Below, piece after piece: positions 1 to 64,000 of a DNA stretch of 64,000 nucleotides. Location: the NCBI GenBank assembly GCA_041749335.1, contig JBGTBM010000010.1:68533-132532 (forward strand), written 5' to 3'. The stretch comes from Patescibacteria group bacterium (GTDB lineage Bacteria; Patescibacteriota; JABMPQ01). Within the stretch, counting starts at the first letter, position 1. Each line of letters begins with the position of its first letter. The position numbers were made by a program, and so were the translations under genes. Below the pieces are notes generated by a model. The model saw only the letters and a list, made by a program, of their open reading frames with translations. It was not told the DNA's origin and did not search any database.

Positions 1-247
1 CACGTACAATATTGCCTTCTATTTTTCCAATCCAATACTTTTTGGGTAATCTCTTTTTTTGTTCATTAAATCTATAACCATGCCAAAAATCTCCGTCTAT
101 AAAAACTGCTTTCTTTTTTCTTGGCAATGCTATGTCAGGATTTCCTGCTACTTGTTTATAATGTTTTTGAAAATATATACCCCTCCTCCTAAGCTCTCTG
201 AATACTAAAACTTCTGCTTTTGTATTTTTTGAACGAATCTTTGACAT
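1..247 (-). CDS. vsr: Very-short-patch-repair endonuclease Vsr (T:G mismatch nicking enzyme). N-terminal 82 aa only; the C-terminus runs off the window start.
   Basis: Reverse-strand translation MSKIRSKNTKAEVLVFRELRRRGIYFQKHYKQVAGNPDIALPRKKKAVFIDGDFWHGYRF...KYWIGKIEGNIVR matches the Vsr/DUF559 motifs RSKN and FIDGxFWHG. A strong SD (AAGAGGAG) lies 7 nt upstream of the ATG at 245-247(-). Confidence 0.85.
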   Translation of the reverse strand, partial: MSKIRSKNTKAEVLVFRELRRRGIYFQKHYKQVAGNPDIALPRKKKAVFIDGDFWHGYRFNEQKKRLPKKYWIGKIEGNIVR

Positions 248-286
248 TATTTCGCTCCTCTTTCTTTTTGTGAAGCAGTCAGTCAT

Positions 287-1402
287 CTATTCTTTGTTTG
301 CAAATTTTTCATAACTTCCAAGAGAAGAAAAATTTATTTCAAAATTTAACTCATTAATTTTATCTATCCGCACAGAATCTATGCCGACTTCTCGCAGTTT
401 TTCATATTTTAGAAGCTCGCCCGGCCTGATTTCTAGCACATCTCTCAATATCCACCTGCCTAATTCTTTATTAGAATAAGACATTAAAGCTTTCCCGCCA
501 GCCTGGCAGATTTTTGACTTCATGCTGTTGCCATCCGGCAGCCTCAGCATAAATGGAGTCTCCCTGTCAGGAAAAAATTTTGGATAATTCTTATGTATAT
601 TTGCGGGCACTGGTATATATATTTCATCTAAATGTCTTGTTCTGCCTCCAGCATTCCATTGATTGAGCCCGCTTTTACTAAAAACCTCCATGTTCTTCCC
701 GTATAAAGGCAAATATATTGTATCTATTATTCTCTTTTTGTCCTCAAAAACCAATTCTTCTCTATTATAAATCTTCATGATATTATCAAGCGGATCTTTA
801 ATTATCTTAATATCAAAATTATATTCTATGGGGCTTGTATTAAATCTTTTTGTAAGTGTACTTTTAGAAAGAAGGAATGAATATTCATTATTATTATCCT
901 GAAACTTTATCGAGCTTTCAGATTTCTTTATTATTCTAATTTTTTCAATATTTATTAAATTTAACGGCTCTTCATAAATAAGAAACTTATTTTTACTTCT
1001 TAATACACAGTGGTAAATTGAATCTTTTATTCCATGGGCGTTATTTGTGAATTTAATCCTTTCATTTCTAAGTTGAGCTATTTTATATATTAAATCCTTT
1101 TCCTTTAGGTTCTTATACATCTTTCTTTCGCGGTTAAATTCAGCTATTTTTTGAAATGTCTTATTGTTTCCTAATAAAAATGTTTTTAATCCGATTCCGA
1201 GGCTTTGTTTTTTTGCATCAACGGATACATCGCTTCTTGATAAATCTTCAGCATTAAATGCACGGCAAAATATTTTTTCAGCAATTCTATAATAAAGATA
1301 TGGAGTGGGTGAATCAGAGAATAGATTAGAAAGGCTTCCAACTACCGTCAGAAACTTTATATAAAATTCTTTTTCTTGTTTTTTCTGATTTTTATAAAAC
1401 AT
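287..1402 (-). CDS. Putative Type II restriction endonuclease, the partner of the adjacent C5-methyltransferase.
   Basis: A 371-aa ORF lies 4 nt downstream of the MTase gene on the same strand and directly upstream of vsr. No conserved catalytic motif was confidently recognised, so the call rests on its position in the M-R-V arrangement. Confidence 0.5.
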   Translation of the reverse strand: MFYKNQKKQEKEFYIKFLTVVGSLSNLFSDSPTPYLYYRIAEKIFCRAFNAEDLSRSDVSVDAKKQSLGIGLKTFLLGNNKTFQKIAEFNRERKMYKNLKEKDLIYKIAQLRNERIKFTNNAHGIKDSIYHCVLRSKNKFLIYEEPLNLINIEKIRIIKKSESSIKFQDNNNEYSFLLSKSTLTKRFNTSPIEYNFDIKIIKDPLDNIMKIYNREELVFEDKKRIIDTIYLPLYGKNMEVFSKSGLNQWNAGGRTRHLDEIYIPVPANIHKNYPKFFPDRETPFMLRLPDGNSMKSKICQAGGKALMSYSNKELGRWILRDVLEIRPGELLKYEKLREVGIDSVRIDKINELNFEINFSSLGSYEKFANKE

Positions 1403-1406
1403 TTAA

Positions 1407-2408
1407 TTATCTTAATGCTTTTGCAACATTTTTTGCTATTCGCTCTACCACTGTAACGGTAACCGAATTCCCTATTTGCTTATATAGGTGTGAATCCGAC
1501 ATATTGGGAAGCTTATAGCTGTCTGGAAATCCTTGAAGTTTTGCACACTCCTTCGGAGTTAATTTCCTTATCCCATTGTCATCCATAATGATAGGAACAT
1601 TATGCCCGCCCATTCCCATATTCGCAGTTAATGTTGGACATACTCTCTTCTTATTATCTCTCACATATTTTCGCCTCCATTGATAAACGGTATTTTTTGA
1701 AACAATTTCATTTTTCAATTTATTAAACAGTGGCTTACCGCTATAATAATATTCTTTATCCACACTTTTTTCTAATAAATTACGCACATTTAAAATTAAT
1801 TTTATTTTTTTGGGAAATGCAAATTTATTAAAGGCAATTTTGGAATCAAAGCCAACAATATATATTCTTTCTCTATTTTGTGGGATATTGCCATACTCCA
1901 TGCTATTTAAAACTTTTGATTTTATATAATATCCTAAATCTTCAAGCGTTTCTTTTATTATTCTATAGGTTTTTCCATTATCGTGTCCTTTCAAATTCTT
2001 TACATTTTCAAGAAACAAAACCTCTGGTTTTTTTTCTTTAATAATTCTTGTAATATCAAAAAATAAATTACCTCTTTTTTTGTCTTTAAATCCTTTTCTA
2101 TGTCCGGCTATAGAAAAGGGTTGGCATGGAAATCCAGCTAATAGAACATTAAAATTTGGCAAATCTTTAGATTTTATATTCGATATGCTTCTTAACGTCA
2201 TTGATGTTTCCGGAAAATTTAAATCATAGGTGTATTTACAATATTTATCAAAATCATTAGCATACACGGTTTCAAAACCTGCTTTTTCGAATCCCAATCT
2301 AATCCCGCCTATTCCAGCAAATAAATCTATAGATTTTAAATTCTTAATATTATTTTTCATTATATAAATTATTTCTTCCATTTTACCCCAAATCCCATTT
2401 CCCGCCAA
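1407..2408 (-). CDS. DNA (cytosine-5)-methyltransferase, Type II R-M methylase.
   Basis: Canonical m5C-MTase motifs are present: I DLFAGIGG, IV GFPCQPFS (catalytic Cys), VI LFLENVKNL, VIII QNRERIYIVG, X QIGNSVTV. Confidence 0.9.
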   Translation of the reverse strand: MAGNGIWGKMEEIIYIMKNNIKNLKSIDLFAGIGGIRLGFEKAGFETVYANDFDKYCKYTYDLNFPETSMTLRSISNIKSKDLPNFNVLLAGFPCQPFSIAGHRKGFKDKKRGNLFFDITRIIKEKKPEVLFLENVKNLKGHDNGKTYRIIKETLEDLGYYIKSKVLNSMEYGNIPQNRERIYIVGFDSKIAFNKFAFPKKIKLILNVRNLLEKSVDKEYYYSGKPLFNKLKNEIVSKNTVYQWRRKYVRDNKKRVCPTLTANMGMGGHNVPIIMDDNGIRKLTPKECAKLQGFPDSYKLPNMSDSHLYKQIGNSVTVTVVERIAKNVAKALR

Positions 2409-2422
2409 TCAAAAACGAGGCG

Positions 2423-2452
2423 ACTTATGCCCCGTTTTTTTATTTTCAAATT
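2423..2452 (-). terminator. Rho-independent terminator downstream of the secreted-protein gene, insulating it from the R-M unit.
   Basis: Minus-strand hairpin aacgggg-cataagtcg-cctcgtt followed by TTTTTG. Confidence 0.4.
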
Positions 2453-2458
2453 TACGCT

Positions 2459-2977
2459 CTATAAAGCCACCCAAGCGTTATCTTCATTGCATAAAAACAA
2501 GCCTTCGGCGCCGGATGCGACATTGCCAAATAGATTGCCGGTTTCACATTCTCCGGAGGGAGCTTTGGTATCGTGCGGCAAGCGCAAAACATAGTTGGCC
2601 TGGACGCCGTCGGAATTCAACCAATGGCTGGAAATTTTCGCCGCACCGATATTGGCCATCCCTTCCACAGTTAAATCGCCCTGAATCAAAATATCATCCG
2701 CAATTTTGACCGGCATGGTGTCCGTACCGTCTCCGCGCGTGATTGCTCCGTCCACTCGCAAATCATCCGCGATCGTTACCGGAATGTCTTCCCCGATATT
2801 CACGATGGAGCCGTTGAAATAAGTGACGCCTCCGATGCCTTCTTCTCCCACTTGCAAAGAAGAAACGCGCAATACTCCGTCCGTGGTTGGCTGCAAGACT
2901 TCGGCCGTGGTAGCGAAAGCTGTTCCCGCCATGGCAAAGATCCCCAGCAGCGCGCAAATGCCCATGAGCTTTTTCAT
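2459..2977 (-). CDS. Secreted hypothetical protein with an N-terminal signal peptide. Its GC content is markedly higher than neighbouring genes.
   Basis: The N-terminus MKKLMGICALLGIFAMAGTAFA reads as a signal peptide, and the ORF is about 50 % GC against about 28 % for the flanking R-M genes. The internal ORFs on both strands look spurious. Confidence 0.6.
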   Translation of the reverse strand: MKKLMGICALLGIFAMAGTAFATTAEVLQPTTDGVLRVSSLQVGEEGIGGVTYFNGSIVNIGEDIPVTIADDLRVDGAITRGDGTDTMPVKIADDILIQGDLTVEGMANIGAAKISSHWLNSDGVQANYVLRLPHDTKAPSGECETGNLFGNVASGAEGLFLCNEDNAWVAL

Positions 2978-3093
2978 ATTTTTTATTATTTATTAAATTA
3001 CTTTAGTATATTATAACACTGCTCTTCAAACTATAAAAAAAGCGCCTGCTTACGCAAACGCTTGAAAATGTCGATGTAAATATTTTATCTAAA

Positions 3094-3375
3094 TTACTTC
3101 GTCTCCCTAAGGATATCCAACAGCACATTGCCGGAATGTCTAACCTTGAGGCGCCGGCCCAGATAATTAACCGCCAATCCGGAAAAAGCTATTCCCAAAT
3201 GGATCAAGGGAACGCCGAATTTCATCCAATCCTGCCCGGAGATTACCCACCAGCAGCCGACCAATGAATTTGATAGCGGATAGATGACAAGGAGTAATAG
3301 ACCCCACCACAGAACCATTATGCCGATTAATTCCAGCCGATAGCCAAGATTAAAAAGAACCGTGCCCATAAACAT
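3094..3375 (-). CDS. Small hydrophobic membrane protein (hypothetical).
   Basis: 93-aa ORF with 2-3 predicted TM helices. Confidence 0.4.
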   Translation of the reverse strand: MFMGTVLFNLGYRLELIGIMVLWWGLLLLVIYPLSNSLVGCWWVISGQDWMKFGVPLIHLGIAFSGLAVNYLGRRLKVRHSGNVLLDILRETK

Positions 3376-3512
3376 TCCTCCTATCCTCCTTTCTCTGCTG
3401 CTTATATGCTACTATATTGATTTTTTACTGTCAAAAAAAGATTTATCTAATAAATATTTTTTAATTATATAAAAAAACCACCTCTCTTGAGGCAGTTTTT
3501 ATTTTCCATAAT

Positions 3513-4328
3513 TTATTCACTCAATTTCATCTCATATGTTTTTAAAATCTTGCCTTTTTCTCCGGCAGCGGTATCAACACTCCCATTACAAGTTGTCATG
3601 GTTCCCTCTTGGGTACATTCATCTTCCCGTGCGTCATTAGCATCATGCACTTCCAGATATGAGATATCCAGAATTTCATCAATTGAGTTGAAGGTTTTAC
3701 TCATTCCCATTTCAAAGCTATTGGACGTAATTCCTTCCATAGTTTCCGGCTTTTGTTCCAGGCAAGTTGAAGAATAATCATCAAAGGGATCATAGTTTAT
3801 ATTTTCTTTGGTGCAGATACGTTTTATAAGCTGTGATGCCAGCTCACGCTCATGATTACTATTTTGTAATATGCCAACATAATAATAAGCGGTATTTAAT
3901 TGCGCGCAGGCCATATTAAGCGGATGGCATTTATCGTCCGTGTGATTAGACGGGATATTGTCTTTAATAAATATTCTAAAATTGGCTTCCAGTTGTCCTT
4001 TGTCAGTTTTTGTTAAGGCTGCTGTTCCGCTGATTTTTTCGTCTTGTGATGAAATTTTTAAGGCTTGGCCATCGTATTGATTAAGCTCTTCATCGGTCAT
4101 CTTGGTAACACTTTCTTTTTCCGCATCGTCTCCTTTAAATATCCCGATTAAAGCCACTACGCCAAATATTCCCAAAACAATTACCAATATGGTTACCACA
4201 ATGGCGATTATTATACATCCCCCTTTTTTGGATTTCTTGGTTACTGCGGATGCAGTTGGTACTGATGCAGGCTGATTAGCAGCCGGCGCGGCAGTTTCAT
4301 TTTTATTTTCCGGGTTGGTTGTTGGCAT
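3513..4328 (-). CDS. Single-pass membrane protein with a Cys-containing extracytoplasmic domain (hypothetical).
   Basis: Pro/Ala-rich N-terminus, a TM helix IIIAIVVTILVIVLGIFGVVALIGIF, then a C-terminal domain with several Cys. Confidence 0.6.
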   Translation of the reverse strand: MPTTNPENKNETAAPAANQPASVPTASAVTKKSKKGGCIIIAIVVTILVIVLGIFGVVALIGIFKGDDAEKESVTKMTDEELNQYDGQALKISSQDEKISGTAALTKTDKGQLEANFRIFIKDNIPSNHTDDKCHPLNMACAQLNTAYYYVGILQNSNHERELASQLIKRICTKENINYDPFDDYSSTCLEQKPETMEGITSNSFEMGMSKTFNSIDEILDISYLEVHDANDAREDECTQEGTMTTCNGSVDTAAGEKGKILKTYEMKLSE

Positions 4329-4419
4329 ATTTTATTATTATTTATCTAACTTCTTAAGCTTAATATATCCGGCGTTATTCTCCAACCTATTTTTAATAAT
4401 TTATTATTTAGCAAAATAA

Positions 4420-4456
4420 AACAAAAGACCCCACATTTCTGCGGGGCCTTTTTATC
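4420..4456 (-). terminator. Rho-independent terminator of csp copy 1.
   Basis: Minus-strand hairpin GGCCCCGCAGAAATGTGGGGTC followed by TTTTGTTTT. An almost identical element follows csp copy 2. Confidence 0.6.
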
Positions 4457-4470
4457 TGTAAATTAAGTAA

Positions 4471-4671
4471 TTACACTTTCTTTACATTGGTAGCGTTTGG
4501 TCCTTTTGGACTTTCGCCAATCTCGAATTCAACTGTGTCGCCTTCTTTCAAATCATTGAATTCTACACCTTGTAGTTCTGTTGAATGAAAGAATAGGTCT
4601 TTTTCTTCGCCTTCAATAGCGATGAATCCGAACCCACGATCAGTTAAACGAGCAATTTTTCCAGTTGCCAT
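4471..4671 (-). CDS. csp: Cold-shock protein, CspA family (copy 1).
   Basis: 66 aa, with the RNP1 motif GFGFI and cold-shock-domain (OB-fold) pattern LTDRGFGFIAIEG...DLFFH. Confidence 0.9.
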   Translation of the reverse strand: MATGKIARLTDRGFGFIAIEGEEKDLFFHSTELQGVEFNDLKEGDTVEFEIGESPKGPNATNVKKV

Positions 4672-4686
4672 GTTTATTTATGATTG

Positions 4687-4758
4687 TTTCTTAAGTTCAC
4701 TTATGGTTCCTGCAAGGGAAAGTTCGACTACGCTACTCCTGCAAACCTCTGTGACATT
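4687..4758 (-). promoter_or_regulatory. Conserved 5' leader (candidate cold-box or RNA-thermosensor element) of csp copy 1.
   Basis: A 72-nt stretch between the putative promoter and the ATG is about 90 % identical to the equivalent stretch upstream of csp copy 2 (10772-10842). That is higher than the identity of the coding sequences. Confidence 0.45.
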
Positions 4759-4762
4759 GTGT

Positions 4763-4792
4763 ATACTAGCATAGTAAGGTTTTTTTGTCAAC
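4763..4792 (-). promoter_or_regulatory. Putative sigma-70 promoter of csp copy 1.
   Basis: Minus-strand TTGACA - 18 nt - TAGTAT. Confidence 0.35.
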
Positions 4793-4802
4793 ACATTATA
4801 CT

Positions 4803-4859
4803 AAAACCAGACCCACTAAAGTAGTAAATCACAACAATTTGCTAATAAGTTGGGTCTAG
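4803..4859 (-). terminator. Insulating rho-independent terminator upstream of the csp copy-1 promoter. Member of a 3-copy terminator motif family.
   Basis: Minus-strand CTAGACCCAAC...TTGTTGTGATTTA...AGTGGGTCTGG followed by TTTT. The same architecture recurs at 10929-10986 and 15515-15567. Confidence 0.45.
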
Positions 4860-5029
4860 TCAATTACCTTAGCACGGTTAGATTAATATTACTAGCCTTT
4901 AGCAAACGAGGTGGTTTTTAGGATTAAGACTATTTAACGGCGGCAAAAAATAAAACCGGTCCGGCATCTTGACACCGATACTTCAATATAATAAGTTTAC
5001 ATGAAAGTGCATGACGTAGGAGGTTTGCA

Positions 5030-5245
5030 ATGTCGGGTAAATATCATTTTGAATGCCTCAACCCATCCTGTAAGTGGGGTACCGAAATAGAAGCTGACAA
5101 CGAAAACGATGCGATTGACTTTGCTTTTCGCAAGCATGATGAGCGCTGGATAAATATGGCCAAAAACAATCCCGGCAACTTTCAATTCTGTCCCGGCCGG
5201 CATTTTATCATCACATCCCCCGAAGGTAAAATCTCGCGCTTTTAG
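5030..5245 (+). CDS. Small Cys/His-containing protein (hypothetical).
   Basis: 71-aa ORF with a strong SD (TAGGAGG) 7 nt upstream, and a possible TTGACA/TATAAT promoter at about 4950-4975. The antisense ORF 4997-5287 overlaps it and was rejected. Confidence 0.5.
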   Translation: MSGKYHFECLNPSCKWGTEIEADNENDAIDFAFRKHDERWINMAKNNPGNFQFCPGRHFIITSPEGKISRF

Positions 5246-5402
5246 TTCTTTTGTCATATTAATGATCAATCTCGGCGATAACATCAATGGGATTTTTTTG
5301 ACTGCGAAATTTAATTGTCAACAAATACTAAACTTTAACATTGCAAACATTTTTTATTTTTGCGGGTAAAATGCTATACTGATAGAAATTAACAAAATTA
5401 TT

Positions 5403-5771
5403 ATGAATAAAAGATTAAGAGATTCGCTGCTTTTGGGAGCTGTACTGGGAATATTCTGCATTATCGGCATCGGCCTAAGACTGGGATTTGAAGGCAATGC
5501 GCTTTTTCTTTTTTCCGCCTGGTATAATCGGGTTATTCTGGGACTAGTGATCGGTTTGGCAGCTCCTCTTGTTTTTATTAAAGGCAGTGCCAATCGTTTT
5601 ATTCGCGGCGGCGTGCTGGGGCTGCTGGTTTCTTTCGCCTGGTTTGCTTCCACCGACTTTATTGATCCGCTGGGATTTGCGGCCGGCATCGTCTATGGCG
5701 TAATTATTGACGCGCTTATAACCAACGAAGCGAAAACAAAAATTGCCAAAAATGACGAAAAAGCTAACTAA
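5403..5771 (+). CDS. Integral membrane protein (hypothetical).
   Basis: 122 aa with about 4 TM helices. Its last codons overlap the start of the downstream hydrolase gene, which implies an operon. Confidence 0.55.
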   Translation: MNKRLRDSLLLGAVLGIFCIIGIGLRLGFEGNALFLFSAWYNRVILGLVIGLAAPLVFIKGSANRFIRGGVLGLLVSFAWFASTDFIDPLGFAAGIVYGVIIDALITNEAKTKIAKNDEKAN

Positions 5772-6735
5772 AGCATTAAAAATTATCGGGATCGTTATTC
5801 TCTCTTTTTTTATTTTGCTTTCGGTAGTTCCCTATCTTATCCCCCTTCCGCAAGATCTTCCCTGCAAGTCTAAAGAGGATCTAATGTCTCCAGACGGTCA
5901 TTTTACCGAGATTATGGGAAAACAAATGTATTACGAGGATTATGGCGATCAAAACGCGGAAAGTACAATTATTTTAGTACATGGTTTTGGCGCCAGTACT
6001 TTTTCCTTTCGCCACAACATTGCCGCCCTGACTTCAATGGATCTACGCGTAATCGCGGTGGATCTCTTGGGATATGGATTATCGGATAAAGATTATTTCT
6101 CGGATTATTCCCACCCCGCGCATGCCATAAGGCTTAAGGCGTTAATGGATAAGCTAAATATCGAAAAAGCGTATTTTATGGGACACAGTATGGGCGCGAG
6201 CGTAATCACGCATTTTGCCTCAAAATATCCCAATACCGCTGAAGCCCTTATTTTGGCCGCACCGGCGGTGGATACCAAGAGCTTGGAACCCAATCTGGAC
6301 GCGGCACGAATCGGCTCCAAACTGCTATTTTACCCGCCTTTCCGGCGCATTGCTCAATTGGCTTTGCGGGGCTACTTTTTCCCCGATAATGTCGATAAAA
6401 TATTAGCGAGCGCTTATTATAATACCGCTTTGATTACCGCTGATATTAATGCCGGCTATGCCGACCGGGTTATTACCGGAGATTGGGATTTGGCTCTTTT
6501 GGGCTCTACCCGCGATTATGCGAAAAATACCTTAGATTTTAATATTAATGATCTGAATAAAGAGGTTTTAATCATTGCCGGCGCAGATGACACTTGGATC
6601 CCGCTTTCGCAGGTAGAATATTTACATGAACAAATTGTTGGTTCAAGACTGCAGGTAATTCCCCGCTCCGGACATTTAGTGATGGAGGAAAGCCCGCATG
6701 AATTTAATCAGATCATCCAAGAATTTTTACCGTAG
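5743..6735 (+). CDS. Alpha/beta-fold hydrolase (esterase/lipase-like).
   Basis: HGFGAS (oxyanion hole) and GHSMGAS (GXSXG nucleophile elbow), plus an N-terminal TM anchor. Confidence 0.8.
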   Translation: MPKMTKKLTKALKIIGIVILSFFILLSVVPYLIPLPQDLPCKSKEDLMSPDGHFTEIMGKQMYYEDYGDQNAESTIILVHGFGASTFSFRHNIAALTSMDLRVIAVDLLGYGLSDKDYFSDYSHPAHAIRLKALMDKLNIEKAYFMGHSMGASVITHFASKYPNTAEALILAAPAVDTKSLEPNLDAARIGSKLLFYPPFRRIAQLALRGYFFPDNVDKILASAYYNTALITADINAGYADRVITGDWDLALLGSTRDYAKNTLDFNINDLNKEVLIIAGADDTWIPLSQVEYLHEQIVGSRLQVIPRSGHLVMEESPHEFNQIIQEFLP

Positions 6736-6783
6736 TTTTTTTCAAAATCCACATAATTATTATCTAAACATTGATATATAAAA

Positions 6784-6806
6784 AAGAAGCGCCCTAAAAC
6801 GCTTCT
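6784..6806. terminator. Bidirectional hairpin between the convergent hydrolase gene and the membrane-protein gene.
   Basis: AGAAGCG-ccctaaaa-CGCTTCT with A/T runs on both sides. Confidence 0.4.
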
Positions 6807-6856
6807 TTATTAATAATTATTTATTCTTCGTAATTCGTCTACTCTCTTATAACCGC

Positions 6857-7606
6857 TTATTCTTCCGGCGCTATTTCCACCTCTGATGGAATCTCGCCTT
6901 TAAATGACACCTTGCCGTCTTTAATACTGGCGTCCTCTATATTTAAGCCCGCAAAATTTTCTATCTGGCTATTGCCAAAAGATATTATTTCCGGCAAAGC
7001 TCGATCTAAAATACTTGATGGTATCGGAAATCGGCCGATCTCTAATTTTTCCGGAATTATTTCCTTAATTTCATTATCAGCCGCGCGCCCTGATATTTTA
7101 AAATAGAATGGCATGGAATCTTCCCGGGAAAGCCTTAAATAATCTAGCGCTTTTTGAATATCTTCTTCACTGTATTTATTGCCGGTTGCCTGGATGAATC
7201 CAATGATTTTATCGACTTGCACCAAGCCGGAGCATTCGCCGGTGCCATCTTCATTGATTTTAATCTGCATGTTTTGCGCTGGATAATATCCCCAGTTATT
7301 GGCATAGTTATTTGTCAGAGCGGTAAATTCCGCCGATGATATTTCAAATTCCGCTTTCTCGGAGCCTGCGGTCTTTAAGCTTTTTTCCGGCGCGGTGGAT
7401 TTCTTTAAAACTTTTACTTCGGCTTTGGTTTTCTTGGTTGCGCTTTTAAGATCCTCTTCGGTATAAGTAATCCCCAAGTCCCTCGGCTTATCCGTTCCCA
7501 TCAATTTTGCGATGGAGGGAATAAATCCAAAATATCCAAGCAGCAGCACTACCCCCAAAATCAACACGATAATGACAGTCCCGATAATAAGTAGCACCTT
7601 TTTCAT
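6857..7606 (-). CDS. N-terminally anchored extracytoplasmic protein (hypothetical).
   Basis: 249 aa, with the TM helix LLIIGTVIIVLILGVVLLLGYFGFI near the N-terminus. Confidence 0.6.
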   Translation of the reverse strand: MKKVLLIIGTVIIVLILGVVLLLGYFGFIPSIAKLMGTDKPRDLGITYTEEDLKSATKKTKAEVKVLKKSTAPEKSLKTAGSEKAEFEISSAEFTALTNNYANNWGYYPAQNMQIKINEDGTGECSGLVQVDKIIGFIQATGNKYSEEDIQKALDYLRLSREDSMPFYFKISGRAADNEIKEIIPEKLEIGRFPIPSSILDRALPEIISFGNSQIENFAGLNIEDASIKDGKVSFKGEIPSEVEIAPEE

Positions 7607-7651
7607 ATTTATTTTAGTTAATTAATATATATTTTATTATATTATATTTTT

Positions 7652-7684
7652 ATTAAAAGAAAAAGAGCGTGGCGACCACGCTCT
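7652..7684 (-). terminator. Rho-independent terminator of typA.
   Basis: Minus-strand hairpin AGAGCGTGG-tcg-CCACGCTCT followed by TTTTCTTTT. Confidence 0.5.
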
Positions 7685-7721
7685 TCATAATTCATTATTC
7701 ATTTCTTCATCCTTCAAATCC

Positions 7722-9521
7722 CTAATTTTTCTTAACTTTCCGCTCCGCCTTAATCCGATCATTCTTAGTTAAATATTTTTTTCGCAGTCTAATATTTTTG
7801 GGAGTAATTTCCAGATATTCATCATCGCTCATTACGCTCATCCCCCGCTCCAGCGTCATTTCCAAAGGCGGCGTCAGTCTAATCGCTTCATCCGATCCCG
7901 AAGCGCGCATATTAGTCAATTGCTTACCTTTAATCGGGTTAACCGCTAAATCGTTTCCCTTGGAAACATTGCCGATCACCATGCCTTCATACACTTCGGT
8001 AGTAGCGCCGATATACAAAGAGCCTCGCTCTTGCAAATTATAAAGAGAAAATCCCAAGGCCTTGCCGGTCTCCATCGATACCATAGAACCGACCTGTTTT
8101 TTATCTATATCGCCCACATAAGGTTTAAATCCCACTACGCGTGAATACATAATCCCTTCCCCGCGGGTATCTACCACAAAATCATTGCGATAGCCTAAAA
8201 GTCCGCGCGTGGGCATATCAAAAATCATTTTAGTATTGCCGTGTTCCGGCTGCATATTCACCATATTGCCTTTTCTTTTAGACATTTTTTCAATAATGCC
8301 GCCTGACATTTCATTTGGCACAATAATGGTTACTTCCTCAAAAGGTTCCAGTTTTTTGCCTGCTTCTTCCTTAATAATAACATTAGGCTGGGATATCTGC
8401 AGTTCGTAGCCTTCACGCCGCATATTTTCCAAAAGAATAGCGATGTGCATTTCACCTCGTCCCGATACTTGATAATGATCCGTGGAAGAAAAATCAATTT
8501 TTAATCCAACGTTTATTTCCAGCTCTTTTTCCAAACGTTCCCTAATTTGCCGATTGGTTACAAACTTGCCTTCTCGGCCAGCGAAAGGTGAATTATTGAC
8601 TAAGAAATTTAGAGTAATGGTCGGCTCATCAATGGAAATCGCCGGTAGTGCTTCCTGGCTTTCATCTTCACAAATTGTTTCGCCGATATAAATATCCGGC
8701 AGTCCCGCCACCATAATAATATCCCCGGCTCCGGCCTCCTGAACCTCTTTTTTGTTCAATCCTTCAAAAGTAAATAATTTGGTAATTTTTCCACTTCTAG
8801 TCTCGCCGGTTATGCTTTTTATTTTAACATTGGAGGTAGCGGCAATCTTCCCTTGATAAATGCGGCAAACCGCTAATCTTCCCAAGTAATTATCATACCC
8901 CAGATTAAAAGGCTGAATTAGCATTTTTTTTGCGCTGGCCTCTGCGCTGGATGCTACCGACACTTCCGCCACTATCATATCCAAAAGCGGAGTAAGATCT
9001 TTACCATCATCCTCCAACTTTAATTTCGCGATTCCCTGCTTGGCAATCGCATAAACCACCTTAAAATCCAGCTGTTCATCATTGGCTCCCAAATCCAAAA
9101 ATAATTCATATACTTTTTCTACCGCCTCTGCTGGAGCGGCCGCCGGCTTATCGATCTTATTAATCACTACAATCGGCTTCAACCCCAATTCCAGCGATTT
9201 CCTTAAGACAAACTTGGTTTGCGGCATGGGACCTTCTTGCGCGTCCACTACCAAAAGCACGCAATCAATTGAACGAAGCACGCGCTCCACCTCTGAACCA
9301 AAATCAGCGTGTCCCGGGGTATCCACAATATTAATCTTTCCGCCCTTATAAAGCACGGAGGTATTTTTAGAATAAATTGTAATGCCTCGCTCTTGTTCAA
9401 GATCATTGCTATCCATACTGACGGTATCGTCCGACATGCCTGTTTGCTGCATCAAAGCATCGGTCAATTTGGTTTTGCCGTGATCAACATGAGCGATAAT
9501 GGCGATATTTCTAATATCCAT
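7722..9521 (-). CDS. typA: Translational GTPase TypA/BipA.
   Basis: G1 AHVDHGKT and G3 DTPGH motifs, NKIDK, and the EF-G-like domain architecture over 599 aa. Confidence 0.9.
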
Positions 9522-9681
9522 AAGTTAGATTCTTTAAATTAAAAACCGCAGAATTTGCGGGTGTTTATATTAAACATTAACTTTATTTATACTACTATTC
9601 CCTTTTTTGGTCAAGATGATAATTTCCAATCGTTCTAAAACCCATCGGCGGCCTTCAAAATTTTAATTGTTATAAGATTAT

Positions 9682-9990
9682 CTATCTGGTTAATTCAGAA
9701 CAGACATAATCATTTACGACCGGAGTATTATTGTCGTACTGACAATTTAGTCCGCATTTATAATTTAAATCAGCTATCGCCAAATCTAGTTTTTTAGCCT
9801 CCTTTTCCGCCCACTCCCGGCAATCTTCCAAGGTTTTAAAATCTTTATTTAATTGTTTACCGGAATTTAAGTCAATCATTCCTTTCCAGGGACGGCTTTC
9901 AATGTAATTAAGAATGAGCGCGATGCCGCCGATAATTATCAATACGCCGATTACTCCCCCGATAAATTTCTGTAGCTTTTCACTAGCCAT
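9682..9990 (-). CDS. Small membrane-anchored Cys-containing protein (hypothetical).
   Basis: 102 aa with an N-terminal TM helix and 4 Cys in the C-terminal half. Confidence 0.5.
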   Translation of the reverse strand: MASEKLQKFIGGVIGVLIIIGGIALILNYIESRPWKGMIDLNSGKQLNKDFKTLEDCREWAEKEAKKLDLAIADLNYKCGLNCQYDNNTPVVNDYVCSELTR

Positions 9991-10010
9991 ATATTTTATG
10001 GATTGAATTT

Positions 10011-10454
10011 TTATTCTTCAATCAGTCCAGTGCAACGCCAATTGATCTCTGCCTCCCGAGTAACTTCATTCACAACGCAAGCGGGATTACATCCGGTTCT
10101 CTCAATATCTAAATCAAACCACCAAGTTTTAGTATAATCATTATAAGAACTATTGCCGGTTAGTTCGCCTTCAACTATACAAGCGCTATTTTGCGCAATT
10201 TCACGAGCTTCATCTTGACTCATAATAATCACTTCAGTAAAGGTCTTTCCATTGGCAGCACATTGCCGCGGATAGCTTTCCATCACGGGATTTCCGGCCT
10301 TTGCACACTCCTCAAAATTTGTAATTTCCTGATAAATTAAATTCGTATCGTTATTGTCAGATGTGTCCAGTTTATCCTTAAGATAAAAACCTAATACAAT
10401 AAGACCAGCCAAAAGTATTATCGCAAGACCAACAATTAAAATTCCCTTTTTCAT
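10011..10454 (-). CDS. Secreted or membrane-anchored Cys-rich protein (hypothetical).
   Basis: 147 aa with an N-terminal hydrophobic segment and 6 Cys. Confidence 0.55.
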   Translation of the reverse strand: MKKGILIVGLAIILLAGLIVLGFYLKDKLDTSDNNDTNLIYQEITNFEECAKAGNPVMESYPRQCAANGKTFTEVIIMSQDEAREIAQNSACIVEGELTGNSSYNDYTKTWWFDLDIERTGCNPACVVNEVTREAEINWRCTGLIEE

Positions 10455-10507
10455 ATTTTTTATTATTTAATATATTTTATTATAACATTTTAAATTTTAT
10501 ACACCAA

Positions 10508-10545
10508 ACAAAAAACCCCACATCGCTGCGGGGCCTTTTTATATG
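10508..10545 (-). terminator. Rho-independent terminator of csp copy 2.
   Basis: GGCCCCGCAGCGATGTGGGGTT followed by a T-run, nearly identical to 4420-4456. Confidence 0.6.
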
Positions 10546-10557
10546 TAAGTTAAGTAA

Positions 10558-10758
10558 TTACACTCTCTTTACATTGGTAGCGTTTGGTCCTTTTGGACTA
10601 TCGCCGATTTCGAATTCAACTGTATCACCTTCATTCAATTCTTCAAAAGTTACACCTTGTAATTCATTTGAATGAAAGAAAAGATCCTTTTCCTTGCCTT
10701 CAATGGCAATGAATCCGAATCCTCGATCAGTTAATCGAGAAATTTTTCCTTTTTCCAT
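10558..10758 (-). CDS. csp: Cold-shock protein, CspA family (copy 2).
   Basis: Starting from the internal Met (MEKGKISRLTDRGFGFIAIEG...), the protein is about 85 % identical to copy 1. The ORF track's upstream extension (to 10800) reads through the conserved leader and is unlikely to be translated. Confidence 0.85.
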   Translation of the reverse strand: MEKGKISRLTDRGFGFIAIEGKEKDLFFHSNELQGVTFEELNEGDTVEFEIGDSPKGPNATNVKRV

Positions 10759-10771
10759 GATTGTATAATAT

Positions 10772-10842
10772 TTTCTTAAGTTCACTTTTGGTACATGCAA
10801 GGAAAAGTTCGACTACGCTACTCCTGCAAACCTTTGTGACAT
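10772..10842 (-). promoter_or_regulatory. Conserved 5' leader of csp copy 2, paralogous to 4687-4758.
   Basis: See the copy-1 leader. A putative promoter TTGACA - 17 nt - TATTCT lies at 10847-10875(-). Confidence 0.45.
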
Positions 10843-10928
10843 TACAAGAATAGAATATTTAGATTTAAATGTCAATAACTTCCGCTTAATTTCATATACT
10901 AAAGTCGATTCAGATTATTTTACCTTTT

Positions 10929-10986
10929 AAAAAAACCAGACCCACTAAGTAGCAAATCACAACAATTCACTAGTAAGTTGAGTCTA
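10929..10986 (-). terminator. Insulating terminator upstream of the csp copy-2 promoter.
   Basis: CTAGACTCAAC...TTGTTGTGATTTG...AGTGGGTCTGG followed by TTTTTTT on the minus strand. Confidence 0.45.
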
Positions 10987-11101
10987 GTTTTTAAAGCTTA
11001 ACACAGTTTAATAAAAATAGATAGTTTATTATAATTTGCCCAAATTAAGTAATTTAAAGGCTTGGATTACTTTTTTATCAGCATAGTGTTAATATATTTT
11101 T

Positions 11102-12337
11102 ATGCGAAAACCATTAGACATTATTGTTATCGGCGGCGGGCCGGCCGGAATGATGGCTGCCGGCACTGCGGCTTCGAGTGGAGCTTCGGTTTTATTATTG
11201 GAAAAAAATGAAAAATTGGGTAAAAAATTGCTTTTAACCGGCAAGGAGCGCTGTAATATTACTAATGCTGAAATTAATAGCCATACCCTCAAAAAGATAT
11301 ATGGAAAAAATGGCGGCTTTCTTCATTCCGCTTTTAATTCCTTTTCCAACCAGGATATTATCGAATTTTTTGAAGACCAAGGAGTAAAAACCAAAGTGGA
11401 GCGCGGCAATCGCGTCTTTCCTCAAAGCGACCGTGCGCTCGACGTTTTAAGCGCGTTAAAAAATTATTTAACGAAAAATAACGTTAAAATAAAATATCAA
11501 GCTGAAGTAAAAAGTTTTATTAGAAAAGAAGGGCTGATCACTAAAGTTGTTCTTAGTAATGGCGAAGAATGTAAAGCTGATAAATTTATTATTGCGACCG
11601 GCGGTAAATCTTATCCCGAAACCGGCTCGACCGGCGATGCATTTTCTTGGCTTACTGGTATGGGACATCAAGTGATTAAACCCGCCCCCGCCTTGGTTCC
11701 GATTATAATGTCTAATGAATTTATCAAAGATCTCGAAGGTTTGAGCCTGCGCAACGTTAAAATAACTCTTTTTGATAATAATACCAAGATCGATGCGCGT
11801 TTTGGCGAAGCGCTTTTTACCGCCCATGGCATGAGCGGCCCGGTTATTTTAGATCTTAGCAAATTAGTTACCGGACTGATCAAGCCGACTCTCAATATTG
11901 ATCTAAAACCCGCTCTGAATTATCAGCAGCTCGATCTTCGCATCCAACGAGACTTTGCTAAATTTAATAATAAGATATTCCGTAATTCTTTACATCAATT
12001 GCTTCCTCGAAAGCTTATTGCCGTAATTATTAAATTGAGTGGCATCGATCCGGAAAAATATGTTAATGCAATCACAAAATCGGAGCGAAAGAAACTATTA
12101 AATTTACTTAAAGAGTTCAAATTAAGCATCAAGGGCGTTGATGGTTATCGCAAAGCTATTATTACTGCCGGCGGAGTTAGTTTGAAAGAAGTTGATCCAA
12201 AAACAATGCGTTCAAAATTAATTGATAATCTTTATTTTGCCGGAGAAGTGCTTGATCTAGACGGTCCCACCGGCGGATTTAACCTGCAAATTTGCTGGAG
12301 CTCCGGTTATTGCGCCGGCCTATCTTCTGCCAATTAA
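11102..12337 (+). CDS. HI0933-family NAD(FAD)-utilising flavoprotein (BaiN/aminoacetone-oxidase-like oxidoreductase).
   Basis: N-terminal Rossmann fold IIVIGGGPAGMMAAG, a length of 411 aa, and a characteristic HI0933-like C-terminus. Confidence 0.8.
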   Translation: MRKPLDIIVIGGGPAGMMAAGTAASSGASVLLLEKNEKLGKKLLLTGKERCNITNAEINSHTLKKIYGKNGGFLHSAFNSFSNQDIIEFFEDQGVKTKVERGNRVFPQSDRALDVLSALKNYLTKNNVKIKYQAEVKSFIRKEGLITKVVLSNGEECKADKFIIATGGKSYPETGSTGDAFSWLTGMGHQVIKPAPALVPIIMSNEFIKDLEGLSLRNVKITLFDNNTKIDARFGEALFTAHGMSGPVILDLSKLVTGLIKPTLNIDLKPALNYQQLDLRIQRDFAKFNNKIFRNSLHQLLPRKLIAVIIKLSGIDPEKYVNAITKSERKKLLNLLKEFKLSIKGVDGYRKAIITAGGVSLKEVDPKTMRSKLIDNLYFAGEVLDLDGPTGGFNLQICWSSGYCAGLSSAN

Positions 12338-12411
12338 TTTTTGATACTTATCCTTATATTGCTTTTATTTATTTTTTGCTATGATTATTTTTACAAGGAG
12401 GGACTATAAAA

Positions 12412-12609
12412 ATGCCATCCGAGCTTCTCTACACTATAGATACACACTGCCTGAATTGCGGTCATTGGTTTCCAATTATAGAAAATTCCAGCTTTTGCCC
12501 CCGCTGTTTTAGTAAATATATTCGTATTGTAAAAATAATAATTGAAGCGGGATATGAAAGACCGTTAAGTGCTATCGATATGACTGAAAGATTTAAAGAT
12601 CTTTATTAA
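12412..12609 (+). CDS. Small zinc-ribbon protein (hypothetical).
   Basis: CLNCG...CPRC, a strong SD (AAGGAGG), and a terminator at 12621-12648. Confidence 0.5.
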   Translation: MPSELLYTIDTHCLNCGHWFPIIENSSFCPRCFSKYIRIVKIIIEAGYERPLSAIDMTERFKDLY

Positions 12610-12620
12610 AATTGTGATTA

Positions 12621-12648
12621 AAAAGGAGCCATGGGCTTCTTTTTTTAT
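12621..12648 (+). terminator. Rho-independent terminator.
   Basis: GGAGCC-atg-GGCTTC followed by TTTTTTT. Confidence 0.5.
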
Positions 12649-12676
12649 TAAAAAACCGTAAAGTTTGACTTTACGG
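12645..12676 (-). terminator. Rho-independent terminator of the Cys-rich gene 12688-12972.
   Basis: Minus-strand CCGTAAAGT-caaa-CTTTACGG followed by TTTTT. Confidence 0.5.
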
Positions 12677-12687
12677 CGATAAAAGGT

Positions 12688-12972
12688 CTATTTGATTTGC
12701 ACAATCCGGTGCGATCGACAAGCTTCGCTATCACTTAGTATCCTTGCCGGACACTCCCCTTTATATCCTGAATCAAGCGGATCATCATCATAAGAAACAT
12801 CGCTAAAAAAATCAGCCTGAGTGCCTTCAAAGCCACATTCTTCACAGCGAAAGATGCGCTCCGGAAATATGTCTTCAGATTGGCAGCGAGGGCAAATATA
12901 TTCATTATTCTGAAAAACGTCGATCGTATCGCAATATTTACAAGTCTCGCACATATAAAAGTTCGTAGCCAC
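12688..12972 (-). CDS. Cys-rich multi-zinc-ribbon protein (hypothetical).
   Basis: 94 aa with four CxxC pairs (CETC, CPRC, CEEC, C...C). Confidence 0.55.
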   Translation of the reverse strand: MATNFYMCETCKYCDTIDVFQNNEYICPRCQSEDIFPERIFRCEECGFEGTQADFFSDVSYDDDPLDSGYKGECPARILSDSEACRSHRIVQIK

Positions 12973-13046
12973 TTTGTTGCCTCCTTTTTGTGACTAATAC
13001 TATAGTTTGCCTAAATTATCAATAATGTCAATAAATCCAGGTGCTT

Positions 13047-13796
13047 TTATTCCGATACTCTAACATCAAATGTTTCAATTCCGCGCGCAATTGATTCAAT
13101 ATCATCAAGAACTGCTTGCGGAATATCTCTAGGTGGCAAAACATCCGTGTCTTGATGAGGAATATAGTAATTCGTATAGGTAAAAATATATTTATTATTT
13201 CGAGCTAGCTCCTGCACCCGGCCGCTCTTAATCGCGTCATAGTCGTCTATGGCATAAATGTTTAAAGAAAATAAGTCTTCATACCCATTAATATCGCTAG
13301 ATAATCCTTCTTGTCCCGAAGGATAATAAAATATATATTCAGCTTGATAGCCTTGGCGCATCTGTTCAATTTCCGCCTCATCAATGCTCTCATTTGCATC
13401 TAAATCCGGTTCAATCATATCTTCCGCAACCATCAGCATCGCCTTATAATCCGGCCAATTTTTAGTAAATTTCAAGGTAAAACCATATTCGTTGCTAACA
13501 AATATTTCCGTACCATTTATCATATTTGGTTCTCCGATGATATCCTCAAGCTCTTGTTCATTCAAATAATAATTATCCAAATTATTTAACCAATTTTCAC
13601 TTTCAAAAAATTCCCCCTGATCATCAATAATATCCACGCCCTGCTGCACTTTATTTTTATACGCCCACCAGCCTCCCAAAAATATTACTACCGCTGCAAC
13701 AAAAATTAATATTAAAACTATAAATAAAATCCAAATCCAGAATTGGTTTTTTCTTTTCTCGCCCCGTTTTTGCAGCGAACCATTTTTTTGTTCCAT
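13047..13796 (-). CDS. N-terminally anchored extracytoplasmic protein (hypothetical).
   Basis: 249 aa with the TM helix IWILFIVLILIFVAAVVIFLGGWWAY. Confidence 0.6.
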   Translation of the reverse strand: MEQKNGSLQKRGEKRKNQFWIWILFIVLILIFVAAVVIFLGGWWAYKNKVQQGVDIIDDQGEFFESENWLNNLDNYYLNEQELEDIIGEPNMINGTEIFVSNEYGFTLKFTKNWPDYKAMLMVAEDMIEPDLDANESIDEAEIEQMRQGYQAEYIFYYPSGQEGLSSDINGYEDLFSLNIYAIDDYDAIKSGRVQELARNNKYIFTYTNYYIPHQDTDVLPPRDIPQAVLDDIESIARGIETFDVRVSE

Positions 13797-13876
13797 ATTT
13801 TTTATATCTTACACTTATACTTTAATTTAAATCCTTAGAGTGTCAAGTTGTAATATTTATACAACAATAATATCAA

Positions 13877-14902
13877 TTATTGCCCAGCCAATTGCCCGCA
13901 AGCTCCTTTTATTTCCCCGCCCAGACTTTTTCTAATAGTTGCCGCTATTTTTTTTTCTAATAAATAATCCTTAAATATTTTTATTTTTTTATCCGGCGAT
14001 GGTTGATAATCATTACCTGCGATATTATAGCTAATTAAATTCACATGCAGCAAATAATAATTTTTAAATGTTTTTAGATATTCAATTAATTTTTTAGCGT
14101 CTTCCAAGTTATCATTTATTCCATTAAGCATAATATATTCGATAAATATTTTACGCTTAGTAATATCAAGATACTGTTCCAGAGCTCCTTTTAATTTAGC
14201 CAAATTATACTTACGATTTATCGGCATATAGCGGCTCCGTTTTTCATCATCCGCGAAATGCAGCGACAATGCGAGATTAATTTGAGGAAATTTTTTGCCT
14301 AATTCAATAATTTTATCCGGAATGCCGGAAGTTGATACCGAAATACTGCGCGCGCCATAACCAAACAAATCATGGTTCATTAAATTTTTAAGGCTTTCGG
14401 CAACATTTTCCCAATTCATTAAGGGCTCGCCCATGCCCATGTAAACAATATTGCTAAAATTACCGAATATTTTTTCCTTTTTTAAAAATTGTCTCCAAAA
14501 CAATACCTGATCGGTTATTTCTTCCGAGGTGAGATTTCTTTTAATCCCCTGTCTGCCGGTAGCGCAAAAATTACATTTAAGCGCGCATCCAACCTGAGTG
14601 GAAATACAGGCCGACCATGTTTTAGGTTTAATAGAAATCAATACTGTTTCTATACATAAACCATCATTTAATTTTAAAAGGGCTTTGATACTATCATGGT
14701 TTTTTGCAGACAAAACATCTACTACAGCAAAGGAAAGTATGTTTATTTCTTGAGCTAATTTTTCCCTTAATTCTGTTGGAATATTTTTTATATCTGAAAA
14801 TTTATCTATATTATTCTGATAGATTGCTTGTTTTATTTGCCTTAAGCGGTATTTCGGCTGCCCTAAGCCATTTAATAATTTCTCTAATTTTATACTATCC
14901 AT
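13877..14902 (-). CDS. rlmN: Radical-SAM 23S rRNA m2A2503 methyltransferase RlmN (also a tRNA m2A37 methyltransferase).
   Basis: CxxxCxxC cluster GCALKCNFCATG and the RlmN/Cfr-type C-terminus ...GACGQL. Confidence 0.85.
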   Translation of the reverse strand: MDSIKLEKLLNGLGQPKYRLRQIKQAIYQNNIDKFSDIKNIPTELREKLAQEINILSFAVVDVLSAKNHDSIKALLKLNDGLCIETVLISIKPKTWSACISTQVGCALKCNFCATGRQGIKRNLTSEEITDQVLFWRQFLKKEKIFGNFSNIVYMGMGEPLMNWENVAESLKNLMNHDLFGYGARSISVSTSGIPDKIIELGKKFPQINLALSLHFADDEKRSRYMPINRKYNLAKLKGALEQYLDITKRKIFIEYIMLNGINDNLEDAKKLIEYLKTFKNYYLLHVNLISYNIAGNDYQPSPDKKIKIFKDYLLEKKIAATIRKSLGGEIKGACGQLAGQ

Positions 14903-15057
14903 TGCAATAAATCTTATTTTCTACTCTTATATTATATCTTACCAAAAAATAATCTTCCTAGCTATATTCATAATAATTTTTAATAATTCAAATATAATAT
15001 TTATTGATAATGATTGACTATTATTAATAAAAATAATATTATATTTATTAATAGCAT

Positions 15058-15124
15058 TCGGGGATCGTCTAATGGTAGGACACCTGGTTTTCCTGCCTGC
15101 CGCAGGCTGGGGTCCAGGCTAATC
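15058..15124 (+). pseudogene. Truncated, anticodon-disrupted 5' copy of tRNA-Gln. It retains the acceptor 5' strand, D arm and anticodon stem, carries a 19-nt hairpin insert inside the anticodon, and has no T arm.
   Basis: 15058-15091 is identical (34/34) to 15387-15420 of the intact tRNA. The extra CCTGCCTGCCGCAGGCTGG sits between anticodon nucleotides 35 and 36. Identity resumes over GGTCCAGGC(T)AATC and is then lost. Confidence 0.6.
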
Positions 15125-15127
15125 ACT

Positions 15128-15382
15128 ATGAAATATTATGTTTACATTTTAATATCTGCTGCTAAAAGTAATTGGAGCTATGTTGGCCAAACCGATGATA
15201 TTAATCGCAGAATAAAGGAGCACAATAGCGGCAAAGTGCGATCTACTAAAGGATATATGCCGCTTAAGTGCATCTATTGCGAATTATTTAGTCAAAGAAA
15301 AAGGTCGCTTGCGAGAGAAAAATATTTGAAATCCGGCATTGGCAGAGATGAAAAATATACAATCATTACCAAAAATCATTGA
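15128..15382 (+). CDS. GIY-YIG nuclease-family protein, YhbQ/UPF0213-like (84 aa).
   Basis: MKYYVYILIS...WSYVGQTDDINRRIKEHNSGK matches the GIY-YIG signature, with a conserved Arg and Glu/Asn downstream. The ORF track's upstream extension (15014) would translate through the pseudo-tRNA and was rejected. Confidence 0.8.
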   Translation: MKYYVYILISAAKSNWSYVGQTDDINRRIKEHNSGKVRSTKGYMPLKCIYCELFSQRKRSLAREKYLKSGIGRDEKYTIITKNH

Positions 15383-15386
15383 TTAT

Positions 15387-15457
15387 TCGGGGATCGTCTA
15401 ATGGTAGGACACCTGGTTTTGGTCCAGGCAATCGGGGTTCGAGTCCCTGTCCCCGAG
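15387..15457 (+). tRNA. tRNA-Gln (anticodon UUG). CCA is not encoded.
   Basis: Manual cloverleaf: acceptor UCGGGGA/UCCCCGA, D stem GUCU/GGAC, anticodon stem CCUGG/CCAGG with loop UUUUGGU (anticodon UUG), T stem CGGGG/CCCUG with loop UUCGAGU, and discriminator G. Confidence 0.85.
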
Positions 15458-15514
15458 TTTTTTATTAAACTTGATATTTAAAACAAATTTGCTATACTTA
15501 TTTGACTAGACCTG

Positions 15515-15567
15515 TCTAATCGATAAATCGTTGTTGATTTATCGATCCAGCGGGTCTGGTTTTTTTA
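15515..15567 (+). terminator. Rho-independent terminator after tRNA-Gln, the third copy of the shared terminator motif.
   Basis: CTAGACC...ATCGATAAATCGTTGTTGATTTATCGAT...GGGTCTGG followed by TTTTTTT. Confidence 0.6.
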
Positions 15568-15593
15568 AAAAAATAACTGCGATAATCGCAGTT

Positions 15594-15875
15594 TTATGAT
15601 ACTTTTTTCCACAACAACACAATTTTATCCGAATGCGTAGAAATTTTTATTTTGGATAAAGAACCGGCCTTGATTACAGCTCCTTTTTTTAAAAGACGAG
15701 CCGAACTCTTACTTAAGATATTTATTTCGATATTTTTATCGGAATAATTATCTAAATGGATTAAGTGAGATCCATCTCTATTGATATAAATATCAACATC
15801 AAAAAGGTTTTCAGCATTAAAGCCAAGCATTTGACCAAAACTGATTTCAATTCTATTCCATACCTTTATTTCCAT
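15594..15875 (-). CDS. Hypothetical small protein.
   Basis: 93-aa ORF with no recognisable motif. Confidence 0.4.
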   Translation of the reverse strand: MEIKVWNRIEISFGQMLGFNAENLFDVDIYINRDGSHLIHLDNYSDKNIEINILSKSSARLLKKGAVIKAGSLSKIKISTHSDKIVLLWKKVS

Positions 15876-16198
15876 TGTTTCCCTCCCGTCGATGAATATT
15901 TATGCCCACTCCTTGTTTTTTAAACAAAAAGCTCATAAATTGAGCTCTTGAAATCGTTATTTTATCTAAAAGTGCATTCTGGTTAACCTCTCAGCCTTTA
16001 AAACATTTGCCGCCAACTTGATTAATTCCTGTTCGCTATTTAATAAACAAGATGAGCAACTTTGGAATATTCTTTTGCTGGGAAAGGATACCACAAAATA
16101 TTCCTCACAATGCTCAATCTCACATCCTCGTTTCAAAAGTACTCATCGCGCCACCTTAACCTTTAGTTCATTTGACTGCTTGAGCATCTTCCCTCCTT

Positions 16199-17302
16199 TT
16201 ATCGGCCCTGTAAAAATCGTTTTTCCTTGAAAATTAAATATATTGCTAATATAGACATAAAAACCACCAATGTCAATAATGAAATTAATTTACTTTTTCC
16301 TTCTGTGTATAAGGCCACTGTTCCAAAAATAGCGCTAACTAGATATAAAAATATTACTGCTTGCTTATGGGTAAATCCGATTTCCAATAAACGATGGTGT
16401 AAATGTTTTTTATCCGCGCTATGAAAGGGAGATTTTTTGTACCGTAATCTGCGCAAAATTACCCATGCAACATCCAACACCGGAATTCCTAATATTAATA
16501 AAGCGGTGGCAATTTTTCCTCCGCTGATAATTGCCATAATTCCCAGCATCAAACCCGCATATGAACTTCCCCCTTCACCTAAAAATATTCTAGCGGGATT
16601 AAAATTTAATAACAAAAATCCCAAAAAGGCACCGGCTAATACTATGCATAGAAAAGCAGTTTCTGGTTGCATAACACTCGGTGTCAAGCTTAAAAAAAAT
16701 AAAATGATTGCTCCAATCATTAAAATTCCGGAAACCAGGCCATCTAGTCCGTCTAAAAATTTTGTAGTATACATCATCCCCATTAGCCATAAAAAAGTAA
16801 AGATATCCGCTATGGGCGTAAAATAATATGGAATATTATTATATTCAAATAATTTAATATTGATTAAATCAAGCCTAAAAGAATTGCCAAGCGGATTTCT
16901 TAAAAGATCAATGCCGATACCAGATACAATAATCACAACCGACGCCATAATCGGCCATATAATTTGTTTAAGCGGCGATAAATTATATTTATCATCCAGA
17001 TATCCCCCTACCATCAATATCAGTCCGGCAATAGTCATTCCGACAATGTATTTTGGCAACATATAACCTTGATTAAAGTTTTTGTTCAATACAATAAAGG
17101 CAATAACAGTAATAGTAAACGATAAATAAACAGCCGCGCCTCCCAACAGCGGCATCTCTGCTCGATGAATTTTTCTTATCTCGCCAGGCTTATCCACAAT
17201 CCCTTTTTTCTTGGCATAAGGAATTATCTGCTTCGCTATAAAAAAAGCGATTACCACAGCTACAATAAAATAAATTATATATTGTAAATTATATATTGGC
17301 AT
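16199..17302 (-). CDS. Polyprenyl-phosphate N-acetylhexosamine-1-phosphate transferase (MraY/WecA family).
   Basis: 367 aa with about 10 TM helices, an MraY/WecA-like layout, conserved acidic/His patches (LDDKYNL, KKHLHH), and a start codon overlapping the end of the GT2 gene. Confidence 0.75.
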   Translation of the reverse strand: MPIYNLQYIIYFIVAVVIAFFIAKQIIPYAKKKGIVDKPGEIRKIHRAEMPLLGGAAVYLSFTITVIAFIVLNKNFNQGYMLPKYIVGMTIAGLILMVGGYLDDKYNLSPLKQIIWPIMASVVIIVSGIGIDLLRNPLGNSFRLDLINIKLFEYNNIPYYFTPIADIFTFLWLMGMMYTTKFLDGLDGLVSGILMIGAIILFFLSLTPSVMQPETAFLCIVLAGAFLGFLLLNFNPARIFLGEGGSSYAGLMLGIMAIISGGKIATALLILGIPVLDVAWVILRRLRYKKSPFHSADKKHLHHRLLEIGFTHKQAVIFLYLVSAIFGTVALYTEGKSKLISLLTLVVFMSILAIYLIFKEKRFLQGR

Positions 17303-18825
17303 TATTTTGTTTTTCTTACTTTTTCAGTAACCCAAAATCCCATATATTTGCCCAACATTAATCTCGTTTGTGATTCAAAGGCCGGAATAGATCCTAATAA
17401 GATTGTTGTTACAGGTAAAAACAGCCATTGCAATAAAATACTGGCTATTTTTTTGCCCTTTTTCCCATCAGGACGATCCGGCATTATCATAATATTTACC
17501 GTAGCTGATATTATCATACCTAGCATTGCAATCGACATCAAAATTTGCGTCACGGCTGGTAAGCTCTGCGCTAATAATGTTTTAGTAAACTGGTCCCCGC
17601 CCAAAATAAGCGGCAACCACCCCAATAGAAAAATAATAATAGCATTCGTCGCCCAGGAATGGTATCCCTCAAGCGACCAAAATCCAAACTTAATTTTTTT
17701 AACCAAAGAAATTTTTTTATTATTAATAAAATTTAAAAATATATAAGGAACGTCTTCTGCGCCATAAGCCCAGCGTCTTTGCTGCTTATATTGATTAATA
17801 ATGCTTTGTTTATAAGTATCGGCAAGTACCGTATCCATATAGACGGGAATCAAAAGTGGCTCTACCCGATATTCACCATCATAACGCATAAAACACTGCC
17901 AAAAAATATGTGCATCTTCTGAAACCACATCCGTATCCCAAAAACCAATCTCTGCTAATGTTTTAAAGCTCATGCTGTGTGATGAAAAAGTAACTAGCTT
18001 TTCCGGCTTGCTTTGCTCCATCATCATCCAGAAAGTTGTATTCATGGCTACCAACCGCATTAAAATCGGAGAATCCCAAATATTATTAAAAAACATTGGA
18101 ACAGGCTGATAACTAACCTGGTGGGGATTTTTGACTGTCATAAATTTATGCGTCAAAATGCCAAAATATTCTGGATGAACACAGGTATCGATATCAAGAA
18201 CAGATAAAATTATTTTATCATAAGGTATTCCCTGCTGGTCTATAATTTTTTTCGCTTGCTTAACCGCCCAGGTTTCATTTGATCCTTTGCCGGCAATTTC
18301 ACCCACAATATTATCGGGATGCATAGTAATAATAAAATCTCGAAAAATATGGCCATATTTATTCTTAATAATTCTGGCATTATTCATGGCGCGATCACGG
18401 TCGCGTTCTTCCCCGGCAAATACTACGATTATTTTATCATTGGGATAATTGCTTTTTTCTAAAGCTGCAAAAGTCGGTTCAATCACTTCCAAGCCTTCTT
18501 GATAAGTGGGCAAGACCACTAAATGATAGTACTTACCCCAATCTTCATTCTTTTTCACTATTTCGATCCAATCCTGTTTAATATTAAGCTTAAGTTGTTT
18601 ATATGATGATAAAAGATTGATTGCCAAATAAATTGCCTTTATAAACCAATAAATATCAAAACAAATAATAAATATTGCCACCCAGACCGGTTTTAAAAAT
18701 GATAATGATATGCTTAGAATAATTGTCGCCCACGACAAAAAACCCGGCAATATTTCAAAAACACGCCAGATAAGAACTTTGCGCTTTTGTTTAATATTTA
18801 ATCTAAGTATTTCATTAATATTCAT
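17302..18825 (-). CDS. Processive family-2 glycosyltransferase (cellulose/chitin-synthase-like) with N- and C-terminal TM domains.
   Basis: D,D,D pattern (VLDID...), the Q(Q/R)xRW motif QRRRWAYG, and flanking polytopic membrane segments. Confidence 0.8.
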   Translation of the reverse strand: MNINEILRLNIKQKRKVLIWRVFEILPGFLSWATIILSISLSFLKPVWVAIFIICFDIYWFIKAIYLAINLLSSYKQLKLNIKQDWIEIVKKNEDWGKYYHLVVLPTYQEGLEVIEPTFAALEKSNYPNDKIIVVFAGEERDRDRAMNNARIIKNKYGHIFRDFIITMHPDNIVGEIAGKGSNETWAVKQAKKIIDQQGIPYDKIILSVLDIDTCVHPEYFGILTHKFMTVKNPHQVSYQPVPMFFNNIWDSPILMRLVAMNTTFWMMMEQSKPEKLVTFSSHSMSFKTLAEIGFWDTDVVSEDAHIFWQCFMRYDGEYRVEPLLIPVYMDTVLADTYKQSIINQYKQQRRWAYGAEDVPYIFLNFINNKKISLVKKIKFGFWSLEGYHSWATNAIIIFLLGWLPLILGGDQFTKTLLAQSLPAVTQILMSIAMLGMIISATVNIMIMPDRPDGKKGKKIASILLQWLFLPVTTILLGSIPAFESQTRLMLGKYMGFWVTEKVRKTK

Positions 18826-18827
18826 AT

Positions 18828-19205
18828 CTATAGTCCCTGAGTTAAAACAATGCTACTTACTATCAACATTATTTGAATAATTAAAGCGGCTGTATACATA
18901 ATATAGGAAATAAATTTTTCCTTATTATTAAAAAATATTCCGATTAATATATTTATAAATATGACCAAAATCCCAAAACCAGGAATTATAAATATCTTAT
19001 ACCAATAATCAATAGCATCAATGCCAGTATAAATATTGTAATGCAAAGGAATCGGATAATCACTGGGCTCTACTCGAAAATAAAGAATTAACCAAATCGC
19101 CATATTCGAAAGAATCGCCATTCCTAAAACTATTAAGCTGAATTTGCTTTCCCAAATTTCATTTTTCTTTATTCGTTCTATTAATTTTTCCTTGTTTATC
19201 AGCAT
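18828..19205 (-). CDS. Small polytopic membrane protein (hypothetical), co-operonic with the GT2 synthase.
   Basis: 125 aa with 3-4 TM helices. Confidence 0.45.
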   Translation of the reverse strand: MLINKEKLIERIKKNEIWESKFSLIVLGMAILSNMAIWLILYFRVEPSDYPIPLHYNIYTGIDAIDYWYKIFIIPGFGILVIFINILIGIFFNNKEKFISYIMYTAALIIQIMLIVSSIVLTQGL

Positions 19206-19210
19206 ATTTA

Positions 19211-20137
19211 CTACTTATAATAAACCCAATTTTCCACTCTTAAATCAATATATTCTACATTATTTAAATTATTTTTCAATTGTTCCTGAATTACAATATT
19301 TAAATCATTCAATTGCGCATCTACAGAACGATCCACGCTTAAAAGCACCATAAAATCTGTATCCGTTTCTAAATGTACTTCTCGTGACAATATCGAGGGC
19401 ACCCAATATTTCTTTACCTCAACTTTAATTTGCTGGGGGAATTTTTCATTTAGTTCTTTTAAAAAACCGATAAAGTTCTGTGTTACCACCTCTTCATTAA
19501 ACTTTGTTTCTTTATTTTCTAAATCATAAATTGCCGGCATTTCACGCTCAACAATACCATCAATGGAAGCTTCACAGCAAATTTTTCCATAATTATCTAT
19601 ATAGTATAAATTTGATCCCGATACCCAGGCGGCCGATATAACTTTTTCTTTTAATTTAATCTTAATTACATCAACCAGTTTTTTTTCAATTTCCAAATCT
19701 TCAAGATAATAATTATCGTCCAAAATTTTTCTCTTTAATTTTTCTTTATCCATTATAAATATATTGTCGGCGGGAAAAATTAAAAAACGCCTATTTTTCT
19801 TAAAATCATCAAAACTTTGTTTTATTTGGTTTTCAGAAACTTCCTTGGCATCAACTAAATTTATTTTTTTTACTCTGAAGTAATAGCTAAAAAACAAAAA
19901 ATAAATTAGCAATGTAATTAAAAGTAAGGCGATAATCATTATGGCATATCTTATAATTACAGAAGATATATCTTTATTTTTACGCATCATCCTGCGCTGC
20001 AGATGAATATTGCTTTTTAAATGCCGCGAAGAATATTTTTTTCTAAATCTAAAAAATCTTTTTTTTCTATTAATAAAATTCCCAGATCCCCCTCGAATAA
20101 AGTTCTTTTTTTTATTTCTTTTAAATAATAATTTCAC
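19211..20137 (-). CDS. ftsQ: Cell-division protein FtsQ/DivIB-like (POTRA domain), N-terminally anchored.
   Basis: Basic N-terminus, a TM helix, then a POTRA-like region (VKKINLVDAKEVSENQIK...) of about 200 aa. The true start may be an internal Met. Confidence 0.55.
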   Translation of the reverse strand: MKLLFKRNKKKNFIRGGSGNFINRKKRFFRFRKKYSSRHLKSNIHLQRRMMRKNKDISSVIIRYAIMIIALLLITLLIYFLFFSYYFRVKKINLVDAKEVSENQIKQSFDDFKKNRRFLIFPADNIFIMDKEKLKRKILDDNYYLEDLEIEKKLVDVIKIKLKEKVISAAWVSGSNLYYIDNYGKICCEASIDGIVEREMPAIYDLENKETKFNEEVVTQNFIGFLKELNEKFPQQIKVEVKKYWVPSILSREVHLETDTDFMVLLSVDRSVDAQLNDLNIVIQEQLKNNLNNVEYIDLRVENWVYYK

Positions 20138-20148
20138 TGTTTTTGTTT

Positions 20149-21321
20149 TTATATAACGATCCTTGGAATTAACGGATTTATACGAGTAATTATTTCATAA
20201 TTTATGGTTCCGGTTTTTTGCGCAACTTCTTCCACGGTAATTTCTTCTTTATTCTGTTTACCCAAAATCACCGCTTCATCTTCTACTATAATATTATTTA
20301 TATTGCTGACATCAATCACCATCATATTCATACACACCCTCCCCAAGACTTTGCATCTTTGGCCTTTAATTAAAATATGGCCGATACTGGATAATTTTCT
20401 ATCATATCCATCCCAATATCCAATGGGAATAATCGCTATTTTAGAGTCCTTGGTGACCTTTTCAGTCAAACCATAACTGACCGACGTCCCGGATTTAATT
20501 TCTTTTATTTGTGCAATTTTAGCCTTCCAAGTTAGAGCCGGCTTGAGATTAAACTTAGCTAATTTATTTTTTATTGATGATTCGCTGCCACTTTGATTTG
20601 ATTTTGCCAAAGCTTGAGTTTCTTTTGACGACCATAATCCGTATTGGCTAATTCCTACGCGCACCATATCGAAATGTGTTTCCGGATAAAGAATAGTAGC
20701 GGCTGAACAAGCTGTATGTTTTAAATTAATATCAATGCCCGACGCTTCAATTTCAGTAACTATTTTATTAAAAGCATCTAATTGTTTTTGGGCGTATGCA
20801 TGATCTGTCGTATCTTCAATATTAGCATAATGAGTAGTCACCCCTTCGATTATTATATTAGCGGTATTTTTGATTATTTCTATTAAATCACTAACCTGAT
20901 TCGGCAAAACTCCTTGGCGTGATGTGCCTGTTTCCAACTTAATATGAACTTTAAATTTATTTTTACTCCTAATTTTACTCATGGCGCGAACAGTTTCGAT
21001 ATTATAAATTACTAAACTGATATCATTATTTAGCGCTTCTTTTAATCTGGAATTTAAGGTATAGCCCAATACCAAAACAGGCAACTTAATGCCTGCCTGC
21101 CTAATTTTTAGAGCTTCATCTACAGAATCCGTTCCAAGCCAATGGGCGCCATTTTTTGCTGCTATTCGCGCTACTTCGATCAATCCATGGCCGTATGCAT
21201 TGGATTTAACGATAGACATCAGCTTCACTTTCTGGCCGATTAACTTCTTAAATTGTTTTATGTTGTAGATAATATTTCTCTGATCAATTTCTACCCATGT
21301 TTTATGTTCTATCCTCGCCAT
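20149..21321 (-). CDS. alr: Alanine racemase.
   Basis: PLP-lysine motif VKSNAYGHG and an alanine-racemase-like C-terminal beta domain. Confidence 0.85.
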   Translation of the reverse strand: MARIEHKTWVEIDQRNIIYNIKQFKKLIGQKVKLMSIVKSNAYGHGLIEVARIAAKNGAHWLGTDSVDEALKIRQAGIKLPVLVLGYTLNSRLKEALNNDISLVIYNIETVRAMSKIRSKNKFKVHIKLETGTSRQGVLPNQVSDLIEIIKNTANIIIEGVTTHYANIEDTTDHAYAQKQLDAFNKIVTEIEASGIDINLKHTACSAATILYPETHFDMVRVGISQYGLWSSKETQALAKSNQSGSESSIKNKLAKFNLKPALTWKAKIAQIKEIKSGTSVSYGLTEKVTKDSKIAIIPIGYWDGYDRKLSSIGHILIKGQRCKVLGRVCMNMMVIDVSNINNIIVEDEAVILGKQNKEEITVEEVAQKTGTINYEIITRINPLIPRIVI

Positions 21322-21347
21322 ATTATATTTTGGATTTAAACTTTTCT

Positions 21348-22661
21348 TTATATAATTTTTTCTATTCCATTCATATATGGTTTTAATTTTTCGGGAATCG
21401 AAACGCTTCCATCTTTATTCTGATAATTTTCAAGAATCGCTATTATGATGCGGCCAACAGCAAAAGCCGTTGCATCATTCATATGTACATATTCATTTTT
21501 ACCATTCGATCTTTTAACGCGGATATTTAATCTGCGTGACTGGTAATCTGTCATTAAATCAGAAGTATGAGTTTCCCGATATTTTTTTTGTCCGGGCAGA
21601 TAACATTCAATGTCTATCTGTCGAGCATCGGGCTTTCCCATGTCCCCGGTACATACATTGACCACCTGGTAAGGAATTTTCAAATCTTGCAACATATATT
21701 CTTGTATGGCAACTAAAAATTCTTGTTCAATTTTGGAATGATCGGATAATGTAAAACTTTCCATCTCCATTTTGTCAAATTGATGCACTCGAAATATTCC
21801 CTTAGTGTCTTTGCCATAACTTCCCGCTTCTCGACGAAAGCTGGTAGCATATCCGATATATCTTATCGGCAGATCTTCTTCACTGATTATTTCATCCATG
21901 TGCATTGAACCGATGGTATGTTCAGCGCTGCCGACTAAATACAAATCATCGCTTTTAATGTAATATCTTTCATCCTCGTCTTCTTTCGATAATCGTGCCA
22001 TTTTGCTAAATACTTCAGGCTTTAACACTACCGGTGGAAATATCGGGATAAATGTTTTTGCGCTATAACCCCTTTTAACGCTTTCGGCGACTTTATTAAT
22101 TATTTTTTCAGATGTAAGAGTTTCGAAAGTATACTTTATTAATGCTGTCTGCAACATGGCAGCCGCCCCCTTAATATATGCAAACCTGGCGCCTGTCACT
22201 TTGGCGGCTCTTTTTAAGTCAATAATATTTAAATCCTCACCCAACTGAACATGATCTTTGACTTGAAAATCGAATAGCTTAATTTTCCCCTGCTTCCGTA
22301 CTACCTGATTGCCACTTTCATCCGGACCAACTGGCACATCTGGTAGGCATATATTAGGCAAACTATACATAAGCTTATTGTATTTATTTTCGACCTTTTC
22401 TAAAACCGGCGCTAATTCGCTTATGCGCTGAGCTATCTCCTTAGTTTCCGTAATTTTTTTAATTTTTTCTTGACCGGAGCTTTTTGCAATAAACTGGCTG
22501 GCCTTATTTTGTTCTGCACGCAAATCTTCTACTTTTTTTAGCAACACTCTCCTTTTTTTATCTAACTTTAAAATCTGATCAACATTCACTTTCATATTGC
22601 GTTCTTTGAGAGTTTTCCTAATTAGTTCCGGATTTTTTCTGATTAAATTAATATCTAACAT
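21348..22661 (-). CDS. serS: Seryl-tRNA synthetase.
   Basis: N-terminal coiled-coil arm, class II motifs (FRRE, GxGxGxxR-like), and a length of 437 aa. Confidence 0.9.
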   Translation of the reverse strand: MLDINLIRKNPELIRKTLKERNMKVNVDQILKLDKKRRVLLKKVEDLRAEQNKASQFIAKSSGQEKIKKITETKEIAQRISELAPVLEKVENKYNKLMYSLPNICLPDVPVGPDESGNQVVRKQGKIKLFDFQVKDHVQLGEDLNIIDLKRAAKVTGARFAYIKGAAAMLQTALIKYTFETLTSEKIINKVAESVKRGYSAKTFIPIFPPVVLKPEVFSKMARLSKEDEDERYYIKSDDLYLVGSAEHTIGSMHMDEIISEEDLPIRYIGYATSFRREAGSYGKDTKGIFRVHQFDKMEMESFTLSDHSKIEQEFLVAIQEYMLQDLKIPYQVVNVCTGDMGKPDARQIDIECYLPGQKKYRETHTSDLMTDYQSRRLNIRVKRSNGKNEYVHMNDATAFAVGRIIIAILENYQNKDGSVSIPEKLKPYMNGIEKII

Positions 22662-22672
22662 TTAATGTTATT

Positions 22673-23827
22673 TTATTTCCTTTTAGCAAAATAAGCGCGC
22701 AACGACATAAATATCACTCCTATTCCAAAAACAGTCACTATTATTTTAATTATAAATCCTGCAATTGGAATAACGCATAATATCCCGATTATTGCGGTTC
22801 CGATTACTACCGACCACAATAAACTCACTTCTTTCTTTTTAGATATTTTAGCTAATAAGCTTTTCCCCACCCATAAGCCAACTATTACCTTAGCTAAATA
22901 GATCGAAATGCCATATATTGATATCAAAATCATAGCAAGCGGAATCCCAATTATAGTGATTAATATTAACAAGGCCAGTACTGGAACAATAATACAAATT
23001 ATTATTCCCCACAGAATACTGTTTCCCGGATCTCCGGCCAACCGATCAGTAATTTTTCTTATTTCTTTTGGAAATATTAATATTAGTATAATCCCCGATA
23101 ACATTAAGCTAATAATCTTTATCAAAAACCACATAATTGAAGTAGTAAGGCTAACAGCCCAAAAACCATCTTTTTTCTGATAATATTCCCTAGGTTCGGT
23201 TTTGGTCCAATCCACTAAGCCGTTAATATCGGCGCTTGTATTTATTTCGGCTTCCTCTGGAGAAGAGTATGATATTCCTCCTCCAATTTTTACATTTGGT
23301 CCGATAATCAACTTATCAAATTCACCTTTTAGATCTCCATCAATATTATTGGTAATCTTTAATTGGCCTGCTTTACCCACCACGTCTCCAGCTACTTTTC
23401 CATCCAAATATACCATTCCTCCATATACCCTTAAGTCTCTGCCAATTTCCACGTTATCTGAAACATAGACATTTCCTCCGACAATAAACGCGTTATCTTT
23501 AATTTTTCCCTCAATATTTACTTGCCCGCCCGCGGCATAAATATCATCACCGATATTTCCCCTAACGATAATTTGGCTTCCTACAGATGTTACATCTCCA
23601 TTTACTGATCCATTAATTTCAACTATGCTTCCCATTGCCTTTATGTCGCCGTTTAATTGTCCGTTTATGCGAACATTAGCGCCAACTACCAATAAATCAT
23701 CATTAACTACTACGCCCTTATCGATTTCAATAATCTCTCCCATTTGGACCTCAAACGCGTAGGCTGAAATTGGAAAAATCAAAAAGCCCAGGACAACGAG
23801 CAAGAAAGTTTTAGTTTTTTTCATCAT
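22673..23827 (-). CDS. Secreted bactofilin-like beta-helical repeat protein with a C-terminal polytopic membrane domain (hypothetical).
   Basis: A signal peptide, about 8 tandem (V/I)xGxVxGD(V/I) repeats typical of bactofilin/DUF583 beta-helices, then about 4 TM helices at the C-terminus. Confidence 0.5.
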   Translation of the reverse strand: MMKKTKTFLLVVLGFLIFPISAYAFEVQMGEIIEIDKGVVVNDDLLVVGANVRINGQLNGDIKAMGSIVEINGSVNGDVTSVGSQIIVRGNIGDDIYAAGGQVNIEGKIKDNAFIVGGNVYVSDNVEIGRDLRVYGGMVYLDGKVAGDVVGKAGQLKITNNIDGDLKGEFDKLIIGPNVKIGGGISYSSPEEAEINTSADINGLVDWTKTEPREYYQKKDGFWAVSLTTSIMWFLIKIISLMLSGIILILIFPKEIRKITDRLAGDPGNSILWGIIICIIVPVLALLILITIIGIPLAMILISIYGISIYLAKVIVGLWVGKSLLAKISKKKEVSLLWSVVIGTAIIGILCVIPIAGFIIKIIVTVFGIGVIFMSLRAYFAKRK

Positions 23828-24234
23828 TTTTTTATTTTATTTTTTATTATTGAAGATTTATATCTAAGGGGGTAATAAGATCCAATTTTTATTATTTTTA
23901 TTTTTTCTTCGCTATTTTTTATAAATTGTTTTAACTCAAAAATAAAATATTTTTGATCATAACCCAGAGCTATTATATCAGGTTTTTCCACTTTAATACA
24001 TTTAAAAATATCCACTAAATCTCCCAGTATTATTTTATCGGCTATATGTGTTTTTTTTATCTGATTAATCCTGTGTTTATAATTATATAATGGACTTTTC
24101 CCTTTTAGCCTGGTGACATTTTCATCCCTAGCAACGACCGCTACAAGCTTATTACCTAATTTTTTTGCCTCTTTTAAAAAATATATATGTCCCCGGTGTA
24201 GAATGTCAAATGTGCCAAAAACCATTACTTTCAT
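23824..24234 (-). CDS. Cytidylyltransferase-fold nucleotidyltransferase, most similar to archaeal-type FAD synthetase RibL (FMN adenylyltransferase).
   Basis: FGTFDILHRGH (HxGH), VARDENV, and PDIIALGYDQ. The start overlaps the downstream gene and the stop abuts lysS. Confidence 0.55.
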   Translation of the reverse strand: MKVMVFGTFDILHRGHIYFLKEAKKLGNKLVAVVARDENVTRLKGKSPLYNYKHRINQIKKTHIADKIILGDLVDIFKCIKVEKPDIIALGYDQKYFIFELKQFIKNSEEKIKIIKIGSYYPLRYKSSIIKNKIKK

Positions 24235-24236
24235 AT

Positions 24237-26291
24237 TTATAACCCCAATTCTGTGCTAATTTCCTGCATTGATTTTATACTAATTTCAATAAATTCATCT
24301 AGAGTTAGTCCAATTTTTTCACATTCCGAAATTCTTGCTCGATCAATATTGGCAGCAAATGATTTATCTTTTAATTTCTTTTTAACAGATGAAGTTTTCA
24401 GCTGATTAATATTTTTATCCGGCCGCACTAAAACAGCAGCATAGATTATTCCAGTAATAGCCTCCGAACACGCCAACGCATAATCTAAATCAGTCTCTCG
24501 GGATTTTTCTCCAGCATATTCATAATTGTGGGCCTTTATGGCGTTAATGCCGACTTCCGGAAAATTTATTTCATTTAATATTTTTTCTGATTGCTTGGTA
24601 TGTTGATCCGGCTCCTCCTTGGTCTTTTCCCAATCAATATCATGAAGCAAGCCAACCATGCCCCATAAGTCTTCATTTTTTCCCAGCTTTTTTGCCAAAG
24701 ATCGCATAATGACTTCGGTCTCTCTGGAATGTAATAAATTTTTTTTCTCTTTTATGTATTTATTCAATAATTGCTTGCCAATTTCTCTTTTGATATTAAA
24801 TTTTTGATTCTCTAAATTATCGCCTTGTACAATATTTGTGTTCTTGGGTCTCATTAGGGGAAAAATAACTGTCTCTCTGATAGGTTTATCCACTAAATAA
24901 GAAAATAGTCTTTCTGAAAGTCCAAAGCCACAAGTAGGCGGCATTCCATATTCCAATGCTTCGACAAAATCCTTATCATGCATTTGTGCTTCTTCGTCTC
25001 CCGATTTTCTTAGTTCTGCCTGTTGCTTAAATCTATTTTCTTGATCAATCGGATCATTAAGCTCGGAATATCCGTTGCCAAGCTCGCTGCCGGCTATAAT
25101 AATTTGAAATCTCTCGACTAGCCTATTATCATCTTCTTTACGCTTTGATAAAGGAGAAACCTCAACAGGATGATTAATTATAAACGCCGGTCCAGAAATT
25201 TCTTTTCTTAATTTCTTCCATAAAATATCCATCAATCTTCCTTTAGCTATCTTTTTTTCAATTTTTATATCTAATTCTTCGCATTTTTTTTGTAAATCAG
25301 CTTCTGAGGCCTCTAATACATCAATCCCGAGTTTTTGCTTGATTTCCGATGCATAGTCAAGTTGAGTCCATCTTTGTGCAAAATCAATATCGTAACCTTT
25401 AATCTTGAATTTTAATGTACCAAAAGTTTTCTTAATTATCTCTTTATACATTTCTTCCGTAAGCTTCATTCCATCTTTATAGTCAGCATAAGCCATATAA
25501 AATTCCATTTGCGTATAATCCTGTAAATGTTCAGTGTCTATTCCTTCGTTTCTAAATTGCCTGCCTATTTCAAATGTTTTCTCATAGCCTGCAATCATTA
25601 ATTTCTTTTGCCATAGTTCACCCATTGATATTCTCAGATATAGATCAATATTTAACGCATTGTGATGAGTTTTAAAGGGTTTTGCATCAGCACCCCCCGG
25701 TGTTACCTCTAAAACAGGAGTTTCTACCTCTAAAAAGCCTTTCTGTATCAAAAAACGACGTATATTTTGCCAAAATAAAGCTTTTTTCTTAAAAATATCT
25801 TTTAATTGCGGATTAAATAGAATATCTAAATACCTTTTTCTTAATTTTTCCTCTTCGTCTTTAATTCCATGCCATTTTTCAGGCAATGATTTTAATGCTT
25901 TTGCCAGAATACTATATTCTTTTACCATCAAAGTTTTTTCACCTTTTTTAGTGATAAATAAATGCCCCGCAACCTGCAAATAATCACCAACCTCAATCGC
26001 GCGCAAAAGCCGATATTTTTCTTTTCCTACTTCTTTTTCACTAAAAAATATTTGGATATTTCCACTGCCATCCTCAAGATTAGAAAATGTTGCCTTGCCG
26101 TGCCGGCGCATTAATCTTAAGCGCCCGCATAAAATAATTTCAACTGCCAATAAATCTTCAAAATTATTTATTACTTCATTGATCATATTAGTCCTTTCGC
26201 CCCTTGAGGGATATGGATTAATTTTATGATCTTTAATCGTTTCTAAATTCTGCTTGCGAATTTCTTCAATATTTTTACTATTTTGTAGCAT
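24237..26291 (-). CDS. lysS: Lysyl-tRNA synthetase (class II) fused to a C-terminal HD-domain phosphohydrolase module.
   Basis: OB-fold anticodon domain, then class II motifs FEIGRQFRNEGID...MEFYMAY and ...GFGLSERL...FPLMRP (about aa 1-495). An extra ~190 aa follow with LLHSRE...(28 aa)...GLLHDIDW...H...H...D, which is an HD signature. Confidence 0.85.
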   Translation of the reverse strand: MLQNSKNIEEIRKQNLETIKDHKINPYPSRGERTNMINEVINNFEDLLAVEIILCGRLRLMRRHGKATFSNLEDGSGNIQIFFSEKEVGKEKYRLLRAIEVGDYLQVAGHLFITKKGEKTLMVKEYSILAKALKSLPEKWHGIKDEEEKLRKRYLDILFNPQLKDIFKKKALFWQNIRRFLIQKGFLEVETPVLEVTPGGADAKPFKTHHNALNIDLYLRISMGELWQKKLMIAGYEKTFEIGRQFRNEGIDTEHLQDYTQMEFYMAYADYKDGMKLTEEMYKEIIKKTFGTLKFKIKGYDIDFAQRWTQLDYASEIKQKLGIDVLEASEADLQKKCEELDIKIEKKIAKGRLMDILWKKLRKEISGPAFIINHPVEVSPLSKRKEDDNRLVERFQIIIAGSELGNGYSELNDPIDQENRFKQQAELRKSGDEEAQMHDKDFVEALEYGMPPTCGFGLSERLFSYLVDKPIRETVIFPLMRPKNTNIVQGDNLENQKFNIKREIGKQLLNKYIKEKKNLLHSRETEVIMRSLAKKLGKNEDLWGMVGLLHDIDWEKTKEEPDQHTKQSEKILNEINFPEVGINAIKAHNYEYAGEKSRETDLDYALACSEAITGIIYAAVLVRPDKNINQLKTSSVKKKLKDKSFAANIDRARISECEKIGLTLDEFIEISIKSMQEISTELGL

Positions 26292-26371
26292 ATAATAGTT
26301 TTAACAAAAAATTAACCTACAATAGTAGATTAATTTAATTATAACAAAATCTTTGTTATTTAAAATGCTTT

Positions 26372-26830
26372 TTATTTAATCCCCAGCACCTCATATTTTA
26401 CAGTTCCGGCGGGAGTCGCAACCTCTACTACTTCTCCGACCTTTTTACCTATAAAAGCTTTTCCCAAAGGAGATTCGTTGGATATTCTTCCTTGAGCGGG
26501 ATCAACTTCCGAAGAACCTACGATGGAATATTTAATAACATTTTCATCAGATTTCAGAGTTACAGTACAGCCAATATCTACGGATTGTGAACTTTTTTTC
26601 TTTTTTATAATCACGGCGTTTTTGATTTTTTCTTCAATTTCCGCAATTTTTCCTTCGACAAAAGCCTGATCTTCTTTAGCCTCCGAATATTCACCACTTT
26701 CTGATATATCGCCTTCTTCTAATGCTTTCTTTATCCTTTCCGAAACCTCTTTTCTTCTGACTTTCTTTAAATAATTTAAATCTTCTTTTAATTTTTCCAA
26801 CCCTTCCTGCGAAATGTAAAGCTCCTTCAT
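26372..26830 (-). CDS. greA: Transcription elongation factor GreA.
   Basis: N-terminal coiled coil and a C-terminal FKBP-like domain with the motif PLGKAFIGKKVGE. Confidence 0.85.
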   Translation of the reverse strand: MKELYISQEGLEKLKEDLNYLKKVRRKEVSERIKKALEEGDISESGEYSEAKEDQAFVEGKIAEIEEKIKNAVIIKKKKSSQSVDIGCTVTLKSDENVIKYSIVGSSEVDPAQGRISNESPLGKAFIGKKVGEVVEVATPAGTVKYEVLGIK

Positions 26831-26894
26831 ATAATGTATTTTATTTGTTGTAAATTACCTATAACATAATGAATAATACAATAAACATTCGCTG

Positions 26895-27749
26895 TCAACT
26901 TAGTTTATCCACATTGTTATTTTTAGCAGTTATTATAACATTTTGTAGCAATTTTGCAACTGTCACCGGCCCAATACCTCCGGGCACTGGAGTTATCATA
27001 GTTGCTTTTTTTGAAACTTCCGCAAAATTAACATCTCCATATATTTTTTTTCTGATTAGCGTTGTGCCCGCATCTAAAATAATCACCTTATCCTTTACCA
27101 TTGTACCGTTAATTAAATTCCTTTTACCAACTGCCGTTATTAGTATATCAGCTTGATTAGTATAACTTTTTAGATTACGAGTGAACTTGCCACACAAAGT
27201 AATAGTATTATGCTGCTGAGTCAGAATTATACTCAAGGGCTTGCCCACCAATTCTCCTCTTCCCACTATTACTATATGCTTGTTTTTTAAATTAATATTA
27301 TACGATTTTATAAATTCCATAATGGCCGCGGGTGTCGGCGGTATTATCACGGCAACATCGGCAGCCAACTTACCTAAATTTTTTGAAGTTAAACAATCAA
27401 TATCAATATCTTCCCTAATATTTTCCAATATTCTTCTTGCATTGATTTTAGGAGGCAGAGGAAGCTGCACTATTAAACCTGACAAATTTTTGTCAGACTG
27501 TATGACATCAAGTTTCTGGCATAATTTTTCTTCAGCTATATTAGCAGAAAACTTAAAAAGTTCAAATTTTATTCCAACACTTTTACATAGCTCCTCCTTT
27601 TTATGAATAAAACTCATTGAAGCTTTATCATTTCCAACCAATAAAGCAGCAAGTTTTGGATCAATGCCATGGCTTTTTAATTTATGCACATCGCGCTTGA
27701 TCTGCTTAATAATTTTATTAGCCAATTTTATTCCATCTAATATTTTCAT
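26895..27749 (-). CDS. folD: Bifunctional methylene-THF dehydrogenase/methenyl-THF cyclohydrolase FolD.
   Basis: MKILDGIKLA..., VGRGELVGKPL, and PVPGGIGPVT. Confidence 0.85.
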   Translation of the reverse strand: MKILDGIKLANKIIKQIKRDVHKLKSHGIDPKLAALLVGNDKASMSFIHKKEELCKSVGIKFELFKFSANIAEEKLCQKLDVIQSDKNLSGLIVQLPLPPKINARRILENIREDIDIDCLTSKNLGKLAADVAVIIPPTPAAIMEFIKSYNINLKNKHIVIVGRGELVGKPLSIILTQQHNTITLCGKFTRNLKSYTNQADILITAVGKRNLINGTMVKDKVIILDAGTTLIRKKIYGDVNFAEVSKKATMITPVPGGIGPVTVAKLLQNVIITAKNNNVDKLS

Positions 27750-27751
27750 AT

Positions 27752-29710
27752 TTATTTTTCTTTTTTATTATTATAATACCAGTTTAATATTTCTCCAGCG
27801 ATTGGGACAGCAATGTCGCTTCCTTCTCCTCCTTCTTCCACCAAAACGGTTATTACAATCTCGGGATTTTCATAAGGAGCAAAGGATGTGTACCAAGCAT
27901 GATGATCTTCTTCGCTGCCGGAATGTTGAGCGGTACCAGTTTTACCGGCGTTTGAAATCGGTAAAGTACCTAGCATTCTAGCGCTTCCCGAAAGTACCGT
28001 TTCCCTCATTCCACGTCTGGCGATATCAACGCTATTATCACTAACAAAATTTTCCCTGATAATCTTTGGCACAATTTCTTTAACATTACCGTTTTTTTCA
28101 ATTATTTTTTTTACTACGTGCGGCTGATATATCGTACCCCCATTGGCAATCGTCGCAGTCCATAAAGCAACTTGTATCGGAGTAGTTAAAACATCCCCCT
28201 GGCCAATCGCCATGTGATAAGTATCCCCCAAATACCATTGCTCGCCGATATTTTTTTCTTTCCACTCCGGATTGGGAATTAATCCATCCTTTTCTCCCGG
28301 GATATCAATTCCGGTTTTTTCACCTAAATTAAATTTATGATAGTATTCACCTAATTTTTCTACTCCTAGACCCTCCATGTCTTCAAATCCTCCCCCCACT
28401 TCATAAAAATAAATATCTGATGATTTCGCTATTGCGCTAAAAATATTCATTGGCCCCAATCCGGCTAAATCCCATCCGACAAACTTATAGACAATATCCG
28501 GATTATATTTATGGGGCACTGATATTGAGCCGGTATCATTTATAATTGTATCAGCGGTCACCACTCCTTCATCAAGAGCGGCAATTGCCACTACTGGCTT
28601 AATTGTAGATCCGGGAGGATATAATCCGCTTACAGCTCGATTAAACAATGGTTTGTCTTGATCATTTGTTAAGCTTGAATATTGTTCGTCTGATATGCCT
28701 TGAGCAAATAAATTATTATCATATTGCGGCATGTTAACCAATGCTATAATTTCACCCGAATTCGGATCCATAGCCACAACTACTGCGCGATTGGTTTTTA
28801 CTGTCAATAATTTGCTTTGAACAATCTCACTAATTTTATTTTGCATTTCTTGATCAATAGATAAGATCAAATCTTTACCAGCTTCCGGCTGATTAACCGC
28901 CACCACTTCTTTAATCTTGCCCTTTGAATCAACTTCTACTTGCTCGCGACCCACCCGGCCCCGCATTTCACTTTCATAATAATATTCCAAACCATTTTTA
29001 CCAACCCAATCATTAAACAAATATTCATTTTGGTCCAGTTGCTCCATTTCTTTTTCAGTCGTTTTGCCAGTATATCCAATCAAGTGAGCAAAATTTTTAG
29101 AATCTTGGTATTCCCTGATTGCGTTAATTTCAATGTTCACACCCGGCATATGATTAAGATCTATCATTAACTGCAATGCTTGATCTCTATCAATATTTCT
29201 TTTAAATGTTATTGAATTATAACTCCTCGTCTGTTCGCTTGCTAAAATATTATTTAATTCTTCATCGCTTATAGCCACTTGATCGCGTAAACTTAATATT
29301 AAGTTTTTCTTTTCTTCTTCATCTTTCGGTAAATCGGCCGGTATCAAAACTATATCAAAACTGGGAACATTTCTTATGAGTATATTTTTATTTCGATCAT
29401 ATATAATTCCACGACTTGGCCTTTTAACATGTATACGATATCTATTTTCCTCTGCCGCCTCCTGAAATTCTTCACCGGTAATAATTTGCATATGAAATAA
29501 ACGCCCACCGAATAATATAAAAATAATAAATAATATATAAGAAAGCCATTTAAATTTCTTGTAGTTAAATAGCGGCTTGATCGTTTTTACTTCCTGGGTT
29601 TCACCCTTGCCCTTAATCAACGCCTCATCCCAATCCTCCTCAAACTCATCCTGCACTTCTTTAAATTCACGACCCTCTATACTGTCCAATTCAAATGGGT
29701 TATTTTTCAT
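27752..29710 (-). CDS. mrdA: Penicillin-binding protein 2 (elongasome transpeptidase).
   Basis: STIKP (SxxK), SGS and KTGT motifs, an N-terminal TM helix, and a position directly downstream of mreBCD. Confidence 0.8.
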   Translation of the reverse strand: MKNNPFELDSIEGREFKEVQDEFEEDWDEALIKGKGETQEVKTIKPLFNYKKFKWLSYILFIIFILFGGRLFHMQIITGEEFQEAAEENRYRIHVKRPSRGIIYDRNKNILIRNVPSFDIVLIPADLPKDEEEKKNLILSLRDQVAISDEELNNILASEQTRSYNSITFKRNIDRDQALQLMIDLNHMPGVNIEINAIREYQDSKNFAHLIGYTGKTTEKEMEQLDQNEYLFNDWVGKNGLEYYYESEMRGRVGREQVEVDSKGKIKEVVAVNQPEAGKDLILSIDQEMQNKISEIVQSKLLTVKTNRAVVVAMDPNSGEIIALVNMPQYDNNLFAQGISDEQYSSLTNDQDKPLFNRAVSGLYPPGSTIKPVVAIAALDEGVVTADTIINDTGSISVPHKYNPDIVYKFVGWDLAGLGPMNIFSAIAKSSDIYFYEVGGGFEDMEGLGVEKLGEYYHKFNLGEKTGIDIPGEKDGLIPNPEWKEKNIGEQWYLGDTYHMAIGQGDVLTTPIQVALWTATIANGGTIYQPHVVKKIIEKNGNVKEIVPKIIRENFVSDNSVDIARRGMRETVLSGSARMLGTLPISNAGKTGTAQHSGSEEDHHAWYTSFAPYENPEIVITVLVEEGGEGSDIAVPIAGEILNWYYNNKKEK

Positions 29711-30240
29711 AGTAATCTAGTCTCCAATTTTTTTTCCACTCTTATCAGCCATTCATTAAAATAACCGATAAGAGGGAATATCACTATTATCAAAATTGAA
29801 TTAATCGCAGTGCTAGCGGCTACTATCAATATGATTCTCCAGTTAATATGCAATAAATTATCTGATAATTTCATTAAATCAAACAAAACGGAAAAAATTA
29901 TTAAAGTAATATAATATGTTAAGGACGCTATTCCTGCCAAAAGTATTTTTGAGTATACTTTCCCAAATTCCAGCGAGAATGATATTAAATATATAACCAG
30001 TACGGTAGCTATTAAACTAATCGCGCTTAAACCAAAACTTTTTGCCGAAAATAAATCCAACATAAAACCGCCAGCGACCGACCAAATGCATGCCTCTAAA
30101 TAATTCTCCAACAAACAAAAACTTACCACTATAACCAAAAATAATTCTGGGAAAATTCCCCAGACTGACACATTGGGAAATACCGCCGTTTGTATAATAA
30201 CCGCCAAAAATAATAAAATAATTAATACTAGCCTTTTCAT
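29707..30240 (-). CDS. mreD: Rod-shape-determining protein MreD (polytopic membrane).
   Basis: 177-aa hydrophobic protein positioned between mreC and mrdA. Confidence 0.55.
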   Translation of the reverse strand: MKRLVLIILLFLAVIIQTAVFPNVSVWGIFPELFLVIVVSFCLLENYLEACIWSVAGGFMLDLFSAKSFGLSAISLIATVLVIYLISFSLEFGKVYSKILLAGIASLTYYITLIIFSVLFDLMKLSDNLLHINWRIILIVAASTAINSILIIVIFPLIGYFNEWLIRVEKKLETRLL

Positions 30241-31047
30241 TTAATTTTTTACCACAAATACTATTTTTAAATCCTGAAAATTTATCAACGGTTTAATTCT
30301 GGCTTTTTGAAACAATTCGTTATCGGCGTTAGCAACGCTCTCCACTTCACCGATAAGCAGATCTTTAGGAAATTTTTCTCCCAGGCCGGAAGTCGTCACT
30401 AAATCTCCTTTTTTAATCACCTTATTCTGTGGAATTAAATCCATAATTATAGCAAGATTATGCTCACCACTAACTATTCCGGTTGCCCCCGAGTCAATAA
30501 TTTCTGCATTTATTTTACTGCGTGAATCGATTGTTAAAATTACAGTCGAATTATAATCGCTTGCCTCATAAATCTGACCAACCAATATTCCATCGGCAAC
30601 GATAACCGGCATTCCCTTATCTACTCCATCTTTTTCCCCTTTGTCTATACCAAAAGAAGCATAAAGATTTGAAGGATCTTTTTCTACTATATAGGATGAA
30701 ATTAATATTTCTTTGTTTTCTTTAACAAAGCCGAGCTGATCTCTTAACGTTTTATTTTCATTTTCTAATTGCTTCATCTTGGACCGCTCCACATATAACT
30801 CTTGTACCTTGCTTTTTAGCTTATTATTTTCCGACTCAAGATCGCGAATAGACACTATTAATCCAAAAAATTCTGATACGCTTTTTGTCTTATCATAAAA
30901 ATAAGACTGCATTGGCGATAAAGCAGCCTTTATATATCCTTCAATTGGTTTAGTAATTCCGGCAATATGAAACACAACCAGTAAAACAATTATAACAATG
31001 CTGGCAATAAATATATATAAGTTGTTATTTGATGTTTTAAGAGTCAT
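30241..31047 (-). CDS. mreC: Rod-shape-determining protein MreC.
   Basis: TM helix, a coiled coil (LESENNKLKSKVQELYVE...), a beta-barrel domain, and a position after mreB. Confidence 0.75.
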   Translation of the reverse strand: MTLKTSNNNLYIFIASIVIIVLLVVFHIAGITKPIEGYIKAALSPMQSYFYDKTKSVSEFFGLIVSIRDLESENNKLKSKVQELYVERSKMKQLENENKTLRDQLGFVKENKEILISSYIVEKDPSNLYASFGIDKGEKDGVDKGMPVIVADGILVGQIYEASDYNSTVILTIDSRSKINAEIIDSGATGIVSGEHNLAIIMDLIPQNKVIKKGDLVTTSGLGEKFPKDLLIGEVESVANADNELFQKARIKPLINFQDLKIVFVVKN

Positions 31048-31055
31048 TTCCGATA

Positions 31056-32114
31056 TTATTTCGGTACTATTTCATCTCCCATAGTAACCAAAACATCTTT
31101 TAAATTATCAATATCTTCTAATATCACTCCAGTGCCTCTTACTACACAGGTCAACGGATCATTGGCTAAATATACTGGCATTAAGGTTTGTTCCGAAATT
31201 AACTTATCCAGACCTCTCAATAAACTTCCTCCTCCCGCTATAATTATTCCCTTTTTCATAATATCTGATAACAATTCCGGAGGAGTCTCCTCAATGGTCA
31301 TTTTTACATTATCTACAATATGGTATACCGATCTGGAAATTGCCTTACGCACATCTTCATCATTGACTTTAATTTCTTTTGGCAATCCAGTAATTAAATC
31401 TCTACCCCTCATTGAAGTTTCTAGCGGCTCTTTTAATTTACACGCAGATCCAATAGCTATCTTTATTTCTTCTGCTGTTCTTTCACCTAGTAATATATTA
31501 AATTCTTCTCGCGCATATTGAATAATATTTTCGTTCATTTCATCCCCGGCAATCCTTAAGGATTTTGAAGTCACAATTCCGCCCAAAGATATTACTGCGA
31601 TTTCTGTCGTCCCTCCCCCAATGTCAACTATCATGCTTCCAGCCGCGTCCTGTATGGGCAAGCGAGCGCCGATAGCCGCAGCCATGGGTTCTTCTACCAA
31701 AAACGTCTGCCTAGCGCCTGCATTCTTTGCCGCATCTTCTACAGCCTTTTTTTCCACCTCAGTTACGCCAGAAGGAATACCGATTACTACTCTAGGGCGT
31801 GGAAATATAGTAAATCCCCCTTGATGAACTTTTTCGATAAAATATTTAAGCATTTGTTCAGTAGTTTCAAAATCTGAAACAACGCCATCTACCAAGGGGC
31901 GAGAGACAATAATATGAGAAGGTGTTTTCCCAACCATTTTTCGTGCTTCACTGCCAATTGCCAAAATCTGTCCGGTTCTTTTATTAATCGCCACTACTGA
32001 AGGCTCATTGATGACAATGCCTTCATCCTTTGTATAAACCAAGGTATTGGCGGTTCCCAAATCAATCCCAATATCCTTAGAAAATCTTCCCAATATATTA
32101 TTTAAAATTGACAT
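31056..32114 (-). CDS. mreB: Actin-like rod-shape protein MreB (copy 1).
   Basis: Actin-fold motifs DLGTANT, GxP, and DIGGGTTE. Confidence 0.9.
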   Translation of the reverse strand: MSILNNILGRFSKDIGIDLGTANTLVYTKDEGIVINEPSVVAINKRTGQILAIGSEARKMVGKTPSHIIVSRPLVDGVVSDFETTEQMLKYFIEKVHQGGFTIFPRPRVVIGIPSGVTEVEKKAVEDAAKNAGARQTFLVEEPMAAAIGARLPIQDAAGSMIVDIGGGTTEIAVISLGGIVTSKSLRIAGDEMNENIIQYAREEFNILLGERTAEEIKIAIGSACKLKEPLETSMRGRDLITGLPKEIKVNDEDVRKAISRSVYHIVDNVKMTIEETPPELLSDIMKKGIIIAGGGSLLRGLDKLISEQTLMPVYLANDPLTCVVRGTGVILEDIDNLKDVLVTMGDEIVPK

Positions 32115-32127
32115 ATCTTATTTATTC

Positions 32128-33420
32128 TTAGTCTTGATAAAATTCTTGAACTACCTTGAGTAAATCTTTTATTCCAATGACTACAATTTCCCGGGTATCT
32201 CGATATTTGATTTCACACTTTCCCAAGTTAAGATTTTTTTCTCCTAAAATCAATTGAATCGGTATACCAATAAGATCTGCATCATAAAACTTTTCACCTG
32301 CACGAATTTCACGTCGGTCATCATATAATACCTCTATTCCATTTTCTTGTAAAGTGTTATATATTTCTTCAGCTTTCGCTGTAACAGCTTTGTTTTTTGA
32401 AAATATTTCTAACAAATGTATTTGATATGGAGTTATCTCTTTTGGCCAAATTATTCCTTGATCGTCATTTCTTACTTCCACAACGGTGCCCATTAACCGA
32501 CCCGGTCCAATTCCATAAGCGCCCATAATTACCGGCTTTTTTTGCCCATCCTTATCAATAAAATTCAATTCAAGCGGTTCGGAAAACCTGGCTTGCTGCT
32601 TAAAAATATTTCCTACTTCAATAGATTTTTTCTCTACTAAATTTTTTCTGTTCAAGCCGATATCATCTAACACTTCGTCCGTCATTACTTCCTTATTAAC
32701 CGCTAATTTTCTATTTTCATCCAAATAAATTATATCTTCCCCGGCATCAGAGATTGTTTGAAATTCATGCGAATATTTTGAAAATGTCCCACCGGATGCA
32801 AATGTCAGATAGGTAATTTTTCCGATTCCACATTTTTGAAAAATATTTATATAAGCCTGTTTAGCTTTTTCATAAAATAAATCCAGTTCTTCCCTTGAAG
32901 ACGTAAAGGAATATAAATCTTTCATTAAAAACTCACGAGCGCGCATAATGCCGCTTTTAGCTCTTTTTTCATTTCTAAATTTTGTTTGAATTTGATAAAT
33001 ATAAAGCGGCAGATCTTTATATGAACTAATATAATTTTTCATTAATCTCGCCAAAGGTTCTTCGTGAGTAAATCCCAAACCCAATTCGGACTTATTTTTT
33101 AATTTCGTTTTAAACCAATTATCTACTATCTGGTCGCTCCAGCGATTGGTTTTTTCCCAAATAGTTTTATCCTGCAGAGAAGACATAAATATCTCTTGCC
33201 CGCCAATTTGATTGATCTCTTCACGAATTATACCATTGATTTTATTCATTACCCTAAGCCCCAAAGACAGCAAATCATATACGCCCGCCATTTCTTTATA
33301 AATAAAACCGGCGCGCATCAATAATTGAGCATTTTTGCTTATTTCATCACTGGAAATATCTTTTTTAGTTTTTGTAAACAAAATACTTTGCTTCACTTTT
33401 ATCCTCTTAGCCTTTCCCAA
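32128..33420 (-). CDS. proS: Prolyl-tRNA synthetase, a minimal form without the INS editing insertion.
   Basis: LLMRAGFI...GVYDLLSLGLRVMNKINGIIREE matches the ProRS N-terminus, with class II motifs and only 430 aa. Confidence 0.8.
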   Translation of the reverse strand: MGKAKRIKVKQSILFTKTKKDISSDEISKNAQLLMRAGFIYKEMAGVYDLLSLGLRVMNKINGIIREEINQIGGQEIFMSSLQDKTIWEKTNRWSDQIVDNWFKTKLKNKSELGLGFTHEEPLARLMKNYISSYKDLPLYIYQIQTKFRNEKRAKSGIMRAREFLMKDLYSFTSSREELDLFYEKAKQAYINIFQKCGIGKITYLTFASGGTFSKYSHEFQTISDAGEDIIYLDENRKLAVNKEVMTDEVLDDIGLNRKNLVEKKSIEVGNIFKQQARFSEPLELNFIDKDGQKKPVIMGAYGIGPGRLMGTVVEVRNDDQGIIWPKEITPYQIHLLEIFSKNKAVTAKAEEIYNTLQENGIEVLYDDRREIRAGEKFYDADLIGIPIQLILGEKNLNLGKCEIKYRDTREIVVIGIKDLLKVVQEFYQD

Positions 33421-34502
33421 AAATTTATAAATATATCTTTAAATTTAAAAATGTCTCTAAAGGTTACCAATATCATCAATGCAATCAATATAACAAATCC
33501 GGCCGCATGAATCATGTTCTCAGTTTTCTTTTTTACTTTTTTTCCTCTAATTTTTTCTAATATTAAGAACATCATCCGTCCGCCATCAAGAGCCGGAAAG
33601 GGCAAAAAATTCAAAATAGCTAAATTTATGCTAAGAATAGCAGTAAATTGCAAAATATAGACAAAACCCAACTTAGCCATTTGACCGGTCATAACCGCTA
33701 TTCCAACCGGTCCGGCCAAACCCTCAGATACTCCCTGCCCCATAAAAATATTTTTTAATATTCCAGCAAAGGCCACGATAATCGCTATTAGCATAGAAAA
33801 AGTTGCTTCAATGCCCTTCCAAATGGAAATGTGCCAGGGGTATGACACTATGCCGGTTTTTACTAACGCTATACCTGTCGCCCCCTCTCCTTCCGGAGGA
33901 TCTATTCTGGGTTTTAAAGTTAAATTTATAATTTCCTCTCCTCTTGATATTTTTACTGCAAGCTCTTTGCCCAATGAGCTATTAATTGAATCCTGGACTT
34001 GTTCAACGCTTTCAACCGGTATATCGGCAATTTCTAATATGCTATCTCCTATTATAACGCCAGCTTCTTGCGCCGGAGAGCCTTCACTGATATTTATTAT
34101 TTGCACTTTTTCATCCCTAACATTAACCTTTTCCGGACTATCCACCACAGTTGGAATCCCGACCTTGAAACAAATTATAAATAAAAAAATAGCCAGCACG
34201 ATATTCATAACCACACCGGCGGAAATAACAGCCGCCCTTATACCTACGCTCCGGCTCGCAAAACTCTTTGGGTCATCAACTTTCTCGCCGTCTTCGCCAA
34301 GTATTCTTACAAATCCGCCAATCGGCAATAAATTTATTGAATAAGTAGTATCTCCCCTCTTGATGCCAAATAATTTTGGTGGAAAGCCAAACCCAAATTC
34401 TTCTACTTTCATTCCACTTTTTTTAGCAACAATAAAATGGCCGAATTCATGTACAAATATCAATAAACCCAAAACTAATATAAAAATTATTACTGTAATC
34501 AT
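33399..34502 (-). CDS. rseP: RIP (site-2) zinc metalloprotease RseP.
   Basis: HEFGH zinc motif in TM1, a PDZ domain, and a C-terminal LDGG motif. Confidence 0.8.
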   Translation of the reverse strand: MITVIIFILVLGLLIFVHEFGHFIVAKKSGMKVEEFGFGFPPKLFGIKRGDTTYSINLLPIGGFVRILGEDGEKVDDPKSFASRSVGIRAAVISAGVVMNIVLAIFLFIICFKVGIPTVVDSPEKVNVRDEKVQIINISEGSPAQEAGVIIGDSILEIADIPVESVEQVQDSINSSLGKELAVKISRGEEIINLTLKPRIDPPEGEGATGIALVKTGIVSYPWHISIWKGIEATFSMLIAIIVAFAGILKNIFMGQGVSEGLAGPVGIAVMTGQMAKLGFVYILQFTAILSINLAILNFLPFPALDGGRMMFLILEKIRGKKVKKKTENMIHAAGFVILIALMILVTFRDIFKFKDIFINFWERLRG

Positions 34503-34506
34503 AGAT

Positions 34507-35064
34507 TTATATTTTCATTAATTCATTTTCTTTTTTTTCTTCTAATTCTTTAACCGAATTATTGAATTCTCCGATAATTTTATCTAGCTCTTCTTGCGCC
34601 TTATATTTATCATCTTCAGTAATTATACTTTCTCCTTCCAAATCCTTAATTTCTTTCCAAGCCTTTTCTCTAATATTTCTAATGGCGATACGCGCCTCCT
34701 CTGCTTTTTGACCAATCATTTTAACCAACTCTTTTCTTCTGTCTTCCGTCAATTCAGGCATAACTATTCGAATAATATCTTTATCTACATTAGCGTTGAT
34801 TCCCAAATCCGAAGCATTAATCGTTCCTTCTATGGCTTTAACGGAATTTTTGTCATATGGCTGAATAATAAAAATTCTGGGCTCGGGAATATTGATAGTA
34901 GCCAGCTGCAATAAGGGAGTTTTAGTTCCATAATAGTCTATCATTAGATTTTCGATCATGGCTGGATTCGCCTTACCTGCTTTGAGTTTTACAAACTCGT
35001 CTTTCAAATATTTAAGCGCGCTCGACATTTCATCCTTGGCAACGCTAATCTTTTCTTGATACAT
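34507..35064 (-). CDS. frr: Ribosome recycling factor.
   Basis: 185 aa with an Frr-typical sequence (IRxGRANPxxL-like, the arm/hairpin). Confidence 0.9.
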   Translation of the reverse strand: MYQEKISVAKDEMSSALKYLKDEFVKLKAGKANPAMIENLMIDYYGTKTPLLQLATINIPEPRIFIIQPYDKNSVKAIEGTINASDLGINANVDKDIIRIVMPELTEDRRKELVKMIGQKAEEARIAIRNIREKAWKEIKDLEGESIITEDDKYKAQEELDKIIGEFNNSVKELEEKKENELMKI

Positions 35065-35073
35065 ATATTTTTA

Positions 35074-36105
35074 TTATTTAATAAGTTTAATGCCAGTATA
35101 AATAATTGAATCTTCTGAAGCTTGCGCGTTAATATTGGCGATACTTCCAGTCGTGAATTGCTTAACAGACCAATTAATTCCGCCGTCTTCCGAAACATAT
35201 AAATTTGAGCCAAATCCAAAGTAAATAATATTGGGATTAATCTGATCTAGTGCAATATGTGAATAAATTCGATTTTCCGGCTTAGCTAAAAGATTTACTT
35301 CTTGCCATTTTTTTCCACCATCTTCTGACACCAATAATCCAAAATCTGAGCTGATATATACGATATTGGCAAACTTGGGATGGATCGCCATATCGTGAAA
35401 TTCTCTGAAATCATAGTTTTTAAATCCTTTGCTTATATCTACAAATGTTTTTCCTGCGTCCGAACTTTTAAATAATTCTTTCAAAGTAAACAAATATATC
35501 ACTCTGCTGTCTTGCGGATTTATCAAAACCTTATTTACCGGATCTTCAAACTTTTTTACCGCAACCCAGCTGCGGCCGCTATCTTTACTCTTTATCAATG
35601 CACCGCTAGTGGTAGCAGCATATATTACCCTAGGATCATACCAATCTATCTCAATGCTATACACAGGAGTATCATTTTTGATTTCAGAAAATACCTCCTC
35701 CCAATTATTTCCAGCATCTGAACTTTTATAAATTTTACCGATTGTATTATAACTGCCTGCCGCATATATCAAGGCATTATCTTCCGGATTTATTGCTATT
35801 GAGTTAATGTTTCCAAAATTAAGGGCGGTTCCCGTCCAAACATTGCCTCCATCCGCACTGCGATAAACACCGAAGTCATCAGTCCCGGCTAAAATCAAGT
35901 TATTGTCTGTCTTGTCCACCTCTATTTCATTAACACTGACTTTTGCTATATCGTTTTTGTTATCAATTTTCACCTTTTGTTCCCAAGTATCACCACCGTC
36001 ATTAGATTTATAAACTCCTCCATCAGATGGTTTTTTATTCCCACAGGAAAATCCCAAGAAGGGAAAAGTTAGCATTATCAAAAATATTATTATTTTTTTA
36101 TTCAT
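35074..36105 (-). CDS. BNR/Asp-box-repeat beta-propeller lipoprotein (hypothetical).
   Basis: Lipobox LGFSC, then at least 7 Sx(D/N)xGxxW Asp-box repeats (YKSNDGGDTW, YRSADGGNVW, YKSSDAGNNW, ...). Confidence 0.65.
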   Translation of the reverse strand: MNKKIIIFLIMLTFPFLGFSCGNKKPSDGGVYKSNDGGDTWEQKVKIDNKNDIAKVSVNEIEVDKTDNNLILAGTDDFGVYRSADGGNVWTGTALNFGNINSIAINPEDNALIYAAGSYNTIGKIYKSSDAGNNWEEVFSEIKNDTPVYSIEIDWYDPRVIYAATTSGALIKSKDSGRSWVAVKKFEDPVNKVLINPQDSRVIYLFTLKELFKSSDAGKTFVDISKGFKNYDFREFHDMAIHPKFANIVYISSDFGLLVSEDGGKKWQEVNLLAKPENRIYSHIALDQINPNIIYFGFGSNLYVSEDGGINWSVKQFTTGSIANINAQASEDSIIYTGIKLIK

Positions 36106-37090
36106 GCTTTAATTTTAACATAATATTTTCTAAAACCAGCTTGCGATTAACATTATTTTTAATTGATTCTTTGGCTTTAATGATATTGCTGATCAAGCCA
36201 GCTATCTTATTTAAAGATATTCTGTTTGAATATTTTTTATAATCATTGACTAAATTAGATGCCGAAACAACATTATCCATATTGCCGATTTTGTATAAAT
36301 ATAAATCTCTTAACCATTGTATCAGAATATCCAATTTATCAATTTTATAATTCTCATGATGAGCCCATTCTCCCATACGGGAAAATGATTTATTTAAATT
36401 TGAATCCAGTAATATTTTAATGTCATTTTCTGTTTCCATTATCTCTTCTAAAATATCAGAATCATTCAACATTCTCAAGGCTAATCCCGGCTTGCCAGAG
36501 GCCATTCGGACAATATTATTGACGCTTGTTGAATTAGAAGCCTTGTCTTTCAACCAATTGTAAATATTCTTTTCCGGAACTAGAGAGAAACGATAAAGAG
36601 CGCAGCGCGATATAATAGTCGGCAAAATATTTTCCAGGCTGTCCGCCACCAGAACAAATACCGTTTTACCTTTTGGTTCTTCTAAAAGTTTTAAAATTGC
36701 GTTACCCGCTTCGATGGTAAATTTATCAACTCCGTTAATTAAACAAAATTTATAACCGCCGTACGATTTCAATGATATTTTGTGCTGCAATGACCGAATA
36801 GAGTCAATCTTTATTTTTTCTTTATCCTTATTAATATAAGTAAAATCTGAGTATGCAGTTTCGTCAATTTTTCGACAAATATCGCACTTAAGACATGGTT
36901 TTTCAGGATTTTCGCACATTAAAGTTTTGGCAAAATTAATCGCTGTTTCACTTTTACCAACTGATTCCGGACCAACAAATAAATATGCGTGGCAAATAAA
37001 TTTATTTTTTATATTATTCTGCAGCGCCACAATAATTTTTTCATGGCCGATTATTGGCCAAGATTTATATTTAATATTTTTCTTTGTCAT
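36098..37090 (-). CDS. holB: DNA polymerase III delta-prime subunit.
   Basis: AAA+ P-loop GPESVGKS and the zinc module CLKCDICRK, with a clamp-loader-like length. Confidence 0.75.
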   Translation of the reverse strand: MTKKNIKYKSWPIIGHEKIIVALQNNIKNKFICHAYLFVGPESVGKSETAINFAKTLMCENPEKPCLKCDICRKIDETAYSDFTYINKDKEKIKIDSIRSLQHKISLKSYGGYKFCLINGVDKFTIEAGNAILKLLEEPKGKTVFVLVADSLENILPTIISRCALYRFSLVPEKNIYNWLKDKASNSTSVNNIVRMASGKPGLALRMLNDSDILEEIMETENDIKILLDSNLNKSFSRMGEWAHHENYKIDKLDILIQWLRDLYLYKIGNMDNVVSASNLVNDYKKYSNRISLNKIAGLISNIIKAKESIKNNVNRKLVLENIMLKLKHE

Positions 37091-37217
37091 TATTAATAAT
37101 ATATCATAATCTTATGGAACAATCAAACATGCCAGATATTTTATTTTTTATTAAAAATAGACAATATTAATTAAAAAAAGGCTCAATATGTCTACTTTCA
37201 CTTAAACTATTTTTTTG

Positions 37218-38345
37218 TTATGATTTTAGCTTCTCAATCTCTTCCAGTGTTTCCCGAGCACATTTTTCCCAACTAAAATTTTTTACTCTTAATCTTCCCT
37301 GTTCAATTATTTTGTTCCGCTGATTATTATTTTTTACCATTTGTACCATTTTGTTTTTGATATCAGATATGTCTACAGGATTAAAATATAAGGCTGCATT
37401 TGCAGCCACTTCTGGTATAGATGCAGTTCTTGAAGTTAAAATTGGTGTATCGCAGCTCATCGCTTCCAATAATGGAATACCAAAACCCTCATAAAAACTA
37501 GGAAAAACAAAAGCAAAACTGGCATTAAATAAGTACGGCAAATCTTGCTCTGCCACCCAGCCGGTTTCAATAATATCTTTTTCAATATTATACTCCATAA
37601 TAAGCCTTTTTATTTCATCGTAATTATGTCCAGGAGTGCCGGCTAAAACTAACTTATGATTTAAATTGGGATTTTCTTTTTTAAATTTAGCAAAAGCTTT
37701 TATTAGGCCGGGGATATTTTTTTTCTCTTCTAGCCTTCCCACATAGAGAAAAAAGGGGTTCTGGCTATTAATATTGTATTTACCCAAAACTCTTCTTATT
37801 GTATTAATATCATTAATTGGCTTAAAAACTCCGCTATCAAAACCTAAATGAATTACTTTAATAATATCAGGATTGATCTGACAAAGTTCAACCATTTCCT
37901 TTTTACTGAATTCAGAAATTGTCAAAATCTTTTTAGCTTTTTTCAATGCCTGCCTTAAACCAAAGCGATGATATTTCAGTTCCTTTTGAGGATATATCTC
38001 CGGCCTGCGTAAAAAGCCAACATCCATAATGGTTGTAATTGTGTTGTTAGGAGCTACCAAAGGAATAATGTGAGCCGGTACAAATAATATGTCTGGCGGT
38101 TTTATGGCCATTTCCATAGACAATCTAATCATAGTCCAAAGATATTTCGGTGGCCAATTTAGCACCTTTTCCTCAAAATTATCAGGGAGATATTTAAGTT
38201 TATTTTTTAATTTATCCGGAGTATATAAAAAATATCGATTTTTTTGATCGATTTTTGCAAGTTCTAATAATAAATTATAGCTGTACCACTCAGTACCAGT
38301 TTTTGCTTGCTTATTGGCCCGAGAGGCATCAAAACCAATAGTCAT
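37218..38345 (-). CDS. Family-1 (GT-B) glycosyltransferase.
   Basis: C-terminal E(x7)E motif region EGFGIPLLEAMSCDTPILTS. Confidence 0.8.
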   Translation of the reverse strand: MTIGFDASRANKQAKTGTEWYSYNLLLELAKIDQKNRYFLYTPDKLKNKLKYLPDNFEEKVLNWPPKYLWTMIRLSMEMAIKPPDILFVPAHIIPLVAPNNTITTIMDVGFLRRPEIYPQKELKYHRFGLRQALKKAKKILTISEFSKKEMVELCQINPDIIKVIHLGFDSGVFKPINDINTIRRVLGKYNINSQNPFFLYVGRLEEKKNIPGLIKAFAKFKKENPNLNHKLVLAGTPGHNYDEIKRLIMEYNIEKDIIETGWVAEQDLPYLFNASFAFVFPSFYEGFGIPLLEAMSCDTPILTSRTASIPEVAANAALYFNPVDISDIKNKMVQMVKNNNQRNKIIEQGRLRVKNFSWEKCARETLEEIEKLKS

Positions 38346-38369
38346 AATATTATGTAAAAAGGGATGATT

Positions 38370-38636
38370 TCATCCCAAATTAATTTTTTCTTTACAAACA
38401 GAAATGAAAGAACACACAAGAGCTATATTTTCATCTCTATAATTTCTATCTGTTAAAACCGTTATAATATATATTGGCCAAAATAATGTTATTAGAAATA
38501 TACAAAATATTCCAATAAGAATATGTGGATAATTACTTCTCAGCCCAATTATATGTTTACGATATATAAGTAAGAACAAAGCGACTAAAGAAACAGCGAA
38601 TCCAATAGTAAAATACATTATTATAGTTGCTGTCAT
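38370..38636 (-). CDS. Small membrane protein (hypothetical).
   Basis: 88 aa with 2-3 TM helices. Confidence 0.4.
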   Translation of the reverse strand: MTATIIMYFTIGFAVSLVALFLLIYRKHIIGLRSNYPHILIGIFCIFLITLFWPIYIITVLTDRNYRDENIALVCSFISVCKEKINLG

Positions 38637-38696
38637 TTAATCCTCCTGTTTATATTATGATATCAATACAATTTAAAAGAACCAATAAAGGTAATC

Positions 38697-39707
38697 TTAT
38701 TTTTTAGTCGACAAGATACTTCTCTTGTAAGAATCCAAATTTTCCAAAGCCGTACCCGTTCCTTTAACAACGCACAACAGAGGATCGTCAGCCACATAGC
38801 ATGGTACTCCGGTAACCTTTGTTATTAATTCGCTTAAATTGCGTAATAGCGCGCCTCCGCCGGTTAAAACCATGCCCTTGTCAATTACATCAGCAGAAAG
38901 CTCGGGTGGAGTTTCTTGCAAAACTAATTTTACTGTTTGAATAATCTCCCGCAATTGATCTTGGATTGCTTCCGATATTTCATTAGTACATATTTTAATA
39001 GTTTTGGGCAGTCCCGAAATCATATCTCGCCCTTTAATTTCCATACATCTTTCTTTTTTGATAGGGATCGCGGCTCCAATCTTAATCTTAATATCCTCTG
39101 CTGTTCTATCTCCCACTGCCAAATTATGTTTTTTTCTAATATAATCTGCAATTGCCTGATCTAACTTATTGCCCGCGACTCGCGCCGAATTAGCTGCCAC
39201 GATTCCTCCTAATGAAATTACTGCTACTTCAGTGGTTCCCCCGCCAATATCAATTACCATATTACCGCTTGATTGAGCAATGGGAATACCAGCCCCAATA
39301 GCTGCCGCCACCGGTTCTTTAATTACGTAAGCCGCCTTAGCTCCCGCTTGCAATGTAGCATCGATAACCGCTCTTCTTTCCGTACTAGTAATCCCGGCAG
39401 GAATAGATACCATCACTTCCGGCCGAAATATCCTCACATTGCCGATCGCTTTGGTAATAAAATATTTTAACATCGCTTCAGTCACGCGATAATCAGCAAT
39501 TACTCCGTCTTTAAGCGGACGTGAAGCAACAATAGAATCAGGAGTTCTGCCTAGCATTTTTTTTGCTTCATTGCCAACCGCAAGAATTGAATTATCGTCA
39601 AGAGAAATCGCCACTACCGATGGTTCATCAATTACAATTCCTCGATTGGGAACATAAACTACCGTATTAGCCGTACCCAAATCAATTCCAACTTTTTTTA
39701 CAAACAT
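38697..39707 (-). CDS. mreB: Actin-like MreB paralog (copy 2).
   Basis: DLGTANTVVYV, DIGGGTTEVAV, and about 55 % identity to copy 1. Confidence 0.85.
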   Translation of the reverse strand: MFVKKVGIDLGTANTVVYVPNRGIVIDEPSVVAISLDDNSILAVGNEAKKMLGRTPDSIVASRPLKDGVIADYRVTEAMLKYFITKAIGNVRIFRPEVMVSIPAGITSTERRAVIDATLQAGAKAAYVIKEPVAAAIGAGIPIAQSSGNMVIDIGGGTTEVAVISLGGIVAANSARVAGNKLDQAIADYIRKKHNLAVGDRTAEDIKIKIGAAIPIKKERCMEIKGRDMISGLPKTIKICTNEISEAIQDQLREIIQTVKLVLQETPPELSADVIDKGMVLTGGGALLRNLSELITKVTGVPCYVADDPLLCVVKGTGTALENLDSYKRSILSTKK

Positions 39708-39725
39708 AATTTTAATTTATCGCTT

Positions 39726-40985
39726 TTAATCTTTTACTCTTTTAATAGCCGCTCCCAATCTTGTTAATCTTTTTTCGATTTTTTCATAGCCTCTGTCAAT
39801 CTGGTAGATATTTTCTATTTCGCTTTTTCCTTCAGCAATCATGGCCGCCATTACTAAACTGATTCCTGCTCTTAAATCCGGACTCTCCATTTTTGTTCCA
39901 TATAGCCTGGATGGTCCATTTACCACCACTCTATGCGGATCGCACATTATAATGTTGGCGCCCATTTTATTTAACATATCCGTATAGAACAATCTACCTT
40001 CATAAATCGTTTCATGAATTAAACTTAATCCCTTGGCCTGAGTCATTAAGATCGTAAACGGAGCCTGCAAATCTGTAACAAAACCAGGATATTCATGCGT
40101 CCGAGCCTCTACCGCTTTAATATTCCTTGATGGATAAATATACACATAATTTTTACCGCGGTCAAATTTTACTCCCGCTCTTTGTAACATTTTCCAAAAT
40201 ACTTCAAGATGGCTTGGATTACAATTATTTAACTTTATTCCATCCCCAATCAAAGCAGCTAAAATTGCGAAAGTACCGGTCTCAATTCTATCAGGAATCA
40301 CTCTGGCGCTGGCTCCGGATAATTTCTTTACTCCATTTATTATAACGTGATGAGTGCCATCGCCCTTGATATCTGCACCGCATCTTCTTAAAAAATCACA
40401 TAAAGCCACCACTTCCGGCTCACAGGCTGCATTTATTAACTCTGTTTTACCAATAGCCATAACCGCTAAAAGGATCATGCTTTCAGTTACGGTATGAGAT
40501 ATCCAAGGAAAAACATATTTACATCCGGATAATTTTTTAGCTTTGATGTGATAATAATTTTCTTTTTCAATCACTTGCGCCCCCATACATTTATATCCTT
40601 CAATATACATATCAATCGGCCTTTTTCCAATAATGCAACCACCAGGATGAGGAAATTTGACTTCACCTAATTTTACCAACATTGGCGCTATCATCATAAT
40701 TGAAGCTCGCAATTTTGCTACTTTATTCCGCTCAAGTTCAATTTTATTGACATTATCACACTTAATAATATAGCTTCCTCGTTTTACTCTTTTAACTTTT
40801 GCGCCAATATCTTTTAATATTTCCAGCAATATTTCAACATCTTTTATCTCTGGAACATTGTCAAACCGACATTCTTCATTAGTAAGCAGCGCAGCTGGCA
40901 ATAACTTTAAAGCTGAATTCTTTGCGCCGGCAATGTTTATTTCTCCCTTTAGTAATTTTTTACCTTCAATGATAAATTTTTCCAT
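39726..40985 (-). CDS. murA: UDP-N-acetylglucosamine 1-carboxyvinyltransferase.
   Basis: EPSP-synthase-like fold with the MurA N-terminus (KNSALKLLPAALL) and an active-site Cys region. Confidence 0.9.
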   Translation of the reverse strand: MEKFIIEGKKLLKGEINIAGAKNSALKLLPAALLTNEECRFDNVPEIKDVEILLEILKDIGAKVKRVKRGSYIIKCDNVNKIELERNKVAKLRASIMMIAPMLVKLGEVKFPHPGGCIIGKRPIDMYIEGYKCMGAQVIEKENYYHIKAKKLSGCKYVFPWISHTVTESMILLAVMAIGKTELINAACEPEVVALCDFLRRCGADIKGDGTHHVIINGVKKLSGASARVIPDRIETGTFAILAALIGDGIKLNNCNPSHLEVFWKMLQRAGVKFDRGKNYVYIYPSRNIKAVEARTHEYPGFVTDLQAPFTILMTQAKGLSLIHETIYEGRLFYTDMLNKMGANIIMCDPHRVVVNGPSRLYGTKMESPDLRAGISLVMAAMIAEGKSEIENIYQIDRGYEKIEKRLTRLGAAIKRVKD

Positions 40986-41076
40986 TTTTTCTATATTTTT
41001 ATTATTTGCTATAATTACTTTACTGATTTATTATAGCTAATTATAGTATATTTATTAATAAATACAATTTAAATTT

Positions 41077-42516
41077 ATGAAGCTTTGGAAAAGAAGAGTT
41101 ATACTTTTTTTATCAATTATTCTATTTTTAGTATTATCTCCGACGATAATTTTATATTCGAGCGGATATCGGCTTGATTTTGATAATTTTACTATTAAAA
41201 AAGTAGGTATGATTATCATTGAATCAAAACCCAAGGATGTCGATGTAATTGTAAATAACAGGTTGAGTGCAAAAAAAACACCTTACAAAATGTCGAATTT
41301 AACTCCGAAAAATTATTCTATTAAGCTAGAAAAAGGCGGTTATCATGCTTGGGGCAAAAATCTTCCAGTGGAGTCTCAATCAGTCACTTGGATTTCAAAT
41401 GTTTTATTGTTTTTGAGTGAGCCAATTAAAGATATTTACTCCCATGAAGATAATATTATCGAATCACAGATATCCCCTGATCAAAAATATTATGCTTATA
41501 TTATCGTAAATGAAGATAATAATTATATTCTAAGACTGCTTGATTTAAAAACGCGAGAAAATATTAATATCTTCCTTTTGGATTATTTTATTAATAATAA
41601 CTTAGTTGATTTTATTCCGGAATCGATTTCCAATATTCTTTGGTCGCATGACAGTAAAAATATTATTATTACATTGTCAGGCCAAAATAATAGAAAATAT
41701 ATGATTGTAGATATTAATAATATCAACAAGTCGTATCTGCTGGAAAAAGATAATTTATCTAAGATAACCTGGGACAATAATGATTCTAAATTTATTTATT
41801 ATTTAAAAAATAATAATCTGGAAAAATTAAACATTACAAACCAAACCATTAATAACATTATTGCCCAAAATGTCGACCAATATGATTTAGTCGCAAATTC
41901 CATTTTATATACCAAGACCATAAAAAATAAAAATGAAATTATTTCCAGTATTTATAAAATTAATAAAAACAGCTCGGAGGAAATTGAAGATAAACTAAAA
42001 AACATTGGTATTATAAATGAAGAGATTGATAAAATAAAAGCTCAAAAAGAAGACAGTTATTTATTGTTAACAAATACCCATAATCTTTATTTATCATTAA
42101 ACGAGAATATCCTAAAAATTGGCAGTGATATTATTGGTTTTAAGTGGTCAAGTAACAAACATTTTTTATTCTATAATGATACAAATATTTGGCATTATAA
42201 AATTGAAGGCGATAAAAACACCTATCATCCGCAATATTTGTTAAATGAACCGGTGTTAGCCCTAGAATCATTAAATAAAATTGACCTCGTGGATTGGCAC
42301 CCCGACAATGAACATATTCTTTATAGCAGCGAGGGCTCAATTAATATATTGGAACTAGATAGGCGCGATGTTATTAATAATTATCAAATACTCAATAATA
42401 TTATTAATATTTCCGATAATAATGTGGCTTTTAATGATGAAGGCGACAAGTTATTTCATATGGAACTGATCGATAATAAACATTGCTTAGTTGAAGCAAC
42501 CCTATATCATAAATAA
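41077..42516 (+). CDS. PEGA-domain / beta-propeller-like extracytoplasmic protein, N-terminally anchored (hypothetical).
   Basis: TM helix, a PEGA-like segment (KPKDVDVIVNNRL...GGYHAWGKN), then a long Asn-rich repeat region. Confidence 0.5.
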   Translation: MKLWKRRVILFLSIILFLVLSPTIILYSSGYRLDFDNFTIKKVGMIIIESKPKDVDVIVNNRLSAKKTPYKMSNLTPKNYSIKLEKGGYHAWGKNLPVESQSVTWISNVLLFLSEPIKDIYSHEDNIIESQISPDQKYYAYIIVNEDNNYILRLLDLKTRENINIFLLDYFINNNLVDFIPESISNILWSHDSKNIIITLSGQNNRKYMIVDINNINKSYLLEKDNLSKITWDNNDSKFIYYLKNNNLEKLNITNQTINNIIAQNVDQYDLVANSILYTKTIKNKNEIISSIYKINKNSSEEIEDKLKNIGIINEEIDKIKAQKEDSYLLLTNTHNLYLSLNENILKIGSDIIGFKWSSNKHFLFYNDTNIWHYKIEGDKNTYHPQYLLNEPVLALESLNKIDLVDWHPDNEHILYSSEGSINILELDRRDVINNYQILNNIINISDNNVAFNDEGDKLFHMELIDNKHCLVEATLYHK

Positions 42517-42559
42517 AAAAACACCCTTTTAATAAAGAGTGTTTCATAAAAATTAATCT

Positions 42560-43018
42560 TTATCTCTTTTGCCACTGCGGAGCACGCCTTGCGCCTTTTA
42601 ATCCATATTTCTTTCTTTCCTTCATTCTTGGATCTCTTCTCAAAAAACCAGCCTTTTTTAAACTTGATCGCAATGATTCATCACTTTTTTCTAATGCTCT
42701 GGTTATTCCATGCCTTACTGCTTCAGCCTGCCCTTTTATGCCGCCGCCTCTTGTTTTTACAATTATATCAAATTTGCTAGTTTGTCCTACTAGGGTAATC
42801 GGCTGCCTTACTATATATTGAAGCTCATCGGTAGGAAAATGTTTTTTATAATCTTTTCCATTAATTTCAATTCGGCCGCTTCCATTCTGATATAATCTTA
42901 CTTTCGCGATCGCGGTTTTTCTTCGACCAGTAGCATAAATATACTTACCATCTTGATTAATGGATTTAAGATCTTTTTTTACTATTTTTTCTTTATCCTT
43001 GTTTTTTTGTTCTATCAT
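42560..43018 (-). CDS. rpsI: 30S ribosomal protein S9.
   Basis: GRRKTAIAKV and a C-terminal ...RRAPQWQKR motif. Confidence 0.9.
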   Translation of the reverse strand: MIEQKNKDKEKIVKKDLKSINQDGKYIYATGRRKTAIAKVRLYQNGSGRIEINGKDYKKHFPTDELQYIVRQPITLVGQTSKFDIIVKTRGGGIKGQAEAVRHGITRALEKSDESLRSSLKKAGFLRRDPRMKERKKYGLKGARRAPQWQKR

Positions 43019-43027
43019 TATTGCTAA

Positions 43028-43453
43028 TTAACTTCTAAGCTGGGCTTCATGCGGATGTTCCGGGCCGATATAGATTTTTAATCTTTTTAATTTATCATTC
43101 CTTAATCTATTTGAAGCCAACATTCCTTTTACTGCCAACATAATAATTTTAGTTGGATCATCGCCGCTAACAACTTTAAAACTTTTAGTTTTTAATCCGC
43201 CTGGATATCCGGAATAATGATGATAATATTTTTTTTCAATCTTATTCCCTGATATCTTAATTTTCTCGGAATTGATTACCACTACATAATCTCCCATATC
43301 TACATGGGGAGTATAATTAATTTTTCCCTTTCCATTCAATATTTGAGCGGCTTGAGTAGCCAATCTTCCCAAATTAAATTCCTTTGCATCTAAAATATGC
43401 CATTTTCTTTTAATATCTTCTTTTCTTGCAGATTTTGTAACTTTATTATTCAT
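43028..43453 (-). CDS. rplM: 50S ribosomal protein L13.
   Basis: KWHILDAKEFNLGRLATQAAQIL. Confidence 0.9.
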   Translation of the reverse strand: MNNKVTKSARKEDIKRKWHILDAKEFNLGRLATQAAQILNGKGKINYTPHVDMGDYVVVINSEKIKISGNKIEKKYYHHYSGYPGGLKTKSFKVVSGDDPTKIIMLAVKGMLASNRLRNDKLKRLKIYIGPEHPHEAQLRS

Positions 43454-43464
43454 AAAATAATCTT

Positions 43465-43815
43465 TTAGATTAACTCGATTTTTATCATTTTGGCGTTGTC
43501 GCCTTTACGCAAACCAAGTTTATAATCCCTGATATATCCACCCGGTCTTTCCTTATATTTCTTGCTAATTTCATTAATTAGTTTTTTTTCAGCTTCTTTG
43601 TGGTTAAGTAAGGAATTAATTTTCCTTTGGCTTTGTAAATTTTTCTCTTTGCTGAACGTAATAAGCTTCTCGGCAAAAGGAATAACTATTTTTGCCCTTT
43701 TAGCCGTTGTTGTTATCTTGCCATTAATAAATAGAGAGGCTGCCAAATTCCGACGAAGCGCCAGGTCATGTCCCGATTTTTTTCCAATCTTGTTTTTTAA
43801 TATTTTATGCCTCAT
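43465..43815 (-). CDS. rplQ: 50S ribosomal protein L17.
   Basis: MRHKILKNKIGKKSGHDLALRRNLAASL. Confidence 0.9.
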   Translation of the reverse strand: MRHKILKNKIGKKSGHDLALRRNLAASLFINGKITTTAKRAKIVIPFAEKLITFSKEKNLQSQRKINSLLNHKEAEKKLINEISKKYKERPGGYIRDYKLGLRKGDNAKMIKIELI

Positions 43816-43818
43816 GGT

Positions 43819-44769
43819 TTAATCTTTCAGTTCTAAATTTAATTTTTTTAACGCTTTTTCAATCTCATTTAAAGCTGTTTGCCCTAATCCCTCTAATGAT
43901 AGAAGTTCCTTTTTTGCTTTTTTAGTAAGATCTTCCACTGTTCGAATTTTTGCTTTACTTAAAGCGTTAAAAGTCCTGGTAGAGAAATTTAATTCTTGTA
44001 TAGGAGTGCCTTCTCCCTCTTTCTTATCTTCCTCTTTTAACACCTTTTCCTTCTTTTCCTCCTCTTCGGTCTTTTTCATAACTTCCAAAGGTTTTGACAA
44101 TAGCAAGAACTGATCAACTAAAATCTGAGCGGATTGCTGAAATGCCTCAATCGGAGATATAATTCCATCGGTTTTAATATTCATAATTAATTTATCAAAA
44201 TCGGTTCTTTTCCCAACGCGAATATTTTCAACCTTATATCCAACATTTAATACAGGTGCAAAAATAGAATCAACTACCATTGTACCAATTTCCATATCTT
44301 TGGAATTTTTTTGTTCAGTTGTTTGATAACCTCGACCTTTTTCTAGCGTAACTTCCATTTCTAATACTGCATTATTGCTAGTAGCTGTCGCTATTAATAA
44401 ATCGCTGTTTACTATTTCAACGTCAGATGATTTTTTAAAATCAGCGGCCGTAATATTCCTTTTCCCTTTGCTACTTATCTTTAATTTTACCGGCTCATCA
44501 GAAAATAGTTTAACTCGCAATGATTTTAAATTCATGATTATCTCAACCACATCTTCTTTTATATCTTTGATATTTGAAAATTCGTGATCGACGCCTTTAA
44601 TTTTTACGGCAGTTACTGCTGCCCCCGAAAGAGAAGATATTAATACCCTTCGCAAGGCATTACCAAGGGTTGTGCCATATCCAGGATAGCAAGGTTCTAT
44701 AATAATATTAGATTCATTATCGCTAATTTCTTCTAACTTTATTTTTGATGGTAGGGTTATTTCCTCCAT
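43819..44769 (-). CDS. rpoA: DNA-directed RNA polymerase alpha subunit.
   Basis: N-terminal dimerisation domain and a C-terminal helix-hairpin-helix domain, in the usual r-protein operon position. Confidence 0.9.
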   Translation of the reverse strand: MEEITLPSKIKLEEISDNESNIIIEPCYPGYGTTLGNALRRVLISSLSGAAVTAVKIKGVDHEFSNIKDIKEDVVEIIMNLKSLRVKLFSDEPVKLKISSKGKRNITAADFKKSSDVEIVNSDLLIATATSNNAVLEMEVTLEKGRGYQTTEQKNSKDMEIGTMVVDSIFAPVLNVGYKVENIRVGKRTDFDKLIMNIKTDGIISPIEAFQQSAQILVDQFLLLSKPLEVMKKTEEEEKKEKVLKEEDKKEGEGTPIQELNFSTRTFNALSKAKIRTVEDLTKKAKKELLSLEGLGQTALNEIEKALKKLNLELKD

Positions 44770-44788
44770 ATTATTTCTCCTAAATTAT

Positions 44789-45418
44789 TTATCTTGAATA
44801 ATACTCTACAATTAAATTTGTATCAATTTTATAACCAATATCATCCTTGCTGGGCATTTTAATTACCTTGCCGGTTAAATTTTTTATATCTAATTCAAGC
44901 CATTTCGGAATCTCTTCTTTGTCTATACCTTTTGAAATATTCTCAAAACCTCTTTTTTTCAATGACTTAGAATTAAATTTTATCACATCGTTCAATTTAA
45001 TCAAAAATGATGGAATATCAACCCTTCTGCCATTTACAAGTATATGCCCATGGATAATCATTTCTCTTGCCTGGCTTCGTGATTTAGCAAGGGCTAAACG
45101 ATAAACCACATTATCCAGCCTTGATTCCAACAGTTCGATCAACCCCTCGCCTGTCTTTGTTCTTTTTCTATTTGCCTTCAAATAATAATTTTTTAATTGT
45201 TTTTCCAAAATATTATATATCCTTTTAGCTTTCTGTTTTTCTCGCAATTGAATACCATATTGAGATAATCTGGTATTGTTCAAAGGACCAAAATTTCCCG
45301 GAGGATAATTTCGCTTAACAACTGAACATTTTGGAGTTAAACATCTCTCGCCCTTAAGAAATAACTTCTCTCCTTCTCTTCTGCATTTTTTACATTTTGG
45401 ATCTAAATCTTTTGCCAT
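44789..45418 (-). CDS. rpsD: 30S ribosomal protein S4.
   Basis: Zinc-ribbon N-terminus CKKCRREGEKLFLKGERCLTPKC and an S4 domain. Confidence 0.9.
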   Translation of the reverse strand: MAKDLDPKCKKCRREGEKLFLKGERCLTPKCSVVKRNYPPGNFGPLNNTRLSQYGIQLREKQKAKRIYNILEKQLKNYYLKANRKRTKTGEGLIELLESRLDNVVYRLALAKSRSQAREMIIHGHILVNGRRVDIPSFLIKLNDVIKFNSKSLKKRGFENISKGIDKEEIPKWLELDIKNLTGKVIKMPSKDDIGYKIDTNLIVEYYSR

Positions 45419-45426
45419 AATATTAT

Positions 45427-45867
45427 TTATACTCTTCTGATTTTTTTAGGCCTACACCCATTATGTGGAACGGGAGTAAGATCTTTTATAGAATTAACTT
45501 CTAAGCCATATATATTTAAAGCCCTAATCGCTGACTCACGCCCTCCGCCGATACCCTTAACATAAACATCGACTTGAGAAATTCCGGTATTTTTTACTTT
45601 ATCTATAGCCGACTTAACGATTTGCATTGCAGCATAAGGAGTCGCTTTTTTAGCACCCTTAAATCCTTGTGGTCCGGCACTCTCCCATGCAATAACATTG
45701 CCTTGTAAATCGGTTATTGTCACAATGGTATTATTATAGGTTGATTGAATATAAGCTCGGCCTCTAGTAATTTTTCTTACTACTTTTTTCTTTTTCGAAT
45801 AATTTTTTTTGATGCCAGATTCCTTTTTCTCGGTTGGCTTATCTTTCTTTGTCTTATTTTCTATCAT
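45427..45867 (-). CDS. rpsK: 30S ribosomal protein S11.
   Basis: S11 core with a Lys-rich N-terminal extension. Confidence 0.9.
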
Positions 45868-45883
45868 ATAAATTTAAAATTAT

Positions 45884-46273
45884 TTAAGTTTTCTGTGCTG
45901 GCGCTTTTTTACCACTTCCGGCAGTTTTTCTAACATTGCCCCTAACGGTTCTGGAATTAGTTTTAGTTCTTTGTCCGCGAACCGGAAGATTTTTTGAATG
46001 CCTTGAACCCCGATAGCAACTAATTTCCTTAAGCCTTTTAATATTCATCATTATTTCTCTTCTTTTTTCTCCCTCAACTTTATGTTCTTTTTCGATTAAG
46101 GACCTTAATTCCGCCACATCGGTTTCAGACAAATCTTTTACTTTTTTATTTCGATCAATTTTAGCTTTTTCTAAAATTTTTAAACTTAAAGAATTCCCTA
46201 TTCCGTATATATAAGTCAAAGCAATTTCTATTCTTTTTTCATTTGGGAGCATTGTCCCGGCAATGCGAGCCAT
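45884..46273 (-). CDS. rpsM: 30S ribosomal protein S13.
   Basis: MARIAG...IYGIG. Confidence 0.9.
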
Positions 46274-46302
46274 TTTTTTATTACTATAATTTTATAATAT
46301 AT

Positions 46303-46416
46303 TTAGCGCTGCCTTTGTTTATGCTTTGGATTTTCGCATACTACATAAATTCGTCTTTTACGACGAATCACCTTACACTTCTTACAAATTTTTTTTACAG
46401 ATGTTCTAACCTTCAT
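46303..46416 (-). CDS. rpmJ: 50S ribosomal protein L36 (37 aa). It is absent from the supplied ORF track because it is under 60 aa.
   Basis: Reverse translation [37 protein letters not shown] shows the canonical CxxC...C...H zinc ribbon. Confidence 0.85.
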
Positions 46417-46421
46417 ATTCT

Positions 46422-46700
46422 TTAGTTTCTTTTTGTAATTCTTCCTTTAGTTAAATCGTATGGCGTCATTTCAACTTCTACTCGATCACCGGGCAGAACT
46501 TTAATTAAATTCATTCTCATTTTTCCTGATACATGCGCAGTTATTTCATGATCATTATCCAGCTTTATCGTAAATTTCGCGTTAGGCAATGTTTCTAATA
46601 CAACCCCTTCAACTTTAATTTTATTTTTATCTTTTTTAGATTCAGTTGTATGCTGCTCGTTTTGTTCAAATTTATTCAAGTCTTTTTGTAATTTTTTCAT
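46422..46700 (-). CDS. infA: Translation initiation factor IF-1 with a short N-terminal extension.
   Basis: S1-like OB fold ...[59 protein letters not shown]. Confidence 0.85.
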
Positions 46701-46765
46701 AAAAAAACTATAAGGAAATTAATATTTCCAAGTTTTAGCTATTTAAAGCAATTTTATAGATAATA

Positions 46766-48505
46766 TTAATTATCTGTAATGTTACCACCATTATTATCTG
46801 TGTCAAGCGAAATTTTAATCTTTTTTAGGTTTTTGGGAATTTTATTTACCCAAAATGGCCACAGCTCGATCTTTGCGTCTAAAATATTATTGTCTTGTAT
46901 TAAATAAGCCTTAGCTTCTTCTGTATTTTTTCCGCTTATATTATCCCTTATTTTACTTTCATCTAATTCCCAAGCAACCTGCTTAGTAATATTAATTTTA
47001 GCCGTAGTGGAGTCTTCATCACTTACGATCCCATCGATCGGCTCAAATTCGATTCCATCAGCAATATCATCATTAATAATAAACTTATTTTCCGGTACCA
47101 ATTCAACAAACTTATTATTTATAATTACAGATATATCATCTTTTTTAATTAGATATCCAAATACTTTAACTTGCATATCCAATTCAAAAACGTCAGATTC
47201 TTCCCCAACTCCGGGATTAGAATTAATTTCAGTAATTTCTTTTTTAATTATTCCGACTGCCAGCATTTTCCCAATATTAATTTTATTTATTAAGGATTCT
47301 ACCATATTATCAAATGTACTCTCAAGCAATTGATTTTTTGCATTTTCGTAGTCCCCTTCTGAAATTACTTTTACGGTTTTTGAATATCCACCGGTAAAAT
47401 CAGAAACACTTTCTCCATAAATGCTTTGCTGCCTATCAGATGATAAATTAGGGATGCTAAACCTAGAAGGAGCTATATTATATTTTTCTCCTTCTAACTC
47501 TGCCTCTATCCTTACTTTGGTTTTTCCCGCGACCGCTACTCCTCCTTCAATCGATGCTCCCGGAATGGTAATTTCTTGTGTCGAATAAAATAATTTATCT
47601 GAAGTTGAAAATCGCGTAGCCGCAACAAGTGTAATGGGATCAGAAGAATAATTATTATAAACAATAATTTCTCCGCGAGCTTTTTCGCCTACTTCTTTTT
47701 CCCCGGTGGCATTAAATTCTTTCTTTTCACTTTTTTCTTCATGCGAGATTGTTTCTCCAGGCAAAATTAAATTTTCAATATCGAGCGTATCTACCTTATT
47801 GCTTATTACAACATCAAAGGAAGTAGTAAATGGCTCAGTTTTCGGATCAACTAAAATATTTGCTGTTGGCAATATCAATGCAAATATCAACATAATTACC
47901 AAAATGCTAATTCCAAAAAATATTAAAAAAGATCGTAAATTAACACTGGAAAGTAAATGAACTTTATCCTTTGATCTAAGTTTAAAAAATTTATTAACCT
48001 CTCTTTTAGACGCAATACCGCTATCAGTTGGAGAATTTTTTGCTGAAAAAACATCAATGTTTTTAATTTTTTTTGTTATTCCAGAAAAAAAGTTTCTGTC
48101 GATATTTTTTGAAATATTCTTTTCGGTATTGTCTTTTTTATTGTTAATAACTTCATTTTTTCTAAAATCATTATTATCATCAATCTTCATTTGCATGGTT
48201 TCTGGAATAGAATTTTCTTTATTGTCAATCTTATGTTCAAGTCCGTCGGTATTATTTATTTTTGTTTTAATATTTAAACCAACCTTCTTTGCCAAATTTA
48301 TTCCTTGTTCATCATTAATCACTAAGATTATTTTTTTTCGCAATAAATCACTTTGCCGCTTTAACAACTTTAAATTTACAATGCTCTGAATTAATGTTGC
48401 ACCTTGCGGAACAACTATCTCGGCATTATCTGTTTTTGTTTTTTTAATTTTATCGATCACAGATGTTATTTCATCATCTGTTTCCAAATAGACCTTTTCT
48501 TTCAT
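46766..48505 (-). CDS. Large bitopic membrane protein (hypothetical) in an operon with the FtsA-like gene.
   Basis: 579 aa with a central TM helix FLIFFGISILVIMLIFALILP. It sits where secY/adk/map normally precede infA. Confidence 0.55.
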   Translation of the reverse strand: MKEKVYLETDDEITSVIDKIKKTKTDNAEIVVPQGATLIQSIVNLKLLKRQSDLLRKKIILVINDEQGINLAKKVGLNIKTKINNTDGLEHKIDNKENSIPETMQMKIDDNNDFRKNEVINNKKDNTEKNISKNIDRNFFSGITKKIKNIDVFSAKNSPTDSGIASKREVNKFFKLRSKDKVHLLSSVNLRSFLIFFGISILVIMLIFALILPTANILVDPKTEPFTTSFDVVISNKVDTLDIENLILPGETISHEEKSEKKEFNATGEKEVGEKARGEIIVYNNYSSDPITLVAATRFSTSDKLFYSTQEITIPGASIEGGVAVAGKTKVRIEAELEGEKYNIAPSRFSIPNLSSDRQQSIYGESVSDFTGGYSKTVKVISEGDYENAKNQLLESTFDNMVESLINKINIGKMLAVGIIKKEITEINSNPGVGEESDVFELDMQVKVFGYLIKKDDISVIINNKFVELVPENKFIINDDIADGIEFEPIDGIVSDEDSTTAKINITKQVAWELDESKIRDNISGKNTEEAKAYLIQDNNILDAKIELWPFWVNKIPKNLKKIKISLDTDNNGGNITDN

Positions 48506-48514
48506 TTTTAATAA

Positions 48515-49777
48515 TTATGTTTGCATCATTTTTACCACTCTCCTTAAAACACCATGAATGACATCTTCCTCTCCCGCCAAATCAATTGCTAGATTTGCCA
48601 ATGCCATAGGAGCAATGTCTTGTTGATCAATTAATTTTTTTGTTTGATCAATAATATTTACAACGTCACCCGGTTTAATAAAATCTACCTTGGGTGGTTT
48701 TGAAAACGGTAAATTTTTTATCCATTTATCCGATTCCAGCAATGACTTTATGCCCGGCAGAACACTGCCTCCTCCGCATAGCATAATTTTAGAAGGTAAT
48801 AAATCAACATTGGTAAATTCGCTTAAGGCTAATTCAACTCCTGAAAGCCAAACTCTACAATCAGAATCCAATATGTCCTTAATTCGATGCATTTTATCCG
48901 CTTGTAAATTATTATTGGAATAATTTATTTTAAGCTTTTCGGCTTCATTAAAATTTGTTCCTAATTCATTTGATATTCTTTTAGTAAATGCTCTGCCGCC
49001 CAATGCAAACATCTTGGTGCCTTCAAGACCGCCATTTCTAACTACCGCTATATCAGTGGTCCCCCCGCCTACATCAATAAATATCGCGCTAAATTCCACT
49101 GAATCTTCAATTCCAGTACAGCGTGCAACCGCATAGGGCTCGGCTGCAATAGATAAAAGATCCATATCTAATTCGGTAGCAATTGTTTGTAGCGCTCCAA
49201 GATGTACTAGCGGAGCAAAGGCGTTAAAAATTGAAACCGCAACATCTTTCCCTTGAAATCCTAAGGGGTTGGTGATTTTATATCCATCAATTTTTACATC
49301 AACAACCGCAGCGTTAATTAATTTTACGTCTATCTCATTATGGCCGGTTTCCCACGAAAGCTGTTTACGAACTTTATCAAAAGCTTTCCATTGAACCTTG
49401 TGGATAATATTCTTTAATTCAGATAAATCAATTTTTGATTTAGGCTTAGCTCGCTCGTATTTAACGGTAGTGGTTGTACCCTTTACTAATTCTCCGGCAA
49501 TTCCCAAAATAACCTGATCGGGCAGCACCTGTGCCTCTTCTTTAGCCGTGATAATCGCTTTTTCACAGGTATTAACCACCCCTTCGATATTAGTAACTCC
49601 CCCCGATTGCATGTCGCCTAACTTTTGCCTTTCCCTGCCGACTCCAATAACTTTGCCTTTGCCATTTTCCAAATCAATTTCAAAAATTAAAGCTTTAACC
49701 ACTTCTGTCCCAATATCTAGAGCTAGAGCATAATTACCCAATTTTTCTCTGCTTAATAATTTTTCAAAAAATCCCAT
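48515..49777 (-). CDS. ftsA: Actin-like ATPase, FtsA-like cell-division protein.
   Basis: LDIGTEVVKALIFE (phosphate-1), DVGGGTTDIAV (phosphate-2), and GGGS (adenosine motif) over 420 aa. Confidence 0.6.
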   Translation of the reverse strand: MGFFEKLLSREKLGNYALALDIGTEVVKALIFEIDLENGKGKVIGVGRERQKLGDMQSGGVTNIEGVVNTCEKAIITAKEEAQVLPDQVILGIAGELVKGTTTTVKYERAKPKSKIDLSELKNIIHKVQWKAFDKVRKQLSWETGHNEIDVKLINAAVVDVKIDGYKITNPLGFQGKDVAVSIFNAFAPLVHLGALQTIATELDMDLLSIAAEPYAVARCTGIEDSVEFSAIFIDVGGGTTDIAVVRNGGLEGTKMFALGGRAFTKRISNELGTNFNEAEKLKINYSNNNLQADKMHRIKDILDSDCRVWLSGVELALSEFTNVDLLPSKIMLCGGGSVLPGIKSLLESDKWIKNLPFSKPPKVDFIKPGDVVNIIDQTKKLIDQQDIAPMALANLAIDLAGEEDVIHGVLRRVVKMMQT

Positions 49778-49874
49778 AATAATATTTTATATAAAAAAAT
49801 AACCTTAATATATAAATTATATCAAATTAAATCATTGTTGTAATGTATAAAAACTACTCAATTTTTTTTGTGTT

Positions 49875-51671
49875 TTATTCTAATACAGCTTTTATGCGCC
49901 TAACATTAGAGCCTAGTGATTCTTCTTTAATGATCCTGAATTTTCCCAGCTCGCCAGTAAATTCAATATGAGGCCCTCCACAAACCTCTTTGCTAAAATT
50001 TTCTATCATATACACATTTACTTCATCTGGATAGCTTTCTCCTTCGATATATAATGCTCCCTCATTTTGAGCTTCGGATAATTTCATTTTTTTCATCTCA
50101 ACCTGATAATTATTGATAATTACTTGATTAACCAAGTCCTCAACTTTTTTTAATTCATCTGAAGTTAGTTTTTGAGGATGAGAAAAATCAAATCTTAATC
50201 TTTCAGGGGTAATATTACTTCCTTTTTGACGCACATGGCCCCCCAACACCTTCCGCAACGCTTCTTGTAAAATATGAGTGGCCGTATGATATTTAATGGT
50301 TGCTTCAGAACATTCCGCCAACCCTCCTTTAAATTTTTTAGTTGCTCCAGCGCGAGATTTTTCCTGATGTCTGGCATAAGCTTGGCAAAATCCCTCTCGA
50401 TCGATTTTGAAATTATTTTCTTTAGCTAATTCTTCAGTAATTTCAATAGGAAAACCAAAAGTATCATATAATTTAAATACTTCGTCTCCAGTAACCAGTG
50501 ACTCTTTTTTATCTTCAATTATTTTATGAAACTGCTTTAATCCTCTATCCAAAGTCTGCTCAAATTTATCTTCTTCTTTTTGAATTTCTTCAATTATCTT
50601 ATTTTTATTTTTTGATAAATTGGGATAATGAGTTTTAAGATCCTCAATTACTACTTGAGCTACCAACGTGCTTAAATTTTTCTGCCGATTAATATTCAAA
50701 CTTTTGCTATGTCTTATGGCTCTTCTAATTAATCTTCTTAAAATATATCCTTGATCAATATTAGAAGGAATTATCCCATCCGCCAAAATCATTACAGCCG
50801 CCCTCAAATGATCAACTATGATCCTCATGGGTTTTATATCGGTTTTATCTACACAGACATTACAAACTACATCAAATATTTTTGATAAAGTATCAATTTC
50901 ATAAACATTATTTTTGCCTTGCAATACCGCAGATATGCGCTCCAGACCCATTCCCGTATCTATATTTTTTTGTTTAAGTTTAACGTATTCAAATTTTTCT
51001 TCTTTATTGTTATTAATTTTAATCTTTTTTTCATATTCCATAAAAACTAAATTCCAAACCTCAACAAATCTCCCACAATTACAATTAGGATGACATTTAT
51101 CTCCAAATTCTTTCCGATGAATATTGTCAGTTTCAATAAATATTTCTGAATCCGGACCACAAGGCCCCACCTCGCCCGCCGGACCCCACCAATTCTCACT
51201 TCGGCCATAAAAAAATATTCTATCTGCGGGAAGGCCAAGATCCTTCCAAGCTCGATAAGATTCGGTATCTTTTTTTATATCTTTATCGCCTTCATAAACA
51301 GATACCCATATTTTATCTTTGGCGATCCCAAGCCATTTTTCATTCGTTAAAAATTCCCAGGCATATTCAATAGCCTCCTTACGACCATAATCATTTAAGG
51401 ACCAGTTTCCCAGCATTTCAAAAAATGTCATATGCCAATTATCCCCAACTTCATCAATATCCGGCGTCCTTAAACATTTTTGAAAATTCACTAATCTGCT
51501 GCCCTTGGGATGTTTTTGTCCTAATAAATAAGGTACCAAAGGGTGCATTCCGGCAGTAGTAAATAAAACAGAGGGATCGTGTTCGGGAATTAATGAAGCG
51601 GATGGTATAATTTTATGCGCTTTGGTAACAAAATAATTTAAGTATTTTTCTCGTATTTGATTTATATCCAT
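49875..51671 (-). CDS. alaS: Alanyl-tRNA synthetase, a short form with catalytic, tRNA-recognition and editing domains but no C-Ala domain.
   Basis: FTTAGM, QKCLR, the editing HxxxH motif (TATHIL), and CGGPH, over 598 aa against about 870 for the canonical enzyme. Confidence 0.85.
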   Translation of the reverse strand: MDINQIREKYLNYFVTKAHKIIPSASLIPEHDPSVLFTTAGMHPLVPYLLGQKHPKGSRLVNFQKCLRTPDIDEVGDNWHMTFFEMLGNWSLNDYGRKEAIEYAWEFLTNEKWLGIAKDKIWVSVYEGDKDIKKDTESYRAWKDLGLPADRIFFYGRSENWWGPAGEVGPCGPDSEIFIETDNIHRKEFGDKCHPNCNCGRFVEVWNLVFMEYEKKIKINNNKEEKFEYVKLKQKNIDTGMGLERISAVLQGKNNVYEIDTLSKIFDVVCNVCVDKTDIKPMRIIVDHLRAAVMILADGIIPSNIDQGYILRRLIRRAIRHSKSLNINRQKNLSTLVAQVVIEDLKTHYPNLSKNKNKIIEEIQKEEDKFEQTLDRGLKQFHKIIEDKKESLVTGDEVFKLYDTFGFPIEITEELAKENNFKIDREGFCQAYARHQEKSRAGATKKFKGGLAECSEATIKYHTATHILQEALRKVLGGHVRQKGSNITPERLRFDFSHPQKLTSDELKKVEDLVNQVIINNYQVEMKKMKLSEAQNEGALYIEGESYPDEVNVYMIENFSKEVCGGPHIEFTGELGKFRIIKEESLGSNVRRIKAVLE

Positions 51672-51673
51672 TG

Positions 51674-51895
51674 TTATTCTGACTCTAATCTTGATTTAGT
51701 AATATCTCTATTAAGTGATTTTTCTTGATTCAATAATTCATCCAATTCACCCTCTTCAAGCTCCTTTTTCTTTTCTAGTTCCTTGATTTGCTTATCAATT
51801 TCCCTTATGCTTTTTTCCTTTTTTCCTATTTCATCTTCCAAATCTTCCAGTTCGCCCTCTAATACCCTTGTCGGGTCATTAAAATATGCTATCAT
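51674..51895 (-). CDS. Small acidic coiled-coil protein (hypothetical).
   Basis: 73 aa of E/K-rich heptad-like sequence. Confidence 0.4.
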   Translation of the reverse strand: MIAYFNDPTRVLEGELEDLEDEIGKKEKSIREIDKQIKELEKKKELEEGELDELLNQEKSLNRDITKSRLESE

Positions 51896-52839
51896 TTTCT
51901 TTTTTTCCTAATTAATAAATATGTTATCAGCCAATATATTACAAAATATGTTATAAATAAAAACCAGCCAATATTGGTATGGAAATATGTCACCGCCACT
52001 CTGGGATCATAATAAATTCCAACTAAATATAATAAGTAAATCCGAATGATATTGATAATAAACATACCGATCAGTCCGATTATGCCCGCCATAACCGCCT
52101 TAAACCAACTGATTTCTTTTCGATCAATAACCACGATTAGAATAAACAAAAATAAAAATAAACTCAAACCTTCAATTCCCGAACACGGGCTTTGAATCAG
52201 GGCTGTAAAATTACTAGCGCCTAAAAGCGGCCCTCCTGTCTGATAGCGCACCACGACATCTTCAAAGCTGAATCTTAATAAAAAAGCTACCACATCGGTC
52301 GTTGCCCGTGCGAATATTTCCCAATATTGTTTAAAAAACATCGAGATTTGATAAAAAACAATCGCCAAGATAAAAGACATGGCAACCGAGTTTTTATAAT
52401 CTTTAATAAATTGGAATCTGAATAATGCCAAAAATAAGAAAATAACTGCTAGCAGGGGCAATAAATATCTAAGTCCAATCACAAAATATTTATAATCAAA
52501 GATTAAATTAGGATTTTCAATAATTATTTTTTTCAAAAAATAAAATAAAATAAATGCCAATAAATGAAGTGGAAAAAAGATTGCAAAACCTTTAATATTA
52601 ATTTTAAATTTTTTAATATTTAAAATTCTTCTTCTTTCAAAGGCGATAAAAATAATAATAATTAAAAATAGTATAATAACCGACGTCCTACCCAATACAT
52701 TTAATTGAGCTAGCATCTTTGATTCAGGATATAAATGTTTTTGGGCATATAAAATTCCAACAAAAAGCATGAAGCTATAAAACATTCTCCTTAACGCTGG
52801 GTTTTTTATTTTTTTTACGATTGATTTGATTATGTTCAT
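51892..52839 (-). CDS. Exosortase/archaeosortase-family polytopic membrane protein (putative).
   Basis: About 8 TM helices, with a conserved Cys in LIQSPCSGIEGLS (exosortase CSG motif) followed about 45 aa later by NIIRIY (Asn and Arg). Confidence 0.45.
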   Translation of the reverse strand: MNIIKSIVKKIKNPALRRMFYSFMLFVGILYAQKHLYPESKMLAQLNVLGRTSVIILFLIIIIFIAFERRRILNIKKFKINIKGFAIFFPLHLLAFILFYFLKKIIIENPNLIFDYKYFVIGLRYLLPLLAVIFLFLALFRFQFIKDYKNSVAMSFILAIVFYQISMFFKQYWEIFARATTDVVAFLLRFSFEDVVVRYQTGGPLLGASNFTALIQSPCSGIEGLSLFLFLFILIVVIDRKEISWFKAVMAGIIGLIGMFIINIIRIYLLYLVGIYYDPRVAVTYFHTNIGWFLFITYFVIYWLITYLLIRKKRK

Positions 52840-52840
52840 A

Positions 52841-53956
52841 TTATTTTTTATATCTTTTTCTAATAATCCCTCCGCCTATCAATTTGTTTTTTTGATAAAA
52901 TACAACGGATTGCCCGGGCATAACGGCCCTTTGAGGATTTTTAAATTTGAGATGAAATTTGTTATTATCTATTCTTGATATTATAGCTTTCGCAGGTTCG
53001 TGTCTATATCGAATAGCAGCATATAATCCACAGGGAAATTTAATATCCCCAAAAAGCCAATTGGCATCGGTAAATTCCAATTCCTCCGCAAACATGGCGC
53101 TATCGTTTTCATTATCTGTAACAATTAATTCATTGTTTTTATAATCCAAATCAACAACATAATATGGTTTTGCCGAAGCAATTTGAATTCCTCTTCGTTG
53201 TCCAATGGTATAAAATTGCAAACCCTCATGTGTTCCGATAATTTCACCCTCGATATTTACAATATTGCCCTTTTTATATTTTTTTAAATAACGCTTTAAA
53301 AAATCATTTATATTTTTTTCTAAAATAAAACATATCCCTTGGCTATCTTTGCTTTGAGCCGACGGCAAATTAAATTTATTTGCCATTTTTCTAACATCAC
53401 TTTTTAAATAATTTCCAAGTGGAAATATTAGATATTTTAATTGCTCTTTCTGTATATTATATAAAAAATATGATTGGTCTTTTTTATTATCTCGCGCTTT
53501 ATAAAGATTGTATTCACCGGCATTTTTTTTATTTTTAATATAATGCCCGGTCGCTAAATACTTATAGCCAAGTATATTTATTTTTTTAAATAAAAAATCA
53601 AATTTTATTTTTTTATTGCATGCAATACAGGGATTTGGTGTAAATCCGATTTCATATTCATTAATGAAATAATCTACTACATATTTTTTAAATTCTTCTT
53701 CAAAATGAAACACATAGAACGGGATACCTAATATGCGGGCAACCTGCCGCGCTTTCTCTTGCGCGTTTAATGAACAACATTTGTTTCCTATTTCATGATA
53801 TTGGGCCTCAATATCAGATTGCTCATGCCAAAAATGCATAAAAATGCCGATAACATCATAACCTTTATTTTTTAAAAGTGCGGCCGCCACCGATGAATCT
53901 ACTCCGCCGGATAACGCTACCGCAACTTTTATTTTTCTGCCTTGAGATGCAAACAT
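52841..53956 (-). CDS. mnmA: tRNA-specific 2-thiouridylase MnmA.
   Basis: PP-loop SGGVDSS with catalytic Cys residues in a 371-aa protein. Confidence 0.85.
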   Translation of the reverse strand: MFASQGRKIKVAVALSGGVDSSVAAALLKNKGYDVIGIFMHFWHEQSDIEAQYHEIGNKCCSLNAQEKARQVARILGIPFYVFHFEEEFKKYVVDYFINEYEIGFTPNPCIACNKKIKFDFLFKKINILGYKYLATGHYIKNKKNAGEYNLYKARDNKKDQSYFLYNIQKEQLKYLIFPLGNYLKSDVRKMANKFNLPSAQSKDSQGICFILEKNINDFLKRYLKKYKKGNIVNIEGEIIGTHEGLQFYTIGQRRGIQIASAKPYYVVDLDYKNNELIVTDNENDSAMFAEELEFTDANWLFGDIKFPCGLYAAIRYRHEPAKAIISRIDNNKFHLKFKNPQRAVMPGQSVVFYQKNKLIGGGIIRKRYKK

Positions 53957-55468
53957 CTATTTTTTCAATTTTATCACTTGTCCGGGATCAATATTATTGT
54001 TCTCTGTTTTTTTAGTATTTTTATTTATAGTTTTTTTATCGCTTAACAACTCGGCGAAAGCCTTTTTGAACGGTTGGTGATTTTCTTCTTTTTTAGGCTT
54101 GGCGGGCGCATTTAATTTATCTATTTTTGATTTATTTGTTTTCCCGCTATAAGAATTATATGAAGATTCTTTATTTTTTGGCTTTTCTTCCATTATACCG
54201 CTCCATTTGGCTATTTTTTCTTCTACAATTGATCTTTCGGTAGAATATCTTTCACGCGAAACGCTTATTATTTTTTCTTTATGTCCCTCTTCAGCCCAAG
54301 TCGGAGCCAAGGTTATGGCAGAAAAAGGTTGACTAGCAACGCCATCAATCATCAATTTTAAATATATATGAAACTTAGTTAAATTAACTAAATCATTTTC
54401 TTCAAAAATCGGCTCATATTCTTTGGCAATAAATTCAGAATCCGCAGCACCTATTCTAAAATTTATTATAGTTCCAACATTTCCAAATACAGCAAATTTA
54501 ACTTTTTCTGATAACTGATCAATATATTGATGCGCCATTATTAAATCTAAACGATACTTTCTAGCTTCAGATAAAATATCGGCAAAGCTATCGGTAGCAA
54601 AATTTTGAAACTCATCAACGTATAAATAAAAATCTGATCGCTTTTCTTCACTAATATCAACTCGGCTCATTGCCGCTAATTGTAACTTAGTAATCATCAT
54701 CGCGCCAAAAAGTGCCGCCGCATCCTCACCAACTTTTCCCTTGGCAAGATTTAGCAGCAATATTTTTTTATTATCCATAATTTCTCGCATATTTAGAGTA
54801 GATTTTGTCTGACCAACAATATTTCTAATTAGCGAAATAGATAGAAACTGGCCAACCTTATTTTGGATCGGAGCAATTGCTTCGGCCATAAATCTATCGG
54901 GATATTTTGAAAATTCTTCAACCCAAAATTGTTTTACTACCGGATCAACAATGCTAACAATCACTTTTTTTCTATATTCTTTATCAACAAGCATTCTCAT
55001 GGTACCCAATAACGTACTGCCCGGATAATCAAGCAGCGCTAAAATTGTATTTCTTAAAACATATTCTAACCTTGGTCCCCAGGAATCAGCCCAAATCTTT
55101 TTAAATACTCCAACTAATCCCGAAGCTACTAAATGTTTATATTGGGGATCGACATTTTCCATCACATTAAATGCAATCGGATAATCCACATCTCCAGGAT
55201 CAAAATATATAACATCGTTAATTCTTTCAGAAGGAACATAATTTAGCATTTTTTCCGCAAATTCTCCATGTGGATCGACCACGCACAAACCATTGCCATT
55301 TTTAATATCAGAAATAACCATATTTTCAAGCAAGGTAGTTTTACCCATACCCGTTTTCCCAATAATATAAACATGCCTTCTTCTATCATCAGTTTTAATT
55401 CCAAAAACCGTCTCCTTGCCGCGAAAGTCGGTTTTACCTAATAAGCTAATTTGTTCTTCAGATTTCAT
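53957..55468 (-). CDS. TraD/TraG/VirD4-family coupling-protein-like P-loop ATPase.
   Basis: Walker A IIGKTGMGKTT, Walker B LYVDEFQNF, a TrwB-like core, and a Lys-rich C-terminal tail. Confidence 0.65.
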   Translation of the reverse strand: MKSEEQISLLGKTDFRGKETVFGIKTDDRRRHVYIIGKTGMGKTTLLENMVISDIKNGNGLCVVDPHGEFAEKMLNYVPSERINDVIYFDPGDVDYPIAFNVMENVDPQYKHLVASGLVGVFKKIWADSWGPRLEYVLRNTILALLDYPGSTLLGTMRMLVDKEYRKKVIVSIVDPVVKQFWVEEFSKYPDRFMAEAIAPIQNKVGQFLSISLIRNIVGQTKSTLNMREIMDNKKILLLNLAKGKVGEDAAALFGAMMITKLQLAAMSRVDISEEKRSDFYLYVDEFQNFATDSFADILSEARKYRLDLIMAHQYIDQLSEKVKFAVFGNVGTIINFRIGAADSEFIAKEYEPIFEENDLVNLTKFHIYLKLMIDGVASQPFSAITLAPTWAEEGHKEKIISVSRERYSTERSIVEEKIAKWSGIMEEKPKNKESSYNSYSGKTNKSKIDKLNAPAKPKKEENHQPFKKAFAELLSDKKTINKNTKKTENNNIDPGQVIKLKK

Positions 55469-55472
55469 AATT

Positions 55473-56738
55473 TTATTCTATGGGTAGATCGGTTGGGGGC
55501 ATACTCTTTCTTGATTCAGCTCTAACCAAAGAAGGAGCTTTGACTGAAATATAAGGAAAATGATAAATAGTTGCCAGTTCTTCGACATTAAAAACAAATG
55601 ATTTAGAACCACCGGTATCTCTGGCTTTATATCTTCTTACAATATTGTTTTGTAATCTCGGTGCTAGCTGTTTTGCAAAATATGGCCTTAGTGTCCAATA
55701 CTTTTTATTAGGCACCAAGCTATTTAAATTTTGCGACCCAAACGCCTTAAAGGCTCCAAATAAAGGATTTATTCCCTTCTTACTTGAAAATGCGACCTTT
55801 TTACCAATATACATCACTCTTAATTTTACCTTAAAGCCAATTTTAGCAACATTGCCTTCGATTGCCTCTACAATTTCTCTTTGTCCCGGAGTTAAATATT
55901 GCATTTCATTTATCATGTCATCCCTTTTAGTGCTTTTTTGATCTGCCGCGCCTGCAGGTTCGATAAGTCCAACTACCATATGGATTCCTTGAATAAGCAT
56001 TGGAGTTTTAGTCTTTTCTTTTTTGCCAATCAACTTATTAACAATTTTTTCTCCGCCCTTTTTCCATTCATCGCCAACGGGCTCTAAAATCATTTGTACC
56101 CACATTTGCTCATCAACCGACATTGTGCTCATAACCTCTAACAAATTAGATAGCGGATCCATAAACTCTTTTTCAATATCGTCTGTAAAAAATTTATAAG
56201 TTTTTATCGGATATGGATCCGGCTTACTCAAAGTTAGCTCCGCTCCAAATACATCATATGTATCATTTGGATACTCTTTGGGAATAAATTGTGCGTAATC
56301 CTCTACTTCCATTATTTCCGCTTCTGGATATTGAGAGTAAATATTTGCCTCGACAAAATCCCTAAAATAATCCGGAGTTCTGATAATAAATCTGATATTG
56401 CCGCCGATACTTACTAATTCAAAAGTAAAAGTATCCTGTGTTTTACCTTTAAACCATTTATCAACGAAAGTTGGTCGGGATTTTATCGCATGCAATCCGG
56501 AAAATATTAATTCCATATATTTAGGGTTCTTTTCATTAGTGTCGGGTACTGTAACAGCCAAGAATATATGATTAATAGAGCTGGAATATTTTTCTCTCTT
56601 TTTTAACAACCAAAGGTAATAGATAACCGCGGCTAAAACAAAAAAAAGAATCCACCATGAATATCTAAAAACAATAGAAAAATAAGCCCAATATTCCTTT
56701 AAATATTCAAAAATTTCAAATTTTGGAAATTCAATCAT
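55473..56738 (-). CDS. Membrane-anchored protein of unknown function, translationally coupled to the TraD-like ATPase.
   Basis: 421 aa with two N-terminal TM helices. Its stop overlaps the ATPase start region. Confidence 0.55.
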   Translation of the reverse strand: MIEFPKFEIFEYLKEYWAYFSIVFRYSWWILFFVLAAVIYYLWLLKKREKYSSSINHIFLAVTVPDTNEKNPKYMELIFSGLHAIKSRPTFVDKWFKGKTQDTFTFELVSIGGNIRFIIRTPDYFRDFVEANIYSQYPEAEIMEVEDYAQFIPKEYPNDTYDVFGAELTLSKPDPYPIKTYKFFTDDIEKEFMDPLSNLLEVMSTMSVDEQMWVQMILEPVGDEWKKGGEKIVNKLIGKKEKTKTPMLIQGIHMVVGLIEPAGAADQKSTKRDDMINEMQYLTPGQREIVEAIEGNVAKIGFKVKLRVMYIGKKVAFSSKKGINPLFGAFKAFGSQNLNSLVPNKKYWTLRPYFAKQLAPRLQNNIVRRYKARDTGGSKSFVFNVEELATIYHFPYISVKAPSLVRAESRKSMPPTDLPIE

Positions 56739-56766
56739 AGCCTAATTTTCAATTTTGTTTTATATA

Positions 56767-57849
56767 TTATTTTTTTTCAACAGTATATTTTCTATCAGCG
56801 GTTTTGATAAACTTATCTTTATTTTGTAGAGCTAAAACAACAGTATTTCTTTTCACAATCCTCTGTTTCAATACAATATCAATCAACTCTTCTTTGGATA
56901 AAGGGCCGTCGGCTTTATTCAAAACATTCTCAATAACTTGGGCTACTGTTCCCGGATTATATCCCCACTCAACTAAAGCATACATACCCCTTCCAACTAA
57001 AACAAAACGCTTGTCTTTAATTAATTCATTATGAACAGTTTGAGAAATAGCTCTTTTGGCGCTAAAGTTCGCCTCGTTTATTTTTTTTGTTATTTCAGTA
57101 AAATGCAATGGCTTGCCATTTTTCTTAAGCACAAGATATGCTTTATCTTTCACACCCTTAGGAATAATTTCACTCCATGACGACAAACCCCATTCCCGAT
57201 ATGGATTACTAAGCACTCTTTTGCTTAAATTAAGATAAGACTTAACCGCTTTTTGATCTTCAACGCCAATCTCGCGAGAAACGGAACAATCTAATACGGA
57301 TTTTATCGCTTCTTCTTCAGTAAGTGGTTTTTTACTTTCAGTTAGCCTTTCCACTAAAGCATCAACAACCTTTTGAGGAATTTCAAGCTTAGCATTTTTT
57401 AATCCCCAAGCTTTTCTGGTATATTCTGTTTCATCAAAACATTCAAATTTATTACTTAAATTTAAAATAAATTCAACCACATTTTCATGAATTTGGTTAA
57501 CACCTGCCCGATCATTAAATTCCTTGATTAAGCTAACGTGCTCTACCATATTACCATTATCTTTAATAATTTCTTCTAATAATTCTTCGCATTCAAATAG
57601 TAAATTTATGTTGTCGCTTTTCTTTAAATCTTTAATAGTAGCCGACTCTATCTGTCTTACTCGTTCTCGCGTAATTCCATGGAATTTACCAATTTCTTCT
57701 AGTGTTTGCCGGTCTTTGTTATCTAAACCAAATCTCTTAACAATAATATCCTTAGTTCTTGGCTTTAGGCTTGAGATCAATGAAAATACCGCCTCGGTAG
57801 GATTTACTTGGCCATTGTTTATCTCGATTTTTTCTGTATTAATTTGCAT
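56767..57849 (-). CDS. Sigma-70 region-4-like HTH domain protein with a C-terminal HARE-HTH-like domain.
   Basis: The N-terminus DIIVKRFGL...TLEEIGKFHGITRERVRQIE matches a sigma-70 r4 helix-turn-helix. The C-terminus HFTEI...VHNELIKDKRFVLVGRGMYALVEWGY resembles HARE-HTH. Confidence 0.55.
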   Translation of the reverse strand: MQINTEKIEINNGQVNPTEAVFSLISSLKPRTKDIIVKRFGLDNKDRQTLEEIGKFHGITRERVRQIESATIKDLKKSDNINLLFECEELLEEIIKDNGNMVEHVSLIKEFNDRAGVNQIHENVVEFILNLSNKFECFDETEYTRKAWGLKNAKLEIPQKVVDALVERLTESKKPLTEEEAIKSVLDCSVSREIGVEDQKAVKSYLNLSKRVLSNPYREWGLSSWSEIIPKGVKDKAYLVLKKNGKPLHFTEITKKINEANFSAKRAISQTVHNELIKDKRFVLVGRGMYALVEWGYNPGTVAQVIENVLNKADGPLSKEELIDIVLKQRIVKRNTVVLALQNKDKFIKTADRKYTVEKK

Positions 57850-57976
57850 ATATTTTCCTTCTATTAACAGATAATTTTATTTGCTAAAGTAAATGTATCA
57901 TAAATATTATATATTGTCAATACCCATAATACTTTCTTTATAATAGCACTCATTTAATATATGTCAAGAGTCTAAC

Positions 57977-58267
57977 CTAAATATATGCCTTAATTCTGTC
58001 AGCTTCACTTGACACGATACGGCTTTCTTCGTCTTCATATGTTCGAATACCGATCTTGTGCATTGGGCGACGAGAGTCTAAATGTAAATCAAAAATTATT
58101 TGAGAGCCCATCCTTTTAGCCTTAATATGGAATCTAGGATAATAGCCTGTTCCCAATCTTCTAATATAGCTTGTCTCGCCGCTCCTAGGATCTCTCCATG
58201 GCATATATCCGCATTTACGCATTATATATTTTTCATTTTGGCGAGGATTTTCTACCGTTATTTCCAT
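57977..58267 (-). CDS. Hypothetical small basic protein.
   Basis: 96-aa ORF. Confidence 0.4.
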   Translation of the reverse strand: MEITVENPRQNEKYIMRKCGYMPWRDPRSGETSYIRRLGTGYYPRFHIKAKRMGSQIIFDLHLDSRRPMHKIGIRTYEDEESRIVSSEADRIKAYI

Positions 58268-58278
58268 AATATAATTTA

Positions 58279-58596
58279 TTAATTAATTTCTGACTTGATT
58301 TCTTCTTTAATGGCATTATCAATATTATCAGGCAAAAGATCTCCTTCCGGATTATGCTTAGTTGCCTCTTCATATACCTTTTCTTCAATATTTTCCTGTG
58401 CTGATTCCAAACCTTTTCTAATCAATTCTTTTTCCTTTTCTTTTATTTTATCGATATTTTCTTCCTTTTTTTCATTAAAATATTTCGATATATCGAAATT
58501 ATCAAAATATTTTTTTAAGGTAAATCCCGCGTAAGAAACGCCTGCAAGTAAAACACACATGATTGTAAAATATATGATAAATATTTTTTTCATCAA
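58279..58596 (-). CDS. Small membrane-anchored acidic protein (hypothetical).
   Basis: N-terminal TM helix plus an E/K-rich domain. Confidence 0.4.
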   Translation of the reverse strand: MMKKIFIIYFTIMCVLLAGVSYAGFTLKKYFDNFDISKYFNEKKEENIDKIKEKEKELIRKGLESAQENIEEKVYEEATKHNPEGDLLPDNIDNAIKEEIKSEIN

Positions 58597-59804
58597 TAAA
58601 TAATCTTATTTTCTTTTATTTTAACTTTTTTAATAGTATTTGTCAATTTTATTGATTTTTCACCTTTTACTCTAATATAGTTCCCGGCATATCCTAATAT
58701 TTTTCCTTTATTATTTTCATTCTCATACAGCACCTGATATATGCGCCCGATATTATTGTTCAAAAATTTTTTTCTATTGATATCGGCAATCTTTAATAAT
58801 ATTTTTGCTCTTTTGCGTTTTAAGGCCGGATTTATTTGTTTAGACATTTTTGCGGCCTTAGTCCCCTTTCTTTTTGAATATTGAAATAAATGTACTTTAA
58901 GGAAATTAATATTTTCAATAAATTTGCACGTTTGAATAAATTCGTTTTCACTCTCACCGGGAAATCCGACAATAATATCAGTGGTTATTCCAAAATTGGC
59001 ATCAAGTCTTTTTAATTTTTCAATTATTTGATAATACCCTCTTGTCGTATATCTTCTGCCCATTTTTTTAAGTATTGAATCGCTACCGCTCTGCAACGAA
59101 AGATGTAAGTGATTGCATAATCTCGGATTTTTAAAAATATTTAAAATTTTATCGTTAATATCTTCGGGATTTATTGAGCTTAATCTAATCCTGGGAATGT
59201 TCGTCTTAGCAAGTATAATTTTTATTAGATCGGCTAGGTTTTTGTCCTGATCACAATATTTACCGATATTTATTCCCGATAAAATAATTTCATTGCATCC
59301 GCTTAACTGTTTTCCATTTATTTCTTTAAGAATATTTTTAATCGAAATGCTTCGCGGCATCCCCCGTAAATAAGGTACGATACAATAAGTGCAAAAGTTA
59401 TCACAACCTTCCTGAATTTTAATATTTGCCCTCACGCGGCTTTTTATATCCGAGAGCTTACTAAAATCCTCCTTATTAGCTTTAATTTTATCTTTAAATT
59501 TATTTGTAATTATCTGGACAATATTATTTTTATTGGGTGCTAAAAAATCCACTTCGGGCAGCTTAATCTTGGAACATCCGCATACAACTAAATAAATCCG
59601 AGGGTTTATCCGTTTAACGCTACGAGCTGAATTGCGCGATCTTCTATCCGCCTTGTGGGTTACACTGCAAGTATTAATGATGCCGATTTCAGCTTCTTCA
59701 ATTTTATCTGTATAAATAAATCCGGAGGCAATCATGCCATTTTTTAGTTGATCGCTTTCCGCTTGATTAAGCCTACATCCTAATGTTAAAATTGTAAATT
59801 TCAT
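58593..59804 (-). CDS. MiaB-family radical-SAM methylthiotransferase (MtaB/RimO-like).
   Basis: N-terminal UPF0004 Cys triad (C..C..C), radical SAM CxxxCxxC (CDNFCTYC), and a C-terminal TRAM-like segment. Confidence 0.8.
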   Translation of the reverse strand: MKFTILTLGCRLNQAESDQLKNGMIASGFIYTDKIEEAEIGIINTCSVTHKADRRSRNSARSVKRINPRIYLVVCGCSKIKLPEVDFLAPNKNNIVQIITNKFKDKIKANKEDFSKLSDIKSRVRANIKIQEGCDNFCTYCIVPYLRGMPRSISIKNILKEINGKQLSGCNEIILSGINIGKYCDQDKNLADLIKIILAKTNIPRIRLSSINPEDINDKILNIFKNPRLCNHLHLSLQSGSDSILKKMGRRYTTRGYYQIIEKLKRLDANFGITTDIIVGFPGESENEFIQTCKFIENINFLKVHLFQYSKRKGTKAAKMSKQINPALKRKRAKILLKIADINRKKFLNNNIGRIYQVLYENENNKGKILGYAGNYIRVKGEKSIKLTNTIKKVKIKENKIIY

Positions 59805-59872
59805 AATTTTATTTATATCATTTTTAATAAAAAAGCCCTTACATTTAGGCTTTTTTATAAACTATAAATAAA

Positions 59873-60439
59873 CTATTTTTTCTTCTTTTTGGGAGTAATT
59901 TTTTTCTTACTAGATTTTTCTTTTGATGTTTTTTTATCCTTAAGTTTCTTAATTGGAGGTTTTTTAGCTAATTTAGATTTATCCACCGCTTCAACTTTTA
60001 CTTTAGGCGCCATGGTGAGTAATAATTTTAAAATTTGATCAAGCTTTTCGCTTAATTTATTTAATTGATTACTTGATTGAACCTCGCCGCCGCTTTTATT
60101 TTCCTTGCTGGATTGTTTACCAAAACAGTTATCACAATATACCGGCTTGCCGCTGGTGGGCTTAAAGGGAACTTCACATCTTTTACCACATTCATCACAT
60201 ACTGCTTCATACCTGGATTTTCTTTTGAAATTTCCTCTATCAAAATCTCCCCGGCTTGATTGTTTTCTGTCATCCTTGTGAAATTTAAAACATCGGTCGC
60301 AATATATTGGTTTATCGCCACTGGGTTTAAAAGGCACTTCACATCTTTTACCGCATTCAGCGCACACCGCTTGATGCATTTCTGATCGATTATCTCTTCT
60401 GTCACTGTTAAATTTTCTATCTCGATTAAATCTGCCCAT
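59873..60439 (-). CDS. Tandem zinc-ribbon protein with a Lys-rich C-terminal tail (hypothetical nucleic-acid or gyrase-binding protein).
   Basis: Two copies of CxxCGKRCEVPFKPxxxKPxYCDxCF, then a KKKK-rich tail. Confidence 0.6.
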   Translation of the reverse strand: MGRFNRDRKFNSDRRDNRSEMHQAVCAECGKRCEVPFKPSGDKPIYCDRCFKFHKDDRKQSSRGDFDRGNFKRKSRYEAVCDECGKRCEVPFKPTSGKPVYCDNCFGKQSSKENKSGGEVQSSNQLNKLSEKLDQILKLLLTMAPKVKVEAVDKSKLAKKPPIKKLKDKKTSKEKSSKKKITPKKKKK

Positions 60440-60621
60440 TTTTTTATTATTAATTATTTCAATAGATTTAAGTATAATCTAACACTTGATAAATAGCAAA
60501 CCACTCACCTAATTTGATTCTTAAAATTTTTATCTTATTTTTTTAAAAACCCCGCCTTTTACGAGGTTAATAATTATTTATGATGATTGCTAAATAACGT
60601 TGGAACTTGTTTTAAGTTTAT

Positions 60622-61158
60622 TTACTCTTTAAAATTATATTCTTCACTTACCTTCTTCCAAAAACCAACCGGCCCTACCCAAGAATTTATAAATGTTGTT
60701 AATATTGGATTAAATACTTTTTTACCACTTATCTCTTCTTTTTTAAATTTTAATTTTTCACATAAAATGGATAATATTCCCAAACTATCAAATGGGTTTG
60801 CTCCTGCTTTAATATCGTCATTAAATATTTTTTCATAAACTAAAATTTCTTTTACTAATAAATCTTTATCAAAGTCTAATATTTTCGAAAAAGTATCAAT
60901 ACTCATGTTTTTTAATTCATCTGCTAGCACTTCTTTAAATATATTTTTTAAAACTTGCAATTCTAAAAATAATCTAAAGATAGTAAAATTTATAATTTCT
61001 TCTTCATTAATTATTTCGGGCATACTTTCAGACAATATATTTTTAAATTTTTTACTCTTTAATATTGAAAACATTTTATTAAAAGACTCTTTACTTCCGT
61101 CAATAATAATTCTTGTTATAGAATCAACTGCATTAATTTTTGATATTCTTTTTTTCAT
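60622..61158 (-). CDS. Hypothetical protein (AT-rich island).
   Basis: 178-aa ORF at about 25 % GC. Confidence 0.5.
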   Translation of the reverse strand: MKKRISKINAVDSITRIIIDGSKESFNKMFSILKSKKFKNILSESMPEIINEEEIINFTIFRLFLELQVLKNIFKEVLADELKNMSIDTFSKILDFDKDLLVKEILVYEKIFNDDIKAGANPFDSLGILSILCEKLKFKKEEISGKKVFNPILTTFINSWVGPVGFWKKVSEEYNFKE

Positions 61159-61424
61159 TATATTTAAAATTATTTAGAATAAAATTTATTTAACATTTCT
61201 ATTATATCAAAAAAAGATTATTTTTGCTCTTTTTGTGTAAATATTAAAGAAGGTAGAGCCTATTTTTTATTTATAACTAACCCACCATACAACTCACTAT
61301 TTGTTTTTAAAACATAACCTGCAAACATATTTTCAAATAAAAAATGGGACGTACCCCATACCACTCCCTTCACTCTGGTACGGGGCGAGGTGTGAATTAT
61401 TATTGTTCAATTATTTTAATATCA

Positions 61425-61455
61425 TAAAACGGAGCTTTAATGCTCCGTTTTCTGT
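61425..61455 (+). terminator. Hairpin terminator candidate inside a 375-bp intergenic region.
   Basis: AACGGAGC-tttaat-GCTCCGTT followed by TTCT. The T-run is weak. Confidence 0.3.
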
Positions 61456-61533
61456 GGGGATTACTAGAGGAAGTTAGAACCTGTTTTGTGTAATTTTCTC
61501 AGCTACCCTACCACTCGACTCACTATTGTTTTT

Positions 61534-62028
61534 TCACATTCTATTATCCCACAATTTACCTTTTTTTCTTATAAATTCTCCATCTTTTCTAGTATAGAAT
61601 GACTCTTGAATAAATGATAAAAATTCATTGAGCTTAATTTCATTTGTCATATATCTTATATCTGGGTAAATGACAGTAAAATGAGGTTTATGCGGTTTAT
61701 CATTTTCTAATTTATCATAATAAAATCTGAATTTGTCCGGATCGCTTTCCTTATTATCATCGGTGCAAATTGTAATCAACTTATAATGACCCGAAATAAA
61801 CCTATAAGTATATGATTTAACTTGATTATCTTCAAACAGTTCCGCAATTGTTATATAACCTACTTTATCCTTTAGAATAATACCTTCATCTTCTGCTTTT
61901 ATATTAACGTGATAAGGGCAAAAAAATTTATTGTTCATCCGCTTTACCGGAATACTATTAATATTTTCTATAAATAAATGATTAAAATCACTTAAAATCC
62001 CTTTGATTTGAGCTTCTCTATTCGCCAT
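61534..62028 (-). CDS. Hypothetical protein (third gene of a 3-gene overlapping operon).
   Basis: 164-aa ORF. Its start overlaps the upstream gene by 11 nt. Confidence 0.5.
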   Translation of the reverse strand: MANREAQIKGILSDFNHLFIENINSIPVKRMNNKFFCPYHVNIKAEDEGIILKDKVGYITIAELFEDNQVKSYTYRFISGHYKLITICTDDNKESDPDKFRFYYDKLENDKPHKPHFTVIYPDIRYMTNEIKLNEFLSFIQESFYTRKDGEFIRKKGKLWDNRM

Positions 62029-62374
62029 ATTTATCTTTTCGAACTACATTTCTATACAAATTCATCCAAGTTATTATTTCAGGTGATGAAGAAACTTTTC
62101 CCTGCATCCATTTTTTATAATATGTATTAGATTGAGCTCCATATTTATCTTCAAAATCTTTTATTTTTTGAAATGCTAAATTATTTGAAATAATATCTTT
62201 ATAATAATAAAGAATATCATCAATTTTAGATTGATCTTCAAAATCAAAAGATGACCCATGATAATTATTTTTATTATCATTCTTATATAAGAATTCTTTT
62301 GGTTTTATATTAGAGAAGGAATTTTTATCATCTCCAAGGTTAAAATCATTAAGATATTGGGTTATTACTTCCAT
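62018..62374 (-). CDS. Hypothetical protein (second gene of the operon).
   Basis: 118-aa ORF. Confidence 0.5.
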   Translation of the reverse strand: MEVITQYLNDFNLGDDKNSFSNIKPKEFLYKNDNKNNYHGSSFDFEDQSKIDDILYYYKDIISNNLAFQKIKDFEDKYGAQSNTYYKKWMQGKVSSSPEIITWMNLYRNVVRKDKYGE

Positions 62375-62382
62375 AAAATATA

Positions 62383-63042
62383 TTAAATTAAATTATCTAA
62401 ATTATTCGCTAGGTTGTTATAAATTTCATCAAACTCTTTACGTAAATCTGCGATTTTTGGCAACTTTTTATTTGAAAAATGAGCATTCAAATCAACTGAG
62501 ATTGATTTTGTTGGTTCTAAGTTTTGATTGTTGCGAGGCTTTATTTTTAAATCATATCTTATATTATCCTCTTTATATATAATATCTATCCCTGCACTAA
62601 CAACATCCAATTCTTTAATTTTGTCTTTATTAATAAATTCTTTTGCAATAAACATACCACTATTTTTAGTTCCATTCTTTAGATCAAAAATCGAAAGAAT
62701 ATTAAAACCATAATCTTTAACATCATTTTCAGTAATTAAATTATTTATTTTATTTACTAAACTATAAAAATTACTTTTATCTCTTGACAAATAAGAAGAT
62801 ATACTATTATCAGCAATAATAATCCGATTTTGTTCCTTTATTATATTTATTGATACTTGATTATTTGGATCAAAAACTAATAGTAATTCTGGAAACTGAG
62901 TTACCACCGGTTTGCTATCACCATAAATCCCCTCTAAAATATCTTTGATACCATTTATATTTATATTATAAATATCAATATTTTGTTTGGGTATGATAAC
63001 CGCATTAATTTGTACAGTTTGTTGATTTTGAATTTTAGCCAT
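62383..63042 (-). CDS. Hypothetical protein (first gene of the operon).
   Basis: 219-aa ORF. Confidence 0.5.
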   Translation of the reverse strand: MAKIQNQQTVQINAVIIPKQNIDIYNININGIKDILEGIYGDSKPVVTQFPELLLVFDPNNQVSINIIKEQNRIIIADNSISSYLSRDKSNFYSLVNKINNLITENDVKDYGFNILSIFDLKNGTKNSGMFIAKEFINKDKIKELDVVSAGIDIIYKEDNIRYDLKIKPRNNQNLEPTKSISVDLNAHFSNKKLPKIADLRKEFDEIYNNLANNLDNLI

Positions 63043-63451
63043 ATTTATTAATTATTCATTTTATTAATTATACCAATATATAAATTATAAATATATATCA
63101 TTAAAACCTACTCTTTTATTACAAATTTGTAAATATTTTATTAAAAAACCGGATGCCTGATAGTCGTAAGGAGGTAACGACATCAGAACACCCAGTTTTT
63201 TTATTATAACAAATCGATAGTTAAAACAAATTCTTTACCTTTTTATTTAAGTCATGAAATTTATTGTTTAATATTGTTTAAAACACTTCATTGGTCTTGC
63301 TTAACAATACCTTTTCCGACAGCTTTAAATAATTCTACTAGCTTGCTACCTTTTTCTCTGGCTTCCTCTTGGGATATATCCTTGTTGAAATTCTTTTTGT
63401 AAAGCTTCCTAAATTCCTCTATTTGGTTTTCTGTAAGTAGTGTCATAAAAT

Positions 63452-63616
63452 CACTTTTTAATTTCACTCGTCTTTTTTTTTATTTCTATTGTCTATTTGC
63501 AATAGTAAATCAAAAAATCCTACCAAATTATCACGAGCTTCTCGAGCTTCATCTTCAGATAATTTCTTTCCGCTCAGTTCGCTATAAAATTCTATATCAA
63601 TATCATCATCTACCAT
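63452..63616 (-). CDS. Small ORF (54 aa) with an (S)EDEAREARDNLVGFFDLL motif, followed by an out-of-frame paralogous fragment.
   Basis: Manual translation MVDDDIDIEFYSELSGKKLSEDEAREARDNLVGFFDLLLQIDNRNKKKTSEIKK. A second copy of the motif (EEAREKGSKLVELF) follows in another frame with no start codon. Confidence 0.25.
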
Positions 63617-63624
63617 TATATATT

Positions 63625-64000
63625 TTATTTTAATTTTTTTAAATTATCTGAGATAATATCTTTTATTTTTCCAAAATTATAACCATTTCTAACATAATAT
63701 AATTTCATTTCATTTTTATCACATTTTGCTTTCTTTGTTTTATCTCTTAGCTGTTGTTTTTTATAATATTTTTCTCCACCAAAATAATCTACCGGCTCAA
63801 AATGTTGTTTCCCTTGATATTCAAATGCAATATTTAAAGCAGGAATACAAACATCCAAATGTTGCCTGCCCAGCCATTTAGGTGAATAATGATTAACTAC
63901 ATTATATTTATCACCAACATATTTTTTTATTTTATAATATAATTCTGTCTCAGATATCCAACCTTCTCCTACCTTAGGAAGATCTAAATCTTCTCTGAGC
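63625..64000 (-). CDS. Partial PD-(D/E)xK / DUF559-like nuclease-domain protein. The N-terminus is beyond the window end.
   Basis: The ORF continues in frame to position 64000 (...LREDLDLPKVGEGWISETELYYKIKKYVGDKYNVVNHYSPKWLGRQHLDVCIPALNIAFEYQGKQHFEP...). The D...EYQGKQH pattern resembles the DUF559/Vsr-like endonuclease core. Confidence 0.4.
   Translation of the reverse strand, partial: LREDLDLPKVGEGWISETELYYKIKKYVGDKYNVVNHYSPKWLGRQHLDVCIPALNIAFEYQGKQHFEPVDYFGGEKYYKKQQLRDKTKKAKCDKNEMKLYYVRNGYNFGKIKDIISDNLKKLK

Follow-up and report, generated by a model that had tools for sequence, protein, structure and literature searches.

Three small genes at the AT-rich end of the analysed window (the whole stretch of 64,000 nucleotides, from a Patescibacteria group bacterium) constitute a real and autonomous module, A-B-C, that is conserved and co-inherited in variable genomic neighbourhoods. 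The order of the genes is kept in all 13 related loci that were recovered, the three genes co-evolve under purifying selection, and the module recurs near known defence genes in unrelated contexts, which implicates it in defence by association.

A low-GC block with defence genes

The GC content per kb between 60 and 64 kb is 0.293, 0.270, 0.235 and 0.264, compared with 0.337 for the whole window. A previous sequence-only reading of this DNA had placed a drop in GC at about 60.5 kb, and this is borne out: positions 60501..64000 (a compositional feature with no strand) have 22-28% GC against approximately 34% in the rest of the window. The locus is extended by the Logan contig L001, which is identical to the window across the overlap of 2657 nt (window position = 70485 minus L001 position). 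On this contig the block continues to approximately 67000 in window-equivalent coordinates and is thus about 6.5 kb long, with 30-36% GC on both flanks. A second dip in GC (25.4%) is found at 41-42 kb, so that low GC is not unique to the 60.5-64 kb end.

By its gene content, identified from L001 genes and Pfam in the part beyond the window, the block is a small defence island in which a nuclease accompanies restriction-modification genes. The latter are a type II pair beyond the window, whose restriction enzyme is SacI-like (64822-65949) and whose methylating partner is a C5 DNA methyltransferase (65960-66952). The 3' part of the nuclease gene lies at 63625..64000 on the minus strand and its remainder extends to 64701, beyond the window. 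The complete protein of 358 aa has a TerB_N/SngA-like N-terminus (SngA 9e-9) and a PD-(D/E)xK-like C-terminus with a D...E-x-Q/K-type motif, and it has matches (1e-26 to 3e-10) in PHROG families whose annotation is homing or HNH endonuclease; the PDB sequence-profile search gave nothing. The partial nuclease gene proposed earlier at the window end is confirmed.

An orphan gene of 178 aa (60622..61158, minus strand) lies inside the low-GC block. It does not belong to the conserved cassette, and its product has no match in Pfam, NCBIfam, PHROGs or PADLOC, nor in the PDB sequence-profile search. Upstream of the cassette are two small ORFs of 59 (or 52) and 50 aa (63288..63616, minus strand) that belong to no family in Pfam, NCBIfam, PHROGs or PADLOC. 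One had been described as a frame-shifted duplicate of the other, which is not supported because the 59-aa and 50-aa products show no significant similarity (BLASTP E = 1.2); nor can the small ORFs be demonstrated to be duplicates of the kind that was read as degraded fragments. No credible RNA was found by Rfam in 60.4-64 kb.

The earlier proposal, in which a defence or addiction island holds a translationally coupled accessory system that may be novel, is supported by the restriction-modification pair and nuclease, the conserved cassette and the antitoxin-type domain in protein B. The additional suggestion of integrated mobile DNA found no support. An integrative element or prophage was rejected because the region 60.5-67 kb has no integrase, and no non-trivial direct repeat of at least 14 nt joins its borders; att-like repeats, expected beyond the window end, were looked for at both borders and none was found. 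The window has a single tRNA, located at 15.4 kb.

Organisation of the cassette

The cassette is encoded on the minus strand and consists of gene A (219 aa, 62383..63042), which is the first, gene B (118 aa, 62018..62374) in the middle and gene C (164 aa, 61534..62028), which is the last and encodes the putative effector or toxin. The previously reported coordinates and strand of these genes and of the 178-aa gene were correct, as was the description of overlapping or abutting ends: the end of B overlaps the start of C by 11 nt and the gap between A and B is 8 nt.

Strong predicted hairpins on either side insulate A-B-C. Between the small ORFs and gene A is a hairpin flanked by an A-run and a U-run (63143..63201, minus strand), of the bidirectional terminator type, with a folding energy of -28.9 kcal/mol (z = -6.7; none of 200 shuffles equally stable). 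Approximately 80 nt past the stop codon of gene C is a terminator hairpin (61424..61454, minus strand; -15.9 kcal/mol, z = -6.3). A candidate extended -10 element, TGGTATAAT (63067..63075, minus strand), is located 25 nt 5' of the ATG of gene A and might serve as its promoter element. It is absent from the list of a consensus scan because it has no good -35 element.

The spacer between gene C and the 178-aa gene (61159-61533) is 375 bp and contains direct repeats and hairpins, as had been noticed from the sequence. Two copies of an imperfect direct repeat of 32 nt (61277-61308 and 61503-61534, plus strand) with 78% identity enclose the spacer hairpins, and no further copy is present anywhere in the window. 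Logan contigs from the same sequencing run end in the spacer, at 61344 and 61358.

Conservation and genomic context

In the 13 loci the gap between A and B varies from 1 to 23 nt, and B and C range from an overlap of 38 nt to a gap of 8 nt. Two of the 13 loci carry a taxon name, in both cases one of the candidate phyla radiation (CPR), and the other loci are metagenomic contigs. Matrices of pairwise identity for the three proteins correlate with each other (Mantel p <= 0.0014) and dN/dS is 0.07-0.16 in all three genes. Protein A is the most conserved, with a mean identity of 51% compared with 39-41% for B and C.

The A and C families are tiny and patchy in distribution. The A family comprises 16 clusters at 90% identity in a library of 5.8 billion proteins and the C family 28 representatives at 50% identity in a full HMMER search of 1.84 billion proteins; a word-index homology search with C returned only C itself despite the existing homologues. 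Searches with tblastn for A, C and the C-terminus of B in plasmids and phages gave no match, nor did searches for the A family in IMG/VR and in GTDB genomes; neither the A nor the C family turned up on the plasmid, phage and viral contigs searched. When the flanking MiaB-like protein was scanned for close relatives, one Clostridia gene with 29% identity, or nothing, was obtained, and a near-identical Logan contig comes from the same sample as the window.

The neighbouring genes differ from locus to locus, in every locus, and the GC content of the cassette is below that of its flanks in all 11 loci measured. In seven of 11 contexts restriction-modification genes adjoin the cassette or lie within two or three genes of it, and in an eighth (L039) a methyl-directed DpnI restriction enzyme is found close downstream. 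The restriction genes near the cassette in other genomes are of type II, III and IV and methyl-directed. Further neighbours include the SocA/Panacea toxin-antitoxin (TA) system, SLFN_AlbA_2, DUF559 nucleases and recombinases, and recombinases or integrases are present near the cassette in L002, L008 and L010. There are no obvious defence neighbours in L012 and L013. About half of the related loci have a five-gene version, with genes for a ClpP-like SDH protease and for a small membrane protein with a tail anchor directly upstream of A.

The three proteins

The sequence-only reading had also stated that these proteins lack recognisable motifs. This is true with respect to Pfam and PHROGs, but overall it does not stand because the 118-aa protein B matches TumA and PDC-M44A. 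In the window B gives E = 1e-4 (22 bits) with the NCBIfam TumA model and E = 9e-6 with PADLOC PDC-M44A. All nine family members scanned match TumA (best E = 4e-7) and both of the two members scanned against PADLOC match PDC-M44A (9.3e-6 and 9.2e-7). The match is confined to the C-terminal part of about 40 residues (70-109), corresponding to positions 21-60 of the TumA model, while the N-terminal part of about 60 residues is poorly conserved. Because the match is this short and its score is far below the equivalog cut-off of 100 bits for the TumA model (NF045776), B shares a domain with TumA and is not an equivalog. Nothing was found for B in the PDB sequence-profile search.

Protein A represents no known family: there is no match in Pfam, NCBIfam, PHROGs, PADLOC or PDB sequences, and its confident AF2 model (pLDDT 92.7) has no convincing structural neighbour. 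The model predicts two repeats of beta-alpha-beta(3-4)-alpha; an internal repeat in the amino acid sequence was looked for and not found. Foldseek comparisons with PDB gave TM values of only 0.3-0.4 and rmsd above 10 A, with a RepD/RepDE initiator, AdoMetDC and Bet v 1 as top matches, which are pseudo-symmetric binders of nucleic acids or small ligands. The first strand has conserved polar residues at alternate positions (N6, H7, T9, Q11 and N13). Two candidate relationships were rejected. No relation was found between A and the 105-aa gene located upstream of DUF6516 in Enterobacter and Brevundimonas plasmids, and a component of an ABC-3C conflict system was dismissed since a single one of 16 A proteins matches MC3 (E = 0.013, which is within chance for 16 scans) and no ABC ATPase was seen in any locus.

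Protein C is also modelled confidently (AF2 pLDDT 93), with an N-terminal helix, a multi-stranded beta-sheet and a C-terminal helix, the two helices being the main ones. The AlphaFold and Foldseek examination recommended earlier thus gave good models of A and C and no convincing neighbour; for C there was none in PDB or BFVD. Neither Pfam, NCBIfam, PHROGs and PADLOC nor the PDB sequence-profile search gave any match to C. The family has the motif F-x-F-H-Y-D-K...P-H-x-P-H...R-Y...F-L-x-F, with G57, Y73, Y75 and H116 invariant and E63, H103 and R125 present in at least 90% of the sequences. The window protein has Tyr at 103, where at least 90% of the family has His.

A relationship between C and TumE is suggested by weak links only and homology is not demonstrated. 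None of 29 C-family members passes the gathering score of Pfam TumE (PF20126, 23.4 bits), one member giving a sub-threshold match at E = 0.07, and the window protein has no match at E <= 1. TumE references were obtained by tblastn as plasmid genes annotated as DUF6516, with a consensus sequence used solely as a probe; as a positive control, ten of the 11 fetched proteins match Pfam TumE at E <= 0.001. Aligned by hhalign with the 11 proteins, which represent one plasmid-type TumE subfamily, C obtained a score of 10.9, equal to the shuffle mean, and 88 of 200 column shuffles were as good. The C-family HMM gave a weak match to one true TumE (per-sequence p = 4e-4) in which FHYDK..PHxPH..RY..FLxF aligns with RYDN..DHKH..RF..LLADF. 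There are four strongly conserved identities in the alignment of C and TumE, and 5 of 120 shuffles were equal or better.

Proposed function and alternative explanations

We tentatively propose, at a little less than an even chance, that A-B-C is an autonomous three-gene toxin-antitoxin-like module, of the abortive-infection type, in CPR defence islands. C would be the growth-arresting effector and probably a nucleic-acid hydrolase, with conserved His, Asp, Glu and Arg residues on one face of its predicted beta-sheet. B would be the antitoxin whose TumA-like C-terminal domain neutralises C, and A, a pseudo-twofold alpha/beta protein by its model, would be the obligatory third partner. It would either sense a trigger or act on the B-C complex as its regulator or stabiliser, perhaps by way of the extra N-terminal segment of B. 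In about half of the loci the SDH protease and the tail-anchored protein may supply the trigger by degrading B. The window cassette might then be a second line of defence, an addiction module for the island with the restriction-modification pair and nuclease, or both. In this scheme we infer that C is toxic and that B neutralises it, and likewise the roles of A and the protease and any effect on phages. A more far-reaching version, rather unlikely in our judgement, is that A-B-C is an undescribed anti-phage abortive-infection system, so far found only in CPR-type metagenomic contigs and in half of its occurrences accompanied by the SDH protease and tail-anchored protein. It would contain two folds without solved or described relatives. 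Once infection is sensed, a new toxin would be freed of its TumA-type antitoxin by the dedicated third protein, optionally helped by a dedicated protease.

Against a toxin-antitoxin function is that the match of B to TumA is partial and low in score, that no C-family member passes the Pfam TumE threshold, that the profile-profile comparison of C with TumE is at chance level, that C of the window has Tyr in place of the usual His at 103 and that A and C have no PADLOC system model. Moreover, the toxin in ordinary TA pairs is usually better conserved than its partner; since A is the most conserved here, A may be the real effector. The high conservation of A could instead indicate a new anti-phage system without toxin-antitoxin logic, with A as sensor or effector, B as adaptor, C as accessory enzyme and the protease and membrane-anchored partner added in some lineages. 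The conserved polar residues along the first strand of A, on a sheet face that could bind nucleic acid, would suit such a system, as would its nucleic-acid- or ligand-binding top Foldseek matches, the location of the cassette in defence islands and the five-gene version. However, those matches reach TM values of only 0.3-0.4 with rmsd above 10 A, the sole recognisable feature of B is an antitoxin-type domain, and A and C lack ATPase, helicase, TIR, nuclease and other usual defence domains. This explanation is considered unlikely.

A pure addiction cassette, which stabilises the restriction-modification and nuclease genes or the island by post-segregational killing and takes no direct part in phage defence, is improbable. 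It would account for a cassette adjoining many types of restriction-modification genes and not one, for the recombinases or integrases near three of the cassettes, and it would accord with the verified TumE genes that are common on plasmids beside recombinases and transposases. However, a third, highly conserved gene is superfluous for simple addiction, the A and C families are absent from the plasmid, phage and viral contigs searched, and the window island has neither integrase nor border repeats. An ordinary cellular operon, specific to the lineage and with a regulatory, envelope or metabolic role, is a very improbable explanation of A-B-C, given families that are extremely small and patchy in libraries of billions of proteins, neighbours that change in every locus, a GC content consistently under the local background and the antitoxin-type domain in B. 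Unannotated genes are abundant in CPR genomes, the whole window is AT-rich with its other dip to 25% GC, and two contexts have no obvious defence neighbours, all of which would be expected of such an operon in poorly annotated CPR DNA.

The genomes of CPR bacteria are very small and reportedly for the most part devoid of CRISPR-Cas, so that their phage resistance is poorly known. As a compact unit, always co-inherited and found near restriction-modification genes, A-B-C offers a concrete candidate for an immune or addiction system specific to its lineage. A and C are good targets for studies of structure and function because they have confident models without structural neighbours.

Comparison with known systems

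In tripartite TA systems, such as TAC and paaR-paaA-parE, a third protein controls the TA pair and the antitoxin is extended compared with its two-gene relatives. A-B-C resembles these systems in its three tightly linked small genes and in the extension of the putative antitoxin B. It differs in that A is the first gene of the operon, has another predicted architecture and carries neither a SecB nor an HTH signature in Pfam and NCBIfam. A toxin-antitoxin-chaperone (TAC) system, whose third gene lies downstream of the pair and encodes a SecB-like chaperone, was rejected on the upstream position of A, the absence of a SecB-like match and the different secondary-structure pattern. Unlike islands centred on restriction-modification, the cassette itself has no recognisable methylase, nuclease or ATPase domain; the likeness lies in the C5 methyltransferase, SacI-like enzyme and TerB_N-type nuclease directly beside the window cassette.

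The PADLOC search of the extended locus suggested earlier gave no complete system in PADLOC-DB v2; B matches the phage-defence candidate PDC-M44A and nothing significant was found for A and C. The PDC-M44 component A model matches B over the same 40 residues as TumA, but none of the other PDC-M44 components matches A or C. A literature search on PDC-M44, PF01972 and DUF6516 rendered the TumE paper alone as relevant and no publication describing PDC-M44.

The TumE-TumA superfamily, with the DUF6516/PF20126 toxin, has been described by Durairaj et al. (2023, PMC10584680), who found the toxin mostly downstream of its partner and a fold of two alpha-helices packed on a seven-stranded antiparallel sheet. 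In this superfamily the toxin arrests growth (translation) and its cognate antitoxin neutralises it. The gene order of A-B-C is TumE-TumA-like in that B directly precedes C in all 13 loci, with C in the position of the toxin, although the unit is tricistronic. In both, a small partner gene lies directly upstream of, and overlaps, the gene for a downstream protein of about 160 aa. In the model of C, helices from both ends of the protein flank an antiparallel sheet, an arrangement that may correspond to the fold described for TumE. The conserved motifs Y, YD(K/N), H-x-(P)H and L..F follow one another in C as they do in TumE. On the other hand, C exceeds the fetched TumE proteins by approximately 40-70 residues, B has 50-60 extra N-terminal residues and a score that falls far short of the equivalog cut-off for TumA, an obligatory gene of 220 aa precedes the pair, and A-B-C is known only from metagenomic contigs and two CPR-named assemblies. 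If the proposed relationship is right, this recently defined superfamily would be extended by a case in which the toxin partnering a TumA-type antitoxin domain is very divergent or of another kind, and by a three-gene architecture that is sometimes linked to a protease.

Conservation and organisation of the cassette

Three genes lie on the minus strand near the window end: A (219 aa, 62383-63042), B (118 aa, 62018-62374) and C (164 aa, 61534-62028), with a gap of 8 nt between A and B and an overlap of 11 nt between B and C. Past C, a 375-bp spacer (61159-61533) is followed by a 178-aa gene (60622-61158), and upstream of A are two small ORFs (63288-63616) and a 358-aa nuclease gene that leaves the window (63625-64000, on to 64701; 5784-6860 in L001, a Logan contig covering the locus), all on the minus strand. 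These ORF coordinates are exactly those of the sequence-only reading, and the repeats and hairpins that it placed in the spacer are present: a 32-nt imperfect direct repeat, unique to the spacer within the window, and a strong terminator hairpin 80 nt past C (61424-61454, z = -6.3). A hairpin of the bidirectional-terminator type is found 5' of A (63143-63201, -28.9 kcal/mol, z = -6.7), and a TGGTATAAT element can be read from the sequence 25 nt upstream of its ATG. The proposed small ORF with a "frame-shifted duplicate" is unsupported because the two small ORFs have no significant similarity (E = 1.2), and the degraded fragments found no support either.

L001 and another Logan contig, L026 (both from SRR28170473), terminate 14 nt apart within the spacer (61344-61358), at a point that adjoins a G+C-rich hairpin and has one copy of the 32-nt repeat on either side. 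This break at the cassette border may be an assembly-graph branch from strain variation.

A word-index search with B gave one homologue (47% identity), flanked on its contig by genes of 220 and 161 aa whose products share 52% identity with A and 54% with C; no counterpart of the 178-aa gene was found on that contig. The profile search with A gave 16 clusters of about 220 aa each, with 43-52% identity to A of the window; the two named ones belong to Candidatus Magasanikbacteria and Candidatus Parcubacteria. With C, a full HMMER scan of 1.84 billion proteins gave only 28 representatives. Besides the window there are 13 related loci, and in one of these A carries a frameshift. Wherever the contig is long enough for the order to be judged, A, B and C are contiguous and in fixed order. 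The A-B gap varies from 1 to 23 nt, and B and C overlap by up to 38 nt or are up to 8 nt apart. The three proteins have correlated pairwise-identity matrices (Mantel p <= 0.0014), and dN/dS is 0.07-0.16 in all three genes. The spacing, the correlated identities, the dN/dS values, the hairpins and the TGGTATAAT element show that the A-B-C cassette is an autonomous operon.

In the locus with the frameshift (L039:5781-6450), A is broken into two overlapping ORFs while B and C are intact, which is either a pseudogenising frameshift or an assembly error.

Similarity of the proteins to known families

Residues 70-109 of protein B match positions 21-60 of 76 in the NCBIfam model of the antitoxin TumA (E = 1e-4), and also match PDC-M44A in PADLOC (9e-6). 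The TumA match was found in all nine B-family members scanned, with a top E-value of 4e-7 and with scores far under the 100-bit equivalog cut-off. The N-terminus of B consists of 50-60 additional, weakly conserved residues. TumE-TumA is a toxin-antitoxin (TA) superfamily that has been validated by experiment and targets translation, and the gene for its toxin, TumE (DUF6516/PF20126), is mostly found 3' of the partner gene (PMC10584680).

Protein C sits at this toxin position, 3' of B. Its confidently predicted structure (pLDDT 93) consists of a series of strands between an N-terminal and a C-terminal helix, with a short hairpin after the latter, and appears compatible with the published verbal account of TumE, a likeness by description. 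The C family has the invariant residues G57, Y73, Y75 and H116 and a conserved block F-x-F-H-Y-D-K...P-H-x-P-H...R-Y...F-L-x-F; position 103 is Tyr in C of the window and His in at least 90% of the family. Pfam TumE was hit by one of 29 members, below threshold (E = 0.07). Eleven plasmid genes annotated as DUF6516, ten of which match Pfam TumE, were used as references, and the hhalign score of the C family against them (10.9) equals the column-shuffle mean, with 88 of 200 shuffles equally good. A HMMER match of the C family to TumE has a per-sequence p of 4e-4; in this match and in a low-stringency hhalign alignment the YD, H-x-H and L..F motifs are in register. The conserved identities that align number four, which is attained in 5 of 120 shuffles. 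Foldseek gave no match for C in PDB or BFVD. The sub-threshold Pfam hit, the chance-level hhalign score, the motif register and the lack of a Foldseek match make homology between C and TumE suggestive only. Antitoxin domains are exchanged among toxin families, and C may therefore equally be a different toxin.

One of the 29 members in the C-family alignment weakly matches DUF2290 (E = 1e-3 in Pfam, 6e-4 in PADLOC), a component of a helicase-DUF2290 defence system. Verified DUF6516/TumE genes on an IncR Enterobacter plasmid and on a Brevundimonas plasmid (L019:809-1871 and L021:809-1871) lie between genes for a 105-aa hypothetical protein and an HTH protein, in that order, with a recombinase gene adjoining. 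The 105-aa protein was compared with A and B and is unrelated to both.

Protein A is the most conserved of the three (mean identity 51%). The confident model (pLDDT 92.7) has two successive beta-alpha-beta(3-4)-alpha units and a long terminal helix; no sequence similarity was found between the two halves. The best Foldseek matches in PDB are pseudo-symmetric alpha/beta proteins, namely RepD/RepDE rolling-circle initiators, AdoMetDC/prozyme and Bet v 1, with E-values around 1e-4 yet with TM-scores of only 0.3-0.4 and rmsd above 10 A, and they are taken as a likeness in topology, not as membership. Conserved polar residues at alternating positions in the first strand (N6, H7, T9, Q11 and N13) suggest that this face of the sheet is exposed and binds a ligand or nucleic acid.

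Genomic context

The low GC content noted at the window end was confirmed, with values of 0.293, 0.270, 0.235 and 0.264 for the four kilobases between 60 and 64 kb. The whole window is AT-rich (33.7% GC) and the final 3.5 kb lower still. Exact copies of the proteins are also encoded on an NCBI contig of 300.5 kb and on contigs from Logan. One of the latter, L001, agrees with the window at every position of a 2657-nt overlap and adds 6.5 kb to the locus. With both combined, a block of 22-28% GC reaches from 60501 to about 67000 and is flanked by 30-36% on either side. Outward from the cassette, L001 carries the full nuclease gene, a SacI-like restriction enzyme of 375 aa (Pfam RE_SacI, 20.1 bits; cut-off 19.3) and a C5 DNA methyltransferase (9e-100). 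Beyond these the GC content is normal, and the genes encode membrane proteins and a secreted SNase-Excalibur nuclease. The left flank is of housekeeping type, with a MiaB-like radical-SAM enzyme, a sigma factor, MnmA and an alanyl-tRNA-synthetase-like gene. Judging by the limits of the block and the gene content of L001, what the sequence-only reading described is one end of a compact restriction-modification/nuclease island of about 6.5 kb. The proposal in that reading that a defence or addiction island carries a candidate novel accessory system is supported, and that of integrated mobile DNA is not: no integrase, nearby tRNA or border-joining repeats were found at the island.

The 358-aa nuclease resembles SngA/TerB_N of PADLOC in its N-terminus (SngA 9e-9) and is PD-(D/E)xK-like in its C-terminus, with the motif LDVCIP...FEYQGKQH. 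Its nuclease domain matches PHROG families, including homing and HNH endonucleases, at 1e-26 to 3e-10. The gene may be a stand-alone defence gene.

Elsewhere in the window, a second GC dip (41001-42000, 25.4%) has GC and AT skew reversed relative to its neighbours. At 53957-56738, amid housekeeping genes, the gene calls of L026 place a DUF87/TrwB_AAD_bind ATPase (503 aa) after a DUF8128 protein (421 aa); together the two resemble a type IV coupling protein.

Outside the cassette the loci have almost nothing in common. Where the window has the C5 methyltransferase, SacI-like enzyme and nuclease as neighbours, contig L002 has a type III methyltransferase with a ResIII helicase, EMARD_N, a DUF559 nuclease, two serine recombinases and a tyrosine integrase, L004 type III restriction-modification and a PIF1 helicase, L006 an EcoRI-type methyltransferase, GmrSD/HNH and DUF559, L029 a C5 methyltransferase, and L033 a fusion of an N6/N4 methyltransferase with a LexA-type repressor. 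L039 has a DpnI methyl-directed restriction enzyme (PADLOC 8e-112) and RadC, L008 a 668-aa HATPase_c protein and a serine recombinase, and L010 SLFN_AlbA_2, a SocA/Panacea TA and an integrase; clear defence neighbours are absent in L012 and L013. Restriction-modification adjoins the cassette or is at most 2-3 genes away in 7 of 11 contexts, and L039 is an eighth with a restriction enzyme only. The type differs between loci, which points to a cassette that resides in defence islands generally and is not tied to one enzyme. In each of the 11 loci the cassette is poorer in GC than its flanks, the difference being 2 to 14 points. Searches of plasmids, phages and the viral contigs of IMG/VR gave no relatives.

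The fusion in L033 (5157-6536, minus strand) is a 459-aa protein with a LexA DNA-binding domain, an S24 self-cleaving peptidase and an N6/N4 DNA methyltransferase, encoded divergently from the protease/A-B-C cluster of that locus. It may be a methylase under control of the SOS response.

About half of the loci with the cassette encode a ClpP-like serine protease of the SDH type (PF01972) next to A, immediately 5' of it (L004:6674-7990, L006:1213-2235 with L007, L029:1646-3104, L033:6706-7996 and L039:4452-5775). An incomplete gene at the same position in L005 and L013 may be the same protease. Most loci with the protease also encode, between it and A, a small protein (about 90 aa) that carries an NSFNK motif and has a hydrophobic anchor at its C-terminus. 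The window has neither. Protease, anchored protein and A-B-C possibly form a five-gene version of the system.

Discussion

The best-supported reading, a tentative one, is that A-B-C is a putative tripartite module, toxin-antitoxin-like and of the abortive-infection type. C would be the effector, B the antitoxin that neutralises it through the TumA-like domain, and A an obligatory third partner acting as sensor, regulator or stabiliser, with the dedicated protease as a possible trigger in some lineages.

That the cassette is a defence system of another kind than TA, with A as the key player, is rather unlikely. Still less probable is a pure addiction cassette that serves the island around it, and an ordinary cellular operon is very improbable.

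No description of an A-B-C cassette was found in the literature searched. Compared with known systems, the putative tripartite module is of a familiar kind in its antitoxin-type domain and its TA-like layout. New are the obligatory third gene, two proteins that are unmatched, a distribution of the candidate phyla radiation type and the optional protease module.
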